NCBI GenBank assembly: GCA_041739415.1
Contig: JBGSNU010000031.1
Location: forward strand, 42,949-106,948
Source of the DNA: Bdellovibrionales bacterium
GTDB lineage: Bacteria > Bdellovibrionota > Bdellovibrionia > Bdellovibrionales > UBA1609
Length of the DNA: 64,000 bases
Reading direction: 5' to 3'
The number at the start of each line of letters is the position of its first letter. Position 1 is the first letter of the stretch. Below the pieces are notes generated by a model. That model searched no databases. It saw nothing but the letters and a program-made list of their open reading frames with translations, and was not told the DNA's origin. Shown piece after piece: positions 1-64,000 of the stretch. A program made the position numbers and the translations under genes.

Positions 1-361
1 GTCTTTTTCCGATCTACTCAGTTCAGGCCATCATCGACCAATGCTGTGTAGACTCCTCGCTTTCAGTTTAGCCAACATCACGCAAAATCGCGACCTTCGG
101 CTAGAATCCGAAAAATTGCCGAAAGATTTGACAGGCTCAATGTTAGAAAAACCTCCGCGCTGTAGTGCGTCTCTATTCGAGGCCTCAGCCCGTTTTTTCC
201 CACAACACTGTCTCAGTTAGAGAATGCCAACGTCTTTGACAGTTTTGCGGGGTTTTCTCAATTTTGAGAATTGTAAAAAAATTTTTGTCATCTCAAAATA
301 CAACACACGTACGCGCCATTAATGACGCACGACTGCCCCAAACGAGGACCTGTATCAAACG

Positions 362-1231
362 ATGAGACGAATATTTCTTGGTATAATACTATCTGTTTAT
401 ATTCCCGCAGCTGGCACCCCGCCTCCAGATTCGCCGTCTACTTTTGAAAAAGACCATGCCGCCCTGTTCAAACGCTGGGCCAAACTCACCACTGTGGCCA
501 AAGGTGATCCTGCATCCATCGGTGAATATCAAGCCGGCTGTATCATTGGTGCCGTGCCACTGAAGTCGAACGCTAAGACCTATGCGATTATGCGCCCCTC
601 GCGCCAGCGGCACTACGGTCACCCCATTCTCATTCAGTACATTGAGAACTTAGCCCAAGCTGTAAATAAACAAAAAATGCCTATACTCCTAGTGGGCGAC
701 ATGGGACCAGCGAGGGGTGGGCCGATGCGCAGTGGTCACGCCAGCCATCAAAACGGTCTGGACGTTGACCTCTGGTTGCAAATGAGTCAAAAAATGCCGA
801 GCCCTCGACAGCGGGAATCGTGGGGCGCCACCAGCTACGTCAAAGGCCGTAAAGTTTTAACGAGGGGCTGGGGTCAAACCCAAATTAAACTGACAGTTGC
901 CGCTGCCGACTCACCATTAGTGAGCCGCATTTTTGTGAGCCCCGCGATCAAACGCCACTTTTGTGGCACTCAACCTGAGGCCGCTTGGCTGTACAAACTC
1001 CGGGCCTGGTGGGGTCACACCGATCACCTGCATGTGCGCCTCCATTGCCCGCCCACTGACACCAACTGTAAGCCTCAGCCAGCCCTGAACCCAGAAGACA
1101 ACGGCTGCGGCGAGGAGCTGGCGTGGTGGTTTTCTAAAGAGGCCGACGAAGAATGGCTCAAAATTCGCCAAGATAAAAAACCGCGCGAGTTTCCCGATTT
1201 ACCGAAAGAATGCGTGAGCCTGAGCTCTTGA
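362..1231 (+). CDS. mepA: Penicillin-insensitive murein endopeptidase (MepA, M74 family)
   Basis: Signal peptide; SIGxYxxGC, RxRHYGHP, GHASHQNGLDVD and WWGHTDHLHVRLxC zinc-ligand motifs. Confidence 0.9.
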   Translation: MRRIFLGIILSVYIPAAGTPPPDSPSTFEKDHAALFKRWAKLTTVAKGDPASIGEYQAGCIIGAVPLKSNAKTYAIMRPSRQRHYGHPILIQYIENLAQAVNKQKMPILLVGDMGPARGGPMRSGHASHQNGLDVDLWLQMSQKMPSPRQRESWGATSYVKGRKVLTRGWGQTQIKLTVAAADSPLVSRIFVSPAIKRHFCGTQPEAAWLYKLRAWWGHTDHLHVRLHCPPTDTNCKPQPALNPEDNGCGEELAWWFSKEADEEWLKIRQDKKPREFPDLPKECVSLSS

Positions 1232-1333
1232 AGCCTATCTCAACACCTGTTAGATTTTCATAGACTCGACAATTGCTGGACCGCAGCATTGCCTTGCGGT
1301 ATTCCCTTGGGACCCTCTTCGATAAGGATGTTT

Positions 1334-2299
1334 ATGAAAACCTCAAAATGGCTGCTGCTCGGAGCGATTACCCTAAGTTCAACTTCCGCCCTTGCCAAAC
1401 TGCCCGACCTCCAAGGACGGTTCAATTTGCAGCTGATCTCAGCCCAAGAGCGCTTAAACCAGGTGCCGAACAGTGCGCCAGACAAAAGCTGCAACGCTTT
1501 CTACTCCAAGCTCTTCCGTGACGGCCAGCTCGATATATCTGCGGGCATTGGGTATTTTGATGCCACCTCAGTCAATTTTAGTTACATGGGACGTGAGTAC
1601 GATGACATCGTCTTAGATCCCTATGCCTATGCAGCGTTTGTGCAGATGCTGCAGTCCCGGTGCAACAGCCGATCCAACTTCAAGGCTTGTGGATTTGACC
1701 GCTCCCTGAGCAAAACATTCCGCACTCGCTCTGGCCAAAATGTTCGAGTGAAGATCCGCCTCGCCCACGGCGCCAGCTCCGCCAACAACTCGCAAAACGC
1801 CTCGAATGACGGGCAGATGAGCGGCGCCCAGGCGGCCCAGTCGAAGCGAGCTCGAGGCGTGTTTTTTGGCGGCATTCAAAGCGGCACCGACGTCGCCATT
1901 TATATGGGACACGCCCGTAGCGGCGGGGGTCCTGACTTCTACCCTCCCCGATTGCTGAGCAACGGTAGCGTCAACTATGGCTATTACAAGTCCACGCAAG
2001 AGGGCATTCGCACCCTTTTGGGCTCCCTCCGGCAAGCTCAAGCAGCTGGCCGGGCGCCAATGGTAGTCGGTCTCCTCGCTTGCAAGAGCGCAGGTCTCTT
2101 CTCTGGCGCAGTTGCCAACGCAGCCCCAGGCAGCCTCGTGGTCTCCGCTCGAGACCTCTTCAATGACGTCGACATTTTCCCAACGGGCCTGGCCCTTATC
2201 GACAGCCTTCTCAATGAACGCTGTGATTCATCGTTTGTCCAAGGTGTAAAGGTCGCTCCAGGATCCGCTCGCCACCTGCAAATGAACTACGCCCCCTAA
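1334..2299 (+). CDS. Secreted hypothetical protein with possible caspase/gingipain-like His-Cys dyad
   Basis: AAGGA SD before ATG 1334; signal peptide MKTSKWLLLGAITLSSTSALA; YMGHAR and VVGLLACKS motifs. Confidence 0.6.
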   Translation: MKTSKWLLLGAITLSSTSALAKLPDLQGRFNLQLISAQERLNQVPNSAPDKSCNAFYSKLFRDGQLDISAGIGYFDATSVNFSYMGREYDDIVLDPYAYAAFVQMLQSRCNSRSNFKACGFDRSLSKTFRTRSGQNVRVKIRLAHGASSANNSQNASNDGQMSGAQAAQSKRARGVFFGGIQSGTDVAIYMGHARSGGGPDFYPPRLLSNGSVNYGYYKSTQEGIRTLLGSLRQAQAAGRAPMVVGLLACKSAGLFSGAVANAAPGSLVVSARDLFNDVDIFPTGLALIDSLLNERCDSSFVQGVKVAPGSARHLQMNYAP

Positions 2300-2461
2300 T
2301 CCGGCAACTGGCCCTCTAAATTGTTGGTGCAGGGTAGTCTTACCCCTGGGACTTGGGGGCCGGCGGCTAGAACCCGCGGGGACCCCTTGCGAGCCTAAGG
2401 AACAACAGCAAGGGGGGGGTATCCCTAGCGAGGACGATCGGGATTCAACTTGCCGAAGTAG

Positions 2462-3295
2462 CTATTTCTCGTCGATCTCCGCCGCCGATTTGTGCGACAG
2501 CGTGTCCACAGCGGCCAAGACAAACATCGGAATCGGCCCCTTAGAGGAATCCGCACTGATCAGCTTCAAACACTTCTTTAGGGCCTCTTTTTGGATCTTG
2601 GCCACTTCTTGGTAAACACTCAGGTTCACAGATCTCGAAAAATTAATAAACAAATTGTTGTAAGGGATTTGCCCCAACTTGTCTGGCTTTATGAACTCAG
2701 CCGTGGCCTTAAAGTTCTGCACAAACAGGTCGTGACTGAGAGCAAAACTCCCCATGTCCGCAAAATACCGATCATCGTTCTTCACTAGAACCTCAAGACG
2801 CTCAAGCTCACCTAGCCGAGCGAGCCCATGCATTCCGAACATTTCTCGGATCTCGTCAGCCGAAACTCCACAAGAGTTCGCCGCCATTTTGAAAATCAAA
2901 TACTTGGTGGGGTCATTTAACACCTGATTTAGGTGCTCGGGGACTTTGTGTTCAGGCCCACCTTCGACAGTCATGTCTAGGTGGTCCGCGAGATACTCCC
3001 CGATTGGCCCCGGGTACCGAGCAATAATCTTCTTTAGATCCGTCTCTTTACTCAAATAAATCAGGAGTTCTAACAGCGTGTTGGCCGTAATTAGGGTCTT
3101 TACCTGGCCCTTTACTATTCGCCGCAAAGTGGGTTCACTAACAGAGCACTTTTTGCTCATGCCATTCAGCGTGAGCCGGGGATTGATCCGCATATGCTCA
3201 CGCAGCACTTTGCGCAACTGAGCCAGCACAGGGTGCTGAGTCTCAGTGTCTGGCAAGGCGCGGGGAATTTCTACTTCCACAGTTGGATGAATCAA
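2462..3295 (-). CDS. HTH DNA-binding protein (Bdellovibrionota TIGR02147/DUF4423-like regulator)
   Basis: N-terminal XRE-like HTH (LTLNGMSKKCSVSEPTLRRIVKG), central winged-helix-like segment, C-terminal alpha/beta segment. Confidence 0.6.
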   Translation of the reverse strand: MIHPTVEVEIPRALPDTETQHPVLAQLRKVLREHMRINPRLTLNGMSKKCSVSEPTLRRIVKGQVKTLITANTLLELLIYLSKETDLKKIIARYPGPIGEYLADHLDMTVEGGPEHKVPEHLNQVLNDPTKYLIFKMAANSCGVSADEIREMFGMHGLARLGELERLEVLVKNDDRYFADMGSFALSHDLFVQNFKATAEFIKPDKLGQIPYNNLFINFSRSVNLSVYQEVAKIQKEALKKCLKLISADSSKGPIPMFVLAAVDTLSHKSAAEIDEK

Positions 3296-3315
3296 AATTG
3301 AACCTCAGAATTAAA

Positions 3316-4128
3316 CTATTTAGTTTCAGTTTCACAAATGGCATCAAACGAAAAGCCCGGCGATTGACTGGGTCGATCGTTCCGATTCACCGTAACCGCG
3401 CGACCGATGCCTTTTAAATCCTCCGGATTCAGTCGACTCCAACCCCCACTGCTCTCTCCGCCGCTCATTCCTGCCGCAATCAGACCGGCACGCGCTTCTG
3501 GGTTGCAGAGCGGAGACTTTAGCTGAAATACACCTTGAGGTGCTTGTGTGGCAGGATCAGTGATAGATGCGATACGCTCGACTTCGCCGCGTGGAGACTC
3601 AATCAGTCCGAGCCCTTGGCTGTCCAGTTCAATCAAAAGCTTTCGTAGATCCGGTGAAAGTTCAGCCCTTGCGATCACGACAGTTTCAGCCGATTGCACC
3701 GGACGCCCATCACAAAGTGGCATTTGGCGTTTGCGCTTGGCCACCTGTCGTTCACCTTTAAAAATCTGCACAGTAAATTCGGTGGGTATCGTGAAGTATC
3801 GAAACACCGATTTTTTAGCGTCGAGCTTCAGCTCCTCCATCTCGCGAATTGGGCCGGCGAATAAATCAAATTCACATTCAAAGTACTCAGGGATTCCACT
3901 TTCACGATTGGCTCTTTCACAAAGACTTTCAGACTTAAAATAAATGTATCGCCCGTCCTGGCAAAGATCCTGACCGGACACGGCCATATGCGAACCCACC
4001 TGAATTCTTTCCGCAACTTCGACCGACTTAGATCCGGCCATCGATATTGGCGAAACAGCAAACATCCCGAGAGCGATAATGTTGGCAGGTGTAAATAACA
4101 ATTGATTTAGCTTAGATCGTAACGACAT
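3316..4128 (-). CDS. Secreted Cys-containing hypothetical protein
   Basis: ATG 4128, hydrophobic signal-like N-terminus, several Cys; shares motifs with the upstream gene. Confidence 0.6.
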   Translation of the reverse strand: MSLRSKLNQLLFTPANIIALGMFAVSPISMAGSKSVEVAERIQVGSHMAVSGQDLCQDGRYIYFKSESLCERANRESGIPEYFECEFDLFAGPIREMEELKLDAKKSVFRYFTIPTEFTVQIFKGERQVAKRKRQMPLCDGRPVQSAETVVIARAELSPDLRKLLIELDSQGLGLIESPRGEVERIASITDPATQAPQGVFQLKSPLCNPEARAGLIAAGMSGGESSGGWSRLNPEDLKGIGRAVTVNRNDRPSQSPGFSFDAICETETK

Positions 4129-4200
4129 GGTGATTACCCCGTTCACAGAATTGGTGCGGAGTATACCTTGGTTGCTGAAGTCCCACAAGACGAGGACCAA

Positions 4201-4235
4201 AAAACAAAAAACGGCAGGGTTACCCCTACCGTTTT
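4201..4235 (-). terminator. Rho-independent terminator after the 4277-4813 gene
   Basis: Minus strand AAAACGGTAGGGG-TAA-CCCTGCCGTTTT followed by a U-rich tract. Confidence 0.8.
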
Positions 4236-4276
4236 CTACACTTTCAGATCAAGAATCGTGAAAGTTTTACTACTAC

Positions 4277-4813
4277 TTAGTTAGCAGGAGTAACAGTGTC
4301 ACCGCAAGCAGGCAAAGCTACTTTGTAAGTGCCAACCAAACCGCGTTGCGAGTTAGTTTGACGATCTTCGTCAACCAACATTTTGTTGTAAACTTTTACA
4401 GTTACAGTGGAGCTGATAAGGAAGTTCTTTGTTCCCCAAGCAACACATCGGTCATCAGAACCAGTAGTTTGGATACAGATGGGCTTAGTGTTAACACCAA
4501 GAGCTACAGAGAGAGCAGAAGGAGCAGTCGCAACACACTTGTCGTTCAAACGTGAGCTAGTTTGTTCTTTCTTAGTGCAAGCAGTTACAACACCAGCGAA
4601 AAGACGATCGCCAGCAACACAAACCTGAGCGTAACCATCTAAAGAGATGGGGCGAACGAAGAATGCCTCAAGAGCGTCACCGTTGCTGTGTTTGAAGTTG
4701 ATCGAGCTAGCGTCGAACAAGTACTTGGAGTTACCAACAAGTGTGTTGTAAGCGGGAGCAGCGATTGCAGAAGCAGAGAACATCAGACCAGCGATCATAG
4801 ATACCATTTTCAT
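4277..4813 (-). CDS. Secreted Cys-rich protein, probably highly expressed
   Basis: AAAAGGAG SD before ATG 4813, signal peptide ending AIA, six Cys, strongly biased codons (GCT/GTT/ACT/AAC), own terminator. Confidence 0.75.
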   Translation of the reverse strand: MKMVSMIAGLMFSASAIAAPAYNTLVGNSKYLFDASSINFKHSNGDALEAFFVRPISLDGYAQVCVAGDRLFAGVVTACTKKEQTSSRLNDKCVATAPSALSVALGVNTKPICIQTTGSDDRCVAWGTKNFLISSTVTVKVYNKMLVDEDRQTNSQRGLVGTYKVALPACGDTVTPAN

Positions 4814-4882
4814 ACTAGAACTCCTTTTGTTTGTTTTACTCAAAGATGTTGTTTACACCGTCGAGCGTTTTCTTTCTCAATG

Positions 4883-4898
4883 AGCAAGTAAGTACCCA
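4883..4898 (-). promoter_or_regulatory. Candidate sigma-54 promoter
   Basis: TGGGTACTTACTTGCT = GG-N10-GC with exact TTGCT -12 element, upstream of the 4813 gene. Confidence 0.45.
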
Positions 4899-5159
4899 AC
4901 ATTGGCCAAATACGCCAAATTTTTATGGCTGCCAAAATCCAAACATCGTTGCACAAATCCGGTGACGAAGTGATCATCCCAATAGAATCGTTTTGACTTC
5001 GTCATGCGGGTCCGTCGTCTCGCTTGATGGCGAACTCTGCCGGTAAAACGCCCGTAAAAAGTCTGAAAGATTTACACCCCAAAGGAGAACACAGCCGCTA
5101 AATGGTTTTAAAGGAGTTGTTTGGAGTGTGATGAGAGGGGGGAAATCAAAGAAGAAGAA

Positions 5160-5236
5160 TGGTGCGCTCTACAGAACTCGAATCTGTGACCTCCACCATG
5201 TCAAGGTGGCGCTCTAACCAACTGAGCTAAGAGCGC
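5160..5236 (-). tRNA. tRNA-Val (GAC)
   Basis: GCGCTCT/AGAGCGC acceptor stem, D-arm AGCTCAGTTGGTTAGAGC, anticodon arm CCACC-TTGACAT-GGTGG, TTCGA T-loop, encoded CCA. Confidence 0.97.
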
Positions 5237-5949
5237 ACATCGGTGGTTGAGATGTTCTTAAATTTATCGAGATTGGGTAGGTTGTCAACAATGGCTAAAC
5301 TCCCAACCCGCCCCGTTAAGTGCCTTTGCAAGCCGTCGCACCAAAGCTGAAATAGCGAGTGGAGAGAGGGGGTCTTCTCGCCCAAGAGGTCATAGACTCT
5401 AGAAACCGCCGCTCCCTTGTGGCCGCAGACGCGGATAGAGCTAAAGTCGGCCAGGTTGTTCGTCACATTAAGAGCTATTCCATGGGTGCTTACGCCTGAC
5501 CGCAGACGAACTCCGATCGAACCGATTTTACCGCCCGAGGTGTATAAGCCGGGAGACCTCTCATCCCACCAAGCCTCAACCCCAACCCGCGCCAGCACCT
5601 CGAGGCTGACCTTGGCGAGTCGGCAGACCCACTCACGCGTACCCCAAGGAGCGATCGACAGCAGCGGAAAAATCACGAGCTGCCCTGGATTGTGCACAGT
5701 TGCCTGCCCGCCCCGGTCGAGCTGAAGAATCTCCCAACCCATTGCTCGAACAAGGCCGGGTGGAGACAATAGATCTTGAGCGGTTGAACGAATACCAAGC
5801 GTGATCACAGGCTCTGATTCAAAGCCCATGATTAAGCCAGATGTGTTGGCAGCCGCTAGCTGCTGCTGCTGAATGTGCAAAGCCTCGGCAAACCGAATGC
5901 GACCGAAGTAGCGCAGGTGAGGAGCGATGAATTGAGTTTCCACTCTCAT
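5227..5949 (-). CDS. lipB: Lipoyl(octanoyl) transferase
   Basis: DRGGQATVHNPGQLVIFP, KIGSIGV, HGIALNV and C-G motifs; start uncertain. Confidence 0.88.
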   Translation of the reverse strand: MRVETQFIAPHLRYFGRIRFAEALHIQQQQLAAANTSGLIMGFESEPVITLGIRSTAQDLLSPPGLVRAMGWEILQLDRGGQATVHNPGQLVIFPLLSIAPWGTREWVCRLAKVSLEVLARVGVEAWWDERSPGLYTSGGKIGSIGVRLRSGVSTHGIALNVTNNLADFSSIRVCGHKGAAVSRVYDLLGEKTPSLHSLFQLWCDGLQRHLTGRVGSLAIVDNLPNLDKFKNISTTDVRS

Positions 5950-6010
5950 ACACTTAGCGCCTTCAGGCAAAAGAGAGAACACGTTTTTGTAACCGCCGGG
6001 AACTCGGCTT

Positions 6011-6979
6011 TTAATACAACTCGACGCGATCGTTCTCCTGAAAGCCCGAGCCAGAGTGAATTACAGCGATCGTCCCATCTTTGCCAAAATAGCTGACGAC
6101 TTCGACTGTGCCCTTTAGGCGCCCTGGAGCCATTCCAATAAACTTACCGGTCTCGGGATCGTAAACCTCATCTCCCTCCTCCGTGACCTTCAGGATGTCT
6201 CCCATTTGCAGTCCCGTGAGCCGACCCGCATTGATAAATATTCGCTCGCCAGCGACCATAGCCACTCGCCCCTCCCAGCTCAGCTTTTCTACAGCCCGGA
6301 TCACATTGCCAATCGCGCCCACAAAAGCTTTGCGAATGGTGGCTCGAATCAACTCCGGATCATCCCCCAGGGAGGCGACTAGATCGCCTTTTTCTGCAAC
6401 TCGGGTGGTGGTGGCTTCGGAATCTGCCGAGCGAACTTCGTTTAAAATCTCTTTGCCGTTTTTGCCGGCGTAAATGCGAATGCGAACTTGAGAGGACACT
6501 TGCGCCTTCACTTGCCGGATCAAGCCCATCGAGTCGCCGATTCGTTTGGCGCGAATACTCAAGACTTTGCCCTCCACCACAGCCGCCACGCCGATAGACG
6601 AAGCTTGCCGAGCAACGGCGTTTAAATCGTATTCATTTTCTTCTGTCAGAAATTTCTTTAGATCTTGATTGAGATCCTCAGCGGAGACGATCACAAACTG
6701 GCGCGTCTTCAACAACTCCCGAATCACCGTCTGGCGGGCGATTTCATTGGCAGCACTGGATTGATCTGGCCGCTCATCTAAAAATGGCAACACCAAGATG
6801 CGGTGCCTTGGAGCCTCGTCTTCACCTCGTGCATTGGCGGAAACAGAGTCGCGAACTTCAATAGCGGAGGTATTCGCCTCCCGCCGGGCAGAGAGGGCAC
6901 TGCACCCGATGCTGCCGACCAGCGCGATTAGCGTGATCCAATTTGATGAGTGTCTTAAAAACCGAATTTGATTTTGCAT
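6011..6979 (-). CDS. Lipoprotein with CsgG/FlgT-like middle domain and FlgT C-terminal-like domain
   Basis: Lipobox-like SIGC; ILVLPFLD...VVEGKV fold; INAGRLTGLQMGD...YDPETGKFIG typical of FlgT_C. Confidence 0.6.
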   Translation of the reverse strand: MQNQIRFLRHSSNWITLIALVGSIGCSALSARREANTSAIEVRDSVSANARGEDEAPRHRILVLPFLDERPDQSSAANEIARQTVIRELLKTRQFVIVSAEDLNQDLKKFLTEENEYDLNAVARQASSIGVAAVVEGKVLSIRAKRIGDSMGLIRQVKAQVSSQVRIRIYAGKNGKEILNEVRSADSEATTTRVAEKGDLVASLGDDPELIRATIRKAFVGAIGNVIRAVEKLSWEGRVAMVAGERIFINAGRLTGLQMGDILKVTEEGDEVYDPETGKFIGMAPGRLKGTVEVVSYFGKDGTIAVIHSGSGFQENDRVELY

Positions 6980-7011
6980 TCCTAGATTGTAGCTAGAAAT
7001 CGCCGATTTAC

Positions 7012-8247
7012 CTATTGGGCCGAAGACGAGGAGTAGGCCCGCACGCTGAGAGCCAGACTGTCGTCCTGGGCGCCGTCCACTTTAACCTGATACAGTGGAA
7101 ACTGAGCCCGCTGGAGGACCTTGCCCAGGTCCTGACCCGAGATGGAGGTCTCCGCCTCAAATATCACCCGATTTGGCTCAAATAACCGCTCCTTCAGCAC
7201 CTTGATATCGCGCAACTGGCTCAACTGACGCTTGAACTCAGCCTGCTGGCGATACGTCATGCTGCCAGACACGGCAATTCGAACCACATTCAAGTTTAAG
7301 TTCCCTGCAACGACAGCCATGTTTAGTCGATTGGCCACGTCCTCGAGCAACAGCGGCGCCGTCGCCTCAAACTGTGTCAAAATCACCTTTGAAGTGTCAG
7401 CCGTTAACCGCTCGCTCTTTTGAAACTCCGCCACATTCCGACCACTCTTGGCCTGCCACATCTGGAGGTCATAGACGAGCTGGAGCTCCGAGTTTTCAGC
7501 GCGCTGTTTTGCACTCTCGACACGTCCACTCAACACGACGTCAGCCTTCAAATACTCAGCCAAGGCCATTTGATCTTCGCGCGTGAGTTGCGAGAGCCGA
7601 TACATAGGCGGCACGCCCATTCGAAAGCTCTGGCTCGTCGGATCGAGTACAAAGACATTCTTCGCTTTCATCTTTTTGTTCAGTTGCACTGAGAATCGCT
7701 TAAAGAGCTCACTGAGGTTGGGGTCATTCACTTGCCGACTGCTATCGCCGGTGTCGCTCCACCACGTGTAAACCATACCTCTACTGTTGGTAAAGCTAAC
7801 TAGTGAAAGCACCCGCAGCGGACCCGTTGAGAGAGCACCTGCCTCGCGCAACGCGACCTCTAAATTGCCAGGAGAAATCCTCAAAGCCACTGTGATTTGG
7901 GTACCATCGCGAACCACCACGGGCGGAGATCCCTTTATAAATACGACGTATTGCCTTGAATTCTTTAATATTTTTGACTTGATCGTCGGCCAAGTTCGAT
8001 TGGCCTTGTCGGCTCCCAACAGCTCCTGAACCACCTTTAAAGTCGCTCGCTCAGTCGCCTGCTCAAAGGCAAATTGTTTAGCCTCGGCACCTCGACTCTC
8101 CGTCGTGATCTCTAAACTCATATCGACTAAATCCCGAGCTTGCGTCGGACGACCAACTGCTGCTATCACTAGGCCCAACAAAAAGTAAATTGCAGTGGTT
8201 GTAAACGCTTTAGATTTCATGTTGAAAACTTTAAATGACATTTGCAT
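7012..8247 (-). CDS. Exported hypothetical protein (DUF2066/FlgT-like alpha/beta domains)
   Basis: Signal peptide; AKQFAFEQA...A helix; ADVVLSGRV...LQMWQAKSG; C-terminal ferredoxin-like segment. Confidence 0.5.
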   Translation of the reverse strand: MQMSFKVFNMKSKAFTTTAIYFLLGLVIAAVGRPTQARDLVDMSLEITTESRGAEAKQFAFEQATERATLKVVQELLGADKANRTWPTIKSKILKNSRQYVVFIKGSPPVVVRDGTQITVALRISPGNLEVALREAGALSTGPLRVLSLVSFTNSRGMVYTWWSDTGDSSRQVNDPNLSELFKRFSVQLNKKMKAKNVFVLDPTSQSFRMGVPPMYRLSQLTREDQMALAEYLKADVVLSGRVESAKQRAENSELQLVYDLQMWQAKSGRNVAEFQKSERLTADTSKVILTQFEATAPLLLEDVANRLNMAVVAGNLNLNVVRIAVSGSMTYRQQAEFKRQLSQLRDIKVLKERLFEPNRVIFEAETSISGQDLGKVLQRAQFPLYQVKVDGAQDDSLALSVRAYSSSSAQ

Positions 8248-8377
8248 AGCTTAGGATTCTAAGCCACATGTCACAGTTGATGCAAATGTGATCTGACGCA
8301 AACACTCAGACGACCCGCTCGAACCAGTGACTGCCTTTGATATGCTTTTAATGCCCTAACGACTTAAGGAGAATATT

Positions 8378-8644
8378 ATGTTGGAATACGATCGCAAAAA
8401 ACTAGGTCAATACCTCAAAGATGTGCGTGAGACCTCAAGCTACACTCAAGCCGACGTGTCACACCGCCTGGGCTACACGAGCGCTCAGTTTATCTCGAAT
8501 ATTGAAAGAGGCATCTCTGTTGTGCCGCTAAAGACATTGGCTAAGATGGTCTCGATCTACAAGGTTCGCCCTGAACCCGTTGTTAAAATTATCTTGGAGA
8601 GTCAACGGCGCCTGCTGAAAGAAAAATTGACGCGCAGCAAATAG
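8378..8644 (+). CDS. XRE-family HTH transcriptional regulator
   Basis: LGQYLKDVRE...TQADVSHRLGYTSAQFISNIERG; AAGGAG SD. Confidence 0.9.
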   Translation: MLEYDRKKLGQYLKDVRETSSYTQADVSHRLGYTSAQFISNIERGISVVPLKTLAKMVSIYKVRPEPVVKIILESQRRLLKEKLTRSK

Positions 8645-8741
8645 GTTTCAAGTCAGATTTGGCCATATTGCTCTGCTCGCTATCGCCTCACCAATGTTAT
8701 GCCCCTAGCTTAGGGGACTGCCCTCGGAGTCATGTGTCCAA

Positions 8742-9284
8742 ATGGATGTAAACGATGCCTTTCCTCCCGAAGTCGATGAACTCGCCAGCGATGTTGGCGA
8801 GTTCACCCACTACTGGGGTTTTAAGAAAATCCATGGACGCGTTTGGACCCACATTTATCTGGCTAGTACACCACTAGACGCTGGTGTTCTTATGCGTCGA
8901 CTAGGTATTTCAAAAGCGCTTGTCAGTCTGACCCTCAACGACCTTCTGGCCTACCGGGTGATTCTTGAGGGCGACAAATCCTCAAGGGGGACACAAACGT
9001 ATGTCGCCAACCCCCGAATTTTAGATGTGATCTTTGCGATTTTGCGAAGACGTGAACGCAAGATGTTGGCTCGAGCCGAAGCCAGCTTCAAATGCTTAAA
9101 AACCCTAAACCCCTCTCAGCTACAAGACGCAGGCCTTACGCCGTTACGCATTGATGACCTAGGAGATATGATCGGCGAGGCCCAGACTGTGCTCTCGGCG
9201 ATTTTAGAACTCGCCTCAGTCGATCTCGGGAGATGGGAGAGCTTCACGGACACTACGAAGGGCCCGAAAACTCCTGCTCAATAA
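8742..9284 (+). CDS. GbsR/MarR-family transcriptional regulator
   Basis: WGFKKIHGRVWTHIYL...LGISKALVSLTLNDL winged-helix signature. Confidence 0.8.
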   Translation: MDVNDAFPPEVDELASDVGEFTHYWGFKKIHGRVWTHIYLASTPLDAGVLMRRLGISKALVSLTLNDLLAYRVILEGDKSSRGTQTYVANPRILDVIFAILRRRERKMLARAEASFKCLKTLNPSQLQDAGLTPLRIDDLGDMIGEAQTVLSAILELASVDLGRWESFTDTTKGPKTPAQ

Positions 9285-10617
9285 TCTGGTGGCGATAGGC
9301 AAAAATCTGCTCCACATCTTTTAAGACGAATGGCAACGAGACCACTCGCCCCAATAGACCCATCGGCAACTTAAACCTCACAGAATCTCGCATCAACGTG
9401 CCTCCACCGAGCGACTCGAACTCATGCAGATGATGCCAACTGGAGTAGGGACCTTTGATTTGAATATCGACAAACCGTTTACCGACTTCCCAGGTCGTGA
9501 TTTCGGATTGCCATCCCAGCGGGAGACCTCTAAGTCGAAGTCGGTAGTCAATCCGAGTGCCCTTTTGAATCTCGGGCGTGCTCTTACCCACCACAGTGAA
9601 GCGCAAAATAGGTGGAGTGATTCGCTCGAGATTGTGTTCCGACGAAAAAAACTGCCACACTTTCTCCTTTGGCGCGGGCACCCAAGACTCCAGCACCAAC
9701 TGGAATTCGCCCGGCTTCACTTCGCCAAGCAGGTTTTGAATGGCAGAGGCAAAGTCTTGATACTTCCATTTGAATCCCACCTGAATCAGCCGAGCAGGGA
9801 CGACTCTTTGCGAACCCAACAGGGCCTCGGACAGCTCACCTAAGGCCAGCTTCAAGGCTACCGCTGGTGCAGCGGGGGCCGAGAATATCTGTAACCGCTC
9901 CGCCAACACTCGAGTGAGGTCGGCATTGCGAATCGATTCAGGCGCGACTAAATTCACCGACCCAATAAGCGAAGCCTGAGTCAGAGCCTGAGCGAAGGCC
10001 GCCACACAGTCCTCGAGGTGAATCCATGGCATGTGCTGACGACCCGTCCCCAAGGCGCTCGCACCGAATCGCTGCATGACAGGCAAAACCTCTCGCAAAA
10101 AACCACCGCGGGCACTCAGCACTACCCCTAAGCGAAAGATCACTGTGCGCTCCGCCGGAACCTCCAGCGCAGCACTTTCCCAAGCCACACAGAGCTGAGC
10201 TAAAAAATCGTCGCCGGGCAGAGAGGTCTCCGAGAGCTCAGCATCTCCCTGGTCACCATAATAACCCGCGCCAGAGGCTGAAATAAATACCTTGAGGCGA
10301 ACTCCGTAAGACTCCACGGCTTGCTTCAAGGCCCCAGCACTGCGAATTCTCGAGTCTTGTAAGGCCTTTTTGCGAGCCACGGTCCAGCGCTTGGCCGCGA
10401 TATTTTCACCGGCCAAATGAATAATAGCATCCACTCCCTCGAGGGATTCACGGGGTGGAAGTTCAACTCCGTCCCACTTAAATTTTCGACAAGGATAGGG
10501 CGGCATAGCACTTGCGGGATTGCGCGAGAGAATCCGCAGCGTGTGCCCGTCATGCACCAATCTTTGGCCCAACGCCGATCCAACAAGGCCCGTTGCACCC
10601 GTGATCAATATCTCCAT
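9253..10617 (-). CDS. TIGR01777-family NAD-dependent epimerase fused to C-terminal SRPBCC domain
   Basis: ITGATGLVG, HLAGENIAAKRWT, SQRVVP; C-terminal VWQFFSSEHNLERITPP...FVDIQIKGPYSSWHHLH. Confidence 0.88.
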   Translation of the reverse strand: MEILITGATGLVGSALGQRLVHDGHTLRILSRNPASAMPPYPCRKFKWDGVELPPRESLEGVDAIIHLAGENIAAKRWTVARKKALQDSRIRSAGALKQAVESYGVRLKVFISASGAGYYGDQGDAELSETSLPGDDFLAQLCVAWESAALEVPAERTVIFRLGVVLSARGGFLREVLPVMQRFGASALGTGRQHMPWIHLEDCVAAFAQALTQASLIGSVNLVAPESIRNADLTRVLAERLQIFSAPAAPAVALKLALGELSEALLGSQRVVPARLIQVGFKWKYQDFASAIQNLLGEVKPGEFQLVLESWVPAPKEKVWQFFSSEHNLERITPPILRFTVVGKSTPEIQKGTRIDYRLRLRGLPLGWQSEITTWEVGKRFVDIQIKGPYSSWHHLHEFESLGGGTLMRDSVRFKLPMGLLGRVVSLPFVLKDVEQIFAYRHQIIEQEFSGPS

Positions 10618-10637
10618 CGTTGCCGACTCCTGAATAA

Positions 10638-11942
10638 TTATTTGCTTTTGAGTGCCGCTTGAAACGTCGCCAAAGCGCGACGCCGCCCGAACTCTAAGTC
10701 CACCATAGGTTCATGATAAGACAGAGTGGCTCGCTCCGGCACCCATTTGTTCACGTAAGTCCCCTGCCCATCAAATTTTTTTGCCTGAAGTATGGGGTTA
10801 AACACACGGAAGTAAGGTGCAGCGTCGCAACCACAGCCTGCCACCCACTGCCAGTTTCCCACGTTCGCCGAGAGATCAAAGTCTAGCAGCTTCTCGGCAA
10901 AATAGCGTTCGCCCCAACGCCAATCGATCAAGAGATGTTTAGTTAAAAAACTGCCCACAATCATTCGTGCCCGATTGTGCATAAAACCCGTAGTGTTCAG
11001 CTCTCGCATTCCCGCATCTACAATCGGAATGCCCGTTTGACCGGCACACCATCTATCAAACTCATCTTGTTTATTGCGCCATTCGATGGCGGAATACCGA
11101 GGATCAAACGGTTGATCGACCGAATGAGGAAAATGAAATAAAATTTGCATAAAGAACTCGCGCCAAATGAGTTCGCTGAGAAAAACCTCAGATAGCGGTT
11201 GCACCGTGGCTGCCAGCTTGCGAATCGAGATTGAGCCAAAGCGCAAATGTAGCCCCAGGTGACTGGTGGAATCACTCCCCATGGAATTGCGGGCCTCGTG
11301 GTAATTCGTGAAGATCGTCTTTTTTACCACTTTTGAAGGAATCGGCAACGGCGACGGAGAAAACCCCAAATCGCCTAGCGTCGGCATCTGCCCACCAACC
11401 GGCCGGCTGAATTTTGCGATTCTATTCGCTGAAGGAAAGCCTGTAAATGCGTCCGCTGTGAGTGCGCTCTTCCATCGTTTGGCGTAGGCGGTAAAGACTC
11501 GGTAGGGTTCGCCGTTGTCTTTGACGATCTCGTTTTTTGCAAAAATCACTTGATCCTTCAAAGCCTTGAACTCAACGCCTTTCGACATTGCCAGCTCGCG
11601 CACCTGAGCGTCTCGCTTAATGGCATAGGGCTCATAGTCCTCGTTGCAAAAGATCTGTTGAACCGGATACTGATTCAGCAAACGTTGCCAAACTTCTTTA
11701 GGCTTGCCGATTTCAACATGAAGTCCGCCACCCATCTCACTGAACTGAGACTGCAAGTGCTCCAGTCGCTGATGAATGAAACTCACTCGGGCGTCTTGCC
11801 GAGGCAGAGCCTGTAAAATATTTTCATCAAAAATAAAAACAGGTAAGACAGAAGTTCCACTGAGGCGCGCTTGAGTGAGTGCAGCAAAAAGACCATGATT
11901 GTCTTCGAGACGCAAATCGCGTCGAAACCAGAATAATATCAT
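10638..11942 (-). CDS. phrB: Deoxyribodipyrimidine photolyase (class I CPD)
   Basis: WFRRDLRLEDN, WREFF, GQTGIPIVDAGMREL, MHNRARM, NVGNWQW. Confidence 0.95.
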   Translation of the reverse strand: MILFWFRRDLRLEDNHGLFAALTQARLSGTSVLPVFIFDENILQALPRQDARVSFIHQRLEHLQSQFSEMGGGLHVEIGKPKEVWQRLLNQYPVQQIFCNEDYEPYAIKRDAQVRELAMSKGVEFKALKDQVIFAKNEIVKDNGEPYRVFTAYAKRWKSALTADAFTGFPSANRIAKFSRPVGGQMPTLGDLGFSPSPLPIPSKVVKKTIFTNYHEARNSMGSDSTSHLGLHLRFGSISIRKLAATVQPLSEVFLSELIWREFFMQILFHFPHSVDQPFDPRYSAIEWRNKQDEFDRWCAGQTGIPIVDAGMRELNTTGFMHNRARMIVGSFLTKHLLIDWRWGERYFAEKLLDFDLSANVGNWQWVAGCGCDAAPYFRVFNPILQAKKFDGQGTYVNKWVPERATLSYHEPMVDLEFGRRRALATFQAALKSK

Positions 11943-11953
11943 GCCCCCAATAT

Positions 11954-12271
11954 CTAGTACGAAGTCAAATTCTGCAATCGAATCTCAATCTCCTTTTGCA
12001 GATCAATACCGAGCACACGCAGCACATTGACCAAATCGGAGGCCCGAATTTCACTTCGCCCCCGAAAAAATCGATTCACACTGATTCGAGAGATTTCACA
12101 ATCCAGGGCGATGCGCGTTTGCTTGACCTTCATTTTATTGGCGAGCTGTGCCACTTGGGGCCCCAACTTTTCGGCACTTCGATTGAGCGTTGATGCCGCT
12201 TGCCGAGCGGATTCGGAATCCTCCAAAGGACTTGAATCATTCACCGTTATACTGTCTGCATTCATTTCCAT
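11954..12271 (-). CDS. Small XRE-like HTH protein
   Basis: KQTRIALDCEISRISVNRFFRGRSEI; start assigned to ATG 12271 after a G-rich SD. Confidence 0.7.
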   Translation of the reverse strand: MEMNADSITVNDSSPLEDSESARQAASTLNRSAEKLGPQVAQLANKMKVKQTRIALDCEISRISVNRFFRGRSEIRASDLVNVLRVLGIDLQKEIEIRLQNLTSY

Positions 12272-12326
12272 TTTCCCCCCTGCTGGTGCTTTACTGACAC
12301 CGTGATTGCACCTCGAGAGGAAACTT

Positions 12327-12342
12327 AGCAAACGTCATACCA
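12327..12342 (-). promoter_or_regulatory. Candidate sigma-54 promoter for the HTH-photolyase operon
   Basis: TGGTATG-ACGT-TTGCT matches the TGGCACG-N4-TTGC(A/T) spacing. Confidence 0.55.
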
Positions 12343-12352
12343 CGCGAACGTG

Positions 12353-15300
12353 CTATTGAAAGTCGAGTGGAATCCCTAGACGATGTAGTCCATCCAAAGA
12401 TTCACGTGAGGCATTTACGCCTGAGATCTCTTTTACATCCAGCTCGACTGTATGACTCAACTCGGGCAAGTGGAGTCGCAAGCAGAGCGCGGTCTCACCC
12501 GGAAACTTTTCAACCCATTGTTTGAGTAGGGCCATTTTGTCCAACATATTTGGCGTGACGTCGAGGGTGAGACGTTTGATCTGCCGAATCATATCTTCGG
12601 CCAGACGAACTTGCTCCGCTAGCAATTTGAATTGCCCTTCCTCCGTCTCAAGGGTGCCCAGAATTAAAACTGGAGATTCAGCCTTCAAAGTCTGTTCAAA
12701 CTGCGCAAAGGTGTCCGGAAACACGACGACTTCAATAGCATCCGAGAGATCCTCGAGTCTTAAAAAGGCCATGCGGGTGCCTTTCTTGGTGATTATTTCT
12801 CGAATCGAGGTGATCAGACCCATGACTTGCGCTTTGCTCTTCCCCTCAAGCTTTCTTAAGTTCGAGATTTGTGGCGCGCCCCAGAGTCGTCCGACAGATT
12901 CCATACCGCGCAACGGGTGGTCGGTTAAATAAAATCCCAAGACCTCTTTTTCATAGGCCAACGACAAAGAGCGACCCCACGCCTCTAGCTTCTCAATTCG
13001 CACGCCTTGGTCATTCTGACCGTCTGGCTCCACCAAATCAAACAACGAGGTTTGACCAACTTCGCGGTCCTTGCGAACACCCTCTGACCGCTCAATAAAT
13101 GCCGGGAACCCTTTGATCAGCTCATTGCGATTGAAGGCAAAGCCGTCCAGCGCTCCCGCTTTGATCAGCGCCTCAAGAGTTTTTTTGTTTACCTTACGTG
13201 TGTCAATGGCCTCAAAGAAACTCTCAAGGCTTGTAAACTTCCCGCCAGGTTGCTTCGCCCGTGCCTCAATAATCGACTGTACGGCTCCCTCACCGACACC
13301 TTTGATCGCGCCGAGCGAAAATAAGATCTGCTCACCCCGCACGGTGAATTTAAATTCCGAATGATTGATGTGAGGTGGGACAATTTCAATCGAATGGTTT
13401 TGCGCATCTTTGACGTACTTGACGATCTTATCGGTATCGCTCATCTCCGTACTGAGTAGGGCGGCAAAGAACTCAACTGGATAATAGAACTTCAGCCAGG
13501 CTGTCTGCGCCTGAATCACGCAATAGGCCGCCGCATGCGATTTGTTAAAACCGTAATCAGCAAACTTGTACATCAGCTCAAAAACCTCTTCGGCCTTTTT
13601 GACATCAAAGCCTTTGTCTTTGCTCCCCGACAAAAAACGCTGCCGATGCTGATCCATCTCGCTCTTGATTTTTTTACCCATGGCCCGCCGGAGCATATCG
13701 GCCTCACCGAGAGAATACCCGGCGACAATGGAGGCAATGCCCATCACCTGCTCTTGATAGACGATGATGCCGTAGGTCTCTTGCAGGATTTCTTTGAGTT
13801 CATCAAAGGCGTATTCGACCTTCTGCTCCCCATGCTTTCGGGCCGCAAACTCAGGAATCATGGCCATTGGACCTGGACGATACAGAGCATTGATGGCGGT
13901 TATATCGGTGAAACTCGAGGGTCGAATTTGGCGAATCGCCTGAGTGTATCCCTCGCCCTCAGCCTGAAAAACTCCGGCCGTGTCACCCTTCGCCAACAGT
14001 TCGTAAATCCCTGGATCAGACAGTGAGATCTGTTGCAAAGCGCAGGTCTTGCCTCGGTTAAGCTGGATTAAATTGAGCGCCTCTTGCACATGCGTCAGGG
14101 TTTTTAGTCCCAAAAAATCAAATTTGATCAAACCAATTTTTTCAGCGTGCTTCATGTCGTATTGGACGACGTTCTCACCCTCTGCGCCTCGGTACATGGG
14201 CGCAAAATCACCAATGTTGCCGTCGGCAATGATCACACCGGCCGCGTGAATGCCGGCGTGCCGAACCAGCCCTTCGATCTTCTGTGCGAGATCCATCAAC
14301 GTGTTGACCTTTGGATCTGTCTCCATCAGCTCGCGCAGTCGCGGCTCCGTGTCGATGGCCTCTTTGAGAGTAATCCCGAGTTTTTCTGGAACAAGTTTGG
14401 CCACCACATCGACTTCTGGAAAAGTCATCCCCATTACACGACCGACATCTCGAATCGCCGCTCGCGTCTGCAGTCGCCCGTAGGTGATGATCTGCGACAC
14501 CGATTGTCGCCCATACTTCTGCGACACGTACTCGATCACTCGGCCGCGATGCTCCTGACAAAAATCGATATCAAAGTCCGGCATGCTCACGCGCTCGGGA
14601 TTCAAGAAACGCTCAAACAAAAGGTTGTAGGGATTGGGATCTAAGTCCGTGATACGCAAAGAGTAGGCCACCAGCGAACCGGCACCAGACCCTCGCCCAG
14701 GTCCAACGGGTATGCCCTGCTTTTTCGCCCATCCAATAAAATCCTGAACAATTAAAAAATAACCGTTGAACCCCATTTGCCCGATCACTTGCAGCTCGTA
14801 ATCCAAGCGATTCCAATAATGAACTCGCTGGTCCTCAACTACGCCTTCACCGCGGGCGTCGGCCTCCCGAAAGCGCTCCTCTAAGCCCGCCTTTGCCAGC
14901 TCGCGGATCTCCTCCTCGAGCGACCGTCCGGCCTGAGTTGGGTATGAGGGCAAATGGTAGATAGGTGCGCCTTTACTGTCTTTCAACTTAAACTGCAGGT
15001 CGCAGCGTTCCGCGATCTCTAAGCTGCGATCGCAGGCTCCCGGTATGTCTGAGAACAGATCGTGCATTTGCTGCGGGCTCTTAAAATAGAATTGATCGCT
15101 GCCCAAGCGATAGCGCGACTGATCTTGTAAAGTTCTGTTGCTGCCGATGCAGAGCAAAACCTCTTGGGCCAACTGCTCATCTCGAGTCATGTAATGCACG
15201 TCGTTCGCCGCGACCAACCGCACGCCTGTGTCTTCGCTGGCCTGTTGCAGAAACGGCAGAGCGGTCTCCCACCCTTTGAGAGCGGTACGATTCACTTCTA

Positions 15301-15820
15301 AATAAAATCGATCGCCATAAATCTCTTGGTAAAATCGAATGCGCTCCATCGCGGCTTCGGGCCCCCGGTTTAGAAAAGTCCAAGGGATATCACCGCCCAA
15401 ACCACCACTCAGTGCCAAAATATTCGCCGAGTGTTGCCGCAGGACTTCGTAATCCACTCGAGGTCTATAGTAAAATCCCTCTTGGTAGCCGATCGTCGAC
15501 AGTCGACAAAGCGTTTGGTAGCCGAGGTAGTCTTGCGCCAGGAGCACCAACCGGCGATTGGGCTGAGCTTGAGCCTCTTTGTCTTCGCCCTTGCTCAAGC
15601 GCGACTTCGGCGCGATAAAAACTTCGAGTCCGACAATGGGTTTGACTCCGGCGTCTCGGCAGGCAAAGTAAAATTCAATGGCCCCAAACATATTGCCGAG
15701 ATCGGTCAGCGCCACCGCTGGCATTTGAAAGTCCGCCGCTTTTTTGGCCAACGTTTTTACTCTACACGTGGCCTCTAGCAGCGAATATTGGGAATGCACA
15801 TGCAGATGAACAAACGACAT
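12353..15820 (-). CDS. dnaE: DNA polymerase III alpha subunit
   Basis: FVHLHVHSQYSLL PHP domain, GPGRGSGAGS, MPDFDIDF, FNKSH, OB fold; ATG 15820 directly after the guaA stop. Confidence 0.98.
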   Translation of the reverse strand: MSFVHLHVHSQYSLLEATCRVKTLAKKAADFQMPAVALTDLGNMFGAIEFYFACRDAGVKPIVGLEVFIAPKSRLSKGEDKEAQAQPNRRLVLLAQDYLGYQTLCRLSTIGYQEGFYYRPRVDYEVLRQHSANILALSGGLGGDIPWTFLNRGPEAAMERIRFYQEIYGDRFYLEVNRTALKGWETALPFLQQASEDTGVRLVAANDVHYMTRDEQLAQEVLLCIGSNRTLQDQSRYRLGSDQFYFKSPQQMHDLFSDIPGACDRSLEIAERCDLQFKLKDSKGAPIYHLPSYPTQAGRSLEEEIRELAKAGLEERFREADARGEGVVEDQRVHYWNRLDYELQVIGQMGFNGYFLIVQDFIGWAKKQGIPVGPGRGSGAGSLVAYSLRITDLDPNPYNLLFERFLNPERVSMPDFDIDFCQEHRGRVIEYVSQKYGRQSVSQIITYGRLQTRAAIRDVGRVMGMTFPEVDVVAKLVPEKLGITLKEAIDTEPRLRELMETDPKVNTLMDLAQKIEGLVRHAGIHAAGVIIADGNIGDFAPMYRGAEGENVVQYDMKHAEKIGLIKFDFLGLKTLTHVQEALNLIQLNRGKTCALQQISLSDPGIYELLAKGDTAGVFQAEGEGYTQAIRQIRPSSFTDITAINALYRPGPMAMIPEFAARKHGEQKVEYAFDELKEILQETYGIIVYQEQVMGIASIVAGYSLGEADMLRRAMGKKIKSEMDQHRQRFLSGSKDKGFDVKKAEEVFELMYKFADYGFNKSHAAAYCVIQAQTAWLKFYYPVEFFAALLSTEMSDTDKIVKYVKDAQNHSIEIVPPHINHSEFKFTVRGEQILFSLGAIKGVGEGAVQSIIEARAKQPGGKFTSLESFFEAIDTRKVNKKTLEALIKAGALDGFAFNRNELIKGFPAFIERSEGVRKDREVGQTSLFDLVEPDGQNDQGVRIEKLEAWGRSLSLAYEKEVLGFYLTDHPLRGMESVGRLWGAPQISNLRKLEGKSKAQVMGLITSIREIITKKGTRMAFLRLEDLSDAIEVVVFPDTFAQFEQTLKAESPVLILGTLETEEGQFKLLAEQVRLAEDMIRQIKRLTLDVTPNMLDKMALLKQWVEKFPGETALCLRLHLPELSHTVELDVKEISGVNASRESLDGLHRLGIPLDFQ

Positions 15821-15821
15821 C

Positions 15822-17348
15822 TCACTCCCACTCGATGGTGCCGGGTGGCTTGGACGTGACGTCGTACACCACTCGATTGACTCCGCGCACTTCGTTGGTG
15901 ATGCGATTGGAGAGATGGGCCATAAACGCCGGCTCAAAGGGATACCAGTCTGCCGTCATTCCATCTGTGGAGGTGACCGCACGAAGAGCCACGACCTTAT
16001 CATAGGTGCGATTGTCACCTTGAACGCCGACCGTCTTCACTGGGAGCAGCACGCAAAACGCTTGCCATATTTTATTGTAAAGATCATTGCGCTCGAGTTC
16101 TTCAATGTAAATGGCATCGACCTCTTTGAGAATATTCAAATCCGGCTCGTTGATGGGGCCGATCAACCGAATGGCTAAGCCCGGGCCCGGAAAGGGATGA
16201 CGCCACAAAAACTTATGTGGAATATTCAGATCTGCACCAATGCGGCGAACCTCGTCCTTAAACAAATCCCGTAGAGGCTCGATCAGCTTGAGGCCTAAAT
16301 CTTTCGGCAAACCACCAACGTTGTGATGGGACTTGATGGTCACACTCGTGCCGCGCGGACTCACCGACTCAATCACATCTGGATAAAGAGTGCCCTGGGC
16401 CAACCAATCGCACTGACCCACCACTTTGAACGCCTGTTTAAAGGCATCAATAAAAGTATGACCGATGATCTTGCGTTTTTCCTCTGGATCTTCAACGCCC
16501 GTGAGCCGACCAATGAACTCCCGCTTAGCATCGTGTCCATGCACATTCAGACCCAACTCACTGTACAGCGCCATCACCTTATTGAATTCATCTTTGCGCA
16601 AAAGTCCGGTGTCGACAAAAACGCACTTCACTCGGTCACGCCCTAAGGCTTGCGTAAGAAGTGTCCCGACCACGGTGGAATCGACTCCGCCACTGAGTGC
16701 ACACAGCACTCGGTCGTCTTTACCAACACGGGCTTTAATGTCGTTTAATAAGTGATCTTGGATCAAATGCGTCGACCAGTTGATTTTGGCGCCACACCTC
16801 TGAAACAAAAAAGCCTTTAAAAATTCCAGGCCGGCCTCAGTGTGGGCCACCTCAGGATGAAACTGCACACCCCAATAGCCAGGGGCAATGATGGCAGCCG
16901 GGTGCCGAGTGCCAGACCAAGCCACAATTTTCGAACCGGGAGGAGCTGCGGTGATCACATCCCCATGGCTCATCCACACTTTTTGTTTGAGGGGAACATT
17001 GGGGATGGGTTCCTCCCACTCGACGGAGTTGAATCCATACTCACGGCGATCGGCGCGCTCCACCTTGCCACCGAGGTTGTGCGCCAACAACTGCATGCCG
17101 TAGCAGATTCCAAGCACGGGAGCGATCTCTAACAGCTCCGACACCTGCCGAATCGGGGCACCAGGTTCATCGACCGAATTGGGACCTCCGCTCAAGATGA
17201 TAGCCACCGGCTTGCGCAAACGAATCTCTGCAATTGGTGTGTCGAACAGCATCAGCTCAGAGAACAATCCCATCTCTCGACAACGCCGAGCGATCAGCTG
17301 TGTGTACTGCGAACCAAAATCTAGAATGACAATTCCACCTTGAACCAT
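15822..17348 (-). CDS. guaA: GMP synthase (glutamine-hydrolysing)
   Basis: DFGSQYTQLIARR, GICYGMQ, SGGVDS, KPPGTIEWE. Confidence 0.98.
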   Translation of the reverse strand: MVQGGIVILDFGSQYTQLIARRCREMGLFSELMLFDTPIAEIRLRKPVAIILSGGPNSVDEPGAPIRQVSELLEIAPVLGICYGMQLLAHNLGGKVERADRREYGFNSVEWEEPIPNVPLKQKVWMSHGDVITAAPPGSKIVAWSGTRHPAAIIAPGYWGVQFHPEVAHTEAGLEFLKAFLFQRCGAKINWSTHLIQDHLLNDIKARVGKDDRVLCALSGGVDSTVVGTLLTQALGRDRVKCVFVDTGLLRKDEFNKVMALYSELGLNVHGHDAKREFIGRLTGVEDPEEKRKIIGHTFIDAFKQAFKVVGQCDWLAQGTLYPDVIESVSPRGTSVTIKSHHNVGGLPKDLGLKLIEPLRDLFKDEVRRIGADLNIPHKFLWRHPFPGPGLAIRLIGPINEPDLNILKEVDAIYIEELERNDLYNKIWQAFCVLLPVKTVGVQGDNRTYDKVVALRAVTSTDGMTADWYPFEPAFMAHLSNRITNEVRGVNRVVYDVTSKPPGTIEWE

Positions 17349-17356
17349 TGCAACCC

Positions 17357-18823
17357 TTATTCCATTCGGTAGTTAGGAGCCTCTTTGGTGATATTCACGT
17401 CGTGCACGTGCGACTCGCGTAAACCCTGTGGCGTCACCCGCACAAACTGGGCCCGCGCTTGCAAGTCTTCAATGTTCTTTGCTCCGACGTAGCCCATGCC
17501 ACTGCGCAGTCCACCAATCAGCTGATGCAGTATCCCCCGGGCCGAACCTCTGTAAGGCACACGACCTTCGATCCCCTCAGGGACGAGCTTGTCATTGTCG
17601 CTGACATCAATTTGACCGTATCTATCTTTTGAGCCTTTTTGCATGGCCCCAAGCGACCCCATGCCGCGATAAAGTTTGTAAGTCCGGCCTTGATACAAAA
17701 TGGTTTCGCCAGGACTTTCTTCGGCACCGGCCAAGAGGTTGCCGATCATCACCGAGTTACTCCCCAGCGCCAGGGCCTTAGAAATATCTCCTGAGAACTT
17801 GATGCCGCCGTCAGCAATGATCGTTTTGCCAACCTTTCGTGCTTCACGTGAGCAATTGATCACGGCCGTGAGCTGAGGCATCCCCACACCGGAGACAATG
17901 CGTGTGGTGCAGATACTACCCGGGCCTACACCGATTTTCACCACATCACACCCCGCTTGAAAGAGCTGACGTGTGCCTTCTTCGGTGACGACATTCCCAG
18001 CCACGATAATGACATCTTTGAATTTTTTCGAAGCCCACTCCACCATACTGAGGACGTTTTGCGAATGGCCATGGGCCGTATCGATGCACAACACATCCAC
18101 GCCGGCCGCTACCAACGCCTCGGCACGTTCGTGTGAAGACGGCGCCACTCCAATCGCGGCTCCCACCAAGAGGCGGCCATGTTTGTCTTTTGTGGCCTGC
18201 GGAAAGTTCTCTGATTTTTCAATGTCCTTGATGGTGATTAAACCTTTGAGAAATCCCTTGTCGTCCACAACTGGCAATTTCTCGATGCGATGCTTTTGCA
18301 AAATGATTTTGGCTTGAGTGAGAGTCGTTCCCACGGGGGCCGTGACCAATTTTTCTTTTTTGGTCATCAGGTTGGAGATGGGCTGGGCCACATTGGTTTC
18401 AAATCGCAAATCTCGATTCGTCAAGATCCCGACAAGCATCCCTTTTGTCGTGATGGGGACGCCGCTGATCGAGTAGCGTCGCATTAGTTCTAGCGCCTCC
18501 GCCACTTGATGCTCAGGCGACAGGGTGATCGGATCTAGAATCATCCCGCTCTCGTATTTTTTCACCTTCTCCACTTGGAAGGCCTGAGCTTCGATTTCTA
18601 GATTCTTGTGTATGATCCCTAGCCCACCCATTTGCGCCATTATTTGGGCAATCTTATGCTCAGTGACGGTGTCCATCGCAGCCGAAATGATTGGGACTTT
18701 GAGGTGTGTGTCTCGGGCAAAAAATGAGTCTGTCGCCACCTCTGTCGGTACAACATCTGAGTACTGCGGCACCAACAAAATATCGTCAAAGGTCAACGCC
18801 ATCGGAATTTTTAAATCATCCAT
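17357..18823 (-). CDS. guaB: IMP dehydrogenase
   Basis: [13 protein letters not shown] pair, [15 protein letters not shown]. Confidence 0.98.
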
Positions 18824-19356
18824 TAGGACTCCTTCGCTTGTGCAGAATGGCCCACACCATACCAGGACATATACTCAATGTAATTTTTGGCCGACTGACT
18901 TAGGAAGGCCAATTCTTTTTCATTTAAAGGTCGAATTGCTTTGGCCGGGCGACCGAGGATGAGGTAGCCCGAAGGAAATGTCGAATTTTCTGTCACCAAT
19001 GAGCCTGCACCCACAATCGACTGCGGCGGAACTTTGGCTTGATCCATCACAATTGCACCCATGCCCACCAAAACCAAATCGCCGATTTCACAACCATGCA
19101 AGACGACCGAGTGCCCTATGGTCACATCGTTCCCAAGTATGGCCCCGCATTTTTTAAACGTTCCGTGAATCACTGTGTTGTCTTGAATATTGGTCCGATC
19201 GCCAATCAGGATCGGCATCACATCACCCCTTAGGGTGGTGTTGAACCAAACGGAACTCTGCTGCCCGATGGTGACATCACCAATCAGAGCGGCTGAAGGC
19301 GCGATAAAGCTGTTTTGTCCGATGCGAGGCGATTTTCCGTTCAGATCCATGAGCAT
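18823..19356 (-). CDS. Gamma carbonic anhydrase family protein
   Basis: Hexapeptide repeats, LRGD, NIQDNTVIH, IGHSVVLHGC. Confidence 0.92.
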   Translation of the reverse strand: MLMDLNGKSPRIGQNSFIAPSAALIGDVTIGQQSSVWFNTTLRGDVMPILIGDRTNIQDNTVIHGTFKKCGAILGNDVTIGHSVVLHGCEIGDLVLVGMGAIVMDQAKVPPQSIVGAGSLVTENSTFPSGYLILGRPAKAIRPLNEKELAFLSQSAKNYIEYMSWYGVGHSAQAKES

Positions 19357-19369
19357 CGACAGCCTCTTC

Positions 19370-19879
19370 TCAATTTAGGTAATAGTTGCCCGCTCGCTTA
19401 CCGCCACCTTGGCGACCACTGGCTACCTGCCATTGGGCTGGGTCGGTCTCAACGTCACGACATTTCTGCAAATACCCGCGGGTGCAAAAGAACCGAGCCT
19501 TTGCATGTAAACAAAAAGAGATCACATGGTCCGCCCGCATCCGCAGCACGCGCAAACGGCGAGACCCAGCAAATTTCAAATCGACGTACTGTTGATTGCC
19601 ACGCAGCTCACGAAAATGGCACTCTTCGAGCCTCACTCCAAGAACCTTTAGAGCCTCGAGTGACACCTCATGGGGTGAGGGGTTCACCTGATTGGGGCTC
19701 TGACTCATGGCGATTCCAGCTTCGAGGGGCGATAACCAGACCGGCAAAACGGCCTCGCCGCCTTTTTCTCGAAGTAAAATAACTGGGCGGCTTCGATCGA
19801 TCCCATTGGTCACGCCAAAGGGTTCAAGCTCCAAAGTGTCAGCCGCGGTTCGAAGCGGCTTTTCAGCTAATCGTTTCAT
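19370..19879 (-). CDS. Bifunctional nuclease (DUF151)-like protein
   Basis: PVILLRE...VLPVWLSPLEAGIA...PSPHE pattern. Confidence 0.7.
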   Translation of the reverse strand: MKRLAEKPLRTAADTLELEPFGVTNGIDRSRPVILLREKGGEAVLPVWLSPLEAGIAMSQSPNQVNPSPHEVSLEALKVLGVRLEECHFRELRGNQQYVDLKFAGSRRLRVLRMRADHVISFCLHAKARFFCTRGYLQKCRDVETDPAQWQVASGRQGGGKRAGNYYLN

Positions 19880-21231
19880 TGGATTCTCTCCCCGTTTAGA
19901 ACCAGTGGGAACGCTTCCACGATACGCACGTCTACTGTCTGACCGATCGACTCAGGTGAGCCCTTAAAATAAACCGACTTGTTCTGTGTCGAGCGACCCT
20001 GCAGCCGACCTGTCACCTCGTCGTGGCGTTCAACCAGCACTTTCAATGTCTGACCATTGTAGCGTTTAGCCAAGTCAAAAGAGATTTCGCGGTGCAACGC
20101 CAGAACCCGTGACAACCGCTCTTTTTTGACCGCCTCCGGCACCTGATCGGCAAAGCGAGCGGCTTTGGTAAACGGCCTTGGGCTGTAACCAAAGGCAAAA
20201 ATATTTTCATAAGGGACCTCGCGCAGAAGACTCATGGTGTCTTCAAACTGCACCTCTGTTTCTCCCGGAAAACCCACAATAATGTCCGTCGACAATACGG
20301 CGTTGGGGATTTTCTCCCAAATGGTCTTCACCCGGTTGAGATAGTCCTCGCGGGTATAGCCGCGATTCATTCGAGCCAGAACTTCGGAGTTGCCAGATTG
20401 AACGGGCAAATGAATGTACTCGACAACCTTGCTTTGCCGAAGCTGCATCACGTCCACAAGTTCATCGGTAAAGTCTTTTGGATGACTGGTGGTGAAGCGG
20501 ATGCGTTCAATATCCGTTTGAGTGGACAGCGCGTTGAGTAGCCCGGCAAAATTCGTCCCACACTCCGACTCGTAGGAATTGACGTTTTGCCCAAGCAACG
20601 TCACCTCTTTCACTCCTCGACCAACCAATCGGCGGATGTCGTCCAGCAGGTGCTGCATCGGGCGCGACCGCTCTCTTCCCCGGGTAAATGGCACCACACA
20701 AAACGTGCAGAAGTTATCGCAGCCCTTAGTGATGTTCACAAATGTTGAAACCCCGGGGTTTCGAATCATCGTTTCAATGTGGTAGGGCATTTGGTGTTCA
20801 AAGCGGGCGGAGACCACAGGCACACCCTCGCGCACCCGGGCGATCACCTCAGGGAGCTTATCGATGGCGTCCGTGCCCAAGACAAAATCAATCAACGGAA
20901 TATCGGCTTTGAGTTTGTCTTTCTCCTGCTGGGCCACACAGCCAGCCACGCCGATGCGCAGACGCGGATTAGCCTCTTTCATCTTGCGGTAACGCCCGAC
21001 TTCAGACCAGACCTTGTGCACTGGCTTTTCGCGAATTGAGCAGGAGTTGATGATGATCAGCGAAGCTTCTTCTGGGGACGGTACCGAGCGAAAGTCCATC
21101 ATCTCGAGCAAGGACATCATTCGCTCCGAGTCATTCTCGTTCATCTGACAGCCATAGGTCGAAATGTACACACCATCTCCCTGACCAATTTGGTTGAGAG
21201 AGTGAATGGTACTGGTGCTGTCGATTTGCAT
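19876..21231 (-). CDS. miaB: tRNA-2-methylthio-N6-dimethylallyladenosine synthase
   Basis: TYGCQMNENDSE, CDNFCTFC radical-SAM motif, C-terminal TRAM domain. Confidence 0.96.
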   Translation of the reverse strand: MQIDSTSTIHSLNQIGQGDGVYISTYGCQMNENDSERMMSLLEMMDFRSVPSPEEASLIIINSCSIREKPVHKVWSEVGRYRKMKEANPRLRIGVAGCVAQQEKDKLKADIPLIDFVLGTDAIDKLPEVIARVREGVPVVSARFEHQMPYHIETMIRNPGVSTFVNITKGCDNFCTFCVVPFTRGRERSRPMQHLLDDIRRLVGRGVKEVTLLGQNVNSYESECGTNFAGLLNALSTQTDIERIRFTTSHPKDFTDELVDVMQLRQSKVVEYIHLPVQSGNSEVLARMNRGYTREDYLNRVKTIWEKIPNAVLSTDIIVGFPGETEVQFEDTMSLLREVPYENIFAFGYSPRPFTKAARFADQVPEAVKKERLSRVLALHREISFDLAKRYNGQTLKVLVERHDEVTGRLQGRSTQNKSVYFKGSPESIGQTVDVRIVEAFPLVLNGERIQ

Positions 21232-21307
21232 GTGCCCCTTGAGATTGTGAAAAGAAATTTATATAGTGCAGTAGGCCACAAGGTCAAAACTTTCCGAAAG
21301 GACTCTT

Positions 21308-21898
21308 ATGGAACCTCGCCTTAGCACCTCGCGTAAGTGGAGCCCTCTCCCCGCTGAACTCTTGCAACAAGTGCAATCGGTCTTTCGCGACAGCTTTCGT
21401 GCAGAGTTGAAGAATGGGACGGTGGAAGCATCGGGTAAAATTTTCCCCGAGGAGATTTTGGTTCAAGTCGGCGTGGTTCAAGCCCATGAACTCAAACAGG
21501 CCAATTTTGTGGTCTCGATCGGCTACAAACAGAGCAAAGACAATGTCCTCAAGCTCCTGCATTTGGCGGTGGACGCCATGGCTTCACTCTTTGAGCAGTA
21601 CTTTGCGGCGGAGACGGATGCTGATTTTCCCAGAGTGTGGGAAGAGGTGGATTTTGAAAAGCGAAAAATATACATCCAATATCATACCACCAACTCAAAG
21701 CTCGAAGCCGATGCTGACAAAATTTTGGGGGCTGCGGGAGGTGCAGACGAAGTGGCGCAAGGAGATTGGGACGAGGATATGGATCCCGAAATCATCAAAG
21801 CTCAGCTCGGTCTAGATGACGAGATCGGAGAGGATTTGAATGAGGATCTGCTCGACTCACCCATCCCTCCTGGGAGTCGTAAAAAAAATCCACACTAG
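21308..21898 (+). CDS. Hypothetical protein with acidic C-terminal tail
   Basis: 196-aa ORF filling the gap, divergent from miaB. Confidence 0.65.
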   Translation: MEPRLSTSRKWSPLPAELLQQVQSVFRDSFRAELKNGTVEASGKIFPEEILVQVGVVQAHELKQANFVVSIGYKQSKDNVLKLLHLAVDAMASLFEQYFAAETDADFPRVWEEVDFEKRKIYIQYHTTNSKLEADADKILGAAGGADEVAQGDWDEDMDPEIIKAQLGLDDEIGEDLNEDLLDSPIPPGSRKKNPH

Positions 21899-21927
21899 CC
21901 TTTGAGTGAGTGCGTGCTAAATTATTT

Positions 21928-23742
21928 TTATTTGCAATTGGCGTTCAGAGGCACATCGGCCTTTAGGCGTTGCCGCAAAAGGCGTATTGGCAAAAGCCCC
22001 TGCTCAAGCAACCGCTCGTTGAAACAGTGAATGGCAAGAGATGTGCCCCCATTGGCGCGGATGGTCTGATCCACCTCCGCTCGCATGTCGACTATTGCCT
22101 TGTACCCTTGATAATAGGCTGGCGCTAAGCCAGTCTCCAACCGTTTGTAACGTTCGAGCTCGAATGCAATAAAAGCTGATGAAAACCCCAGATCTTTTTG
22201 CAACAGGGCCTCGACCTCTTTGCGCGACCGCCGGCCCAGTACATATTCGGGCTCCAGAAAGGCGCGGGCCACTCGCCACAGTCGGAGTCGCATCGCCATA
22301 AAACGCTCTTCTTCGGTCAGATAGGGCTGCACCAGATCCTCAGCGTAATTGGCCCAGCCCTCGACATTGACTGTAGTGGCGGCATAGCGATTGCGAATGA
22401 GACTGACGCCTTTTTCCATAAATTTGGCAAACTGGATCTCATGGCCTGGGCGACCTTCATGGGCCAACATAGAGGCCACTACATAGGGACTGAGAAAATC
22501 CGCAAAAAGATTTTGGGAGCTGGTGTCAGGGATGAGCAGTTCTCCCCGCTCTTCCTGCCGATTTAAGAGTGAGGGAGGGCGTAAGAAGGGAACACCCATG
22601 CCCTGTGAATCCTGTGGGGAAGCCAGCCGCAGGCGAAGGGGAATACTGGGCAAACTCAACAGATTTTGCGCCACAATGATTTTTTCGATTCGCACCGCTG
22701 TGGCTTGGTAGAGCGCCTCGTTGGCCTGAGCCGACCGGGGGCCCATCGAATTTAAAATTTCAACGACCGCCGCAGGTTTTTTTGACTTAAGGTTGCGTTT
22801 TTGCCCAAGGGAACGAGCCAGAGCGTGAAACTCTGGCAACAGCTGATCAAAATCGTGCTTAGCCTTTGCAGCCAAAACGGCTGGTGCACCGTCCACACCA
22901 AGGTTGGCTAAAATTTTTTGATAGGCTTCTTCCGATAAATAGTCGGTGCTACGAGCTTGCGGGAGCAGAGTTTGCCGAAGAAAGGAGTGGTAGTTCCGAA
23001 GCTGATTTTGAAAAATCACCCATTCATAAGACCAATCCGTTCGACCACTGTTTGAAAGTAGCTCTCGTATCGCTCGCGTGTAATCTTCGGCCTCTTGTAA
23101 GTACGCTTCAATGTCTTGTCTGGCCGGTAATGCTGTCGCCTTCTTTTCTTTGGTCCGAGCCAATGCCTGAGCGGTGAAGTCTTGCATGGCCTCGAGCAAA
23201 GGCCGGTGCGCCTTGTCGCCGTAAACGTAAACTTTAAAGCGACTCACGGCGGATCGTCGGCGTTCTGCGGGAGTCGTTGGATTCACCAACATTTGTAGAC
23301 CCTGAAAGATCAGTCGAGCGCCCGGCAAGAGTTCAACTTCACCCCTCTTCAAAGCAGACTGATAGTTCTCAATCTGCAACCTGACCCAATCACGCAAAAT
23401 TTCTATATCAGCTTGAAGCTCCAGGTCAGTAGCCCTTGATAGCTCAGTGCCGAGCCGCGAATGCCAACGCTCAAAAAAAGCCTGCTCGCGAGCCTCACTC
23501 TCGAGGTTGAGCAGTAGCCCCTGGGGGTCGAAAGTGGATAGACCCATCTCACTGCCAAGCTCTGGATAAAGAGCTCCAAGCTCGGTGAAAAATTCCACCG
23601 CCAATGTGTCGGATTTTTCAATCCATTCGGCCCTTGGGGATATGGATGGCGCAGAACTTACGTGCGCACATCCAGCAAAGATGATCGGTAAAAAGCTCAA
23701 GAGCAGAGCTAGAGCCGGAGAAAGCTTAAATAAGGTCGACAC
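21928..23742 (-). CDS. DUF885-family lipoprotein (zincin-like)
   Basis: Lipobox FAGC; AHEGRPGHEIQ and EGWANYAE motifs. Confidence 0.85.
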   Translation of the reverse strand: MSTLFKLSPALALLLSFLPIIFAGCAHVSSAPSISPRAEWIEKSDTLAVEFFTELGALYPELGSEMGLSTFDPQGLLLNLESEAREQAFFERWHSRLGTELSRATDLELQADIEILRDWVRLQIENYQSALKRGEVELLPGARLIFQGLQMLVNPTTPAERRRSAVSRFKVYVYGDKAHRPLLEAMQDFTAQALARTKEKKATALPARQDIEAYLQEAEDYTRAIRELLSNSGRTDWSYEWVIFQNQLRNYHSFLRQTLLPQARSTDYLSEEAYQKILANLGVDGAPAVLAAKAKHDFDQLLPEFHALARSLGQKRNLKSKKPAAVVEILNSMGPRSAQANEALYQATAVRIEKIIVAQNLLSLPSIPLRLRLASPQDSQGMGVPFLRPPSLLNRQEERGELLIPDTSSQNLFADFLSPYVVASMLAHEGRPGHEIQFAKFMEKGVSLIRNRYAATTVNVEGWANYAEDLVQPYLTEEERFMAMRLRLWRVARAFLEPEYVLGRRSRKEVEALLQKDLGFSSAFIAFELERYKRLETGLAPAYYQGYKAIVDMRAEVDQTIRANGGTSLAIHCFNERLLEQGLLPIRLLRQRLKADVPLNANCK

Positions 23743-23745
23743 GAT

Positions 23746-24582
23746 CTAAAAGTCTTCTTCGTCTCTGGCGCCTGGTTCGGCCATGCCCCGAACCTCATCG
23801 ATATAATTCTGAGTTTCGTCTTCTAAATCGTTTTCAATGGCTGACTCGTCAATTTCAAGCTCTTGAATTGCCGCTTGAAAGTCTTTGTCACTGCGCAAAT
23901 CCTTGCGCAAAGTCTCCAGAAATTTGTCGGGATAGCGCGAGGTCAACTCTTCGACGTAACGCTCCAACTTGCCTTCGGTGAGAATCTTTTTTCGAACCTG
24001 AATCTTCTTCCAATAAAGGAGATAGTGGTAACGGCAGTAGCCGTCGACAGATGACAACTGGTCACAGTCCTTAACTCGACAGTACCTGCGACCTTCAGCA
24101 TCGGTGAGAACAATCTCTTCTGACTCAGCATCGGCCTCGTCATCCACCTCATCTGCAGAAACCGCAACTTCTTCCACCTCTGGTGCTTTTTGCTTTTTGC
24201 GTGCCTCTACTTTCGCAACGATTGGTTTTGCTTGGGGCTTCTCTGGGGCTTTAATTTCAGTAGTCTTGCTCTCGGCGGGCTTGATTTCACCAGCCTTTGA
24301 GCTCGCCTTTTTTTGAACTCGGCGCGCCTCAACAGGCTTTTTCACAACTGGTTTGCTTGGTGCTTTCGCATGGCCCTTTGCAACCGTCTTTTTTGGCGGA
24401 GCAGCCTTTGTTTGCGCAGGCACGGGACGACCTCCACCGCTCTTCGCCATCTTTTTCACAGCAGCGGGTTTCGCGGACGCAGACTTCTTAACGACTTTGG
24501 CCGCTTTTTTTACAGGCGCCGCTTTGCGCGCGGCAGCGGCAGGCTTTTTTACGGGCTTCTTTTTATCAATTTTTTTTGCCAT
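23746..24582 (-). CDS. Lys/Ala/Pro-rich protein with acidic linker and C3H-type Cys/His cluster
   Basis: ~130-aa K/A/P low-complexity N-terminus; CRVKDC...YCRYH; acidic C-terminus. Confidence 0.75.
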   Translation of the reverse strand: MAKKIDKKKPVKKPAAAARKAAPVKKAAKVVKKSASAKPAAVKKMAKSGGGRPVPAQTKAAPPKKTVAKGHAKAPSKPVVKKPVEARRVQKKASSKAGEIKPAESKTTEIKAPEKPQAKPIVAKVEARKKQKAPEVEEVAVSADEVDDEADAESEEIVLTDAEGRRYCRVKDCDQLSSVDGYCRYHYLLYWKKIQVRKKILTEGKLERYVEELTSRYPDKFLETLRKDLRSDKDFQAAIQELEIDESAIENDLEDETQNYIDEVRGMAEPGARDEEDF

Positions 24583-24624
24583 AGACTGGAGAAGTTGATG
24601 GATTTTAATCGTGAGGTCAAGACT

Positions 24625-25674
24625 TTACTGGGATAGGGATTCGAGCCAAAAAATCGGTCCCGATTGCGTTCGCACAAACACTTCGCCCTTTAAGGTTCCG
24701 TCTTTTTGGCCTGCGTAAATTCGGCGGCCCTCGCGCTGCGCGGAGTGAAGGTAAGAATTCTTTGAGGCAGTCACCTTACCCTTTGTGGTGGTGAGGAATA
24801 CGCGAGCCCCCCCCTCCCACTCCAGCTCAATCGGCCCACTCGTACTGGTCGCATGCAGTTCGCTTGGCGCCCTGGCCTTCAGCTTCCAGTTGGCTCTCTC
24901 GCCTGAGACTCGCACATCTCCCGCAAAATCCCGCACGCGACCAATACCCTTTTGCAAGGCGACCCGAAGATCTCCGGATCCTCCCTGAACCTCGAGGCTG
25001 GCAGAACGTACATCCAAACTTACCTGCCCGCGGCAATCGGTGAGACCCAGCTGTCCTTGCAGCCAGTTGATGTCGATGTCGCCCTCGATCGATTGCAGCT
25101 GCACCTTTCCGGTTTCACCCCGCAGCATAATCTGACCGTGACGCGAGCTTAAATTTATATCTACCTTTGAACCGTGCAAACGCAAATCACCATGGCCTCC
25201 AGCCAAGCGAACCTGCCCTTTTGTTAAGCTGATCTCTAAATTTGCATCCCACCTGTTGAACTCCAGAGTGCCCTCGCGCCAACTGACAACCGCAGGAAGG
25301 GAGGGACCTTCAATTTCCACGTCAAACTCCGGCCACTTGTCCTCACTAAGTTGCTCTCGCCACTTACTCCCATGCTGCAAGCTCAGCACCTCCAAATGCA
25401 ACACATGACCCCGCCGCTCGAGCATCAACTGCCAATCTTCAAAATCTGGATGACTTGAGTGCTGCACGTGCAATTTGAAGTTAGAATCACGCTTGGACCC
25501 CCGAAACTGCAGTTGCCCCTTAATTCCTGAGACTCGAATTTCGCGGATACCCTTCGATGAGAGCCGCTGCTCCGGGTATATGTGTTTGGCGGAGGGCAAG
25601 ATAGCAGAACGCGGGGGCGTTGAAGCACCGAGCAATGCCCAAGCGATGCAAAAAATAACACAAACAAGCCTCAT
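24625..25674 (-). CDS. Exported DUF4097-like beta-strand repeat protein
   Basis: Signal-like N-terminus at ATG 25674; repeated G-x-V/L-x-L beta motifs ending VRTQSGPI. Confidence 0.6.
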   Translation of the reverse strand: MRLVCVIFCIAWALLGASTPPRSAILPSAKHIYPEQRLSSKGIREIRVSGIKGQLQFRGSKRDSNFKLHVQHSSHPDFEDWQLMLERRGHVLHLEVLSLQHGSKWREQLSEDKWPEFDVEIEGPSLPAVVSWREGTLEFNRWDANLEISLTKGQVRLAGGHGDLRLHGSKVDINLSSRHGQIMLRGETGKVQLQSIEGDIDINWLQGQLGLTDCRGQVSLDVRSASLEVQGGSGDLRVALQKGIGRVRDFAGDVRVSGERANWKLKARAPSELHATSTSGPIELEWEGGARVFLTTTKGKVTASKNSYLHSAQREGRRIYAGQKDGTLKGEVFVRTQSGPIFWLESLSQ

Positions 25675-25837
25675 GCTCTTAGTTTGAGCACTGAAGGCGC
25701 GAATGTCCATTTGCTGACACGTGCTGTCTAGTCGAGGTGACACAACTAGACGAGGTCGGAGGTCCTGAGGTTGACAAGAGTGGAGTGCCGTTCGCAAAAT
25801 CGGACCGCTTTCAATTCCCTTAGAAGGAGCTATTCAT

Positions 25838-27013
25838 ATGTCAGCAACTTATATCGTCAGCGCCAAGCGTACCCCCATCGGCAGTTTTCAAGGGGCCTTT
25901 GCCACCACCCCAGCCCCTCGCCTCGGTGCAACCGCCATTCAGGCCGCACTGACTGAGAGTGGCCTCAGCGCCAATGACGTGCAGGAGTGTATCTTCGGTG
26001 AAGTGCTCACGGCCGGAGTGGGACAAGCACCCGCTCGGCAAGCCGCGATCTTTGCAGGTCTCCCTAGCTCCGTGCCGTGTATGACTATAAATAAAGTTTG
26101 TGGATCTGGACTAAAAGCCGTTATGCTTGCGGCCGACAATATTGCCTTGGGCTACACCCAGGTCGCCGTCGCGGGCGGGCAAGAGAACATGACACTCGCG
26201 CCCCACCTCCTTGAAAACTCCCGAGCAGGATACCGAATGGGCCACATCTCGGCGATGGACTCGATGATCAAAGACGGCCTGTGGGACCCCTATTCAAACT
26301 TTCACATGGGGAGCGCCGGCGAAATTTGTGCGAAAGAATACAAATTCTCGCGCCAGTCCCAAGATGAGTACTCGATTGAAAGTTACAAGCGGGCACAACG
26401 TGCCATCAGTGAGGGTTGGTTCAAGGCTGAAATCGCAACGGTTGAACTCACCAGCAAAGCGGGCAAGCAAATCGTCGACACCGATGAAGATCCAGGCAAA
26501 GCGCGATTCGACAAAATCCCTGAGCTCCGCCCGGCGTTTGAGAAAGACGGCACAATCACAGCCGCCAATGCGAGCAAAATAAACGATGGTGCCGCGGCCT
26601 TGATCCTGGCCAGCGAAGCCATAGTGAAGGCAAAAAATCTCAAGCCTCTGGCCCGCATTGTCGCGCACGGCTCATTTGCCCATGATCCAAAATGGTTTAC
26701 CACAGCTCCCGTCAATGCCATCCGCCAAGCTTTGGAGAGAGCAAAACTGACCATTGAAGATATCGATCTTTTTGAGATCAATGAAGCGTTTGCAATTGTG
26801 CCGATGGTGGCGATGAAGGATTTGAACATCCCTCACTCCAAGATGAACGTGCACGGGGGTGCTGTCGCCCTCGGCCATCCCATCGGCGCTAGTGGCGCGC
26901 GAATTCTAACCACTTTGGTGCACAGTCTTGGTCAGAGAAAAGCCCGGTATGGTTTGGCTTCACTTTGTATCGGTGGCGGTGAAGGCGTAGCTGTTATCGT
27001 TGAGCGGCTCTAA
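25838..27013 (+). CDS. Acetyl-CoA C-acetyltransferase (thiolase)
   Basis: [27 protein letters not shown]. Confidence 0.96.
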
Positions 27014-27023
27014 ACTTGAGGGA

Positions 27024-27722
27024 ATGAGAGTGAATAAAATATTTCCTGATGCTGAGGCGGCGATTCAAGGTGTGAAGGACGGCATGTTGCTTTGCTTTGG
27101 CGGCTTTGGCCTATGCGGCATTCCTGAAAACTCAATCCAGGCGCTCGCAAACAGTGGCGTGAAAGATTTGACCTGTGTTTCCAACAACGCCGGTATCGAT
27201 GATTTTGGACTGGGGTTGTTGCTGCAAAAGCGCCAGATCAAAAAAATGGTTTCGAGCTATGTGGGCGAGAACGCCCTGTTTGAACGGCTGTATTTAAGTG
27301 GGGAGCTTGAGGTGGATTTTACACCTCAGGGCACGCTGGCTGAAAAGTTACGCGCCGGAGGAGCAGGAATTCCGGCCTTCTTCACTCAAACTGGAGTCGG
27401 CACGAAGGTGGCGGAGGGCAAAGAGGTTCGCGACTTCAATGGCAAAAAATATGTACTTGAACACTCGATTCGAGCGGACTTTGCCTTTGTAAAAGCATGG
27501 AAGGCTGACAAGTTTGGCAATCTCATGTTTCGCAAAACGGCGCGAAACTTCAATCCGCTGGCTGCAATGGCGGGACAAATCACAGTTGTTGAGGTCGAGG
27601 AACTCGTTGAAATTGGCGACATCGATCCAGATCAGGTGCATTTGCCCGGCGCCTATGTTCAAAGAATTTTTTTAGGGCGCAACTACCAAAAACGCATCGA
27701 AAACCTGACGGTTTCAAACTAA
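27024..27722 (+). CDS. scoA: 3-oxoacid CoA-transferase subunit A
   Basis: [24 protein letters not shown]. Confidence 0.93.
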
Positions 27723-27735
27723 CGAGGATTCGCCC

Positions 27736-28398
27736 ATGCCGATACTGACTCGAGACAAAATAGCTCAACGCATCTCCCGCGAAGTGCAAGATGGCTTTGT
27801 GGTGAACTTAGGCATCGGGATTCCAACGTTGGTGGCCAACTACATTCCTGCCGATATGTTCGTGATGTTTCAAAGTGAAAATGGTCTACTGGGTATGGGC
27901 CCGTTCCCTACCCGAGAAAACGCCGACCCAGACCTTATCAACGCAGGTAAACAAACAATTACGACTGTTCCTGGAGCCAGCTTTTTTAGCTCGGCCGATA
28001 GCTTTGCCATGATTCGCGGGGGCCACGTGGACCTCACCGTTCTAGGAGCCATGGAGGTCGATGAGGCCGGTGATATTGCCAATTGGATGGTGCCCGGCAA
28101 GTTGATCAAGGGCATGGGGGGCGCCATGGATCTAGTCGCCGGCGCCAAGCGCGTTGTTGTGGCCATGCAACACCGAGACAAATCTGGCCAATCGAAAATT
28201 TTAAAGCAATGCACACTCCCGCTCACTGGTGTTGGCTGTGTGCACCGGGTGGTGACCGACATGGCTGTGCTGGATCTACTCAACGGCCGTTTTAGACTCC
28301 GTGAAATTGCTCCTGGGCTAACGGTAGACGATGTCGTCCAGGCTTCTGAGGCCAAACTCGAGATCGCAAATGACGTCAGGGAAATGAATTTCAACTGA
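27736..28398 (+). CDS. scoB: 3-oxoacid CoA-transferase subunit B
   Basis: NLGIGIPT, QSENG catalytic Glu, GMGGAMDL. Confidence 0.93.
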   Translation: MPILTRDKIAQRISREVQDGFVVNLGIGIPTLVANYIPADMFVMFQSENGLLGMGPFPTRENADPDLINAGKQTITTVPGASFFSSADSFAMIRGGHVDLTVLGAMEVDEAGDIANWMVPGKLIKGMGGAMDLVAGAKRVVVAMQHRDKSGQSKILKQCTLPLTGVGCVHRVVTDMAVLDLLNGRFRLREIAPGLTVDDVVQASEAKLEIANDVREMNFN

Positions 28399-28475
28399 TT
28401 CCTAGCCTTCGGTCAAGTTGGCCCCGCCGAAAATTCAAGTCATACTGTTTAGGTCACTAGCCAAGGAAGCTGCAC

Positions 28476-29465
28476 GTGTCCGGAGTCAAAAAGCTCGCCA
28501 AAAACGATATCTTGTTTCGCGAAGGCGACGCCTCCGACGCCATGTATGTCATTAAGAGTGGCCGAATCGCCATTACTAAGGCCAAAGGTTCTAGCGAAAT
28601 CGTGCTGGCCGAAAAAAAGGCCGGCGAAATGTTGGGCGAGATGGCTTTTTTTGACGACAAGCCTCGTAGTGCCGGCGCCAAGGCGCTGCTTGACTCCGAA
28701 GTCATCCAGTTGCCATTTGTGGCCTTGCACGCTCAGTTCAAAACGTTTCCGGAGTGGCTTAAGGCCATGGTTAGAACGGTCAATGGACAACTTCGCGACG
28801 CCAATGTCAGAATTAAAAATTTAGAGTCTGCCAGCGCAAGTGATGAGGAGATGTTCCCACCTCACTTAGTGACCAGGCTCTGTGCAATTATCAGTTTGAT
28901 TGGCTTTAAACAAGGCGAGAAGACCGAACACGGCTTAGAGATCCGCTACCCTGTTTTGCGCGAGTACTGCATTCAGATTTTTCAGCAGCCGACCAATAAG
29001 CTCGATAAAATCATGGAGGTTTTGCAAGCCCTGAATATCATGAAAGTGGAGGAGCTCGGCGAGGGGAAAAAGCGCGTAACGATTATCGATCACAAACTCC
29101 TCAGCGACTTCACCGATTGGTACAATAGGTATTTGTTTACTGAACAAAATAAACGGGTCACGATTGAAGAGAAGCTTCTGCCGACCATGCGAGCTCTCGC
29201 GTTTTACGGCAAAAAGGCCACGCCCGACGACAAAGGACTGGTGAAGGTCAATCTAACCGAAATGCAAAACAGCTCCATGCGAGATCTCAACAATCTCTTT
29301 AGCGTCAACGAAGCGGACCCTTTGGTAGAAAAAGGGCTGGTGCAAGAGAAGCAAAGTGAACAGGGTGGCGTTCTGACAATGAAATTCTCGCTCAAAGATC
29401 TTGAGAGCGTTTTGCCGTTTTGGGAGATCATATACACTCTAAAGAAAGTCCCCGGCCGCAAATAA
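28476..29465 (+). CDS. Cyclic-nucleotide-binding (Crp/Fnr-like) protein
   Basis: LFREGDASDAMYVIKSG...LGEMAFFDDKPRSA cNMP-binding cassette. Confidence 0.85.
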   Translation: MSGVKKLAKNDILFREGDASDAMYVIKSGRIAITKAKGSSEIVLAEKKAGEMLGEMAFFDDKPRSAGAKALLDSEVIQLPFVALHAQFKTFPEWLKAMVRTVNGQLRDANVRIKNLESASASDEEMFPPHLVTRLCAIISLIGFKQGEKTEHGLEIRYPVLREYCIQIFQQPTNKLDKIMEVLQALNIMKVEELGEGKKRVTIIDHKLLSDFTDWYNRYLFTEQNKRVTIEEKLLPTMRALAFYGKKATPDDKGLVKVNLTEMQNSSMRDLNNLFSVNEADPLVEKGLVQEKQSEQGGVLTMKFSLKDLESVLPFWEIIYTLKKVPGRK

Positions 29466-29482
29466 ACTGACCTCGTAAAACT

Positions 29483-30979
29483 TTAGAGACCCTTCAATAA
29501 GGCTGGAATGTCCTTACGACATCGAAGCGGCAACTCGTTGTCGGGAACCTTAACCGGATCACGCGTCACAGTGTAAACACGAATACTATTGGTCTTAGCC
29601 CGCTGCTGAACCGGAGTGCCCATCGTCACCACGACCCGGTCGCCCTTCTCCACAATACCAATGCGCACCAACAACTCCTCGATCTGCGTGATCGCCTCCT
29701 CGCTGCTGTGATAGGGCTGAATTTTATAGGTTTGAATTCCCCACACCAACTCAAGTCTATTCAGTGGATCAAAATGGTGGGTGATGGCGATGATCGGGCA
29801 ACGTGGTCTAAACCCAGCAATCATCGCAGCCGTCTTTCCAGTGGTGGACAGACAAACGAGGGCCTTGGCTCGCACCTTCATTGCCGTTAAGCTCGCAGAG
29901 GCCGCCACAGCTTCTGGTATGTCGAGATACTCCTCTTCCATCGAGATGTCATAATAGAGGTCTGTGGTTCGCTCCACCTCAGTTACAATTTCGTGCATAG
30001 TCTGGATACAGCGAAACGGATATTTACCGCTGGCGGACTCCGCCGACAGCATAAGGGCATCGGAGCCATCGATCACCGCGTTAGCCACATCGGTAATCTC
30101 GGCGCGAGTGGGTCTGGGGTTTTCAACCATACTATCCAACATCTGAGTGGCCGTAATCACGGGCTTGTTGGCCATATTGGCGAGGCGTATGATGCGCTTT
30201 TGGATACCGGGCAGCTGACTTTGTCCTACTTCCACGGCCAAATCGCCGCGAGCCACCATAATGGCATCACTGAGTGCGATGATCTCCTCGAGATTGTTCA
30301 ATGCTTCGAGCATTTCAATCTTGGCGACAATTCTCGTGGATGGCCGAGTCTCATCGATCAACTGCCGGAGCTTGATGATATCACTGCCCTGCCGAACAAA
30401 ACTCAACGCCACATAGTCGACGTTTTGCGCCAAGCCAAACTTGAGATCCGCTAAATCTTTGGGAGTCATGGCCTCAATCGGCAAACTGGCTCCAGGCAGG
30501 TTCATCCCTTTTCGATCCTTAAGCTCCCCACCAAAGACCACTTCACATTCCACTTGAGTGGCGGATTTCGACAAAACTTTGAGCTCTATCAGTCCATCAT
30601 CGAGTAAAACCTTTTGCCCCTCTGTCACCGTCGTAGGTAGCGGCTTGAAATCGGTCGGAATCAGACCCGGACCACCAAGTACATCCTCTATCGTGACAAT
30701 CACTCTCGCACCTTCAACCAGCTCGATGCTCCCACCTTGAAACTTACCAACGCGAATTTTGGGTCCTTGCAGATCCTGCAGAATGCTCACTGGAGCGTTC
30801 CATTGCCGAGACAGATCTCGAAGGTTGGTGATGACCGACTGATGCACCTCATGATTGCCATGGGAGAAATTCAGCCGGGCCACATTCATGCCTGACAGAA
30901 TGGCCTTTTCTAACTGGGCGCGTGACTGCGTAGAGGGTCCAATAGTAGCGACGATCTTCACTCGACGTTCTGAAAGCAT
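29483..30979 (-). CDS. pyk: Pyruvate kinase
   Basis: KIVATIGP, RLNFSHG, DLQGPKIR, MVARGDL, ATQMLDSM. Confidence 0.98.
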   Translation of the reverse strand: MLSERRVKIVATIGPSTQSRAQLEKAILSGMNVARLNFSHGNHEVHQSVITNLRDLSRQWNAPVSILQDLQGPKIRVGKFQGGSIELVEGARVIVTIEDVLGGPGLIPTDFKPLPTTVTEGQKVLLDDGLIELKVLSKSATQVECEVVFGGELKDRKGMNLPGASLPIEAMTPKDLADLKFGLAQNVDYVALSFVRQGSDIIKLRQLIDETRPSTRIVAKIEMLEALNNLEEIIALSDAIMVARGDLAVEVGQSQLPGIQKRIIRLANMANKPVITATQMLDSMVENPRPTRAEITDVANAVIDGSDALMLSAESASGKYPFRCIQTMHEIVTEVERTTDLYYDISMEEEYLDIPEAVAASASLTAMKVRAKALVCLSTTGKTAAMIAGFRPRCPIIAITHHFDPLNRLELVWGIQTYKIQPYHSSEEAITQIEELLVRIGIVEKGDRVVVTMGTPVQQRAKTNSIRVYTVTRDPVKVPDNELPLRCRKDIPALLKGL

Positions 30980-30986
30980 ATTTATC

Positions 30987-32663
30987 CTAACCGCGTTTGA
31001 GCTCGCCCACGACCTGATCTAACTTTTCTTCGTGACGTTTGTTTACCGACCTAAGCTCTTCATTGTGCTGTTGACCCACCTGCCGAATCCGTTCGCGATT
31101 TTGCGAGGCTATCTGATCCATACCAGTCTTGTGGGCGCGCTGCAACTCATCGGTCACGCGCTTTAAATTCTCATCACTGAGTTTCTTATCTCGAATCATC
31201 TGATCTTTAAGAGTCTGAATTTGCTTTTCATATTTGGCAACCACCTGAACCATCTTTTCAGTGTGTTGCACCTCTTGCTTGTTCAGTTGATCCTTCATTC
31301 GAAGCACCGTCTGTTGCTTATCGGCTTCCATAGTGGCTTGAAGGCTGCGCAATTCATCCTGCTTCACTTGTTGATTGATGGTGTGGTCTTCTAGCTGCTT
31401 CTCCATGATGCGACTCTTCTCCTGGCTCGTAACTTCATGAATGTTTTTAACCCGTTGATCCGCTAGAGTTTTTGCTTGGTCATGCCGGACACCAAAGTCA
31501 GACCGCAAGTTTTCATAGGCTGACCGGTGAATGCGATTGGCATCTTCTTGGTTAAGGCGATTTTGTCTAGCCATTTCTACCGTTTGCTTCGAAGTCTGTT
31601 CGTGCACCTTCATCAAATCCTGACGACCTCTATCGTTCTGGGTGCGAACAATTTCATCTCGCTCTTGCTTGTAGGCCTCAACATTTTTTTGATAGCCTTC
31701 TTTAATGTTGCCGACTTCTCGCTTTACTTGATGGCGAAGCAGCACTTCATCGCGAATTTTGGCGTCTCTCAACCGTTCGTTGTCACTCTCTAAACGCTCG
31801 ACTTGGTTGTCGATTCTTTCATTGACGGATCCTGCGAGAGAGTTTCGCGCCATTTGAGAAATTTCTCGCTCTTTTTGTGCCGCCTTTTGAAACCGATCTC
31901 GAGTGGTTTCAGTCGCATCACGAAAGCCTTCGCGCAAAAGTGAAGTCGAGTCTTGCGCAGCCAACCGCTCTTTTTGCACAGTCTTAACCAAGTTATCAGA
32001 TGATCGCTGTTGCTGTTGCATGTGACGCAAATCTTGATCGCGAATTCGACCTTGCGTATTTTGTCGGTACTCTTCGTATTCTTTCTGCAGTGTCCCGACC
32101 TTTTGGTTGCGTTCTTCCTTTAAGGTGTTCAGCTGGGCTTCGTAATGGCGCTCGACGCGCTCTTTGTTTTTTGCAATGGCCTCTTGTTGTGCTTCGCGAC
32201 TCTGTTCCGTTGCGGTTGCATATGTTTCGTCCTTATCCCGAATATTTTTGTTCATGCTAGTCGACTGAGCCTCACTTTGCGCTTTCGTGCGTGATTTTAT
32301 CTGCTCAAGTTCAGCTTCGGAGGTTTTTCGAAGAGTGCTCTCGCGGCGCTGAGTTTCATCAGCACTTTCTTGAAGTTGCTTGCGATAAAGACCGCGCATC
32401 TCATCCATATCTTTTTGATAACGGTGATCTCGCTCGTTGATATCCGTGTGGGCACTCTCTTTAAAAGCCTCCATTTGCGTGCGATGCTCTTGCTTGAGGC
32501 GTTCCAACTCCGCGTAATGTTGCTCATTGGCCCGTCGCATCTGCCGAGTCTGCTTTTTAACCAAATCGGCTTCTGATTTTTTGGCTTCCTCTCGCGCGCG
32601 ACGAATGGCTTCGTCTTGTCGATTTGTAGAATTTGATGAATCCGAACTTCCCACTGAAGACAT
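30987..32663 (-). CDS. Long coiled-coil hypothetical protein
   Basis: AGGAGG SD; E/Q/R/K-rich helical composition throughout; Ser-rich N-terminus. Confidence 0.75.
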   Translation of the reverse strand: MSSVGSSDSSNSTNRQDEAIRRAREEAKKSEADLVKKQTRQMRRANEQHYAELERLKQEHRTQMEAFKESAHTDINERDHRYQKDMDEMRGLYRKQLQESADETQRRESTLRKTSEAELEQIKSRTKAQSEAQSTSMNKNIRDKDETYATATEQSREAQQEAIAKNKERVERHYEAQLNTLKEERNQKVGTLQKEYEEYRQNTQGRIRDQDLRHMQQQQRSSDNLVKTVQKERLAAQDSTSLLREGFRDATETTRDRFQKAAQKEREISQMARNSLAGSVNERIDNQVERLESDNERLRDAKIRDEVLLRHQVKREVGNIKEGYQKNVEAYKQERDEIVRTQNDRGRQDLMKVHEQTSKQTVEMARQNRLNQEDANRIHRSAYENLRSDFGVRHDQAKTLADQRVKNIHEVTSQEKSRIMEKQLEDHTINQQVKQDELRSLQATMEADKQQTVLRMKDQLNKQEVQHTEKMVQVVAKYEKQIQTLKDQMIRDKKLSDENLKRVTDELQRAHKTGMDQIASQNRERIRQVGQQHNEELRSVNKRHEEKLDQVVGELKRG

Positions 32664-32748
32664 ACATCATCCTCCTGACGATAGCTTCAGCATAACACGG
32701 AGTTAGAGCTGGCACCTGGGAGATTGCGCAAACCAGACTAGAGCTGGC

Positions 32749-33480
32749 TTAAGGATCTAGGTAATTTTTTTCTCTAAACAATTGGCGCAACCTAAGAGCC
32801 TCTTGCGCCCTGGCCCTTTCGCGAGCCTGAGCTGCAGCCGTGCGACGATCTTGTGAAGCGAGCTCGCGCTGCACTTGCTGCAAGTGCATTTCACTGGCAT
32901 TCCGCACGGAACTCCGCCAGACTGGCCTAAAGTCTTTGAGTTTAGACTTGAAGTCCTCGACTCCACCTGAGTGCAATTGCCCCCATTGCTCGATCGTACC
33001 GGCCCAGGGCAAGCTTTGCGGAAACTCAATTTTGGCAGTGCCATTTTCGCCAACTTCGCCAATTTGGGTTTGCAAACCGGCAACTAAGGCATACATCGTG
33101 GCATCACCCGTAGGTTGAATGCTCCACTCACCCAAGAGGGATTTGACCGTAATTCTATCGGACTTTCGCACAAAAATAGCTTTGCATTCCCCTGCACACG
33201 AGATTCGGGCATAGGGCGTTTTGAAATATGTCGCTTGAGAAACTTCTATATAAAATTCTCCCAGCACCAGCTGAAACACGGCTTTGTCCTGCTGCTGGAT
33301 CACACTTCCTGGGCCTAAAGTCACCTGAAGTTCAGGCAACACAAGTGTGCGGCGAGACGCCCCCGCCGATTCGACGCAGGGCCAAAACTTACCCCAGCAA
33401 TTCGCATGGTGAGCCTCTGCCCGAACCTGAATGTCTAAACAAAAACACAAAACAAACGTCAACCCGCGGACCACTCTCAT
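32749..33480 (-). CDS. Exported hypothetical protein (FecR-like beta region)
   Basis: Signal-like N-terminus; LxLxxGEFY...KTPYARI pattern; overlaps the upstream stop codon. Confidence 0.5.
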   Translation of the reverse strand: MRVVRGLTFVLCFCLDIQVRAEAHHANCWGKFWPCVESAGASRRTLVLPELQVTLGPGSVIQQQDKAVFQLVLGEFYIEVSQATYFKTPYARISCAGECKAIFVRKSDRITVKSLLGEWSIQPTGDATMYALVAGLQTQIGEVGENGTAKIEFPQSLPWAGTIEQWGQLHSGGVEDFKSKLKDFRPVWRSSVRNASEMHLQQVQRELASQDRRTAAAQARERARAQEALRLRQLFREKNYLDP

Positions 33481-34163
33481 AATTCGATTCCACGTAACGA
33501 CGCTTTGGCCTGAGAGGCAATGTCCCTTTGGGGAAAGGAGCGAAGCACCGTCTTGTAGAGATCGACAGCTTCCTCGGTGCGGGACTGCGCTTCAAAGATC
33601 TGCCCCAACCGGATCATAGCAAAGCCCGTCAATTCGTGGGTGGGAAACAACTCAACCATCCGCTCGATGATCGCCGTGCACTCCTCTAGTTCATTCTTCT
33701 TAAAGTGAGACTCCACGACCAGAAAATGGCTCTCGGCGACGAAGGGAGAGTAGGAGTAGCGATCGATAAGCTGCTTTAAGACATGTTTTGCCTTATCGTA
33801 ATCGCCTTCGCGAAAGTGCCGCTTACCCGACTCGAACAGCGTTTTGGCTAAGACGCCGCGCACGCTTTCTGACTCAGTTTTCGTGATCGTGCTGGCTAAA
33901 CTGCGCAGCGGGTAGCCCTCAGCTCCCCGACCGTTTTCTTTAAGTGCATCTGGCAGCAAAGCAGCTACGTACTGGCGAAACTCTAGAAAATACTCCCGCT
34001 CTAAGGCCGTTTTTATTTTCTCTTGTTGAATGGAGGATTGCAGGGCATGGACTTCTTCTTTGTACTCGTCGACGCCATTGTAAGTCTCACGCACAACAGC
34101 GTAGAGCTGCATCCAAAGTGTTGTTAGAATTAAAATAAGGCCGACAAACCCAGTGAGCCGCAT
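33477..34163 (-). CDS. Membrane-anchored TPR protein (CpoB/BamD-like TPRs)
   Basis: N-terminal TM, coiled coil, TPR helices (FREGDYDKA...YSYSP; FPTHEL...RLGQIF). Confidence 0.75.
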   Translation of the reverse strand: MRLTGFVGLILILTTLWMQLYAVVRETYNGVDEYKEEVHALQSSIQQEKIKTALEREYFLEFRQYVAALLPDALKENGRGAEGYPLRSLASTITKTESESVRGVLAKTLFESGKRHFREGDYDKAKHVLKQLIDRYSYSPFVAESHFLVVESHFKKNELEECTAIIERMVELFPTHELTGFAMIRLGQIFEAQSRTEEAVDLYKTVLRSFPQRDIASQAKASLRGIEL

Positions 34164-34200
34164 ACGGACTTAACGGCATTTTTACCAACGGAATGAAGGG

Positions 34201-35904
34201 CTACATCGCCTCAGGCGTCTCAACTCCTAAAATACTCAGACCTTCTGTGAGTACCGCTTGAGTCATCTGGACCAAAGTCATGCGCCCTTGCTCGAGTTCA
34301 GCCGGCTCTCCTAGAATTCGACACTTGTTGTAGAACTGATTGAAGCGCCGACACAACTCTAGCAGATACCCGGCCAAAAAATGTGGCTTAAAATTTTGAA
34401 AGGAGTTTTTTAGTGTGTCTTCATAATTCAATAGGCAACGCAGCAGCTCGCCCTCTTCTACCGACGGCAAAACTCCAGTGAAACTGGAGGGGATGGGTTT
34501 GCCATATTTTCGCATCAAACTTAAACACCGCACACTGCAGTACTGAACGTAAGGCCCGCTGTCTCCCTCAAAGTCCAACGCGCGATCCCAATCAAAATCC
34601 ACGTCTTTGACTCGGTCATTCATTAGATCATTAAAAACAATTGCCCCCACTCCCACTTGGCGCGCAATCGTCTCTGCATTTGGAAGACTAGAATTTTTTT
34701 GCGCAATCACTTCACGTGCCAAAGTGGTGGCTTTAGCCAAAACATCTTCTAAGAAAATTGCGTTGCCCTTGCGAGTGGAAATCCGCGCGTCTTTGAATCG
34801 ATACATACCAAAGCCGATATGATGACACTGGCCGACCCATGGATATCCCATTTTCTCCAACACTTTAAACACCTGGCGAAAGTGCAAAGCCTGATCCATG
34901 CCCACAACATACAGGTTCAAATCTGCATGCAGTTCATTCATTCGATACAATGCACTCGCCAAGTCTCGAGTGGCATACAACGATGCCCCATCAGATTTGC
35001 GAATTAAACAAGGCGGCATGGTTTCGCCCTCAAAACGCACGACCATCGCACCATCAGAAGCCTCAATCAGGCCTTTTTGTTCTAACTCAGTCTCAACTCC
35101 CTTAAGCCGACTGTTGTAAAAGGACTCGCCCCGCACCAAATCGTGCTTCACGCCCAGCTGATCCCAAATTCTTTGATAGTCCTTAAGTGAGATCTCAACA
35201 AATTTTTGCCAAAGCGCGAGAATTTCGGGATCTCCATCCTCCAAGCGCTTAAACACCTTGGAGCCTTCGTTCTCGAGCTCAGGAGTGCGCTCTGCTTCGT
35301 CATGAAACCGCACGTAAAGCGCATACAAGGATTCAAATGGCTTTTCATTAAATGGGTACTCACTGCCCCACTTCAAATACGCCCACGCCAATTTACCAAA
35401 TTGAACGCCCCAATCGCCTAAATGATTTAGACCGACAACTTGGTAACCTTGAGTTTTCGCCAAGTTGACAATGGCCTGCCCAATCACAGTGGCACGCAAA
35501 TGACCGATGTGCATGGGCTTCGCCACATTGGGCGATGAGAAATCAATCAACATTTTTTTGCCGGCACCCAGGGTCGAGTGTCCCACTTGTCCCCGACGCG
35601 CCAATATCGCAGTGGCTAAGAGCGACTGGAGATAAGAGATTTTAAACTTAAAATTGATAAACCCACTGACCGGAAGAACAGCCTCTATCTCAGATGGCAG
35701 ATTTGCCGACATCTGCTGCGCCAACTCTTGCGCCAAAACTTGTGGCGCCTTCTTTAACTCTTTGCTCCAAGCAAAAACTGGCAACGACAAGTGGCCGTGC
35801 CCTTCACCTTTTGGACTTTCCAACAGGCGCAGCACAAGGGCTACATCTTTACCAAGAAGTGGAGCGTAGTGACTGGCGACAATAACCCGTAGATTTTGTA
35901 ACAT
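34201..35904 (-). CDS. argS: Arginine--tRNA ligase
   Basis: DFSSPNVAKPMHIGHLR, NHLGDWGVQFG, YATRDLA, DALR anticodon domain. Confidence 0.98.
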   Translation of the reverse strand: MLQNLRVIVASHYAPLLGKDVALVLRLLESPKGEGHGHLSLPVFAWSKELKKAPQVLAQELAQQMSANLPSEIEAVLPVSGFINFKFKISYLQSLLATAILARRGQVGHSTLGAGKKMLIDFSSPNVAKPMHIGHLRATVIGQAIVNLAKTQGYQVVGLNHLGDWGVQFGKLAWAYLKWGSEYPFNEKPFESLYALYVRFHDEAERTPELENEGSKVFKRLEDGDPEILALWQKFVEISLKDYQRIWDQLGVKHDLVRGESFYNSRLKGVETELEQKGLIEASDGAMVVRFEGETMPPCLIRKSDGASLYATRDLASALYRMNELHADLNLYVVGMDQALHFRQVFKVLEKMGYPWVGQCHHIGFGMYRFKDARISTRKGNAIFLEDVLAKATTLAREVIAQKNSSLPNAETIARQVGVGAIVFNDLMNDRVKDVDFDWDRALDFEGDSGPYVQYCSVRCLSLMRKYGKPIPSSFTGVLPSVEEGELLRCLLNYEDTLKNSFQNFKPHFLAGYLLELCRRFNQFYNKCRILGEPAELEQGRMTLVQMTQAVLTEGLSILGVETPEAM

Positions 35905-35940
35905 ACGAAAAGGCTATCATAGAGCCCTACAGAAATGCAG

Positions 35941-37446
35941 CTATTTCCAGACTGAAAAGCCGGCCAACCGATTGCGTTCTTTTTGCGCTCTAGCCAGCAA
36001 CTCTGTCGTAACCTCTTTTTGAGCGGCCATGGTGATCTGATGCAACTCACTCCAGCTTTCAAAAATAAAATACCTTGCGCCGTTCACGCGCTTAAAAGAG
36101 GTGAGCTGACTCAACCCCTTGGTGGAGAATTTCTTCTCCGCTCCATTGGCCAGCGCCACTTTCTCCTCTAGCTCTTGACTCAACTTCAACAGCGCCAGCC
36201 GCTCCTTCCAAATGGCATGTGCCCACATCTTTCGCTGTTGCAAAACTGCCTTTTTGTAATTGGGATCGCTCACTCCCAGATTCAATCGAGTCTCTTTTTT
36301 GACTTTGCCTGTTTCAGCCCGAAGAATGAACTTGCCCTGCGGAAATTTCAAACCCGAGAGATCCAATGACTTTTTTAGATCGCCGGTTGGGGTGTAGCGA
36401 CTGAACCGGTAGAACGAACCACCCTCGGAAACTTGCCCAGGCAAACCTATGACCTGCAGATACACCGGAAACTCAGCCGTGCCGTTGGTGCGCACCTCGA
36501 TTTGGGCTTGATTCGGACCTAGCATCTGCACTTTCAAAACCAACTGCGTGGGCTCGCGGGGTTCGGGTCGAACTGCCTCGCTTTTCTCTTTGGCCTCAGC
36601 CTTTTCTTCTCTCGGTATTGGCTCCGGAGGTGAGGCTGGCACCGGGGGAACCTCGGCGACGGGAGGGGGAGCAATTGAGTAAGGGTCTTCTTTCGCGCTC
36701 TTGGCCATTCGATAAGCGGGAAGCACAACCTGCGATATCACCCAAAATCCCGCCACAATCAAAATGCCAAAGACACCCAACATTCCCCAGTCCGCTTGCA
36801 ACCGACGCCGCCGCCTTCCCACGTTCGGAAGAGGCGCAACAACTGTGGCCTCCATCTCAAATGGAACTTTTGGAATGCGCTTGGTGACACTGGGCATGAC
36901 CGGAGGCGACTTCGTGAGGTCGGGCCCCACACTCCCTTTGGGAGGAGCTTCTTCACGCACAGCGGTAGGCCTTCGCATCTCAACCACCTGCTCTAACAAT
37001 TCTTTTGCAAGGGGTGTTGAGTTTTCCGCCTTCTTTTCTGCGGCTCGCAATCTCGAGTTGAACTCCTCAAGCGCACCAATCCGAGTCCAACCTAAAAGTC
37101 CATCCTTCCAAGCGTAGTCGGAGTATTTCACTTCACCCAACTGCAATTTCTGCTGAATCTCCTCGGCCCGGTAGGGACCCGTCGTTACAAAATTCAAACC
37201 CGAATCACTGTTCGGCTTCTGCTGCAAACAAATCCAAGGTTTATCGCGCAAACTCGAGATCAATCCACTTTGAAAATCACCCCGCAAACTCTCAAAAGCC
37301 AGGGCCAAACGCCACTCGGGGTCTCCATCGCGGTAGATCAAATCAAAGACTCGAACTCGACCGAGTCGAATTAGCTCACGCAGCTCCGGCAACCCAATAG
37401 GGCCGACAGTTGCGCCTTTCTCTTGATAAAAATACCAATCATTCAT
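35941..37446 (-). CDS. Membrane protein with two GYF_2 (DUF4339)-like domains
   Basis: WYFYQEKGATVGP and GPYRAEEI...YAWKDGLLGW; Pro-rich linker; one TM. Confidence 0.75.
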   Translation of the reverse strand: MNDWYFYQEKGATVGPIGLPELRELIRLGRVRVFDLIYRDGDPEWRLALAFESLRGDFQSGLISSLRDKPWICLQQKPNSDSGLNFVTTGPYRAEEIQQKLQLGEVKYSDYAWKDGLLGWTRIGALEEFNSRLRAAEKKAENSTPLAKELLEQVVEMRRPTAVREEAPPKGSVGPDLTKSPPVMPSVTKRIPKVPFEMEATVVAPLPNVGRRRRRLQADWGMLGVFGILIVAGFWVISQVVLPAYRMAKSAKEDPYSIAPPPVAEVPPVPASPPEPIPREEKAEAKEKSEAVRPEPREPTQLVLKVQMLGPNQAQIEVRTNGTAEFPVYLQVIGLPGQVSEGGSFYRFSRYTPTGDLKKSLDLSGLKFPQGKFILRAETGKVKKETRLNLGVSDPNYKKAVLQQRKMWAHAIWKERLALLKLSQELEEKVALANGAEKKFSTKGLSQLTSFKRVNGARYFIFESWSELHQITMAAQKEVTTELLARAQKERNRLAGFSVWK

Positions 37447-39038
37447 AGCGACAAATTGTCGTCAATCTCCTCAACGAGTTTCCAATAAAATTTTGCAAAA
37501 TCCATTGTTTCATTCGCATCCCCGGCCTTTGTAACGTCGACACTTCGGCTCAAGTAAGACATGAGTTTAGGTAAACTGATAGTCCTGGATCTGACTTTTT
37601 GAAACAGCCGCTCCCCTAGCATGCCTCCCAAAATTCTTGCGGCATCGACATACGCTGACGCCTCCCGTGGCTTAAACTTTGAACGGCGCAGGCGACCAGT
37701 CTTGACCCAAAGCACTTCAGTTAAGCGATGGTCCAGGGTCAAGAGGAGCGCTGTCCTGCCTTTATTGCGGGAGCTTTGCGATGCCAACTGCAAGCGGATA
37801 TTCTCCAGTGACTCAGCTTTTCTCTGAGGATTAATCCATTTGCTAAAGAAAAAGCCCACGGCCTCAGTCCATATCAATGGCAAAAAGTCGTTGGGCAAAT
37901 CCCAAAGATTTTTCTTTCGGCCACTTAGGTGGGAGTGTACGAACTGGCCAGCCAGGCTCGACGCATGATTGATTGTTGGACGAGACAGGTAACACCAAGT
38001 CCGCTCCGGCATAAAAAAACTTAAGCCATTCTCTAGATGGTAGAGCAAAACCTTTTGTTGTTTAGGCTTGAGCGTTAAACGATGGCGCGTGACCGATACC
38101 TTTGAGTTTGAGCAATACACTTCAAGACGACTCTTCGTCGTGTTGATTTTTAAATCATTCTCTAGTAGCTCCACCAACGCCGCCACATGATCTGTGTAAT
38201 CGATCGATAGTCCCTCTTGTAGATCGCGATCATAGGCTTGCTCGAGGTACATTAAATAACTTTGCCATTTCATCCAGGGCGGTGAGACCATCAGGCAAAA
38301 TGTACTCCCCCTCGTGCGCAGGAGGTCCGTCGTTGCCTCTCGCCGACTGGCCGCGAGCTTAAAGTAGATAGGCTCTACATCTTGATGAATCACCATCACC
38401 GCATCCTTTGCCATTCGATGGCGCAGCAGTCTTGGCACATGGGCTTCGGCCAAATGAAATTCACCCAGCAGCACAAAAAGAAGATGCTGCGGAAACTCCT
38501 CATGCAGTCGAAGAATCTGCGCTGAAGTCCAGCTGTCCCGTCGAGAAAGTCCACCTTTGCCGGAGTGAAAAATCCCCCGCAACACCATCCCTCGGTCACG
38601 GGCCAGCTCAAACAGGGGCCGATAATTTTCCCACGGGAACCCCCAGGTTTTCTCCCAATTCACAATCAACAAGAAATCAGCCTCTGAAAGCTTGCCGTTT
38701 AGATAGTCCTGGGCAACCGCATTGTGCTCGGGCGCAAGACACTCGACAACAAGCACAACAGGTCGAACTCCGATATGGTCCCGCAACAACCGCAAGTGGG
38801 CGCGCTGCGACTGCGTGTACGCGTGAAAGTCGGCACTCAAAATGACCTTAGCCCTACGGGCACTGCGTTCGAGTTCCTCTATCGTTGCGGTACGCCACGT
38901 GCCACGAAAGTCCCGTGCCAGCACGGATGCGTAATGACGAAGGCCACTGCTCATGGGCCCAAGTCGAAGCTGCACCTGAGATTTGATTTGTCGCAAAAGC
39001 CGTTTTCTGGAATGGAGCCAATCTCGAGAGTTGATCAT
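37443..39038 (-). CDS. ChaN/EreA-like fold protein
   Basis: ADFH...Q, VE, WGFPWENYRPLF, RD and GEFH motifs; start set at ATG 39038 to avoid overlap with the divergent gene. Confidence 0.6.
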   Translation of the reverse strand: MINSRDWLHSRKRLLRQIKSQVQLRLGPMSSGLRHYASVLARDFRGTWRTATIEELERSARRAKVILSADFHAYTQSQRAHLRLLRDHIGVRPVVLVVECLAPEHNAVAQDYLNGKLSEADFLLIVNWEKTWGFPWENYRPLFELARDRGMVLRGIFHSGKGGLSRRDSWTSAQILRLHEEFPQHLLFVLLGEFHLAEAHVPRLLRHRMAKDAVMVIHQDVEPIYFKLAASRREATTDLLRTRGSTFCLMVSPPWMKWQSYLMYLEQAYDRDLQEGLSIDYTDHVAALVELLENDLKINTTKSRLEVYCSNSKVSVTRHRLTLKPKQQKVLLYHLENGLSFFMPERTWCYLSRPTINHASSLAGQFVHSHLSGRKKNLWDLPNDFLPLIWTEAVGFFFSKWINPQRKAESLENIRLQLASQSSRNKGRTALLLTLDHRLTEVLWVKTGRLRRSKFKPREASAYVDAARILGGMLGERLFQKVRSRTISLPKLMSYLSRSVDVTKAGDANETMDFAKFYWKLVEEIDDNLSL

Positions 39039-39148
39039 ACACACATAACGTTGCCTAAGGCGATGGAGCAAATCAAGCGTTGCTTCAGTTTCTAAAATGC
39101 GCTCTAATCTCCCCTGAACAACATCTCCCTCACTGTAAGGATGCAACG

Positions 39149-40354
39149 ATGCGAAGACGGGTTCAGCTGGCTCTTTTTTGTTGTCTAGTCTCAATTGCCA
39201 TTCACTTTTATCTTTCAAATCATTACTATCCGCTGAAGTTTGGCTTCTCCACCGGCAACTCCGCTTGCAATCTAGATTCAAAATTCGATTGTGACGCGGT
39301 TTCCGCCTCGGCCTTCTCGGCCTTTTTAGGAATTCCGCTGTCTGTGTGGGGGATGATCGCCAACGTCGCCCTAATGCTCCTCATTATTGTGAGTGCTCTA
39401 GAGTGGAGTGAACGACCCGAACGCTTCCGTCGCTGGACGGTGCTGTTCGCCGGAGCAAGCTTCGCCACGTCGCTCGTTATGGCCGTTATCTCGCTCACGC
39501 AAATGCAGACCTATTGCCTTTTTTGCATCGGCCTTTATCTGTTGAGTGCAATTATTTTCTTTGCCCTCAAAGGCACACTGCGCGAGCCTTTTTGGCAACA
39601 CCTAAAGTTGGATCTGCCACACATGTGGAGAGAGAACAAAGGTGTGCTTTCGGCTCTGGCCTTTGTCCCCATTGGCGCAACACTATCCCATCAAATGTTT
39701 ATTCAAAACTATGGCGCCGGTAAGATGAACGAAATTGTAAAAGAGTCCGTTGCCAATTGGGAGGTCGACACGCAGCAAACTTTTGTTGCACAACCTTCAC
39801 TGACCATGGGGCCATCCCCCGAAGCCGCGGTTCTTACGTTGGTTGAATTTGCTGATCTGCGGTGCAGCCACTGCCGACGCGCCAACTACACTCTGCATGC
39901 GTTCGTAAAGGCTCATCCTGATGTGCGCCTAGAATTCTATGCCTTTCCCCTCGACTCCACCTGCAATGAAAAAGTGGAATCCGGCAATGGGATTTCATGT
40001 CGTTTGGCTGAAGCGGTCTTTTGTGCTGAAAAAGAGAATAAGGGTTGGGATCTGCAAAAAACCCTCTTCGACATGCAAGATCAAATCAACAGCCTCGGTG
40101 GAGTGACTGATCTGGATCCTGTTCTATCGCAAGCCGCATCGCAACAGGGATTAAACTGGGAACGTTTACAAACATGCATGGCCGACAGCACCGTGAAGGA
40201 CGCCATTAAAACTCAGGCCAAACAAGGGAGCTTGGCCAATGTTCGAGCGACGCCCACAATTTTTGCCAATGGCAAACTGGCGAATCGTGGCCAAATGCTG
40301 CCAGTCCTAGAGGCGCTGCGCCAAAAAGCTTTGCAAAAGAGAAGTAACCTCTAA
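39149..40354 (+). CDS. VKOR-family disulfide oxidoreductase fused to DsbA/thioredoxin domain
   Basis: C...C loop pair, TM helices, YCLFC; C-terminal EFADLRCSHC and TPTIFANG. Confidence 0.88.
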   Translation: MRRRVQLALFCCLVSIAIHFYLSNHYYPLKFGFSTGNSACNLDSKFDCDAVSASAFSAFLGIPLSVWGMIANVALMLLIIVSALEWSERPERFRRWTVLFAGASFATSLVMAVISLTQMQTYCLFCIGLYLLSAIIFFALKGTLREPFWQHLKLDLPHMWRENKGVLSALAFVPIGATLSHQMFIQNYGAGKMNEIVKESVANWEVDTQQTFVAQPSLTMGPSPEAAVLTLVEFADLRCSHCRRANYTLHAFVKAHPDVRLEFYAFPLDSTCNEKVESGNGISCRLAEAVFCAEKENKGWDLQKTLFDMQDQINSLGGVTDLDPVLSQAASQQGLNWERLQTCMADSTVKDAIKTQAKQGSLANVRATPTIFANGKLANRGQMLPVLEALRQKALQKRSNL

Positions 40355-40361
40355 TGTGGGT

Positions 40362-40943
40362 TTAGAGCTGCTGAAATATCCAGACCACAAAGTCGTCTAT
40401 GCCGTGATCGAAGACAGTCCAAGCGGTATCGAACTGGCCGCTTTGATAGTCGAGTAAGATCCCACACAAAAAAATTGAAAAAATTCCTCCGGCTAGGGCT
40501 TTCACCACCCAAACTGTGGAGCGAACGTCGGTGAGGCGACTTTCTCGCTCGACTCGTTCAATCTGTTGGAGATGAGACTTTAGATCCTCAAAATGCGAAA
40601 GCACTTTCTCGTGGACTTCCTGTTGTTTAGCCATAGAGAGCGTGGCCAAACCGGGGAAGTTTCGTTTAGTCTCAATCGCCTGAATCAACTCTTGGCAGTG
40701 CTGAAGGTAGCGCTGAGCCCGCTCTTGAAATAAAGGAAACGCCTCTTTCAAGTCGATGTAGGCTACCAGCTCCTCTTGGGCACTCTGGTAATTTTCACTC
40801 ACGACTAAAGACAAGATGGTAGAACGCAAACTGTCCATTCGACCAAGATCTGAGCGCTGCACATCGGTGAGTTTTTTACGAAGGTTCTCGTGCATCTCGT
40901 TCATTTGACTAAATTCGAGCACGCTGTGTATGGTTGGTTGCAT
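40362..40943 (-). CDS. Hypothetical membrane protein
   Basis: Helical protein with a C-terminal TM segment. Confidence 0.65.
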   Translation of the reverse strand: MQPTIHSVLEFSQMNEMHENLRKKLTDVQRSDLGRMDSLRSTILSLVVSENYQSAQEELVAYIDLKEAFPLFQERAQRYLQHCQELIQAIETKRNFPGLATLSMAKQQEVHEKVLSHFEDLKSHLQQIERVERESRLTDVRSTVWVVKALAGGIFSIFLCGILLDYQSGQFDTAWTVFDHGIDDFVVWIFQQL

Positions 40944-41086
40944 GTAAATCTATCGGCCAAGGCGACCTAAGTCTAGAGGACCAAGTCTAGTTACCACTAT
41001 CTTTTACGACAATTTTGACATCCGGCGTCCCCTATTGAGACACTGAAGTTAGGCCAAGGTCGGCCTCAATCAATCAGGAGAATCGG

Positions 41087-42238
41087 ATGGAAAAAGGATC
41101 TTTCCACCCCTCTACCGGGGCGCCCCCTACGCAGTCGACGCACACCACATCAATTGTGCAAAAAAGAGACGAGATGGTCAGGCACATTCCCCTGCCAAAT
41201 CAGCTGCCAAAAGGTATCGACTTTCTGAGCGGAGCCACCGGTAATTTTAGCTCTGCTGCCCTCGAGAGTTTAATTAGTCAAAACGAAGACCTTATGGCCC
41301 GACTCAGTGTAAGCCTCAGACGCACCACTATTCTTGAGGAGCGAGGCGCGACCCTCGAGACCGAGAACTCGAGCTTAAAATCTCGAGTTCAGGCCAACGA
41401 TGAAAAAATGCTGATCTTGCGTGAAAAGGATCGGATGAACTCAAGCCGATCTGCCGCTTTACATGCAGAGGCTGTCTCCGCAAAAGCCTCTAGCGCCAAA
41501 CTTGAAAAATTGTACGCAGACCTCTATGTCCAAACCCAGAAAATGCGGCACAGACTTCAAACTTTGGAGCGCTACAGAGTTCGAGTCCGTCGTGCCTCCG
41601 CAGAAATTAAAGCCAGGGCCAAACAAGTGGACTCGCTGAAGGAGCGCCTTCAGACCTTCGACGCCAATCTCTCGCAAGTCATCAACAGCTACGAGGCCCG
41701 CCTCAGCACTGCCAAAGCGCAAATTGATGAAGTTAGAGGCCGAGCCATGGAGCGAGATCAGATTCTCGCAGAAAAAATTCGCCTAGAAAATCAAATGCTC
41801 TTTGAACAGCGACAGTTCCAGCAAAGTCGCGAAGCCACTCAAGCTGAACTCGAGCGCCTAGAGACGGACTCCAGCGATCTAAGAACCCAGCTCAAAGAAG
41901 CCCTGGTGCGAAGTGAAGGTCAACGGCTTGAGCTCGAACGGGTGCAAATGGAACTTCCCAACCTTCGCGAAGAAACTCGGGCTCTCCGAGACCAAGTGGA
42001 GTCTCTCCAGGCCCTGTGGGGACACCGCGAGCGAGAATTCCAACAGCTTGAAGAGAAAAACCGCAATCTGCAGCAGCTCAACCAAGCGCTCAGTGCCAAT
42101 CTCAACCAGCAGCGGCGCGAGGTCCAGGACATGAAACTCGGAGTTGAACGAGATCTCTACAGTAAACAAGAAAAGATAAAGAACCTGCAGACAGAAATTC
42201 AAATCCTACGACAAGAGTTGAAGTCACCAAAAACCTAA
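41087..42238 (+). CDS. Coiled-coil hypothetical protein
   Basis: CAGGAG SD; heptad-rich helical sequence. Confidence 0.7.
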   Translation: MEKGSFHPSTGAPPTQSTHTTSIVQKRDEMVRHIPLPNQLPKGIDFLSGATGNFSSAALESLISQNEDLMARLSVSLRRTTILEERGATLETENSSLKSRVQANDEKMLILREKDRMNSSRSAALHAEAVSAKASSAKLEKLYADLYVQTQKMRHRLQTLERYRVRVRRASAEIKARAKQVDSLKERLQTFDANLSQVINSYEARLSTAKAQIDEVRGRAMERDQILAEKIRLENQMLFEQRQFQQSREATQAELERLETDSSDLRTQLKEALVRSEGQRLELERVQMELPNLREETRALRDQVESLQALWGHREREFQQLEEKNRNLQQLNQALSANLNQQRREVQDMKLGVERDLYSKQEKIKNLQTEIQILRQELKSPKT

Positions 42239-42288
42239 GTTTTCCCCAGAGTTGATCCTAGACAATTCCTCACATACGATATTGTGAG

Positions 42289-45042
42289 ATGACTAAGAGC
42301 AACAGGTCACGGCTCAACTCTGGAGTGCAGATCTTGAAAAAAATCAGCTGGAAGAAATATGTCACCTGGCTCGTCCACCCCATGGCGATCGGCTTCTACA
42401 TCACGATCATCACCGTTCGCCTAACATTTAGTTACTATGCAATCGCCGGACGTGAGCATGATGGCTCAAATGAGCAAGGCATTACCAGCATGCTTTATAT
42501 CGCTCACCAAAAATCAATCGACTTTCGATTGCGCGCACGAGGTCCAAGGCGCGTATCGCCAGATCTTGTGCTGTTGGCTGCAGACGAACGCTCTGTAAGC
42601 ACCGTTGGCAGATGGCCCTGGCCCCGAGATGTCATGGCAAAGGCCATCGACAACGCCATTTTGCTTGGTGCGCGTCAGGTGGCATTCGATATCGCGTTTT
42701 CTGAGTCCCAACCCAACCCCGCTGAACAAGTGACAGATAGATTGAAGACCGCGGGTGCCCTCAGCCCTGAGGTTGATTCGGCATTGGCTTCGGTGACAGA
42801 ACAACTCGATTACGACAAAGTGCTAGGCGAGGCTTTCACCAAGCACACCGATAAGATCGTCGCGGGCAGCTTTTTCAATCACGTTCTCAGCCCCATTTGG
42901 CCACCGGAGACCGATTTTTGTCGGGACATGATTTTTAAACTCTCCCCTACGGCAAAACAATGGGACCAAGAGGAAGTGTTGATCTCCGTCACGGATCCCT
43001 ATCAACCCTACATTCCAAAAGTGCTGTTTGATACCTTTCAAACCGTGCTGCAAGAGAAAGAAAAAGCCCTCCGAGAAACACTCGGAGTTCCACAAAGTCG
43101 AAGTGACGAGGTCAAACTAGATGAGCGTGTGCAGCAGGAGCTACACTCCACGTGCGACACAATCCTAGAAGACTTTCGCGAAGGTCTAAATGACCAGTGG
43201 AAGCCCGCGATCTTAGCCAGTGAGAATTCTGAGGAATTCAAGTTTCAGTCTTACGACGAGTGGCTCACCGATTTTCGCCGGAGAAATCATATCAACAGCA
43301 CCATATTTGCCGACGGCTGGGTGCTGAATACGGCCAAAATATCCGCAGGCACTAAACACACCGCCTATTTCAATACCGAGCAGGACTCAGACGGGACCAT
43401 TCGCAGCAAAGCACTGCTTGTGCGTACTGGTAACTCCTACTTCCCGAGCTTAGCGCTAAAGTCCTATTTGGTTGCCAATGGCTACAATGCGAGTCCCAAG
43501 CTTGAAGTCAATCCCGCGACTGGGTTTAAAGAATTCATTGAAATGGAAGTCCGAGACAACGAAACCGGCGACATGGTGTTTAAAATTCCAACTGATCATC
43601 AAGGCAAGCTGATGATCAATTACGCTGGACCCGATCGGATGTTTCCGTACCTCAGCTTCGCCGATCTGCTCAGTGACTCTCCCGAGGCTGAGATCGAGCA
43701 GCGTGTTTGGTCAGCAGAAAAAGGCCGCTGGGATGTGCAGGTGCGAAAAGTCAAAAAAGCCGAATTTCTAAAAAACAAAATACTGATTGCAGGCGCAACA
43801 GCCACCGGCATCTACGATTTAAGAGTCACACCGTTTCAAGAAAACTTTCCGGGGACTGAGACTCACTTAAATGCGCTGGATAATATTCTGCAACGCTCAT
43901 TTTTCCGAACGATGCCCGATGAAAAAGTATACATGCCAATCATTCTAGCTGTGCTTGGATTACTGATGAGTGTCGCGCTTAGTTACCTTGGAGCCTTGGT
44001 CAGTATTGCCCTCACTGCACTGTCTGTCGGCATAGTGATCTTTTACGACAAGAGCTTCCTGTTCAATAAGGGCATCGTCGTCTCGATCATTTGGCCACTC
44101 TTCTTGATCGGTGTTCTCTACGTGGTCTTGACCTTTTACCGCTACCTCACCGAAGAACGCGGAAAAAAGGAACTTAGACAAACCTTTCAAAAATACGTGT
44201 CTCCAGCAATTGTCGAAGAGATCTTGGCGCATCCAGCAAATATTGAACTCGGAGGACGTAAAACCAACCTCACCGTGTCGTTCTCCGACGTCCGCGGGTT
44301 CACCACCATTTCTGAGAAGCTCGATCCGAAGGCTCTGTCTGATTTGCTCAATAGCTATCTCACTCCCATGACTGACATTGTTTTTAAAAATCAGGGAACA
44401 CTAGACAAATACATGGGCGATGCCATCATGGCCTTCTTTGGTGCACCTATTGGCTACTCGGATCATGCAAAATGGGCTTGCCGCTGCGCGCTTCAGAGTC
44501 TCAATAAATTGACTGAATTGCAGGCCGAATATGCTAAAAAGGGATTGCCCAGTATTGATATTGGAATTGGCTTGAACACAGGCGAAGTCAATGTGGGGAA
44601 TATGGGATCGGAGACCGTGCGAAGTTACACGGTCATGGGCGATGCCGTTAACCTCGCATCTCGACTTGAAGGCATCAACAAGACGTACGGGACACGTGTG
44701 ATTTTGAGTGAATTCACCTACAAAGAAGTCAAAGACAGCTTCATCTGTCGAGAGGTGGATTGGGTACGGGTAAAGGGCAAAGCCCAGCCGGTCAAAATCT
44801 TTGAGCTGATTGCCGAAACCTCCGCTCCTCCGCAAACGCAAGAGATGCTTAAGTGGTTTCAAGAGGGCTACGAGCTTTATCACAAACAGCAGTGGCAAGC
44901 TGGAATCACGGCTTTTGAAAAAGCACTAAAAGTCCAGGCCAACGATCCAGTCTCTACACTCTACATTCAACGATGCCAAGATTACTCAATCACTCCGCCA
45001 CCTGAAGGTTGGGATGGCGTCTTTGATATGAAAACTAAGTGA
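42289..45042 (+). CDS. CHASE2-domain class III adenylate/guanylate cyclase with C-terminal TPR
   Basis: GRWPWPR CHASE2 motif, 3 TMs, FSDVRGFT, DKYMGDAIMA, GDAVNLASRLE. Confidence 0.93.
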   Translation: MTKSNRSRLNSGVQILKKISWKKYVTWLVHPMAIGFYITIITVRLTFSYYAIAGREHDGSNEQGITSMLYIAHQKSIDFRLRARGPRRVSPDLVLLAADERSVSTVGRWPWPRDVMAKAIDNAILLGARQVAFDIAFSESQPNPAEQVTDRLKTAGALSPEVDSALASVTEQLDYDKVLGEAFTKHTDKIVAGSFFNHVLSPIWPPETDFCRDMIFKLSPTAKQWDQEEVLISVTDPYQPYIPKVLFDTFQTVLQEKEKALRETLGVPQSRSDEVKLDERVQQELHSTCDTILEDFREGLNDQWKPAILASENSEEFKFQSYDEWLTDFRRRNHINSTIFADGWVLNTAKISAGTKHTAYFNTEQDSDGTIRSKALLVRTGNSYFPSLALKSYLVANGYNASPKLEVNPATGFKEFIEMEVRDNETGDMVFKIPTDHQGKLMINYAGPDRMFPYLSFADLLSDSPEAEIEQRVWSAEKGRWDVQVRKVKKAEFLKNKILIAGATATGIYDLRVTPFQENFPGTETHLNALDNILQRSFFRTMPDEKVYMPIILAVLGLLMSVALSYLGALVSIALTALSVGIVIFYDKSFLFNKGIVVSIIWPLFLIGVLYVVLTFYRYLTEERGKKELRQTFQKYVSPAIVEEILAHPANIELGGRKTNLTVSFSDVRGFTTISEKLDPKALSDLLNSYLTPMTDIVFKNQGTLDKYMGDAIMAFFGAPIGYSDHAKWACRCALQSLNKLTELQAEYAKKGLPSIDIGIGLNTGEVNVGNMGSETVRSYTVMGDAVNLASRLEGINKTYGTRVILSEFTYKEVKDSFICREVDWVRVKGKAQPVKIFELIAETSAPPQTQEMLKWFQEGYELYHKQQWQAGITAFEKALKVQANDPVSTLYIQRCQDYSITPPPEGWDGVFDMKTK

Positions 45043-47435
45043 GCATGTTGAAGTCGAGCGCTCTTATTCAGGTGTCGTTTGGTCTAATTCTCCTGCTCAG
45101 CCTTGTATGTTGGGCTCCGCTGGCCTTCGGTCAGAGCACCTTGACCGAAGGCGTTCTCCGCAATGCTGACCGTATGGTTTATGATATGGAAAAGAAAACC
45201 GTGCGACTTGAAGGCAATGTACAGGTCGTCTTTCAAGGTCAGCATGTGAGCTGCGATAGAGCCGAAATCAATCAAGCCACTGAAACTCTTATCGCCGAAG
45301 GAAATGTGATTCTCACCAGCGATCGCATTCACGTCGAAAGTCAGCGCATTGAATTCAATTACAAAAAGAATACAGGATTTATTTACAATGGCTTTGTTCA
45401 ATCTGGTCAAGTGATTTTTGAAGGCGAAGTGATCGAGAAAGTCAGCGAGAATCGCTTTCTCGCCACCAACGCTGCCTATACTGCATGCGAAACCTGTCCA
45501 CCCGGCTGGAGCTTTTCTGGTTCAAAAATCGATGCCGAACTCGGCGGTTACGCCAGAATCCGTCGGCCATTGTTTCGAATTGGCGGGGTGCCTGTTTTGT
45601 TTTTGCCAGGAATCATTGTGCCTTTAAAGTCGTCTCGTCAATCTGGCTTTCTGGTTCCCTCAATGGCATTTTCTCAAAAAGGTGGGGTTGCACTTTCCGG
45701 CATTTATTTTTGGGCCATCGACCGCAGCCAAGATTTGACCCTGACAGCCAAGTGGTACAGCTTACGTGGTTATAAGCTACTGCAAGACTACCGCTACGTT
45801 TTGTCAGAAGAAAGTCAGGGCCGACTCAGTAGCGCCTGGATGGAAGATAAGGCTCTGCAAGAGGAATACCGCTTGCAGAGTAACGTCGATCGGTGGTTCG
45901 TCTCCTATGATCACATTTACGAACTGCCGCACGATTATGTTCACCGTGCCAACTTCAACCTAGTTAGTGACCTCCGTTACACAAGGGATTTTCCGGAGGA
46001 GATTTTAGGTCACGGTGATCCAGCTTTAGAAAATAAGACTTCAATTTCAAAATCAGTCGACAATCAGTACATGAGCTTAGAAGCCGACATGTACACCAAC
46101 CTCCTGCACTATGATCCTTTAGCCCGCAATGAAGACGCGGTTCACCGAGCCCCGACCATTCGCTACTCTATAAAAGAGCAAGAGATCGCCAATACGGGTT
46201 TCTTTGGCTCAATGAATTTCAATTACATGAATTTTGCCCGAAACACCTTTCGGCATGACGACTTTGAACCTTGTGTAGACTCCGCCGGCGAAGTCTGTAC
46301 ATCCCGACTCTCGCCGCTCGGTGCACCGGTGGTAGGATCACCCTTGGACGGCGGCTCGCCGCAACACGATGGCTCATTTGATCGACGCTATGATTTAAAC
46401 CGAACGGGTCAGCGCACCGACATTCAACCTAGGATCAGTTACCCCTTTCATATCGGCGATCAAATTGACCTCTTACCTTCTGTCTTGTTTCGCGAAACCC
46501 AATATCGCTTCGACCCACCCTGCGCCTCGGATGGTGTAGGCTGCGAACCCGCGTTCAGTGAAACCGCAGCCCGCCGATACGTGCAAACCGAAGTGTGGGC
46601 TAAGACCGAGTTCTCTAGAGTGTTCGAGGCCAACCCAGGTGACGTCAAAGCCAATCGGTGGAAGCATGTTGTGGAGCCCGCCATTGGCTACTCTCAGATT
46701 CCCTGGATGCGACGACCCAACCATGAGTTCTTTGGCGACAACATCGGCCTTCAAAGCAATCGACAGTTTGAGCCGATTAGTGACACTGACTTGGGCAATC
46801 CTACAACCGGAGTGCAGTTTGACTACGAAGATCGCACCTATGAAAAACGTGTTTTAAACTACTCACTCCACAATCGCCTCACTCGCAAATCTTGGGCAAA
46901 CGGGAGCGCCGATTACAAAACTCTCGCCCTCTTTGAACTGAATCAGTCCTATGACTTCAATGAAGCCACGCGGCCGCGCAATGCTCACCCTTGGTCTGCC
47001 ATTGATGCCAAGGCCAATATTCGCCTTGAAAATTTTGAGACCTACACCACGGCTTCGTTTAACCCCTACGCTCGTCGAACCAACACTGCCTCCCGAGTGA
47101 AGCTGATGTACACACGTCAGGATTACGTGCAGGCTTTTTACACACAAAACTTCCAGCTGAATGAAGACGATTTTACACCTATCCCCAATCGCGAGGTTCG
47201 TAACATTGGATTAGGTGCTGGTTTCATCACAAAATATTTAGAGTTTGATGGTAGAGTCAACTTTTCTGATATCACCAAACAGGTCCACTCGTGGCAATAC
47301 GGTGTGCGCATTCGACCACCGGGTAACTGTTGGCTCATTCAAATTCAGCAAACGCAAGTGCTTGGAGGAGACCCGACCATTCGCGGCTCTTTAAATTTCA
47401 ATTTTGGCGGCGAAACCAGTCCCATGCGCATTTGA
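45039..47435 (+). CDS. lptD: LPS-assembly protein LptD
   Basis: OstA-like N-terminal jellyroll, YTAC..CPP.W, RQSGFLVP, beta-barrel C-terminus. Confidence 0.88.
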   Translation: MSMLKSSALIQVSFGLILLLSLVCWAPLAFGQSTLTEGVLRNADRMVYDMEKKTVRLEGNVQVVFQGQHVSCDRAEINQATETLIAEGNVILTSDRIHVESQRIEFNYKKNTGFIYNGFVQSGQVIFEGEVIEKVSENRFLATNAAYTACETCPPGWSFSGSKIDAELGGYARIRRPLFRIGGVPVLFLPGIIVPLKSSRQSGFLVPSMAFSQKGGVALSGIYFWAIDRSQDLTLTAKWYSLRGYKLLQDYRYVLSEESQGRLSSAWMEDKALQEEYRLQSNVDRWFVSYDHIYELPHDYVHRANFNLVSDLRYTRDFPEEILGHGDPALENKTSISKSVDNQYMSLEADMYTNLLHYDPLARNEDAVHRAPTIRYSIKEQEIANTGFFGSMNFNYMNFARNTFRHDDFEPCVDSAGEVCTSRLSPLGAPVVGSPLDGGSPQHDGSFDRRYDLNRTGQRTDIQPRISYPFHIGDQIDLLPSVLFRETQYRFDPPCASDGVGCEPAFSETAARRYVQTEVWAKTEFSRVFEANPGDVKANRWKHVVEPAIGYSQIPWMRRPNHEFFGDNIGLQSNRQFEPISDTDLGNPTTGVQFDYEDRTYEKRVLNYSLHNRLTRKSWANGSADYKTLALFELNQSYDFNEATRPRNAHPWSAIDAKANIRLENFETYTTASFNPYARRTNTASRVKLMYTRQDYVQAFYTQNFQLNEDDFTPIPNREVRNIGLGAGFITKYLEFDGRVNFSDITKQVHSWQYGVRIRPPGNCWLIQIQQTQVLGGDPTIRGSLNFNFGGETSPMRI

Positions 47436-47439
47436 TGGG

Positions 47440-47829
47440 CTAAAACTTCCAGACAGTCCAATCAACCTGCACTCCGTCTAGGTCGTTGGAGTCCAAAAAC
47501 AACGGTGAGACAGTTACTGGTGAAGCATTCAGCCAGGCTACGGTGGCATCATCACCTTCTTCACCACTCGGCACTAAATAAACCACATAGAGACCAAGCA
47601 ATATACCTGTATAAAGACCAAGGGATGCCCCTCGCGCCACGCGGTGCATATTTTTACTGGGCTGACTTGTGAAAGCGAGACTGGCTGCGCCCACCAAAGT
47701 TCCAGCCAATACGCCGTACGTGCAACTCATCACAAATTCGCGCGTTGGATTTTCCGCACGTGCCAACGGCGATCCGGTGATCGAACCAAGAACTAAGATC
47801 AAAAGGCCAAACTTAAAAACATAACGCAT
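47440..47829 (-). CDS. Hypothetical membrane/exported protein
   Basis: Signal peptide, Gly-rich hydrophobic helices, C-terminal Phe. Confidence 0.65.
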   Translation of the reverse strand: MRYVFKFGLLILVLGSITGSPLARAENPTREFVMSCTYGVLAGTLVGAASLAFTSQPSKNMHRVARGASLGLYTGILLGLYVVYLVPSGEEGDDATVAWLNASPVTVSPLFLDSNDLDGVQVDWTVWKF

Positions 47830-47849
47830 GTGTCATGGTGTCGCACATT

Positions 47850-48167
47850 TCACTTCCCTGTCAATCCATCGACCGGCAACAATTGGAGCTTTTGCCGCTC
47901 GAGCAAAGCCAAGTGGAGCTCCACCGGCTCCCACTGCGCCAAGAGCTGTGTGACCCGCATGAGTCGATGCTGCTGCCGAGCAGTTAAGCGTGCCTGTTGA
48001 CTTGGCGTTTGCATTTTGACTTCAAGGACGGCGAGAACACCTGCGGGTGAGCGCATCACGAGATCCACCTGCACGCCTAGGATTTGAACATTATGAAAAA
48101 CGAAAGACCAACCCCGGTGGCTCAACAGAGTCTGAACCCGCCGCTCCGCTGCCTTGGAGCGACTCAC
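47850..48167 (-). CDS. YraN-family (UPF0102) nuclease-like protein
   Basis: AERRV...VDLV...LEVK PD-(D/E)xK pattern; canonical position after rnhB; GTG start uncertain. Confidence 0.7.
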   Translation of the reverse strand: MSRSKAAERRVQTLLSHRGWSFVFHNVQILGVQVDLVMRSPAGVLAVLEVKMQTPSQQARLTARQQHRLMRVTQLLAQWEPVELHLALLERQKLQLLPVDGLTGK

Positions 48168-48783
48168 CGATGCCGGCGAAACTCCGGCGATGCAGTTCAC
48201 ACGGACCAAGCTCATCCAGCCTCTGCCGATGGAGCTTAGTTCCATAGCCTTTGTGCACTTCGAAGCCATACCCTGGGTATCCCGCCGCCAATTGTTGCAT
48301 CCACCGGTCACGAATCACCTTTGCCAGAATCGATGCGGCAGAGATCTCCTCTGCCCGTGAATCCCCCTGCACCAAAGGGGTTTGTTGCCAGGTCTCCATA
48401 AGCCCGGGCACCTTAAACTTTCCGTCAACCAGGACATGTCCCGCCGTTAACCCCGCCTTTAAAAACAGACCTTCAAGGGCTCGCTGCATAGAAAGCAGCG
48501 AAGCATGATGAATGTTGAGGCGGTCCACCTCTGCGACTGAAGCAATCCCAATAGCCCAGATATGATCAGTATAAATTTGTTTGGCGAAAGCTTCGCGGCG
48601 CGCTTCGGACAAAACCTTGGAGTCACAGAAGCGTTTTGCAAACAGGCGATTGTGTGATTTGAGATAAACGGCGGCTGAAACTACGGGACCGGCGAGACAT
48701 CCCCGGCCCACCTCATCAACCCCGACAACGGGGCCAGGCGCAAAGTCCCCTGGGGAAATGCGCCTATACCTTCTGGTGGTCAA
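48091..48783 (-). CDS. rnhB: Ribonuclease HII
   Basis: GVDEVGRGCLAGPV, DSK, DG, SAASILAKV.RD, HKGYGT; TTG start after the rplS stop. Confidence 0.95.
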   Translation of the reverse strand: MTTRRYRRISPGDFAPGPVVGVDEVGRGCLAGPVVSAAVYLKSHNRLFAKRFCDSKVLSEARREAFAKQIYTDHIWAIGIASVAEVDRLNIHHASLLSMQRALEGLFLKAGLTAGHVLVDGKFKVPGLMETWQQTPLVQGDSRAEEISAASILAKVIRDRWMQQLAAGYPGYGFEVHKGYGTKLHRQRLDELGPCELHRRSFAGIGESLQGSGAAGSDSVEPPGLVFRFS

Positions 48784-48784
48784 A

Positions 48785-49354
48785 TTAGGCCTTAGTGGGA
48801 GCCTTTGCTGGCTTGTCAGACGATGCTTCTTTAGCTGGAGTCGCCGACTCAACTTCATCAGCGGCTCCTGGCTCTTCAGCTTCGGGAGAGTAAGCTTCTG
48901 AATCCAATCTTGCGGATCGACCTTTCAATCCACGCAAGAAGAACAAACGACCACGACGAACTTTACCGCGTGAAATCACTTCGACTCGGTCAATTGAAGG
49001 TGAAACCATCGGGAAGATTCGCTCTACACCCACTCCGCTTGCAATCTTTCGCACGGTGAAACTGCGCGCGATTCCACTACCCTGAACCTTGATGACAACG
49101 CCTGAGAACAGCTGCACGCGCTCTTTTTCGCCCTCTTTGACCTTCACATACACACCGACGGAGTCACCCGTTCGGATATCGGGCAAGTTCTTCTTCTTGG
49201 CCATGCGGTCCCAAGTCACCCGACGAACCAAATCTGTTCCAGTCGTCGCAGGAATCGCCTTAGGTTTCGCCATTTTCTTAACGGCTTTAGTGGGTTTAGC
49301 GCCGGATTTAGCACTAGTTTTTGAGCCTGTAGATTTTCCAGTTTTAGCAGCCAT
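48785..49354 (-). CDS. rplS: 50S ribosomal protein L19 with N- and C-terminal extensions
   Basis: GDSVGVYVKVKEGEKERVQLF.G, FTVRKIASGVGVER, GKVRR. Confidence 0.95.
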   Translation of the reverse strand: MAAKTGKSTGSKTSAKSGAKPTKAVKKMAKPKAIPATTGTDLVRRVTWDRMAKKKNLPDIRTGDSVGVYVKVKEGEKERVQLFSGVVIKVQGSGIARSFTVRKIASGVGVERIFPMVSPSIDRVEVISRGKVRRGRLFFLRGLKGRSARLDSEAYSPEAEEPGAADEVESATPAKEASSDKPAKAPTKA

Positions 49355-49412
49355 AACGCGCTCCAAGGGTGATATTTGCACCGGGCAAAGTTTTACGAAA
49401 CGTGAAGAGTTA

Positions 49413-49997
49413 TCATGTACCTAAGAGTCGGTCAAGGATGATACTTACCGCGGACCGCACCGACAAATGCCGGTAGTCATCATGCGAGTCCCCTTTGAGC
49501 GGCTCCAAAATCAGATCTGCCTGTTGCAACACGGATTCATCTAAGCCAAAGCCAGTCCCAAAAACCAATAAAATGGGCGGGCTTGCCGAATCCCAAACTC
49601 GCTCTCGCAGCTCCCGAAAGGACACCCTAGGGATCCCGAGATCGCGAGCGGAAGTGCAAACAATCAAAGGCCGCACCGGAAACATTTGAATAGCATCCTC
49701 AAGGGTCTCCGCCAACTCCACCATGCCCAGAGCTGTTTTGCGCTTGGGATTGTACTCAGACCCCACCCCCACGCGCCAATGATCCAGCAGCCTCGAGACA
49801 AAACTCAACTGCTCCTTGAGGCGATTGACAATAAAGTAGCGATCCACTCCGTAGGTTCGAGCGGCGCGGGCGATATCATGCACGTCAAAATTTGTGACGT
49901 TGGTAACCACAATGCTTTTGGCCCGATCCAACACCGGCCAATGCAAAAGGGCTACATTGAGCGAAGCACGGTTGCGTGGTGGTATCGGATCGGTCAT
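49413..49997 (-). CDS. SPOUT-type RNA methyltransferase (TrmD-associated, DUF2168-like)
   Basis: ALLHWPV...TNFDVHDIARAARTYG, FGTGFGL, HLSVRSA. Confidence 0.85.
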   Translation of the reverse strand: MTDPIPPRNRASLNVALLHWPVLDRAKSIVVTNVTNFDVHDIARAARTYGVDRYFIVNRLKEQLSFVSRLLDHWRVGVGSEYNPKRKTALGMVELAETLEDAIQMFPVRPLIVCTSARDLGIPRVSFRELRERVWDSASPPILLVFGTGFGLDESVLQQADLILEPLKGDSHDDYRHLSVRSAVSIILDRLLGT

Positions 49998-50770
49998 TGC
50001 CAGGGCTCCAGTTGTGAACGGCGTATACCGAGTGCTTTTAATTCAGTTTCAGTCAATTGCAACAGCAACTGTAGCTCAACCGGCGCAATGTGCTGTCGCG
50101 GCAACAGATCAGGCCGCAGCAGCGCTGTACGCACTCGAGCCACTGTGCGCTCAAACTTTTCTATATTGGCGTGGTGTCCAGTGAGGAGTGGCGCCGGCAC
50201 CCGCATCCCCAAAATCTCTTGCGGTCGTGTGAATTGCGGGGCCTCTAAAAGTGGGGTCGTAAAACTATCCCGCACATTCGATAGCTGATTGCCCAAAACT
50301 CCCGGCAGGAGCCTGGCCACGGACTCAATCATCACACAGGCGGCGAGCTCCCCACCGTTGAGCACGTAGTCACCGATGGACACCTCTTGATCCGCATAGG
50401 CCGCCGTAAATCTGTGGTCTATACCCCCATAACGGCCGCACACCAAAACCACGCGCTCTTTGCAAAGCGAATAGTCACGCGCCAGCGCTTGGTTCCAAAC
50501 CACGCCCTGCGGAGACAACACCACCACTCGGCAAGGCCCCGCCGCTCGCAGTGACTCCACTGCTGCGACTAAGGGTTCCACCTTCATCACCATCCCATCG
50601 CCCCCGCCAAAGACGCGATCGTCTACCGTTTGATGGATGTCGGTGGTGAATTGTCTTGGGTTTAAGGCCGATATCGAGAGATGCCCGCGACTGACCGCCT
50701 GACCGATCAGCCCACAGGCGGCAAAGCTTTCAATTAAGTCTTGAAACAGTGTAACTACGGTGAAATTCAT
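49994..50770 (-). CDS. trmD: tRNA (guanine-N1)-methyltransferase
   Basis: VDDRVFGGGDGMVM, CGRYGGID, SIGDYVLNGGE. Confidence 0.96.
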   Translation of the reverse strand: MNFTVVTLFQDLIESFAACGLIGQAVSRGHLSISALNPRQFTTDIHQTVDDRVFGGGDGMVMKVEPLVAAVESLRAAGPCRVVVLSPQGVVWNQALARDYSLCKERVVLVCGRYGGIDHRFTAAYADQEVSIGDYVLNGGELAACVMIESVARLLPGVLGNQLSNVRDSFTTPLLEAPQFTRPQEILGMRVPAPLLTGHHANIEKFERTVARVRTALLRPDLLPRQHIAPVELQLLLQLTETELKALGIRRSQLEPWQ

Positions 50771-51342
50771 TTGTCCTCGAGGTCAAAGAGCCCCTCGGGA
50801 AGTTCCATCGTGACCTGCCGTTTGTCAAAATCAATGTGACGGAGGAAGGCCTCTACAAACGGCACCAAGACGACCCGCTCGGAGCCAGGCCGCTTCACTT
50901 CAAGCAAATCCTGCGGTCCGTTGGTAGCAAACCCAACAATCTCGCCTAGATTGACAGCCGCAAGATCCGTAAGCTGAAAACCGAGAATTTGCTTGAGGTA
51001 AATGCCGTCTTCTTGGCTGTCGGACTCAAGCAGTGCTTCTGAGATATACACGCCCGATTTAGCTAAAGCTTCCGAGGCGTTTCGATCCAAAACTCCCTGC
51101 AAAACTACAATCAATCCATCCTTGTGGGGACGGGCTGAATCGACGATCACTTCACTCAATTGATTTTGCTTATTTTTGAGTAGGTGCAACGACTCTAGAT
51201 CCTCTAGCCAGTCGGCGCGACCAGCATAAAGGCGAACAAAAACTTCGCCTCGCAGCCCATGAGCAGAGGGGATCCATCCGACACAATGAAACCCCTTAAA
51301 CTGCGGAGGCTGAAACGATCTACTCGACGATCTCGAGGACAC
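50767..51342 (-). CDS. rimM: Ribosome maturation factor RimM
   Basis: [19 protein letters not shown] barrel LVPFV. Confidence 0.92.
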
Positions 51343-51565
51343 TGCGTTTTTGCAATTTGGTGCTAGCGGCGTTGAGAATAGTGCGCATGGAGCGAGCCGT
51401 GCGCCCTTGCTTACCTATCACTTTGCCGAGGTCTTCTTTAGCGACTTTAAGTTCTACGACTGTTGTTTGCTCGCCAATGATTTCATTGACCTCAACTTCG
51501 TCGGGCTTGTCGACAAGCGACTTGGCCATAAATTCTACGAGATCTTTTAGCGACATGGAATCCAT
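51320..51565 (-). CDS. khpA: KH-domain RNA-binding protein
   Basis: LVDKPDEV...[13 protein letters not shown]. Confidence 0.93.
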
Positions 51566-51682
51566 TCTATTATCCTCACTGGGTGACCAAATCCAATCGT
51601 ACCATCGGCTCGAGTTACCCTACCAGTAACTCAAATCTATATAGATATTATAGCCGAATCGACGTGGGCGTAAAGCGCGGAA

Positions 51683-51937
51683 CTAGGTCTTCGCTGTTCC
51701 CTGGGCTTTTCGAATAAGACTTTTAACGCGATCGGAGGGTTGAGCGCCCTTGGCGATCCAAGCCTGGACCTTTTCCATGTCGACGGTGAGTTCTTTTTCT
51801 TGACCTTGGGGAGTGGGGTTGTAATGGCCGAGAATTTCGATGAATTTGCCACCGAGCCAACGACGGGAGTCAGCCACTGTCACTCTGTACCTAGGGCTAT
51901 GCTTTTTTCCAAATCGAGCAAGTCGAATCACGACCAT
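51683..51937 (-). CDS. rpsP: 30S ribosomal protein S16
   Basis: [24 protein letters not shown]...GAQPSDRV. Confidence 0.97.
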
Positions 51938-52026
51938 ACCGCTGAGTCCTTTACTTTTAAGCGCCCCAAAATGCAGGCGAATTTTGATAAGACTATGGAG
52001 TTACATCGGTTTCACAGGGGGTGCAA

Positions 52027-53361
52027 CTAAAAAAGTCCACGAGATCCGCCTCCGCGTCCCATACCCATTTTCATCATCTGCGACATCATCTTTTGCGCCT
52101 GGGCGAACTGCTGAACCAACTTGTTCACATCTTTAACTTCTGTGCCAGAGCCATTGGCTATGCGTAGGCGCCTGGAGCCGTTCAAAATCTTAGGATTGCC
52201 CCGCTCCTGCAACGTCATAGAGCGAATGATGGCCTCAATCTTTTTGACCTCTTTGTCTGGCGGAGCCATATCTTTGAGCTGCTTTGTCATTTGGCCCATT
52301 CCTGGAATCATCTTCATCAGGGATTCCAGTCCGCCCATTTTCTTCATCATCTGAATCTGTTTTAAAAAATCGTCTAAGGTGAAGGCCGATTTGGCCATCT
52401 TTCGAGCCGACTCGCGAGCCTCTTTTTCATCAATGACTTCAGCGGCCTTCTCAACGAGTGAGAGAACGTCGCCCATTCCAAGAATTCGACCAGCCAATCG
52501 ATCCGGGTGAAACACCTCGAGATTGCCGACCTTCTCGCCAGTCCCTAAAAACTTGATTGGCACTCCAGTGGCCGAACGAATACTCAGTGCCGCACCGCCT
52601 CGCGCGTCTCCGTCAATTTTCGTGAGAATTAAACCCGTTAGGCCCAGTTGCTGATGAAATCCCTCAGCCACCTGCACACTCTGTTGCCCCAACATGGCGT
52701 CGGCCACAAGCAAAACTTCCTGAGGCTCCCAAGCGGATCTAAGAGTTTTCAGCTCGCCCATCAGTGCTTCATCAATTTGCAGGCGCCCGGCGGTATCGAT
52801 AATCACAACCTCGACCATTTCAGCTGCGGCCCAAACACGAGCTGCCTGAAGAATCTGCTCAGGTCGCTGCTTAAGGTCTGTGCTGAAAACTGGCAGGTTG
52901 TTCTGTTTAGCCAAAACGGTCAGCTGCTCGACTGCGGCTGGACGATGCAAATCGAGCGGCACGAGACCTGGTTTTTTCTTCAGCTGTTGGCGAATATAAA
53001 GTGCGAGCTTGGCGGCGGTGGTGGTTTTCCCCACCCCTTGCAGCCCGACCAAGAAGATCAACCCGGGATTGCCACGAATATCCAGTGGTTGAGCCTCATT
53101 CCCCAACATGTGGATCAACTCTTTGTGAACAATGCTGACGAACTGTTGCCCGGCCGTCAGACTTTTTATGACGTCGGCACCAAGGGCCTTGGCTTTGACC
53201 TGATCGAGAAAGGTCTTTACCACTTTGAAGTTCACATCGGCCTCAAGCAGGCTCATGCGAATGTCTTTCAGAGCACCTTCGATGTTGCTCTCGGTGATGT
53301 GGCCTTGGCCTCGAACCTTCTGCAACGTGGCCGTCAGTTTATCTGAAAGTGCCTCAAACAT
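52027..53361 (-). CDS. ffh: Signal recognition particle protein
   Basis: GLQGVGKTT, DTAGR, TKIDGDARGG, Met-rich M domain. Confidence 0.97.
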   Translation of the reverse strand: MFEALSDKLTATLQKVRGQGHITESNIEGALKDIRMSLLEADVNFKVVKTFLDQVKAKALGADVIKSLTAGQQFVSIVHKELIHMLGNEAQPLDIRGNPGLIFLVGLQGVGKTTTAAKLALYIRQQLKKKPGLVPLDLHRPAAVEQLTVLAKQNNLPVFSTDLKQRPEQILQAARVWAAAEMVEVVIIDTAGRLQIDEALMGELKTLRSAWEPQEVLLVADAMLGQQSVQVAEGFHQQLGLTGLILTKIDGDARGGAALSIRSATGVPIKFLGTGEKVGNLEVFHPDRLAGRILGMGDVLSLVEKAAEVIDEKEARESARKMAKSAFTLDDFLKQIQMMKKMGGLESLMKMIPGMGQMTKQLKDMAPPDKEVKKIEAIIRSMTLQERGNPKILNGSRRLRIANGSGTEVKDVNKLVQQFAQAQKMMSQMMKMGMGRGGGSRGLF

Positions 53362-53364
53362 ATT

Positions 53365-54153
53365 CTACCACCTTTGAAAACTAGAGGTCTTTACGCTACG
53401 AACAGCCAACAGCAACATTAACCCCAGGGCCACCGCCGTCACTGAAAAGGCAAAGAGTGGACCGACATCGGCCTCACCCAAAACTCCGTACCGAACTCCG
53501 TTTATCATATAAAGGAGCGGATTAAACAACGACACCTGTCGCCAAATGGGAGGCAAGTTTTCAATTGAGAAAAACACTCCCCCCAAATAGATCAACGGCA
53601 TCAAGACAAAACCGGTAATCGCACTGAGTTGATCAAAGTTTTTAGCCCAAAAGGCGATTGAGATTCCAAAGAAAGCGAATGTGAGGGACCCCATCAGCAA
53701 GAATAGCAGGAGCACAAACGGGTGAGCGATGGGCAACAACTCTTGATACATCCAGTAATAAGACGCTTGACCTACAGCAAACGTGATCGATCCAACAATA
53801 AGCCCACGCACAACTGCCGCCAGACTAAGAGCCAAAATGATTTGGAGTGAACTCAAAGGGGCGACCTTCAAATCCTCTAAATCCCCACTAAATTTTGAGC
53901 TGACAATAGAGCTAGAACTGTTTTGAAACGCATTGTTTAAACAGCCCATCATCACTAGGCCCGGAATCAAAAACGACAAATACGGCAAGCCACTTTTTAG
54001 GATCAGCTGGCCACCTAGACTCACCCCAAAAATCATCAAGTAAAGCGTCGAGCTCACAAAGGGCGTCACCACGGTTTGCACGATCACTTTGAGGAAGCGC
54101 GAGTACTCTCGCCGAAACAACGCCGCCAGCTGAACAAAAAAGATGTTGTTCAT
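53365..54153 (-). CDS. ABC-2 type transporter permease (YadH-like)
   Basis: Six TMs, YLSFLIPGL, PLIYLGGVFF, NPLLYMINGVRYG. Confidence 0.9.
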   Translation of the reverse strand: MNNIFFVQLAALFRREYSRFLKVIVQTVVTPFVSSTLYLMIFGVSLGGQLILKSGLPYLSFLIPGLVMMGCLNNAFQNSSSSIVSSKFSGDLEDLKVAPLSSLQIILALSLAAVVRGLIVGSITFAVGQASYYWMYQELLPIAHPFVLLLFLLMGSLTFAFFGISIAFWAKNFDQLSAITGFVLMPLIYLGGVFFSIENLPPIWRQVSLFNPLLYMINGVRYGVLGEADVGPLFAFSVTAVALGLMLLLAVRSVKTSSFQRW

Positions 54154-55079
54154 AGGGGTGCCTCTTCGCGCGTGAGGATTCGAAAAACATCCTCTAAGTT
54201 GCCTTCGTCCATTTTAATATCCTCGAGATTGCTCACTCCGATACCAAGCTCTTGCATCAACTCGCCGAGTGGCAACGTCATTTTAGTGAGGAATGTCCAG
54301 TCTCTACCCTGCCCGCTCACGAGGTCAGGATGTCGAAAGCCATCAACTGCCTCGCGCAGCCGAAACACCACGCGCCGCCTCGCCCACTCTTCGATAAGTT
54401 GCCGCGTTTGTCCAATCCCCCGAATCTTACCTTTATGGATAATAGCGACTCGGTCACACAGCCGTTCCGCCTCCTCAAGATAATGGGTCGTCAGTAAAAT
54501 CGAGATGCCTTGACGACGCAAATCCTCAACAAACTCCCAAAGTTTAGCCCGCAACTCGACATCGACTCCCGCCGTCGGCTCGTCCAGCAAAAGCAACCCA
54601 GGGCTATGCACAAGGGCCTTGGCTATCATCAGTCGACGCTTCATTCCCCCACTGAGCTGCTTGACCTTTTTGTGCCGATGTTCATACAGGCCCAAAGCAT
54701 TCAACAGATAATCCACTCGCACTTTGGGCTTTCGCACGCCGTAGTAGCCCGAGTGAAAATGCAAGATTTCCTCCACATCAAAAAAGCCGTGATTGATAAT
54801 CTCTTGCGGCACCCAGCCTGAGTTTATCTTGCTCAGTTTGGAGTGGGTGACTACGTCATGGCCAAAGACTTCAACCTGCCCCGCCGTCGCCGACTCTAGC
54901 GTGACGATGATCGACAAAAGGGATGTCTTACCGGCTCCATTTGGGCCAAGTAGACCAAAGACCTCTCCGGGCTGGACCGAAAACGAGACATCATCTAATG
55001 CCCGTAACCGTGGATAGTCCTTAACAACGGATCGAACAGTTAAGGCTGCGGGAGATGATGGTGGTTCATTTTGATTCAT
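54150..55079 (-). CDS. ABC transporter ATP-binding protein (YadG-like)
   Basis: GPNGAGKT, LSGGMKRR, LLLDEPT, TTHYLEEA. Confidence 0.95.
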   Translation of the reverse strand: MNQNEPPSSPAALTVRSVVKDYPRLRALDDVSFSVQPGEVFGLLGPNGAGKTSLLSIIVTLESATAGQVEVFGHDVVTHSKLSKINSGWVPQEIINHGFFDVEEILHFHSGYYGVRKPKVRVDYLLNALGLYEHRHKKVKQLSGGMKRRLMIAKALVHSPGLLLLDEPTAGVDVELRAKLWEFVEDLRRQGISILLTTHYLEEAERLCDRVAIIHKGKIRGIGQTRQLIEEWARRRVVFRLREAVDGFRHPDLVSGQGRDWTFLTKMTLPLGELMQELGIGVSNLEDIKMDEGNLEDVFRILTREEAPL

Positions 55080-55161
55080 AGTTGCAAAAACACCTTACTT
55101 TGAAGTCTAGGCCAGTGCCCTAACCCCTCGTGAATCCCAGAAAATTCCCGATAAGTCCAGT

Positions 55162-56142
55162 ATGGATCTAGGCTCCAAAGATTTAATGCCACTGCCGCTC
55201 TCGGATTTTACGAAGGGCGTACGTGTGCCTGTCGATGTCTATATTCGACTCGGCGAGGAGAACTTTGTTCTGGTTTGGAAAGCTGGAACTATCAACGATC
55301 CCGAGCAATTCAAAAATTACGAGGCAAAAGAGGTCTCGTACGTTTGGGTTCTTCGCAAGGACTACTTTAAGCTTGCCCATCAGGCAGTGTCTCTAGCGGG
55401 TGTGGCGTTATCGAACAAAGATATGGCGGACTCAAAGCGCACGGTGCTTGTGACCATGGCGGCGCGCTCATTGTTTCGGCAGGTGGAGAATCAGGGAGTA
55501 GATCTCGAGCTCTACAGCAATGCTCAGCAAGTGACCGAAGCTGTTGTGGGCTTAATGGAGACCCACAAAACTTTCGGTGATCTTTTTGCCAGCCTAGCGA
55601 CGTTCTCTGATCAGTTGCTTGCCCATTCTGTTAGCGTGTCGTTTATGAGCGTGCTTCTCGGCACCAAGCTGGGCTACGAGAAGAAGACCACGCTCGAGAA
55701 GTTGGCCCTGGCTGGCTTACTGCACGATGTCGGACTGAAAGCCCTTCCCGCCGAGCTCGTGCAAAAGCCCATGGCCAGCATGACGAGTGAGGAGATTCTC
55801 CTTTTTGAAACTCACAGTTATCGAGGTCAGCAAATGCTCACTAGCTTAGGCGTCGTGCCTGAGGACATTGTTTCGATGGTCTACGAGCACCACGAAAACT
55901 CCATTGGCCAAGGCTACCCCCAGCGCATCCGCGACGTGAAGATCCACCCCATGGCCAAGATCATCGCCCTGGCCGACGCCTACTCCACGTTGACTCTCGC
56001 CAACGTCAACTGCCCCACACCCAAGAGCCCGCGCGAAGCCATAATGCACATCGAGCACACCTTGGGGATCCCCTACAACCGTGAGGCGTTTCGCGCGCTC
56101 AAACGCATCATCGAAGGCGACGACGCCAAAAAAACGGGCTAG
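55162..56142 (+). CDS. HD-GYP domain protein (c-di-GMP phosphodiesterase family)
   Basis: AHS, LLHDVG, HHENSIGQGYP, IIALADAY. Confidence 0.88.
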   Translation: MDLGSKDLMPLPLSDFTKGVRVPVDVYIRLGEENFVLVWKAGTINDPEQFKNYEAKEVSYVWVLRKDYFKLAHQAVSLAGVALSNKDMADSKRTVLVTMAARSLFRQVENQGVDLELYSNAQQVTEAVVGLMETHKTFGDLFASLATFSDQLLAHSVSVSFMSVLLGTKLGYEKKTTLEKLALAGLLHDVGLKALPAELVQKPMASMTSEEILLFETHSYRGQQMLTSLGVVPEDIVSMVYEHHENSIGQGYPQRIRDVKIHPMAKIIALADAYSTLTLANVNCPTPKSPREAIMHIEHTLGIPYNREAFRALKRIIEGDDAKKTG

Positions 56143-56194
56143 CTAACGCGGCAGGCGCGTTCAGTCATTTCTGACGTTCAGTGCAACACACCCC

Positions 56195-56224
56195 TTGACC
56201 CACCCCCACCGAGCGGCGTAGCTT
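56195..56224 (+). promoter_or_regulatory. Candidate sigma-70 promoter of tRNA-fMet
   Basis: TTGACC-N18-TAGCTT upstream of the tRNA. Confidence 0.45.
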
Positions 56225-56257
56225 CACTTCTCACTAAGGCTTACACAATATACCTGT

Positions 56258-56334
<77 letters not shown>

Positions 56335-56336
56335 TC

Positions 56337-56413
56337 TTTTTACATTTGGGGAAGACATAAGTAGTTGAAATCACAAGAGAGTGAAATCAAGGTCTTCCCC
56401 ATAAATGTTAAAA
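56337..56413. repeat. Imperfect inverted repeat immediately 3' of tRNA-fMet
   Basis: TTTTTACATTTGGGGAAGAC ... GTCTTCCCCATAAATGTTAAAA; loop contains TGAAATCA twice. Confidence 0.75.
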
Positions 56414-56429
56414 TGTTCGGAGGTTAAAA

Positions 56430-56756
56430 ATGGCAACCGAAAATGCCGAAGACCTCAAAATCAAAATCCCACTGACACCTTCGCAAAACACAAGTTTCCC
56501 TGCACTCATTGAAAAATTAAACTCTGATTCGGAAATGCAAATGAGTCCGATTGCTTTGAGCAACGGCTCCTTAGAGATTTCCTGCCACGATTTATCTGAT
56601 TTGCTGGAGCAACTTAAATCCAGCACTCCTCTTGAATATCATCGCTTTAAAAAACAGGCCGAGTCGGCCCTTCAAGCAATCATTCTCGCCAGCGATGAAA
56701 AACCCCATCAAAAAAAGAATTTTGTTACTGCGCTTAAGACGATCCAATTGGCTTAA
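56430..56756 (+). CDS. Small hypothetical protein of the island
   Basis: GGAGG SD before ATG; 108 aa; convergent with the integrase. Confidence 0.65.
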   Translation: MATENAEDLKIKIPLTPSQNTSFPALIEKLNSDSEMQMSPIALSNGSLEISCHDLSDLLEQLKSSTPLEYHRFKKQAESALQAIILASDEKPHQKKNFVTALKTIQLA

Positions 56757-56764
56757 AGGCAATT

Positions 56765-58114
56765 CTACGAAATGAGCTTCATCTTTCGTTTTGATTGCTC
56801 TTTGCGTTCCTGTTCGCGGCCAATTTGTTCGTTCATGTGCGAATAGATTTGCACACTACGTTCTTCGTTATGACCCGCTACCTTTTTGGCAAGAAATCGG
56901 TTTTCATCCGTCTTGTCGTAAAACCATGTCAAGAACGTGTGACGTAGCTTGTGCGGCGATCTGAAACGGAGTTTTGCCTTATCAAAAGCCTTTTGAAGAT
57001 CGCCGTAAAACATTGAAGTCGTCAGCCCTTCAAAAAGCAGATAATCCCGCGACTCTTTACCGTGAGTTTTGTCATTCAACTTATCTTGCTGTTGATTCCA
57101 TCGTTCAACGATGATGTTCCAAGATTTCTTGTCAAAGATTGGAATGAATCGATAGCTCTCAGGCTCAATTTTTCTACGAAGCTTCAATGGCTTTCGTGGG
57201 ACTGATCCCGTATCCCAGCTAATACCAAACCTATCTTTAATTCTTTTTTCTGTCCGGAGTTTCGGCAAAGCTGGCTGACTCTCCAGGCAGATATATCCGT
57301 GATAATCTTCCAGCCCGCAAACGGCCAACTGGTTATGGAGCTTATCAAGCTTCTTGCCTTTGATTTTTCCTTCAAAAACAAAAGCGAGGCAAAGTCCCAT
57401 GGCTTCGTTCTCTCGCATTCCAGTATTTGCGAGCAAAGTAAAAAAATCGTGTGAGTCTTTTCGAATCTCCAATAGTTCATTTTGGATTTTCTCGATTTCA
57501 TCTTCCTCAAGCAAATCCGAAGCGGTGACCTGAACCATTTCACTCCGCTTGTATTGCGGACACTTCAGAATGGGTTCAGCATTTGCTTTGGATACCATTT
57601 CTAAAAATACGTTTAACGCCTTAATGATTTTGTTTTGAGTGTTGAGGCTCAACTTTTCACGATTCCATTTCAGGGGCTTAACAGTTTTCAGCCACTCTCT
57701 GAATTTCGGATAATGATAGCTCCATTCCAAGTACGTCGCAGTCTGTTTCACATCCAAAAAATAATGAAAGGCGTACTTCTCAAGATAGTAAACGTCATTC
57801 TTCCAGCTATTGGGCGCACGCTCTGTCTGGTAAGTTGCAAAGTCATCGATGAGCTTCTCGTAATTGTGGTATTTCTTTCTCCACTCCGAACGTAACTGCG
57901 CGCGATATTTCGCGGCTTGTTCAACCGCGCTTTGTGAATTGCAATATTCTTTTACTTCGTCTTCGTTGGTGCTATTGCGGATGTGCAAAGGAATAGAATC
58001 CACGCGAACAGGCTCGTACCTTTTCTTAGCTTTGTTGTAAGTCCGGAACTCCCAGCGCCAGCCATCTTGCTTGCCCGTAGCCCGATTTATTTTTTTGATT
58101 TTTGCGTACTTCAA
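56765..58114 (-). CDS. Tyrosine recombinase / integrase
   Basis: TGMRENEA (R), HKLRHTF (H-x-x-R), AGH and IY catalytic motifs; GGAGGAG SD before TTG 58114. Confidence 0.9.
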   Translation of the reverse strand: MKYAKIKKINRATGKQDGWRWEFRTYNKAKKRYEPVRVDSIPLHIRNSTNEDEVKEYCNSQSAVEQAAKYRAQLRSEWRKKYHNYEKLIDDFATYQTERAPNSWKNDVYYLEKYAFHYFLDVKQTATYLEWSYHYPKFREWLKTVKPLKWNREKLSLNTQNKIIKALNVFLEMVSKANAEPILKCPQYKRSEMVQVTASDLLEEDEIEKIQNELLEIRKDSHDFFTLLANTGMRENEAMGLCLAFVFEGKIKGKKLDKLHNQLAVCGLEDYHGYICLESQPALPKLRTEKRIKDRFGISWDTGSVPRKPLKLRRKIEPESYRFIPIFDKKSWNIIVERWNQQQDKLNDKTHGKESRDYLLFEGLTTSMFYGDLQKAFDKAKLRFRSPHKLRHTFLTWFYDKTDENRFLAKKVAGHNEERSVQIYSHMNEQIGREQERKEQSKRKMKLIS

Positions 58115-58565
58115 AAGGCACTCCTCCAAGCCAACTTTTCGGAATCACGTACGAATTGCTTGAGTTTAGGATTGGTCTGGCTCTTATGCCGCGCTTTTGA
58201 CGGTACGCCCAGCAAAATCAGAAATTACGCTATGTTTCGCGGGATCAACGTCAAATAATCCTTAGCCATAAGTCCTGCTCATTCCGTACGACCCCGGCCA
58301 TTTGTGGAGTAATTTGCTCAATAGAGCACGTGTCGTTTTTTAATAATCCACTCTCAACTTTTAATAAAATCGCCATCAAACGCCCCTCTTATTGCCGACC
58401 GTGCGCCTTTAAATGGCCTTGGTTCGCCCGTGGTTGCATTTTTGGGGGCCAAACCTTGCAAGAAACCATATCAGGCAACATCGTGGCCTTAAAAGCAGAA
58501 CATTGAGATTATTAAAAATCACTCTGTCGCAGTAGTAATCTTGCATCTGCTGTTACATTTAAAAA

Positions 58566-61442
58566 TTATTTTCCTAAGAACAACTCGCTACAACTCTTAC
58601 CGGCAGCGCCCGAAGGCTTAGATGACTTCGTAGGAGCCGTTGTAATTGGAATAACTGGAGCCTCAGCTTTCAGCCTTGCAGCAATACCATAATTTGAATC
58701 ACGGTAAATTTCTGCGCTGTGATTACCGGTCAAGCCATTGCCGTCGCGGATTTGCTTTGCAATTGCATCCATCCGAACCTGCAAAACTTCTTGTACACGT
58801 TGCGAGTTAACTTCTTGACGGCCCGCTTGCATCACCTGAGCTAATACTTGAACACCAAGTTTAAAAAAGTCCGCTCTACTAACGGTCTTTCGCAAGTTAT
58901 CCAACATTGCAGGACCATAATACAACAACAGAGCGGGATCGCCTTTGAAGCCAGTCGCAGAGAACTCGCGTTCTAAAATAGATCGCTCGTTCGCTGGAAG
59001 CTTTTGTATAGCCTGGAATAACTCTTCACCGTCGGCTGCTGTTTGGCAACGGAACATTAGGCCAACGCGAGTCATCCAAAGCGGACGACTTCCATCAGGC
59101 ATTATGCTTGAACTTCTTTGACGAAGAAACTCTTGGTAAGTTGCTTTTATAGATTCCTCTGTATTTGCCATGCCCTCAATGCCACCCATCGCCGTTCTAA
59201 TCCCGGCATAGGTCGGTTCAGTTAGCACCAGCGAGCCATTGATGTTATCTTGGCCACGGGCGGCAGCAATTTTCAAAATTGACGTCGCCAAGTAAAAGTC
59301 TCGCGCGTCTTTTGAGCGATTGGCATGTTCTTTCAAAAGTCTGGCCGGAGCTTCGCCTTGCGCAAGCTGCGCGAGGTTAAATTCTTTTTCAAAACTGTTA
59401 ACAACCATCTGCCTTTGGAATTCGTCGAGACGCTGGTAGGTCGGCGAAATGAATGGATAAAGTTTTAGCAGTTCAGACATAACACGTTGGTGATTTGTCT
59501 CCTGAATGCCAGATGATTTTTTGAGGTACGAAATCGCAGCTTCCGATTTTCCTATATTGTTAAAAATTAAAAATGAAAACAATGCGTCTCGCATAGACGG
59601 ATTGAACGCCACTCGCCGAACAAGTTTCGAAATTTCTAAAAATGACTCTCGGCTCAGTTTAATATTTTCGGGTTGCCCATGAACGAAACCGTCGTAATCG
59701 CCCGCGATAAGCCGCTTGAACAATAATAAGGCGGCGATGGTGCGATCAAACTCAGGATATGGTTTATTGAACAACGACGTGGCTAAGGATTGCTCCAAAG
59801 CTTGGGGTACTGAACCAACTTGCTTTGGGTAAGTCGCTTCATTTTTAGAACCGAGCCAGCCAAGCTCAGGCGTCAAAGATACGCGTTCAGTTGTAGATAC
59901 CAATTTAGCGGCGATAGCCTCAGGAGTAGCAACCACGCCCTCTGTTAACAAAATCAATTCCGGATAAGATTCCAAGACCACACGAATCAACTCTTGATCA
60001 GTGACGCTTTCAACGCGTCGGTAGAGGTCTCTTAACTTACGAGTACGGCTTTCGTATTTTCTTTGGATCGCAGGAATTTCTAATCCTCGCACCAAACGCA
60101 ACGGCCCGCGTTTATAACCCATGTTTTCAAATTTCTTTGTTGGGTCCGAATCAAAACGAGGATCTCTCGTAAGTTGTAAAGCAACTGCTTCTGTTTCTGG
60201 ATCAAGTCCAATATCTCTGACCAACACCACAGGAACTTGCTTTGTTAACGCGGACTGAATAATGCCTGCGTCTTTTGCCTCTCCTCGCAAAGCAACGACC
60301 TCGATTTTCTGTTTCAGCTCGTTATCCGAAAATATTGAATCAACGGCATTATCGGCAGCGATAACAACTAAATCCTTACGAGTTGGATTTTTGGCAAGTT
60401 CCGCGGCAATCCAATCGCGTGCGCGGCCCACACCTTCCTGATGAGTCAAAACAAACAATGTGTCGGAACTATATGTTGATGTGATTTGATCGACGTATGA
60501 CTTCAAGAGGGAAAAGTCTTCGTATCCGAGGCGGCCATATCCAGCAAGTACGACAGTTCGCCGATGACCTCGCGTCAGCGACATCAATTCCGAGGAAGAT
60601 GACAATTCAACATGGGTCGATTTTTGGATAGCCAACCCAAGCTGTCCGGTAAGGTCAAAATGTGTCGGCACTTTTTTGCCTCGAACTTGAACTGACTTTA
60701 CCGCAGGAGAAATTCCATTCTCGATTTCTAAAGTTAAGTCCGCATAGGCTGATAAGTATTCAACTGATTCACGAACTCCGGAGGACATTTTAATAACGAG
60801 GTCTCTTGGCACAAATCGCCCGGTTACTTTGCCTCGTGCTTCCACTCGCTGCAGCAGAATTTCTTCGGGCGCATTAACTGAAATAATTGAAATGGCATAC
60901 TCTGGGTGGGATTGGCGGATGCGACGAAATTCAGAAACCCACCAGTCTTTTCCTAAAAGTGTTCCATCAACAATGATATTCTTTTTTGAACGTAGGGCTT
61001 GCTCAAAAAGTTCCTCTTGAATATGGCCTGATTCACGATGAACGAGTGACGCCGCATCTTCGGGCTTCGTCTGCTTTAGATCTTTGTATTCGGGAATATC
61101 TTCTTTGATTGCATCGGGATCGATCCAGATGAACCTTGATACGTCCAAAAGGTCGAGTTTTTCTAATGCAGACGCGACAAATGATTTTCCAGCTCCGGCG
61201 GGACCGGCAGTAAAAATAAGACGTGGCTTTTCATCTGAAGCCCCAGCCTGCATTCTAACGTCGACAATTTTTTTATGAAGCGCAGCCCGCAGTGGAAGGT
61301 AAGTAAATTGCCATTGACCGGTTTGGGTAGCGTATTGCGACGCTGTATCTTGCGCATCAGCAGCAAATGAAAAAGCAGAAGACACCACAATAAGTGCGAA
61401 GAGAAAGTGTCTTGCCTGCTTTTTTAAAACTGCCAAAGCCAT
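58566..61442 (-). CDS. Secreted multidomain protein: Zeta-toxin-like P-loop kinase + SLOG-like region + degenerate HD-like (DUF6829-like) domain
   Basis: Signal peptide; GPAGAGKS, IDPD, VDGT, RxxxRxxxTGRFVP; aa ~483-925 align with the N-terminal half of the upstream gene. Confidence 0.75.
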   Translation of the reverse strand: MALAVLKKQARHFLFALIVVSSAFSFAADAQDTASQYATQTGQWQFTYLPLRAALHKKIVDVRMQAGASDEKPRLIFTAGPAGAGKSFVASALEKLDLLDVSRFIWIDPDAIKEDIPEYKDLKQTKPEDAASLVHRESGHIQEELFEQALRSKKNIIVDGTLLGKDWWVSEFRRIRQSHPEYAISIISVNAPEEILLQRVEARGKVTGRFVPRDLVIKMSSGVRESVEYLSAYADLTLEIENGISPAVKSVQVRGKKVPTHFDLTGQLGLAIQKSTHVELSSSSELMSLTRGHRRTVVLAGYGRLGYEDFSLLKSYVDQITSTYSSDTLFVLTHQEGVGRARDWIAAELAKNPTRKDLVVIAADNAVDSIFSDNELKQKIEVVALRGEAKDAGIIQSALTKQVPVVLVRDIGLDPETEAVALQLTRDPRFDSDPTKKFENMGYKRGPLRLVRGLEIPAIQRKYESRTRKLRDLYRRVESVTDQELIRVVLESYPELILLTEGVVATPEAIAAKLVSTTERVSLTPELGWLGSKNEATYPKQVGSVPQALEQSLATSLFNKPYPEFDRTIAALLLFKRLIAGDYDGFVHGQPENIKLSRESFLEISKLVRRVAFNPSMRDALFSFLIFNNIGKSEAAISYLKKSSGIQETNHQRVMSELLKLYPFISPTYQRLDEFQRQMVVNSFEKEFNLAQLAQGEAPARLLKEHANRSKDARDFYLATSILKIAAARGQDNINGSLVLTEPTYAGIRTAMGGIEGMANTEESIKATYQEFLRQRSSSIMPDGSRPLWMTRVGLMFRCQTAADGEELFQAIQKLPANERSILEREFSATGFKGDPALLLYYGPAMLDNLRKTVSRADFFKLGVQVLAQVMQAGRQEVNSQRVQEVLQVRMDAIAKQIRDGNGLTGNHSAEIYRDSNYGIAARLKAEAPVIPITTAPTKSSKPSGAAGKSCSELFLGK

Positions 61443-61452
61443 ACCTAACTTC

Positions 61453-63774
61453 CTATCTTGAAATCGCGGCTAAATGATCTGCTACGTTCATAAAGAAGAT
61501 TCCCGCCATGCTTTGATCAACATGCACAAACGGATTCCATGGATTTCTTCCGTCAACCACCACGCGAGAAGGGATCGGAAGAACTTGAAGGCCTAATTGG
61601 CCGGTCAAAGCGCGTTGCCATGTCAGCGGCGTTTTTCCAAAACGCGCATCGTTGGCTCCGGTCATGTCCCATTTTGTATAATTCTGGAGAACCTGCGTTG
61701 ATTGAGTTTGATTAAGTTGAAAATATCTGGCTCCCGCAGAACCTAAGATCGCGCTGGCATTATTCGGAGAATCAATCCCGGCAGCAACAATCGTCGAAAT
61801 TTTATTTTGAACCGGCACTTCGCCGATAGCCGACAACACTCTTAAATCTTGGTCTGGGGTCGATTTTGCGCTGTTGAGTTGAGACGATGCTTTGATGGGA
61901 TAAAGAGCGTCGCCGCCCGTATCCACTGTGATAATCGTATCCACTCCTCGGAGCTGTTGGTTCAAAGAATTAAGTTGTCCAACCAAAGTGCCGTTCTGGC
62001 GATCCATAACCAAAAACATTGGGACTTCGTCACTCGGAAGATTTTCGAGAAACCTTCCGCTTCCAGTTGTTTGCGGCAAGATTCTATAAGTGCCACTTAC
62101 AATTTCGCCGCCGTGCTGCGAAACGGTTCTATCTTCTCCGTCACGTCCACTAACACCTTGAGACGCGGTCTTCTCTGTTCTTACAGAGGCAACATAAACA
62201 AGTTCTTTACCAGCATTTTTCAGAAGTAACCCAAGTTGCGCCGCTTGTATTCCATCTGAACCGCCACCTATTCCTATTACGGCAACGCGATGGCCCGGAA
62301 TCTCTGATAAACTGTTGAGTGGTGTGAATTTGGCTGAGTCAATAACCTGTCGGTCAACTAATTTTGCTTCGCCATCTTTCGCAACAAGATCAATTTCAAT
62401 TTTCTTTTGAACTAACTGCTCTGGAGTTTTTCCGGCCTCAGCGATTTTTGAAATCAAAAGCGTGAAGACGCCATCGCCGTTGCGACCTTTAATTGTTACT
62501 CTCGCTTCTTGATAAAGTTGCGCAAGAGTCGTAAGGCCCAATTGAATGCCTGCATGCTCACTTAAAATTGTTGGATTTGCCTTTGAATAAGCAAGGATAT
62601 TTGAAAGCAAAGCTGGCGAATAATAGAGTAGCGTTCCGTATCCGTCGCCAGTGCCGTTGATGTTCATTTCTTTAACTAAGATGGCCTTTGTATTTTGAGA
62701 AAGGCTGTCAAATGCGGCCGTGATTTTCGATGCCGTGTTCGTGTCTGATACGCGCATCATAGTTAATAAACGCGTTAATGCACGTTCTCGCGGAACTTCA
62801 ACCCGCAAACCAAAAGGACGTCCTTTTTCAGATAAGAAGTAGTTGTAAACATCAACTTCAGAGCGGCCCTGTGCTAAACTTTCGATAGCTTTAATACCAA
62901 GTTTGAATCCGTCGTATGTCGGATTAGACATGACGACTGAGCCCTCCCAATTAACATGGCCTGCGGCTCCGCCAATGTCTGCGACGGCGTGAAGCAAATA
63001 GAAATCAAGACTTTCTTTATCTAAGCCCTTTAAGCCAGAAAGGCTCGCGGCAAGGTTTTCGCCTTGAATGAACTGACCGATGTTGAACTTCGGTCTCAGT
63101 CCCCGGATCATTTTCTGCTGGGTCGCAGGAGATAATCGAGCAAAACTTGGTGAAAGGTCAGGATGGTTTTCTAAAGCGATAAGCAAAAGGTTATCGTGAT
63201 CGACGTCTTTAATGCCTGCGCGCTTTTCAATTTCGCCGACAATGGACTTAATTTTTCCGAGGTCGTTGATCACCATGTATGTAATCATGGCGTCAATATC
63301 TTCCGGAGTTTTGAGGATTGAGCGAGTGTAAGCTCGGAGTTCATTAAAATTTTCACGGGTCATTTTAACTGCCGCGTTCTGGGGTTTTGTGAAAGCGTCG
63401 TAGTTGCCTTCAAGAATCCATTTGATAAGCAGGATTCCCGTCGCAGTTCGATCAAACTCAATGTGCTTTTCGCCAAACATTTTTTCCGAAAGTGATAGGA
63501 CTTTATCTGATGTTGCCTTGCCTTCAGGTGTCGCATTTACTTTTCCCGTTAGCCATGCAAGTTCGGGATACTGAACCAACGACATTCGGACTACTTCGAT
63601 GGGATCGTTAGTGGCAAAAAACTTCCTGACAAAGGACTTCGGATTAGTAGGCATTGCCTTCTCACTTCGGGCGCCGGCGTTTAGGAAAAGGTCTTGGCAA
63701 GACATTGCATGGGCATGAGGGAGGCTCATGGACAATGACAAAAAAAGGATAGCAACTGTTGAACTTTTAGACAT
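61453..63774 (-). CDS. Secreted two-domain protein: HD-like (DUF6829-like) domain + DUF1152-like domain
   Basis: GGGAG SD; signal peptide ending AHA; EFDRT, NDLGK, DHD and HAVAD motifs; C-terminal GIGGGSD, VDTGGD and GIDSP. Confidence 0.75.
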   Translation of the reverse strand: MSKSSTVAILFLSLSMSLPHAHAMSCQDLFLNAGARSEKAMPTNPKSFVRKFFATNDPIEVVRMSLVQYPELAWLTGKVNATPEGKATSDKVLSLSEKMFGEKHIEFDRTATGILLIKWILEGNYDAFTKPQNAAVKMTRENFNELRAYTRSILKTPEDIDAMITYMVINDLGKIKSIVGEIEKRAGIKDVDHDNLLLIALENHPDLSPSFARLSPATQQKMIRGLRPKFNIGQFIQGENLAASLSGLKGLDKESLDFYLLHAVADIGGAAGHVNWEGSVVMSNPTYDGFKLGIKAIESLAQGRSEVDVYNYFLSEKGRPFGLRVEVPRERALTRLLTMMRVSDTNTASKITAAFDSLSQNTKAILVKEMNINGTGDGYGTLLYYSPALLSNILAYSKANPTILSEHAGIQLGLTTLAQLYQEARVTIKGRNGDGVFTLLISKIAEAGKTPEQLVQKKIEIDLVAKDGEAKLVDRQVIDSAKFTPLNSLSEIPGHRVAVIGIGGGSDGIQAAQLGLLLKNAGKELVYVASVRTEKTASQGVSGRDGEDRTVSQHGGEIVSGTYRILPQTTGSGRFLENLPSDEVPMFLVMDRQNGTLVGQLNSLNQQLRGVDTIITVDTGGDALYPIKASSQLNSAKSTPDQDLRVLSAIGEVPVQNKISTIVAAGIDSPNNASAILGSAGARYFQLNQTQSTQVLQNYTKWDMTGANDARFGKTPLTWQRALTGQLGLQVLPIPSRVVVDGRNPWNPFVHVDQSMAGIFFMNVADHLAAISR

Positions 63775-63829
63775 ATGAAACTCCCATACTTGCTCCTGGC
63801 GGCTTTATAATTCTTTCAAAATTAAAGAA

Positions 63830-63845
63830 TGCCAGGAGTATGCCA
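63830..63845 (-). promoter_or_regulatory. Candidate sigma-54 promoter of the island operon
   Basis: TGGCATA-CTCC-TGGCA, GG-N10-GC spacing, about 55 nt upstream of ATG 63774. Confidence 0.45.
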
Positions 63846-64000
63846 AAATAAAGACCATAAATGAGTTTCGTCTACCACACTTGCCCAGAATTGAACAGCG
63901 ACCGTCATCGCTTGCCCTGCGGCCTTACGAAAAGCTCACGGTTCATCTAAAAACCTCGCCTCGGCTTGCTCCAAGCCCCCGCAAGGGGCAACTGGAGCAG

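Follow-up and report, generated by a model that had tools for sequence, protein, structure and literature searches.

Little is known of the means by which predatory bacteria disable and digest the cytoplasm of their prey, or of how their enzymes arrive there. Two adjacent genes in the window, the whole 64,000-nucleotide stretch analysed here from a Bdellovibrionales bacterium, raise this question in a compact form: what would two proteins with domains of nucleotide-acting folds do once exported, and do they act together? The pair is a small test case comprising an apparently intact kinase, a predicted hydrolase, a conserved putative pseudoenzyme and a short tag common to other exported enzymes.

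Mobile element carrying the pair

Both genes lie on the minus strand, with gene A placed 10 bp after the stop codon of gene B in the list of open reading frames; B is upstream, and the gene order is thus B then A. The initial annotation had reported this co-oriented pair beside an integrase at a tRNA-fMet, and all of these elements were recovered:

56258..56334, plus strand: tRNA-fMet, tRNA-Met(CAT), left border of the element; the DNA downstream varies among relatives
56430..56756, plus strand: 108-aa open reading frame between the tRNA and the integrase, from the list of open reading frames
56765..58129, minus strand: tyrosine integrase, 454 aa, pointing toward the tRNA (Phage_integrase, E 5.8e-11)
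58566..61442, minus strand: gene A, 958 aa, with predicted signal peptide, Zeta-like kinase, degenerate SLOG, DUF6829 and C-terminal Cys tag
61453..63774, minus strand: gene B, 773 aa, with predicted signal peptide, Cys tag, DUF6829 and DUF1152-like domain

The tRNA was assigned as an initiator because it displays a C1:A72 mismatch and three G-C pairs in the anticodon stem, features that distinguish initiator tRNAs. The GC content is 0.50-0.54 across 48-57 kb and then falls to 0.44-0.46, and the integrase is found in none of 16 relatives, compared over 1.5-kb flanks of the gene upstream of the tRNA. A second copy of the pair, 87% identical in DNA sequence along 6.7 kb, occurs in a genome from another family (G034) on a different integrative element, with another tRNA and another integrase; there, a 67-nt tRNA-Gly repeat (81% identity) lies ~20.5 kb away. 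The integrase, the tRNA, the composition shift, the variable site and this second copy establish that the pair is carried as cargo on a tRNA-integrated mobile element, as had been proposed. A direct repeat of the tRNA 3' end was not found in this assembly, in which the contig stops 1.4 kb beyond gene B. A promoter and terminator scan was uninformative (3 promoter-like sites against 10.1 expected), and no RNA sequencing runs containing the pair were listed.

Domain architecture of A and B

The two proteins comprise the following predicted segments, all encoded on the minus strand:

63706..63774: B, Sec signal peptide, residues 1-23, AHA cleavage site (anatomy and hydrophobicity rule)
63682..63702: B, N-terminal Cys tag SCQDLFL directly after the predicted signal peptide, holding the sole Cys of B
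62494..63564: B, DUF6829, residues 71-427, predicted HD-like helical fold
61456..62307: B, DUF1152-like domain, ~residues 490-773, predicted PIG-L/LmbE-like fold
61353..61442: A, Sec signal peptide, ~residues 1-30 (anatomy and hydrophobicity rule)
60747..61241: A, Zeta-like P-loop kinase, residues 68-232 (Pfam, E 8.8e-27)
60108..60578: A, degenerate SLOG-fold domain, ~residues 289-445, recognized via homologues
58806..59819: A, DUF6829 devoid of metal ligands, residues 542-879 (Pfam, E 2e-41)
58575..58595: A, C-terminal Cys tag SCSELFL, found in all five A-type proteins

The domain common to A and B, of which every motif quoted in the initial annotation is present, aligns at 29% identity over 407 columns (BLASTP, E 1e-51) and is an already catalogued Pfam family, DUF6829 (PF20717), scoring 142.5 bits in A and 248.3 bits in B with a gathering cut-off of 27. 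Within bacteria, Saccharimonadota and Chlamydiota hold the most DUF6829 clusters; the named relatives belong to Patescibacteria, Gastranaerophilales and Bdellovibrionales, and the two families, DUF6829 and DUF1152, have members in Patescibacteria as well as in Chlamydiota, fungi and giant viruses. Both families are uncharacterised, neither being named in any paper found in the literature searched, and an assay series on the pair could yield their first function.

The predicted fold of DUF6829 is HD-like, its recurring structural neighbours being (i) the body of tRNA nucleotidyltransferase/poly(A) polymerase, (ii) the GppA/PPX C-terminal domain, (iii) the Cas3 HD domain, and (iv) PDE5, with weak matches to the HD/PDEase superfamily (Z 6.7-8.2). 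The canonical HD metal-ligand pattern is H...HD...D. DUF6829 conserves N170-D171, D192-H193-D194, H262 and D266 (B numbering) across the family, differing from that superfamily by an Asp-rich site and by N-D for H-D at the second motif, where Asn replaces the first His of the HD pattern. B keeps all of these residues, in addition to E106 and R109. In A, N629, N650, Q652, T720 and K724 replace D, D, D, H and D, respectively, and all five A-type domains have lost five of the six conserved acidic/His positions (D>N/Q, D>N, D>Q, H>T, D>K). D171, D192, D194 and D266 are kept in 75/76, 76/76, 76/76 and 75/76 of the non-A domains, whereas their equivalents are all replaced in 5/5 A-type domains. As judged from these alignments, the putative acidic metal site is intact in B and lost from A, which is a new observation. 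An intact and a degenerate DUF6829 also occur in tandem within a single protein, P0048.

Comparison with the G034 copy gives dN/dS values of 0.029 for gene B and 0.049 for gene A, the latter comprising 0.017 for the kinase, 0.091 for SLOG and 0.036 for DUF6829; every folded domain of the pair shows dS of 0.4-0.7 and dN/dS within 0.017-0.091, with no sign of diversification. Because its putative metal ligands are replaced in 5/5 A-type proteins and yet it evolves under purifying selection, the A DUF6829 is best read as a pseudoenzyme. In quick trees, a single long-branch clade holds the A-type domains, with B outside it; P0027 and the split P0033 and P0039 domains were omitted from the first tree, and the second comprised 40 of 81 domains. 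A recent tandem duplication giving A and B was considered and set aside in view of this separate A-type clade, but grouping the A-type domains with the near relatives of B is not rejected (p-AU 0.46). An origin by duplication, as the earlier term paralogues implied, is thus neither supported nor contradicted.

The kinase of A scores 94.3 bits against Pfam Zeta_toxin (cut-off 22.3), in agreement with its first description as Zeta-toxin-like. Alignment to 2p5t and 1gvn indicates that A keeps the Walker A motif GPAGAGKS and D110, E143 and T161, equivalent to Zeta Asp67, Glu100 and Thr118; the Arg120 position is L163 in A and Arg in two of five A-type proteins, and Thr128 falls outside the aligned stretch. 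The kinase also displays a His-x-x-Ser motif, which presumably resembles that of NADKc. Weak matches to polynucleotide kinase (PHROG, E 6.5e-5) and AAA_33 (E 7e-14) led us to consider activity of the HD-Pnk type, that is, nucleic-acid end healing; A matches Zeta much more strongly, however, and such a role sits poorly with export. The search for shorter kinase relatives of A returned one match among 1353 candidates.

Zeta/PezT toxins (PF06414) are UDP-GlcNAc 3'-kinases, in which Asp67 is the catalytic Asp and Glu100, Thr118, Arg120 and Thr128 bind UDP-GlcNAc (PMC3062530). A resembles them as a P-loop kinase, but displays a predicted signal peptide, fused SLOG and DUF6829 domains, and an unconserved Arg120 position; it is flanked by B and the integrase rather than by an epsilon/PezA-type antitoxin, and reaches 18 bits against the PezT equivalog NF041574 (cut-off 470). 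Other Zeta-fold kinases act on NAD instead of UDP-GlcNAc, including plant NADKc (10.1101/521658) and AvrRxo1, a secreted type III effector reported to make 3'-NADP and to enter another cell (PMC5087710, PMC5491322). Set beside AvrRxo1 by description, A differs in having a Sec-type rather than a type III signal and a different partner; a PDB profile search with the A kinase returned no AvrRxo1 chain at E <= 10.

The SLOG-like module assigned to A is supported through its homologues and is degenerate. It has no direct Pfam match, and an Atlas search with the middle domain of A gave no usable match. A profile search, on the other hand, retrieved 26 new proteins, of which seven match LSDAT_prok (PF18171) at E < 0.05 and two, stand-alone proteins homologous to the A domain, exceed its cut-off; hhalign of the A domain against one LSDAT_prok-matching protein gave 96.6% over 152 columns. 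The GGT, AGIVS and GG..S..E motifs kept by most homologues are absent from A. SLOG domains of ThsA and TRPM2 bind ADP-ribose derivatives (10.1101/2021.01.06.425286). By sequence, A thus combines an intact Zeta-like kinase with a degenerate SLOG and a DUF6829 pseudoenzyme. The earlier view of nucleotide-enzyme-like domains stands for both proteins as regards their folds; with the metal ligands lost from DUF6829 and SLOG degenerate, A is left with one intact catalytic-looking domain.

B is likely a two-domain metal-dependent hydrolase. Its structure model has pLDDT 88.8 and pTM 0.87; a single-sequence fold (pLDDT 34) was discarded. The DUF1152-like domain first noticed in B falls below the Pfam DUF1152 (PF06626) cut-off (17 against 27 bits, E 0.0037), with relatives at 19-26 bits and two genome matches above it, but is supported by structure (Atlas TM 0.70, and 0.74 by target; BFVD E 4.9e-5, TMt 0.65). 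The GGGxD and DTGGD motifs of DUF1152 are invariant in 46/46 rows, as are D507, R574, E577, D618, D622 and D643. B belongs with the DUF6829 and DUF1152 fusions of Patescibacteria and others, many of which are 40-55% identical to it over >90% of the length (Atlas feature score 0.96, TM 0.72), and is distinguished from them by its predicted signal peptide, Cys tag and A partner. Foldseek of the B model against the PDB retrieved nothing at E <= 0.001, and searching PDB sequences with the profile of B produced a single chance row.

The predicted structure of the DUF1152 domain matches the PIG-L/LmbE deacetylase fold, which raises the possibility of targets in the envelope or periplasm of the producer itself, e.g., GlcNAc-containing wall or lipid intermediates. 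The zinc motifs of PIG-L are His-based (HxDD and HxxH). In B these are replaced by Asp motifs, no His is invariant in the domain, and a Pfam PIG-L match is likewise absent; in addition, the periplasm is not known to contain ATP, and the pair is rare and mobile, making an own-envelope target very unlikely.

Export signals, Cys tag and recurrence of the pair

The signal peptides reported for both proteins are predicted from n/h/c-region anatomy and a hydrophobicity rule only: values of 2.5-2.6 exceed the threshold of 2.2, and the anatomy is conserved in 5/5 A-type proteins and in the near relatives of B. Most B-type relatives, including those of Patescibacteria, have no signal peptide. Predicted export signals are associated with a terminal Cys-x3-Leu tag (17/20 against 3/60). 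The kinase subfamily of A gave 19 matches across the phylum, of which 16 were examined: the signal-peptide rule is passed by 12 of the 15 whose 5' end is complete, and a Cys lies within the last 22 residues in 12 of the 14 whose 3' end is complete. A lipoprotein reading of the B Cys was rejected because its relatives are devoid of a lipobox and the Cys of A sits C-terminally. The literature searched contained no description of this pair or of this tag.

A full A occurs in two of 401 phylum genomes, a rarity that limits its ecological weight, and a scan of genome and metagenome contigs for A returned only a broken copy in G014 and the G034 record, which is not independent. The possibility that A and B are uncoupled, i.e., independent Cys-tagged exported enzymes travelling together by chance, with the A DUF6829 as a ligand-binding or structural module in cis, draws on signal-peptide Zeta+SLOG proteins devoid of DUF6829 (P0086, P0090), on three Cys-tagged genes of unrelated sequence in tandem on contig C56 of the source genome, and on the broken A-type fragment of G014, which has no B upstream. 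We consider it quite unlikely, given that B lies directly upstream in both genomes with an intact A and that contigs of sequencing runs X2 and X5 bridge the A-B junction; circumstantially, a 62% relative of A and a 66% relative of B sit on contigs of equal size (7601) from the same sources. The host gene lying upstream of the tRNA has zero cover in run X2, an observation not counted as evidence. The search for the pair elsewhere thus bore out its co-occurrence, in G034 and on the junction-bridging contigs. Recurrence of the pair agrees with the proposed, still putative two-subunit module, but the pairing is not obligate: B is independent of A, and B-type genes without an A neighbour are present in four genomes (G023, G020, G324, G312).

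Candidate functions

We tentatively favour, at somewhat less than an even chance, a joint prey-directed module acting on nucleoside-diphosphate metabolites, either UDP-GlcNAc-like or NAD/ADP-ribose-like. A and B would leave the cytoplasm by Sec, and the terminal Cys-x3-Leu tag would route them onward to a place holding ATP, most simply the prey cytoplasm. There, A would use ATP to phosphorylate a nucleoside-diphosphate acceptor and block the use of this acceptor by the prey; B, able to work alone, would cleave or dephosphorylate nucleoside-diphosphate compounds; and the dead DUF6829 of A may dock A on the DUF6829 of B, or bind the ligand of B and thereby regulate the kinase. So placed, the kinase and the hydrolase would probably alter and degrade nucleotide-type metabolites of the prey. 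Precedents include AvrRxo1, described above, and predicted effector systems of Bdellovibrionota in which CapCone-2 adjoins a second effector (PMC12419801): the latter share with A and B two adjacent secreted proteins and a proposed action on prey, but comprise other domains, have proposed membrane targets, and neither protein is described there as a pseudoenzyme partner. The earlier interpretation as a two-subunit effector or nucleotide-scavenging module is partly supported.

Scavenging without toxic action is an unlikely alternative, in which exported B would degrade nucleotide cofactors or nucleotide sugars, either in the periplasm or inside the prey, to pieces small enough for import, with A serving as an accessory protein to trap or tag one of the products. 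B-type proteins found alone, also in host-dependent lineages, the strong purifying selection described above, and the lack of any immunity-type gene adjoining the pair in the source genome (list of open reading frames) agree with it; free scavenging, however, would not provide the ATP that the A kinase requires, and patchy presence (10/384 genomes of the order) with mobile carriage fits conflict genes better than nutrition.

As element cargo, the pair might instead serve anti-phage protection or element stabilisation, B neutralising the product of the A kinase. AbiEi/AbiEii adjoin the pair in G034, a nucleoside-deoxyribosyltransferase-like domain and a DSP phosphatase are fusion partners of DUF6829 in other proteins, and Zeta kinases are the toxins of toxin-antitoxin systems (PMC3062530). 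Against this, neither A nor B matches a PADLOC 2.0.0 family at E <= 0.01, no relative of B was found in phage, plasmid or viral-contig collections, and the conserved signal-peptide anatomy points away from the producer cytoplasm, so that a defence or addiction role is rather improbable.

A more elaborate form of the prey-directed module would combine an undescribed address with an enzyme-pseudoenzyme heterodimer; that both hold jointly is unlikely. Bdellovibrionota would deliver cytoplasm-type enzymes into prey by means of Sec and a Cys-x3-Leu helix, and the dead DUF6829 of A would clamp the Zeta-like kinase onto the HD-like/PIG-L-like hydrolase of B, the complex phosphorylating and dismantling the UDP-GlcNAc or NAD pool of the prey. 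Other host-dependent bacteria appear to add export leaders of their own to the DUF6829 and DUF1152 core. If true, the heterodimer would give DUF6829 and DUF1152 a first function.

Gene pair and shared domain

Genes B and A are real open reading frames (ORFs) that, as the initial annotation had described, lie 10 bp apart in the same orientation and beside a tyrosine integrase and a tRNA-fMet gene; B comes first:

61453-63774, minus strand, gene B, real ORF, 773 aa
58566-61442, minus strand, gene A, real ORF, 958 aa
56765-58129, tyrosine integrase, downstream of the pair
56258-56334, tRNA-Met(CAT) with initiator features in its sequence, downstream of the pair

The domain said to be common to both proteins is borne out by an alignment of 407 columns in which 29% of residues are identical (E 1e-51), and by the assignment of Pfam DUF6829 to it in each, these two copies being the only matches genome-wide. 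The DUF1152-like domain proposed for B is recovered as a Pfam match, although below threshold (E 0.0037).

The main new result concerns the DUF6829 copy of A, which is a predicted conserved pseudoenzyme. Among 76 DUF6829 domains outside the A type, D171 is retained in 75, D192 in 76, H193 in 75, D194 in 76, H262 in 68 and D266 in 75; all five A-type sequences keep the H at 193 but have N or Q in place of D171, N for D192, Q for D194, T for H262 and K for D266, a loss of family residues that counts as one evolutionary event because the five are kin. Between the window and G034, a genome of another family of the same order, dN/dS (computed at dS 0.4-0.7) is 0.036 for the DUF6829 of A, 0.017 for its kinase, 0.091 for its SLOG region, and 0.030 and 0.019 for the domains of B. 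Low dN/dS and replaced residues together argue for a conserved pseudoenzyme and against a decaying copy.

Protein P0048, with a signal peptide, carries intact and degenerate DUF6829 domains in tandem within one chain, which hints that such pairs can work together; its degeneration is unlike that of A. Proteins P0015 and P0036, probably from Omnitrophota, hold the DUF6829+DUF1152 core within long carriers that have either a conserved domain at the front or a tail with GGIDLN, and stand-alone DUF1152 occurs in the giant viruses Hyperionvirus and Klosneuvirus (BFVD A0A3G5AD54, A0A1V0SJT1).

Kinase and SLOG-like modules of A

The Zeta-toxin-like kinase attributed to A is confirmed by a Zeta_toxin match at residues 68-232 (E 8.8e-27), with retention of Walker A and of the equivalents of Zeta Asp67 (D110), Glu100 (E143) and Thr118 (T161); the Arg120 position is L163 in A and Arg in two of the five A-type proteins (for the roles of these residues, see PMC3062530). 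A falls short of the PezT equivalog and no antitoxin gene adjoins the pair, so that A is Zeta-like and not the toxin of a Zeta toxin-antitoxin system. Since Zeta-fold kinases also phosphorylate NAD, including AvrRxo1 (PMC5087710) and NADKc, another that acts on NAD (10.1101/521658), the acceptor of A is not fixed to UDP-GlcNAc.

The SLOG-like module stands in part, with the first loop retained but three motifs gone. A search of the full representative library with the middle domain of A returned 29 proteins, 26 of them new, of which 7 match LSDAT_prok weakly and 2 over its cut-off; a few are chance matches. SLOG domains of ThsA and TRPM2 have been linked to ADP-ribose derivatives (10.1101/2021.01.06.425286).

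Insertion site and distribution

GC content falls from 0.50-0.54 to 0.44-0.46 where the tRNA and integrase lie. A 108-aa ORF (56430-56756), convergent with the integrase, separates it from the tRNA, just upstream of which lies an HD-GYP-like gene (55162-56142); a membrane adenylate-cyclase-like gene occupies 42289-45042, both recognized from motifs by eye. All but one of the 17 other genomes in the genus carry an orthologue of the HD-GYP-like gene; the tRNA follows it in 8 of these 16 loci (L056-L071), the DNA past it varies, and none carries the window integrase within 1.5 kb flanks of that gene. Within the genus, the tRNA-fMet site seems to be a hotspot for insertions, and other integrase-like ORFs stand immediately past the tRNA in loci L065, L066 and L069 (by eye).

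The same pair was found in G034, where B, A and a divergent gene beyond B, weakly matching replication initiators (E 0.0014), show 87% DNA identity to the window over 6.7 kb. There the pair lies at a tRNA-Gly, with a different integrase and AbiEi/AbiEii, and a degenerate tRNA repeat occurs about 20.5 kb from the tRNA-Gly; this integrative element of about 20.5 kb (L011:5087 to L012:5712) also holds the replication-initiator-like gene and a DNA methyltransferase. That the pair itself is defence or addiction cargo seems to us rather improbable.

DUF6829 is patchy, occurring in 10/384 genomes of the order (8 over the cut-off), and full-length A is found in 2/401 phylum genomes and in five protein clusters including its own (7996 candidates scored). 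Both genomes with intact A, the window genome and G034, have B immediately upstream, and contigs from two of four public sequencing runs examined (X2, X5) span the A-B junction. B does not require A, since B-type genes occur without an A neighbour in genomes G023, G020, G324 and G312, that of G020 being split into two ORFs (L014:7809-10281); in G014 a broken A-type DUF6829 fragment adjoins an integrase-like remnant (L015:1373-2628). We give little credence to A and B being unlinked neighbours. A separate Zeta-like kinase is encoded on another contig in 3/5 sampled DUF6829 genomes (G467, G681 and G392; G000, which carries the window, and G034 excluded) versus 16/394 others (Fisher p 0.0009), only a hint because two of the three share one family.

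Export signals, terminal cysteine and proposed action

The Sec-type signal peptides assigned to both proteins remain predictions, from signal-peptide anatomy at each N-terminus. Immediately past the predicted cleavage site B carries SCQDLFL, and A ends in SCSELFLGK. When 80 DUF6829 proteins were split by a hydrophobicity rule, C-x3-[LFI] lay near a terminus in 17/20 proteins passing it versus 3/60 others, kin among them not being independent. In G000, soluble signal-peptide proteins of at least 300 aa hold 17 terminal motifs where 6.8 would be expected (Poisson p 0.0007); for the remaining proteins the count is 15, with 20.3 expected. This enrichment is modest and rule-dependent, since a cruder test was not significant (p 0.14). 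The phylum sample gave 19 kinase-domain matches, 16 of them scored: the signal rule was passed by 12/15 with a complete 5' end, and of the 14 whose 3' end is complete, 12 have a Cys among the last 22 residues, the strict pattern being present in 7; the three unscored matches have signal-like N-termini too (by eye). Of 18 hand-picked tagged G000 proteins, 11 gave no Pfam match; the other 7 match CN hydrolase, CotH kinase, metallophosphoesterase, ABC1 kinase, PLD, alpha/beta hydrolase and MutS_V. Two of these are kinases, and MutS_V is an ATPase domain of the MutS type. With tag and signal recurring across the kinases and G000, A and B seem to belong to a broader class of exported enzymes, of which some would require ATP.

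A secreted Zeta-fold kinase is in print (PMC5087710), two-gene secreted effector systems have been predicted in Bdellovibrionota (PMC12419801), and proteins of predatory Omnitrophota are reported to carry normally cytoplasmic domains (10.1101/2023.11.21.568195). No paper naming DUF6829 or DUF1152 was found in the literature searched, which took in few subscription papers, and no description of the A-B pair or the Cys tag in titles and abstracts, although the supplements of PMC12419801 could list such neighbourhoods. At the level of sequence, A-B is a real, mobile and undescribed enzyme-pseudoenzyme pairing.

The reading that we tentatively prefer, each functional step of which we infer, is that both proteins would be exported, reach prey contents and act there on nucleoside-diphosphate metabolites. 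A would phosphorylate such a metabolite, either (i) UDP-GlcNAc-like, in keeping with the PIG-L fold as well as the Zeta residues, or (ii) NAD/ADP-ribose-like, in keeping with SLOG; B would hydrolyse compounds of the same kind, and the dead DUF6829 of A would dock on B or sense its ligand. Scavenging by the pair is an unlikely alternative, and action on the producer's own envelope a very improbable one.

The Zeta-like kinase subfamily extends phylum-wide (L029, L032-L033, L035-L041, L043-L047, L049, L090-L092), mostly with signal-like N-termini and terminal Cys, at about 320-1500 aa and with varied partner domains, including several SLOG domains in P0086, P0087 and P0090. The C-x3-L class of G000, with the motif at one terminus and mostly a predicted signal peptide, comprises loci L072-L089 on contigs C2, C4, C9, C13, C28, C35, C36, C37, C42, C43 and C56, the last with three such proteins in tandem (90763-96424).

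Follow-up and report, generated by a model that had tools for sequence, protein, structure and literature searches.

How should a domain be read when one of two adjacent genes carries it with its acidic residues in place and the other carries it with those residues replaced? The question is raised by genes A (58566..61442, minus strand, 958 aa) and B (61453..63774, minus strand, 773 aa) of a Bdellovibrionales contig, of which a stretch of 64,000 nucleotides (the window) was analyzed. A first-pass annotation had taken B for an active hydrolase with a metal site resembling those of the HD superfamily, and A's copy for a catalytically dead ligand-sensing or dimerisation module that may control the kinase fused to it.

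Acidic residues lost from the DUF6829 domain of gene A

Both proteins score above the cut-off of 27 bits for the Pfam model DUF6829 (PF20717), with 142.5 bits for A and 248.3 bits for B. The intact copy occupies B residues 44-478 (62341..63645, minus strand) and the degenerate copy A residues 478-928 (58659..60011, minus strand); the interval singled out in the first-pass annotation, 58668-59996, corresponds to A residues 483-925 in this region. BLASTP aligns the two proteins with 29% identity over 407 columns (E 1e-51), with the quoted residues in register, and all of these were found at the positions given: N170-D171-L-G-K174, D192-H193-D194, H262, D266 and H273 in B, and N628-N629-I-G-K632, N650-H651-Q652, T720, K724 and Q731 in A.

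Conservation was read from an alignment of the best 150 of 1005 matches to B together with A-type matches, fitted to the domain profile. It contains 176 domain rows, 143 of which span the three key motifs; setting aside multi-domain rows and A-types leaves 107 relatives, a sample skewed to B-like proteins because only the best 150 of 1005 matches entered it. In these relatives the four aspartates D171, D192, D194 and D266 are 96-100% conserved and H262 82%. Each has been replaced in A: N629 (59556..59558) stands for D171 (Asp in 106/107), N650-H651-Q652 (59487..59495) for D192-H193-D194 (103, 106 and 105 of 107), and T720-x3-K724 (59271..59285) for H262-x3-D266 (88/107 and 107/107), all on the minus strand. 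The proposed sixth swap does not hold up: the H273 column is variable in the family (H 67, Q 18, A 11) and His is kept there in 3 of 5 A-types. Because H273 varies in this way, the systematic set comprises five swaps, not six, and the loss of six ligands is ruled out; the supposed invariance of the ligand residues holds nearly for the four aspartates, and to 82% for H262, but not for H273.

In the five A-types (P0001, P0003, P0004, P0113 and P0157), position 171 carries N or Q, and positions 192, 193, 194, 262 and 266 carry N, H, Q, T and K in that order; the swaps are fixed down to 35% domain identity. A threshold of at least 85% conservation leaves 35 columns, and the only ones that every A-type has lost are the Asp columns 171, 192, 194 and 266. 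Each of the 30 columns with neither Asp nor His survives in at least one A-type, and H193 survives in all of them (Fisher p about 1e-4, with columns that are not independent of one another). The rest of the pocket is retained in A as E564, R567, K632, H651, Q695, E697 and Y843, and Lys724 likely sits at the metal position.

We modeled and fold-searched the full-length chains. The models of A (mean pLDDT 82.5, 38 sequences) and B (93.5, 102 sequences) show the same helices across the shared domain, and from this HD-like helix arrangement the putative ligand residues would be expected to cluster in three dimensions. Between the window and the copies in a second genome (G248, locus L012), dN/dS is 0.034 for A's DUF6829 domain and 0.028 for B's, with 0.015 for A's kinase, 0.099 for its middle domain and 0.017 for B's C-terminal domain. 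Thus A's DUF6829 domain is under purifying selection like B's, and this selection together with the kept fold indicates that it is not decaying. The earlier view of A's copy is upheld in this respect: scaffold columns, model and dN/dS all describe a conserved, folded, pseudo-enzyme-like domain whose acidic site has been removed, and we consider it likely that this domain is hydrolase-dead and metal-free.

Similar losses recur elsewhere in the family. Of the aligned rows, 148 have residues at all three of the positions 171, 262 and 266; D266 is missing in 28 of them, and 27 of these also lack D171. Lys or Arg occupies 262 or 266 in 18 of the 28 rows without D266 versus 2 of the 120 rows that have it, while eight neighbouring positions carry Lys or Arg in just 0-2 of the 28. 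The rows without D266 keep Lys or Arg at 174 in 25 cases, E239 in 26 and Q237 in 19. Although these rows are not independent, they come from distinct regions of the tree: the A clade, P0066 with its middle repeat (a protein from a eukaryote collection), and a clade of repeats from large proteins in which two or three DUF6829 repeats follow kinase-like TCAD9, NACHT or ankyrin domains. P0034 combines one intact copy with one degenerate copy that has no basic residue.

Two or three C-terminal repeats, intact and degenerate mixed, were seen in eleven proteins (P0066, P0072, P0094, P0098, P0110, P0121, P0129, P0142, P0144, P0150 and P0151), and those that were scanned carry TCAD9 kinase-like, NACHT and/or ankyrin domains. 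These large proteins resemble receptors of the NLR type in which the sensor region would be new.

Fold assignment and domain architecture

The proposed HD character of DUF6829 survives in part: the order of motifs is HD-like and the fold appears to be so, but B is not a canonical HD protein. Motif I of the HD superfamily supplies the first metal histidine. This histidine is missing, with Arg in its place in B (R109), in A (R567) and in 100 of 107 relatives, in a register set by eye. The His-Asp doublet is missing as well, being Asn-Asp in B and Asn-Asn in A; position 170 is N in 79 and H in 19 relatives, and about 19 of 107 have His-Asp. The late-helix metal Asp of motif V is present in B (D266, 107/107, aligned to the Asp of GlnD-like and CCA enzymes) and not in A (K724). 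In the comparison with HD-clan HMMs, no Pfam HD-clan model matched A or B at E up to 1; Cas3_HD matches 3 of 25 relatives below its cut-off (E 1e-4 to 4e-3). For DUF6829, solved structures yielded no match by sequence, and the best fold match is 3wfo, which we take to be an A-adding enzyme. A profile-profile test against HD families gave 27%, a rough figure obtained with small templates from Bdellovibrionota loci (18 GlnD-like, 11 CCA-type), some of the GlnD-like slices being anchored on the wrong motif. Together, motif order and apparent fold fit, B is without both canonical HD histidines, and the HD assignment is held with moderate confidence.

The intact domain as in B is probably a non-canonical HD-type metal phosphohydrolase that would use D171, H193, D194, H262 and D266. 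Because Arg109 and Asn170 occupy the places of the canonical histidines, the case for B as an active hydrolase is weaker than the first-pass annotation stated, though activity is still likely. The loci also include, as a separate observation, GlnD-like proteins of ~710-820 aa in Bdellovibrionales that all fall below the TIGR01693 cut-off (L018-L035; in the source genome G000:C39:138001-140055, L030) and constitute a shortened GlnD relative.

B begins with a signal-peptide-like segment and ends in a DUF1152-like domain of PIG-L/LmbE-like fold (residues 485-773; 61456..62322, minus strand). PIG-L/LmbE deacetylases carry an H-x-D-D zinc motif after the first strand. This domain of B has their fold and not that motif: G-x-G-G-G-S-D stands there instead, invariant or nearly so in 69 relatives, and the domain has invariant acidic residues of its own (D507, D618, D643 and D668 in 69/69). 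The motifs of this domain may resemble those of NAD(P)HX epimerase, which is absent from the fold-match lists for B. Foldseek with the whole B model gave no PDB match at E 0.001 and, in the viral library, two DUF1152 proteins only; an Atlas search with the C-terminal domain gave no usable match. In one B-like protein (L056:1-2772, G234) the DUF6829 and DUF1152-like motifs both look degenerate.

A starts with a predicted signal peptide (residues 1-28; 61359..61442, minus strand; sequence by eye and hydropathy 2.55-3.15), and the N-terminus is hydrophobic in 5/5 A-types. A zeta-toxin-like P-loop kinase follows (residues 30-265; 60648..61355, minus strand). Profile score, fold and catalytic residues all place it in the zeta toxin family (PF06414): K86 (Walker A), D110 (aligned to PezT Asp66) and T161 are kept in 5/5 A-types, with T or S at 161. 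The fused kinase is thus intact and zeta-like as judged from its residues, in keeping with the earlier reading. A small Rossmann-like domain, possibly a shortened SLOG domain, lies between kinase and DUF6829 (residues 278-460; 60063..60611, minus strand) and is the least conserved part of A. When shorter proteins resembling A's N-terminal half were sought, one generic zeta-like protein came up. Elsewhere, at L016:7620-10762, a gene for a zeta-family kinase with 30% identity to that of A directly follows a phage portal-like gene in an apparent head-gene cluster.

A ends in a Cys-x-x-Leu-Phe tag (58569..58598, minus strand); a Cys near the C-terminus is present in 5/5 A-types, and B has a similar tag right behind its predicted signal peptide (63682-63702). 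In the source genome, Cys-x-x-hydrophobic-(Leu/Phe) occurs in the last 20 residues of 14/522 ORFs with signal-like starts, versus 3/522 in a mid-protein window and 8/1594 other ORFs. The proteins that these predators export may be sorted by means of this tag, of which the literature searched contained no description.

A mobile cassette, and whether A and B are a pair

The genes lie in an operon, 10 bases apart on the minus strand with B upstream of A. On the downstream side of A follow a tyrosine integrase (56765..58129, minus strand; PF00589, E 5.8e-11) and tRNA-Met(CAT) (56258..56334, plus strand), the likely integration site, which adjoins the island at a change in GC: 44.9% past the tRNA versus 51.5% in the rest of the contig. 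The contig ends ~1.2 kb beyond the window, so that the far end of the island is outside the contig. An ordinary HD-GYP-type gene (55162-56142; HD_5, E 2.8e-22) adjoins the tRNA on the host side. Just beyond the window, a 296-aa helix-turn-helix/replication-like ORF (G000:C41:107149-108039) travels with the cassette (also L012:6376-7254). Promoter and terminator scans gave hits at chance level only.

The second genome, G248, belongs to a different family and has B plus a copy of A 94% identical to that of the window. There the replication-like ORF, B and A lie in a 6.7 kb block whose DNA is 87% identical between the two genomes; the block sits inside an island of ~20 kb at tRNA-Gly, with a different integrase, an AbiEi/AbiEii pair and a likely attachment repeat. 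The B-A cassette is therefore carried on tRNA-integrated islands in two Bdellovibrionales families, and its occurrence at another tRNA with another integrase indicates that it moves as a unit. The AbiEi/AbiEii type IV toxin-antitoxin pair (L012:13179-14635) lies directly downstream of A in G248 and is not found at that place in the window. Searches of viral contigs turned up no relative of B or P0157, a plasmid search matched the kinase part only, PADLOC had no match for A or B, and NCBIfam gave just two weak matches below cut-off, both for A.

Did A arise by copying B? In a FastTree tree of 140 rows, with the substituted (trait) columns included, the five A domains form one clade (support 99) whose neighbours exclude B. 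The A clade is not sister to B, which indicates that A was not copied from B and rules out a tandem duplicate. PF20717 matches occur in 7/109 genomes of the family, 10/384 of the order and 8/401 sampled from the phylum (overlapping sets). A and B are the only DUF6829 genes of the source genome, and both occur together only in it and in G248 among the genomes examined, the pairing being assessed without the genomic context of P0003, P0004, P0113 and P0157. B-types without an A-type were found in nine genomes, several of them incomplete (G011, G021, G033, split in two frames, G034, G118, G197, G223, G357, partial, and G681), and a frameshifted fragment of A, next to what remains of an integrase, occurs without B in G050. 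Since all loci with both genes are near-copies of one cassette, the evidence for an obligate partnership comes from these copies. The idea of a duplicated, obligate pair was therefore abandoned: A belongs to a separate clade, B is mostly alone, and the paired loci are all near-copies. A second kind of two-gene arrangement occurs in G223, where a divergent stand-alone DUF6829 gene (L057:937-3755), with its aspartates kept, a His-Asp doublet and Lys at 262, lies directly upstream of the B-type gene.

Proposed mechanism and comparison with known systems

What, then, might the degenerate domain do? We give about an even chance to a model in which, after metal-site loss and the gain of a lysine, the retained pocket binds a phosphorylated, nucleotide-like ligand without turnover and tunes or feeds the kinase. 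The amides in A would remove negative charge and Lys724 would replace the metal, so that a phosphate could be held in the pocket and left intact. Binding would be coupled to the kinase, much as RelA's synthetase is under the control of its pseudo-hydrolase. Both proteins would be exported, and their targets would be nucleotides or nucleotide sugars inside prey or rivals, because a periplasmic kinase would have no ATP. Of the two roles first suggested, the retained pocket residues and the recurrent Lys or Arg at the metal position favour ligand binding over dimerisation.

Dimerisation would mean that A's domain docks onto B's intact DUF6829 domain, or onto itself, in a kinase-hydrolase complex with an empty pocket. 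The operon, the joint travel of the genes, and the tandem intact and degenerate copies within single chains (P0034 and the eukaryotic proteins), by which DUF6829 domains can adjoin, all suit this view. However, a surface role would not need buried R567, K632, H651, Q695 and E697 and the new N, Q, T and K to be fixed, and B-types mostly occur without A, as the broken A fragment does without B; we regard docking as unlikely.

It is less likely still that the family only binds, B holding its ligand via a metal bridge and A directly, or binding another ligand, with no contrast of enzyme and pseudo-enzyme. The missing canonical histidines of most members are consistent with such a family, and fused enzymes (DUF1152; a DSP phosphatase in P0087) could supply the chemistry. 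Yet the five near-invariant Asp/His residues with invariant E, R, K and Q resemble an active site, and many members are stand-alone domains of 400-500 aa. We place in the same low rank a rewired, metal-independent enzyme in which K724, H651 and E697 do other chemistry on the substrate or product of the kinase. It would fit the fixed replacements, including Lys, the retained His and the strong purifying selection, but isosteric replacement of Asp by an amide usually marks a loss of catalysis, and the other degenerate copies arrive at Lys or Arg along different routes with H193 variable, which charge compensation fits better than a single new mechanism would. Decay of A's domain to a functionless remnant is hardly credible and is ruled out by dN/dS: the frameshifted fragment in G050 and the lower identity of the domain (35-68% versus 50-74% for the kinase between distant A-types) lean toward it, but selection, the same replacements in five proteins and the kept scaffold columns largely refute it.

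If ligand binding without turnover is correct, a broader picture can be drawn, which we offer as speculation with a low chance of holding in full: DUF6829 would be an undescribed HD-like phosphohydrolase family repeatedly turned sensor by a metal-to-Lys/Arg swap, B-A a mobile, exported writer-eraser pair (the kinase writing a phosphorylated nucleotide, A's dead domain reading it as feedback and B erasing it), and the dead domains the ligand-reading end of eukaryotic NLR-like receptors. A recurrent swap, if true, would show cleanly how HD-type enzymes become receptors and would give a lead to the class of ligand that a set of unstudied eukaryotic NLR-like proteins reads; an exported zeta-type kinase on mobile islands, if true, would add to the little-known effector arsenal of Bdellovibrionota. 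As a probable natural live/dead pair, B and A mark the likely catalytic residues of DUF6829 and make its chemistry testable, and A's copy could serve as a trap for the ligand that B would turn over. In the literature searched, no paper names DUF6829 or DUF1152, and nothing was found on the B-A system.

A pseudo-hydrolase that controls a fused enzyme is an already known kind; DUF6829 is an unstudied family. In work on RelA/SpoT homologues, the inactive HD domain of RelA regulates the active nucleotide-modifying enzyme fused to it (PMC8012599). RelA is the closest precedent for A, in which a probably inactive HD-like domain is likewise fused to an intact enzyme and may regulate it; unlike RelA, A has a zeta-family kinase as partner, a much larger, C-terminal DUF6829 domain and a signal-peptide-like start. 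A also resembles HD-Pnk of Runella slithyformis in joining an HD-type domain and a P-loop kinase in one chain; in HD-Pnk both are active (PMC6097658). DUF6829 has its motifs in the same order (D-x-G-K, His, late-helix Asp) as the uridylyl-removing HD domains of GlnD and those of class II CCA/A-adding enzymes. It departs from them at the two canonical histidines, where it has Arg and, in most members, Asn, as well as in an additional D-H-D and H-x3-D and in about 150 more residues at the C-terminal end.

With Zeta/PezT toxins and AvrRxo1, A shares the kinase fold, the Walker A lysine, the catalytic Asp and a conserved Thr, but the structural identity is 13-17%, no small epsilon-type antitoxin lies upstream, and A adds a signal-peptide-like start, a Rossmann-like domain and the pseudo-DUF6829. 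A classical epsilon/zeta (PezAT) module, in which a small cognate antitoxin gene precedes that of a cytoplasmic toxin with UDP-GlcNAc 3'-kinase activity, was rejected, the upstream gene being the 773-aa B, the start of A signal-peptide-like, and the score against the PezT model 18 bits versus a cut-off of 470. CapCone-2 comprises two-gene secreted effector systems of Bdellovibrionota with a lipid-targeting Lipocone (bioRxiv 10.1101/2025.01.14.632903). B-A resembles it in being a pair of neighbouring genes, from predatory bacteria, whose enzyme products are predicted to be secreted, and differs from it in its domains.
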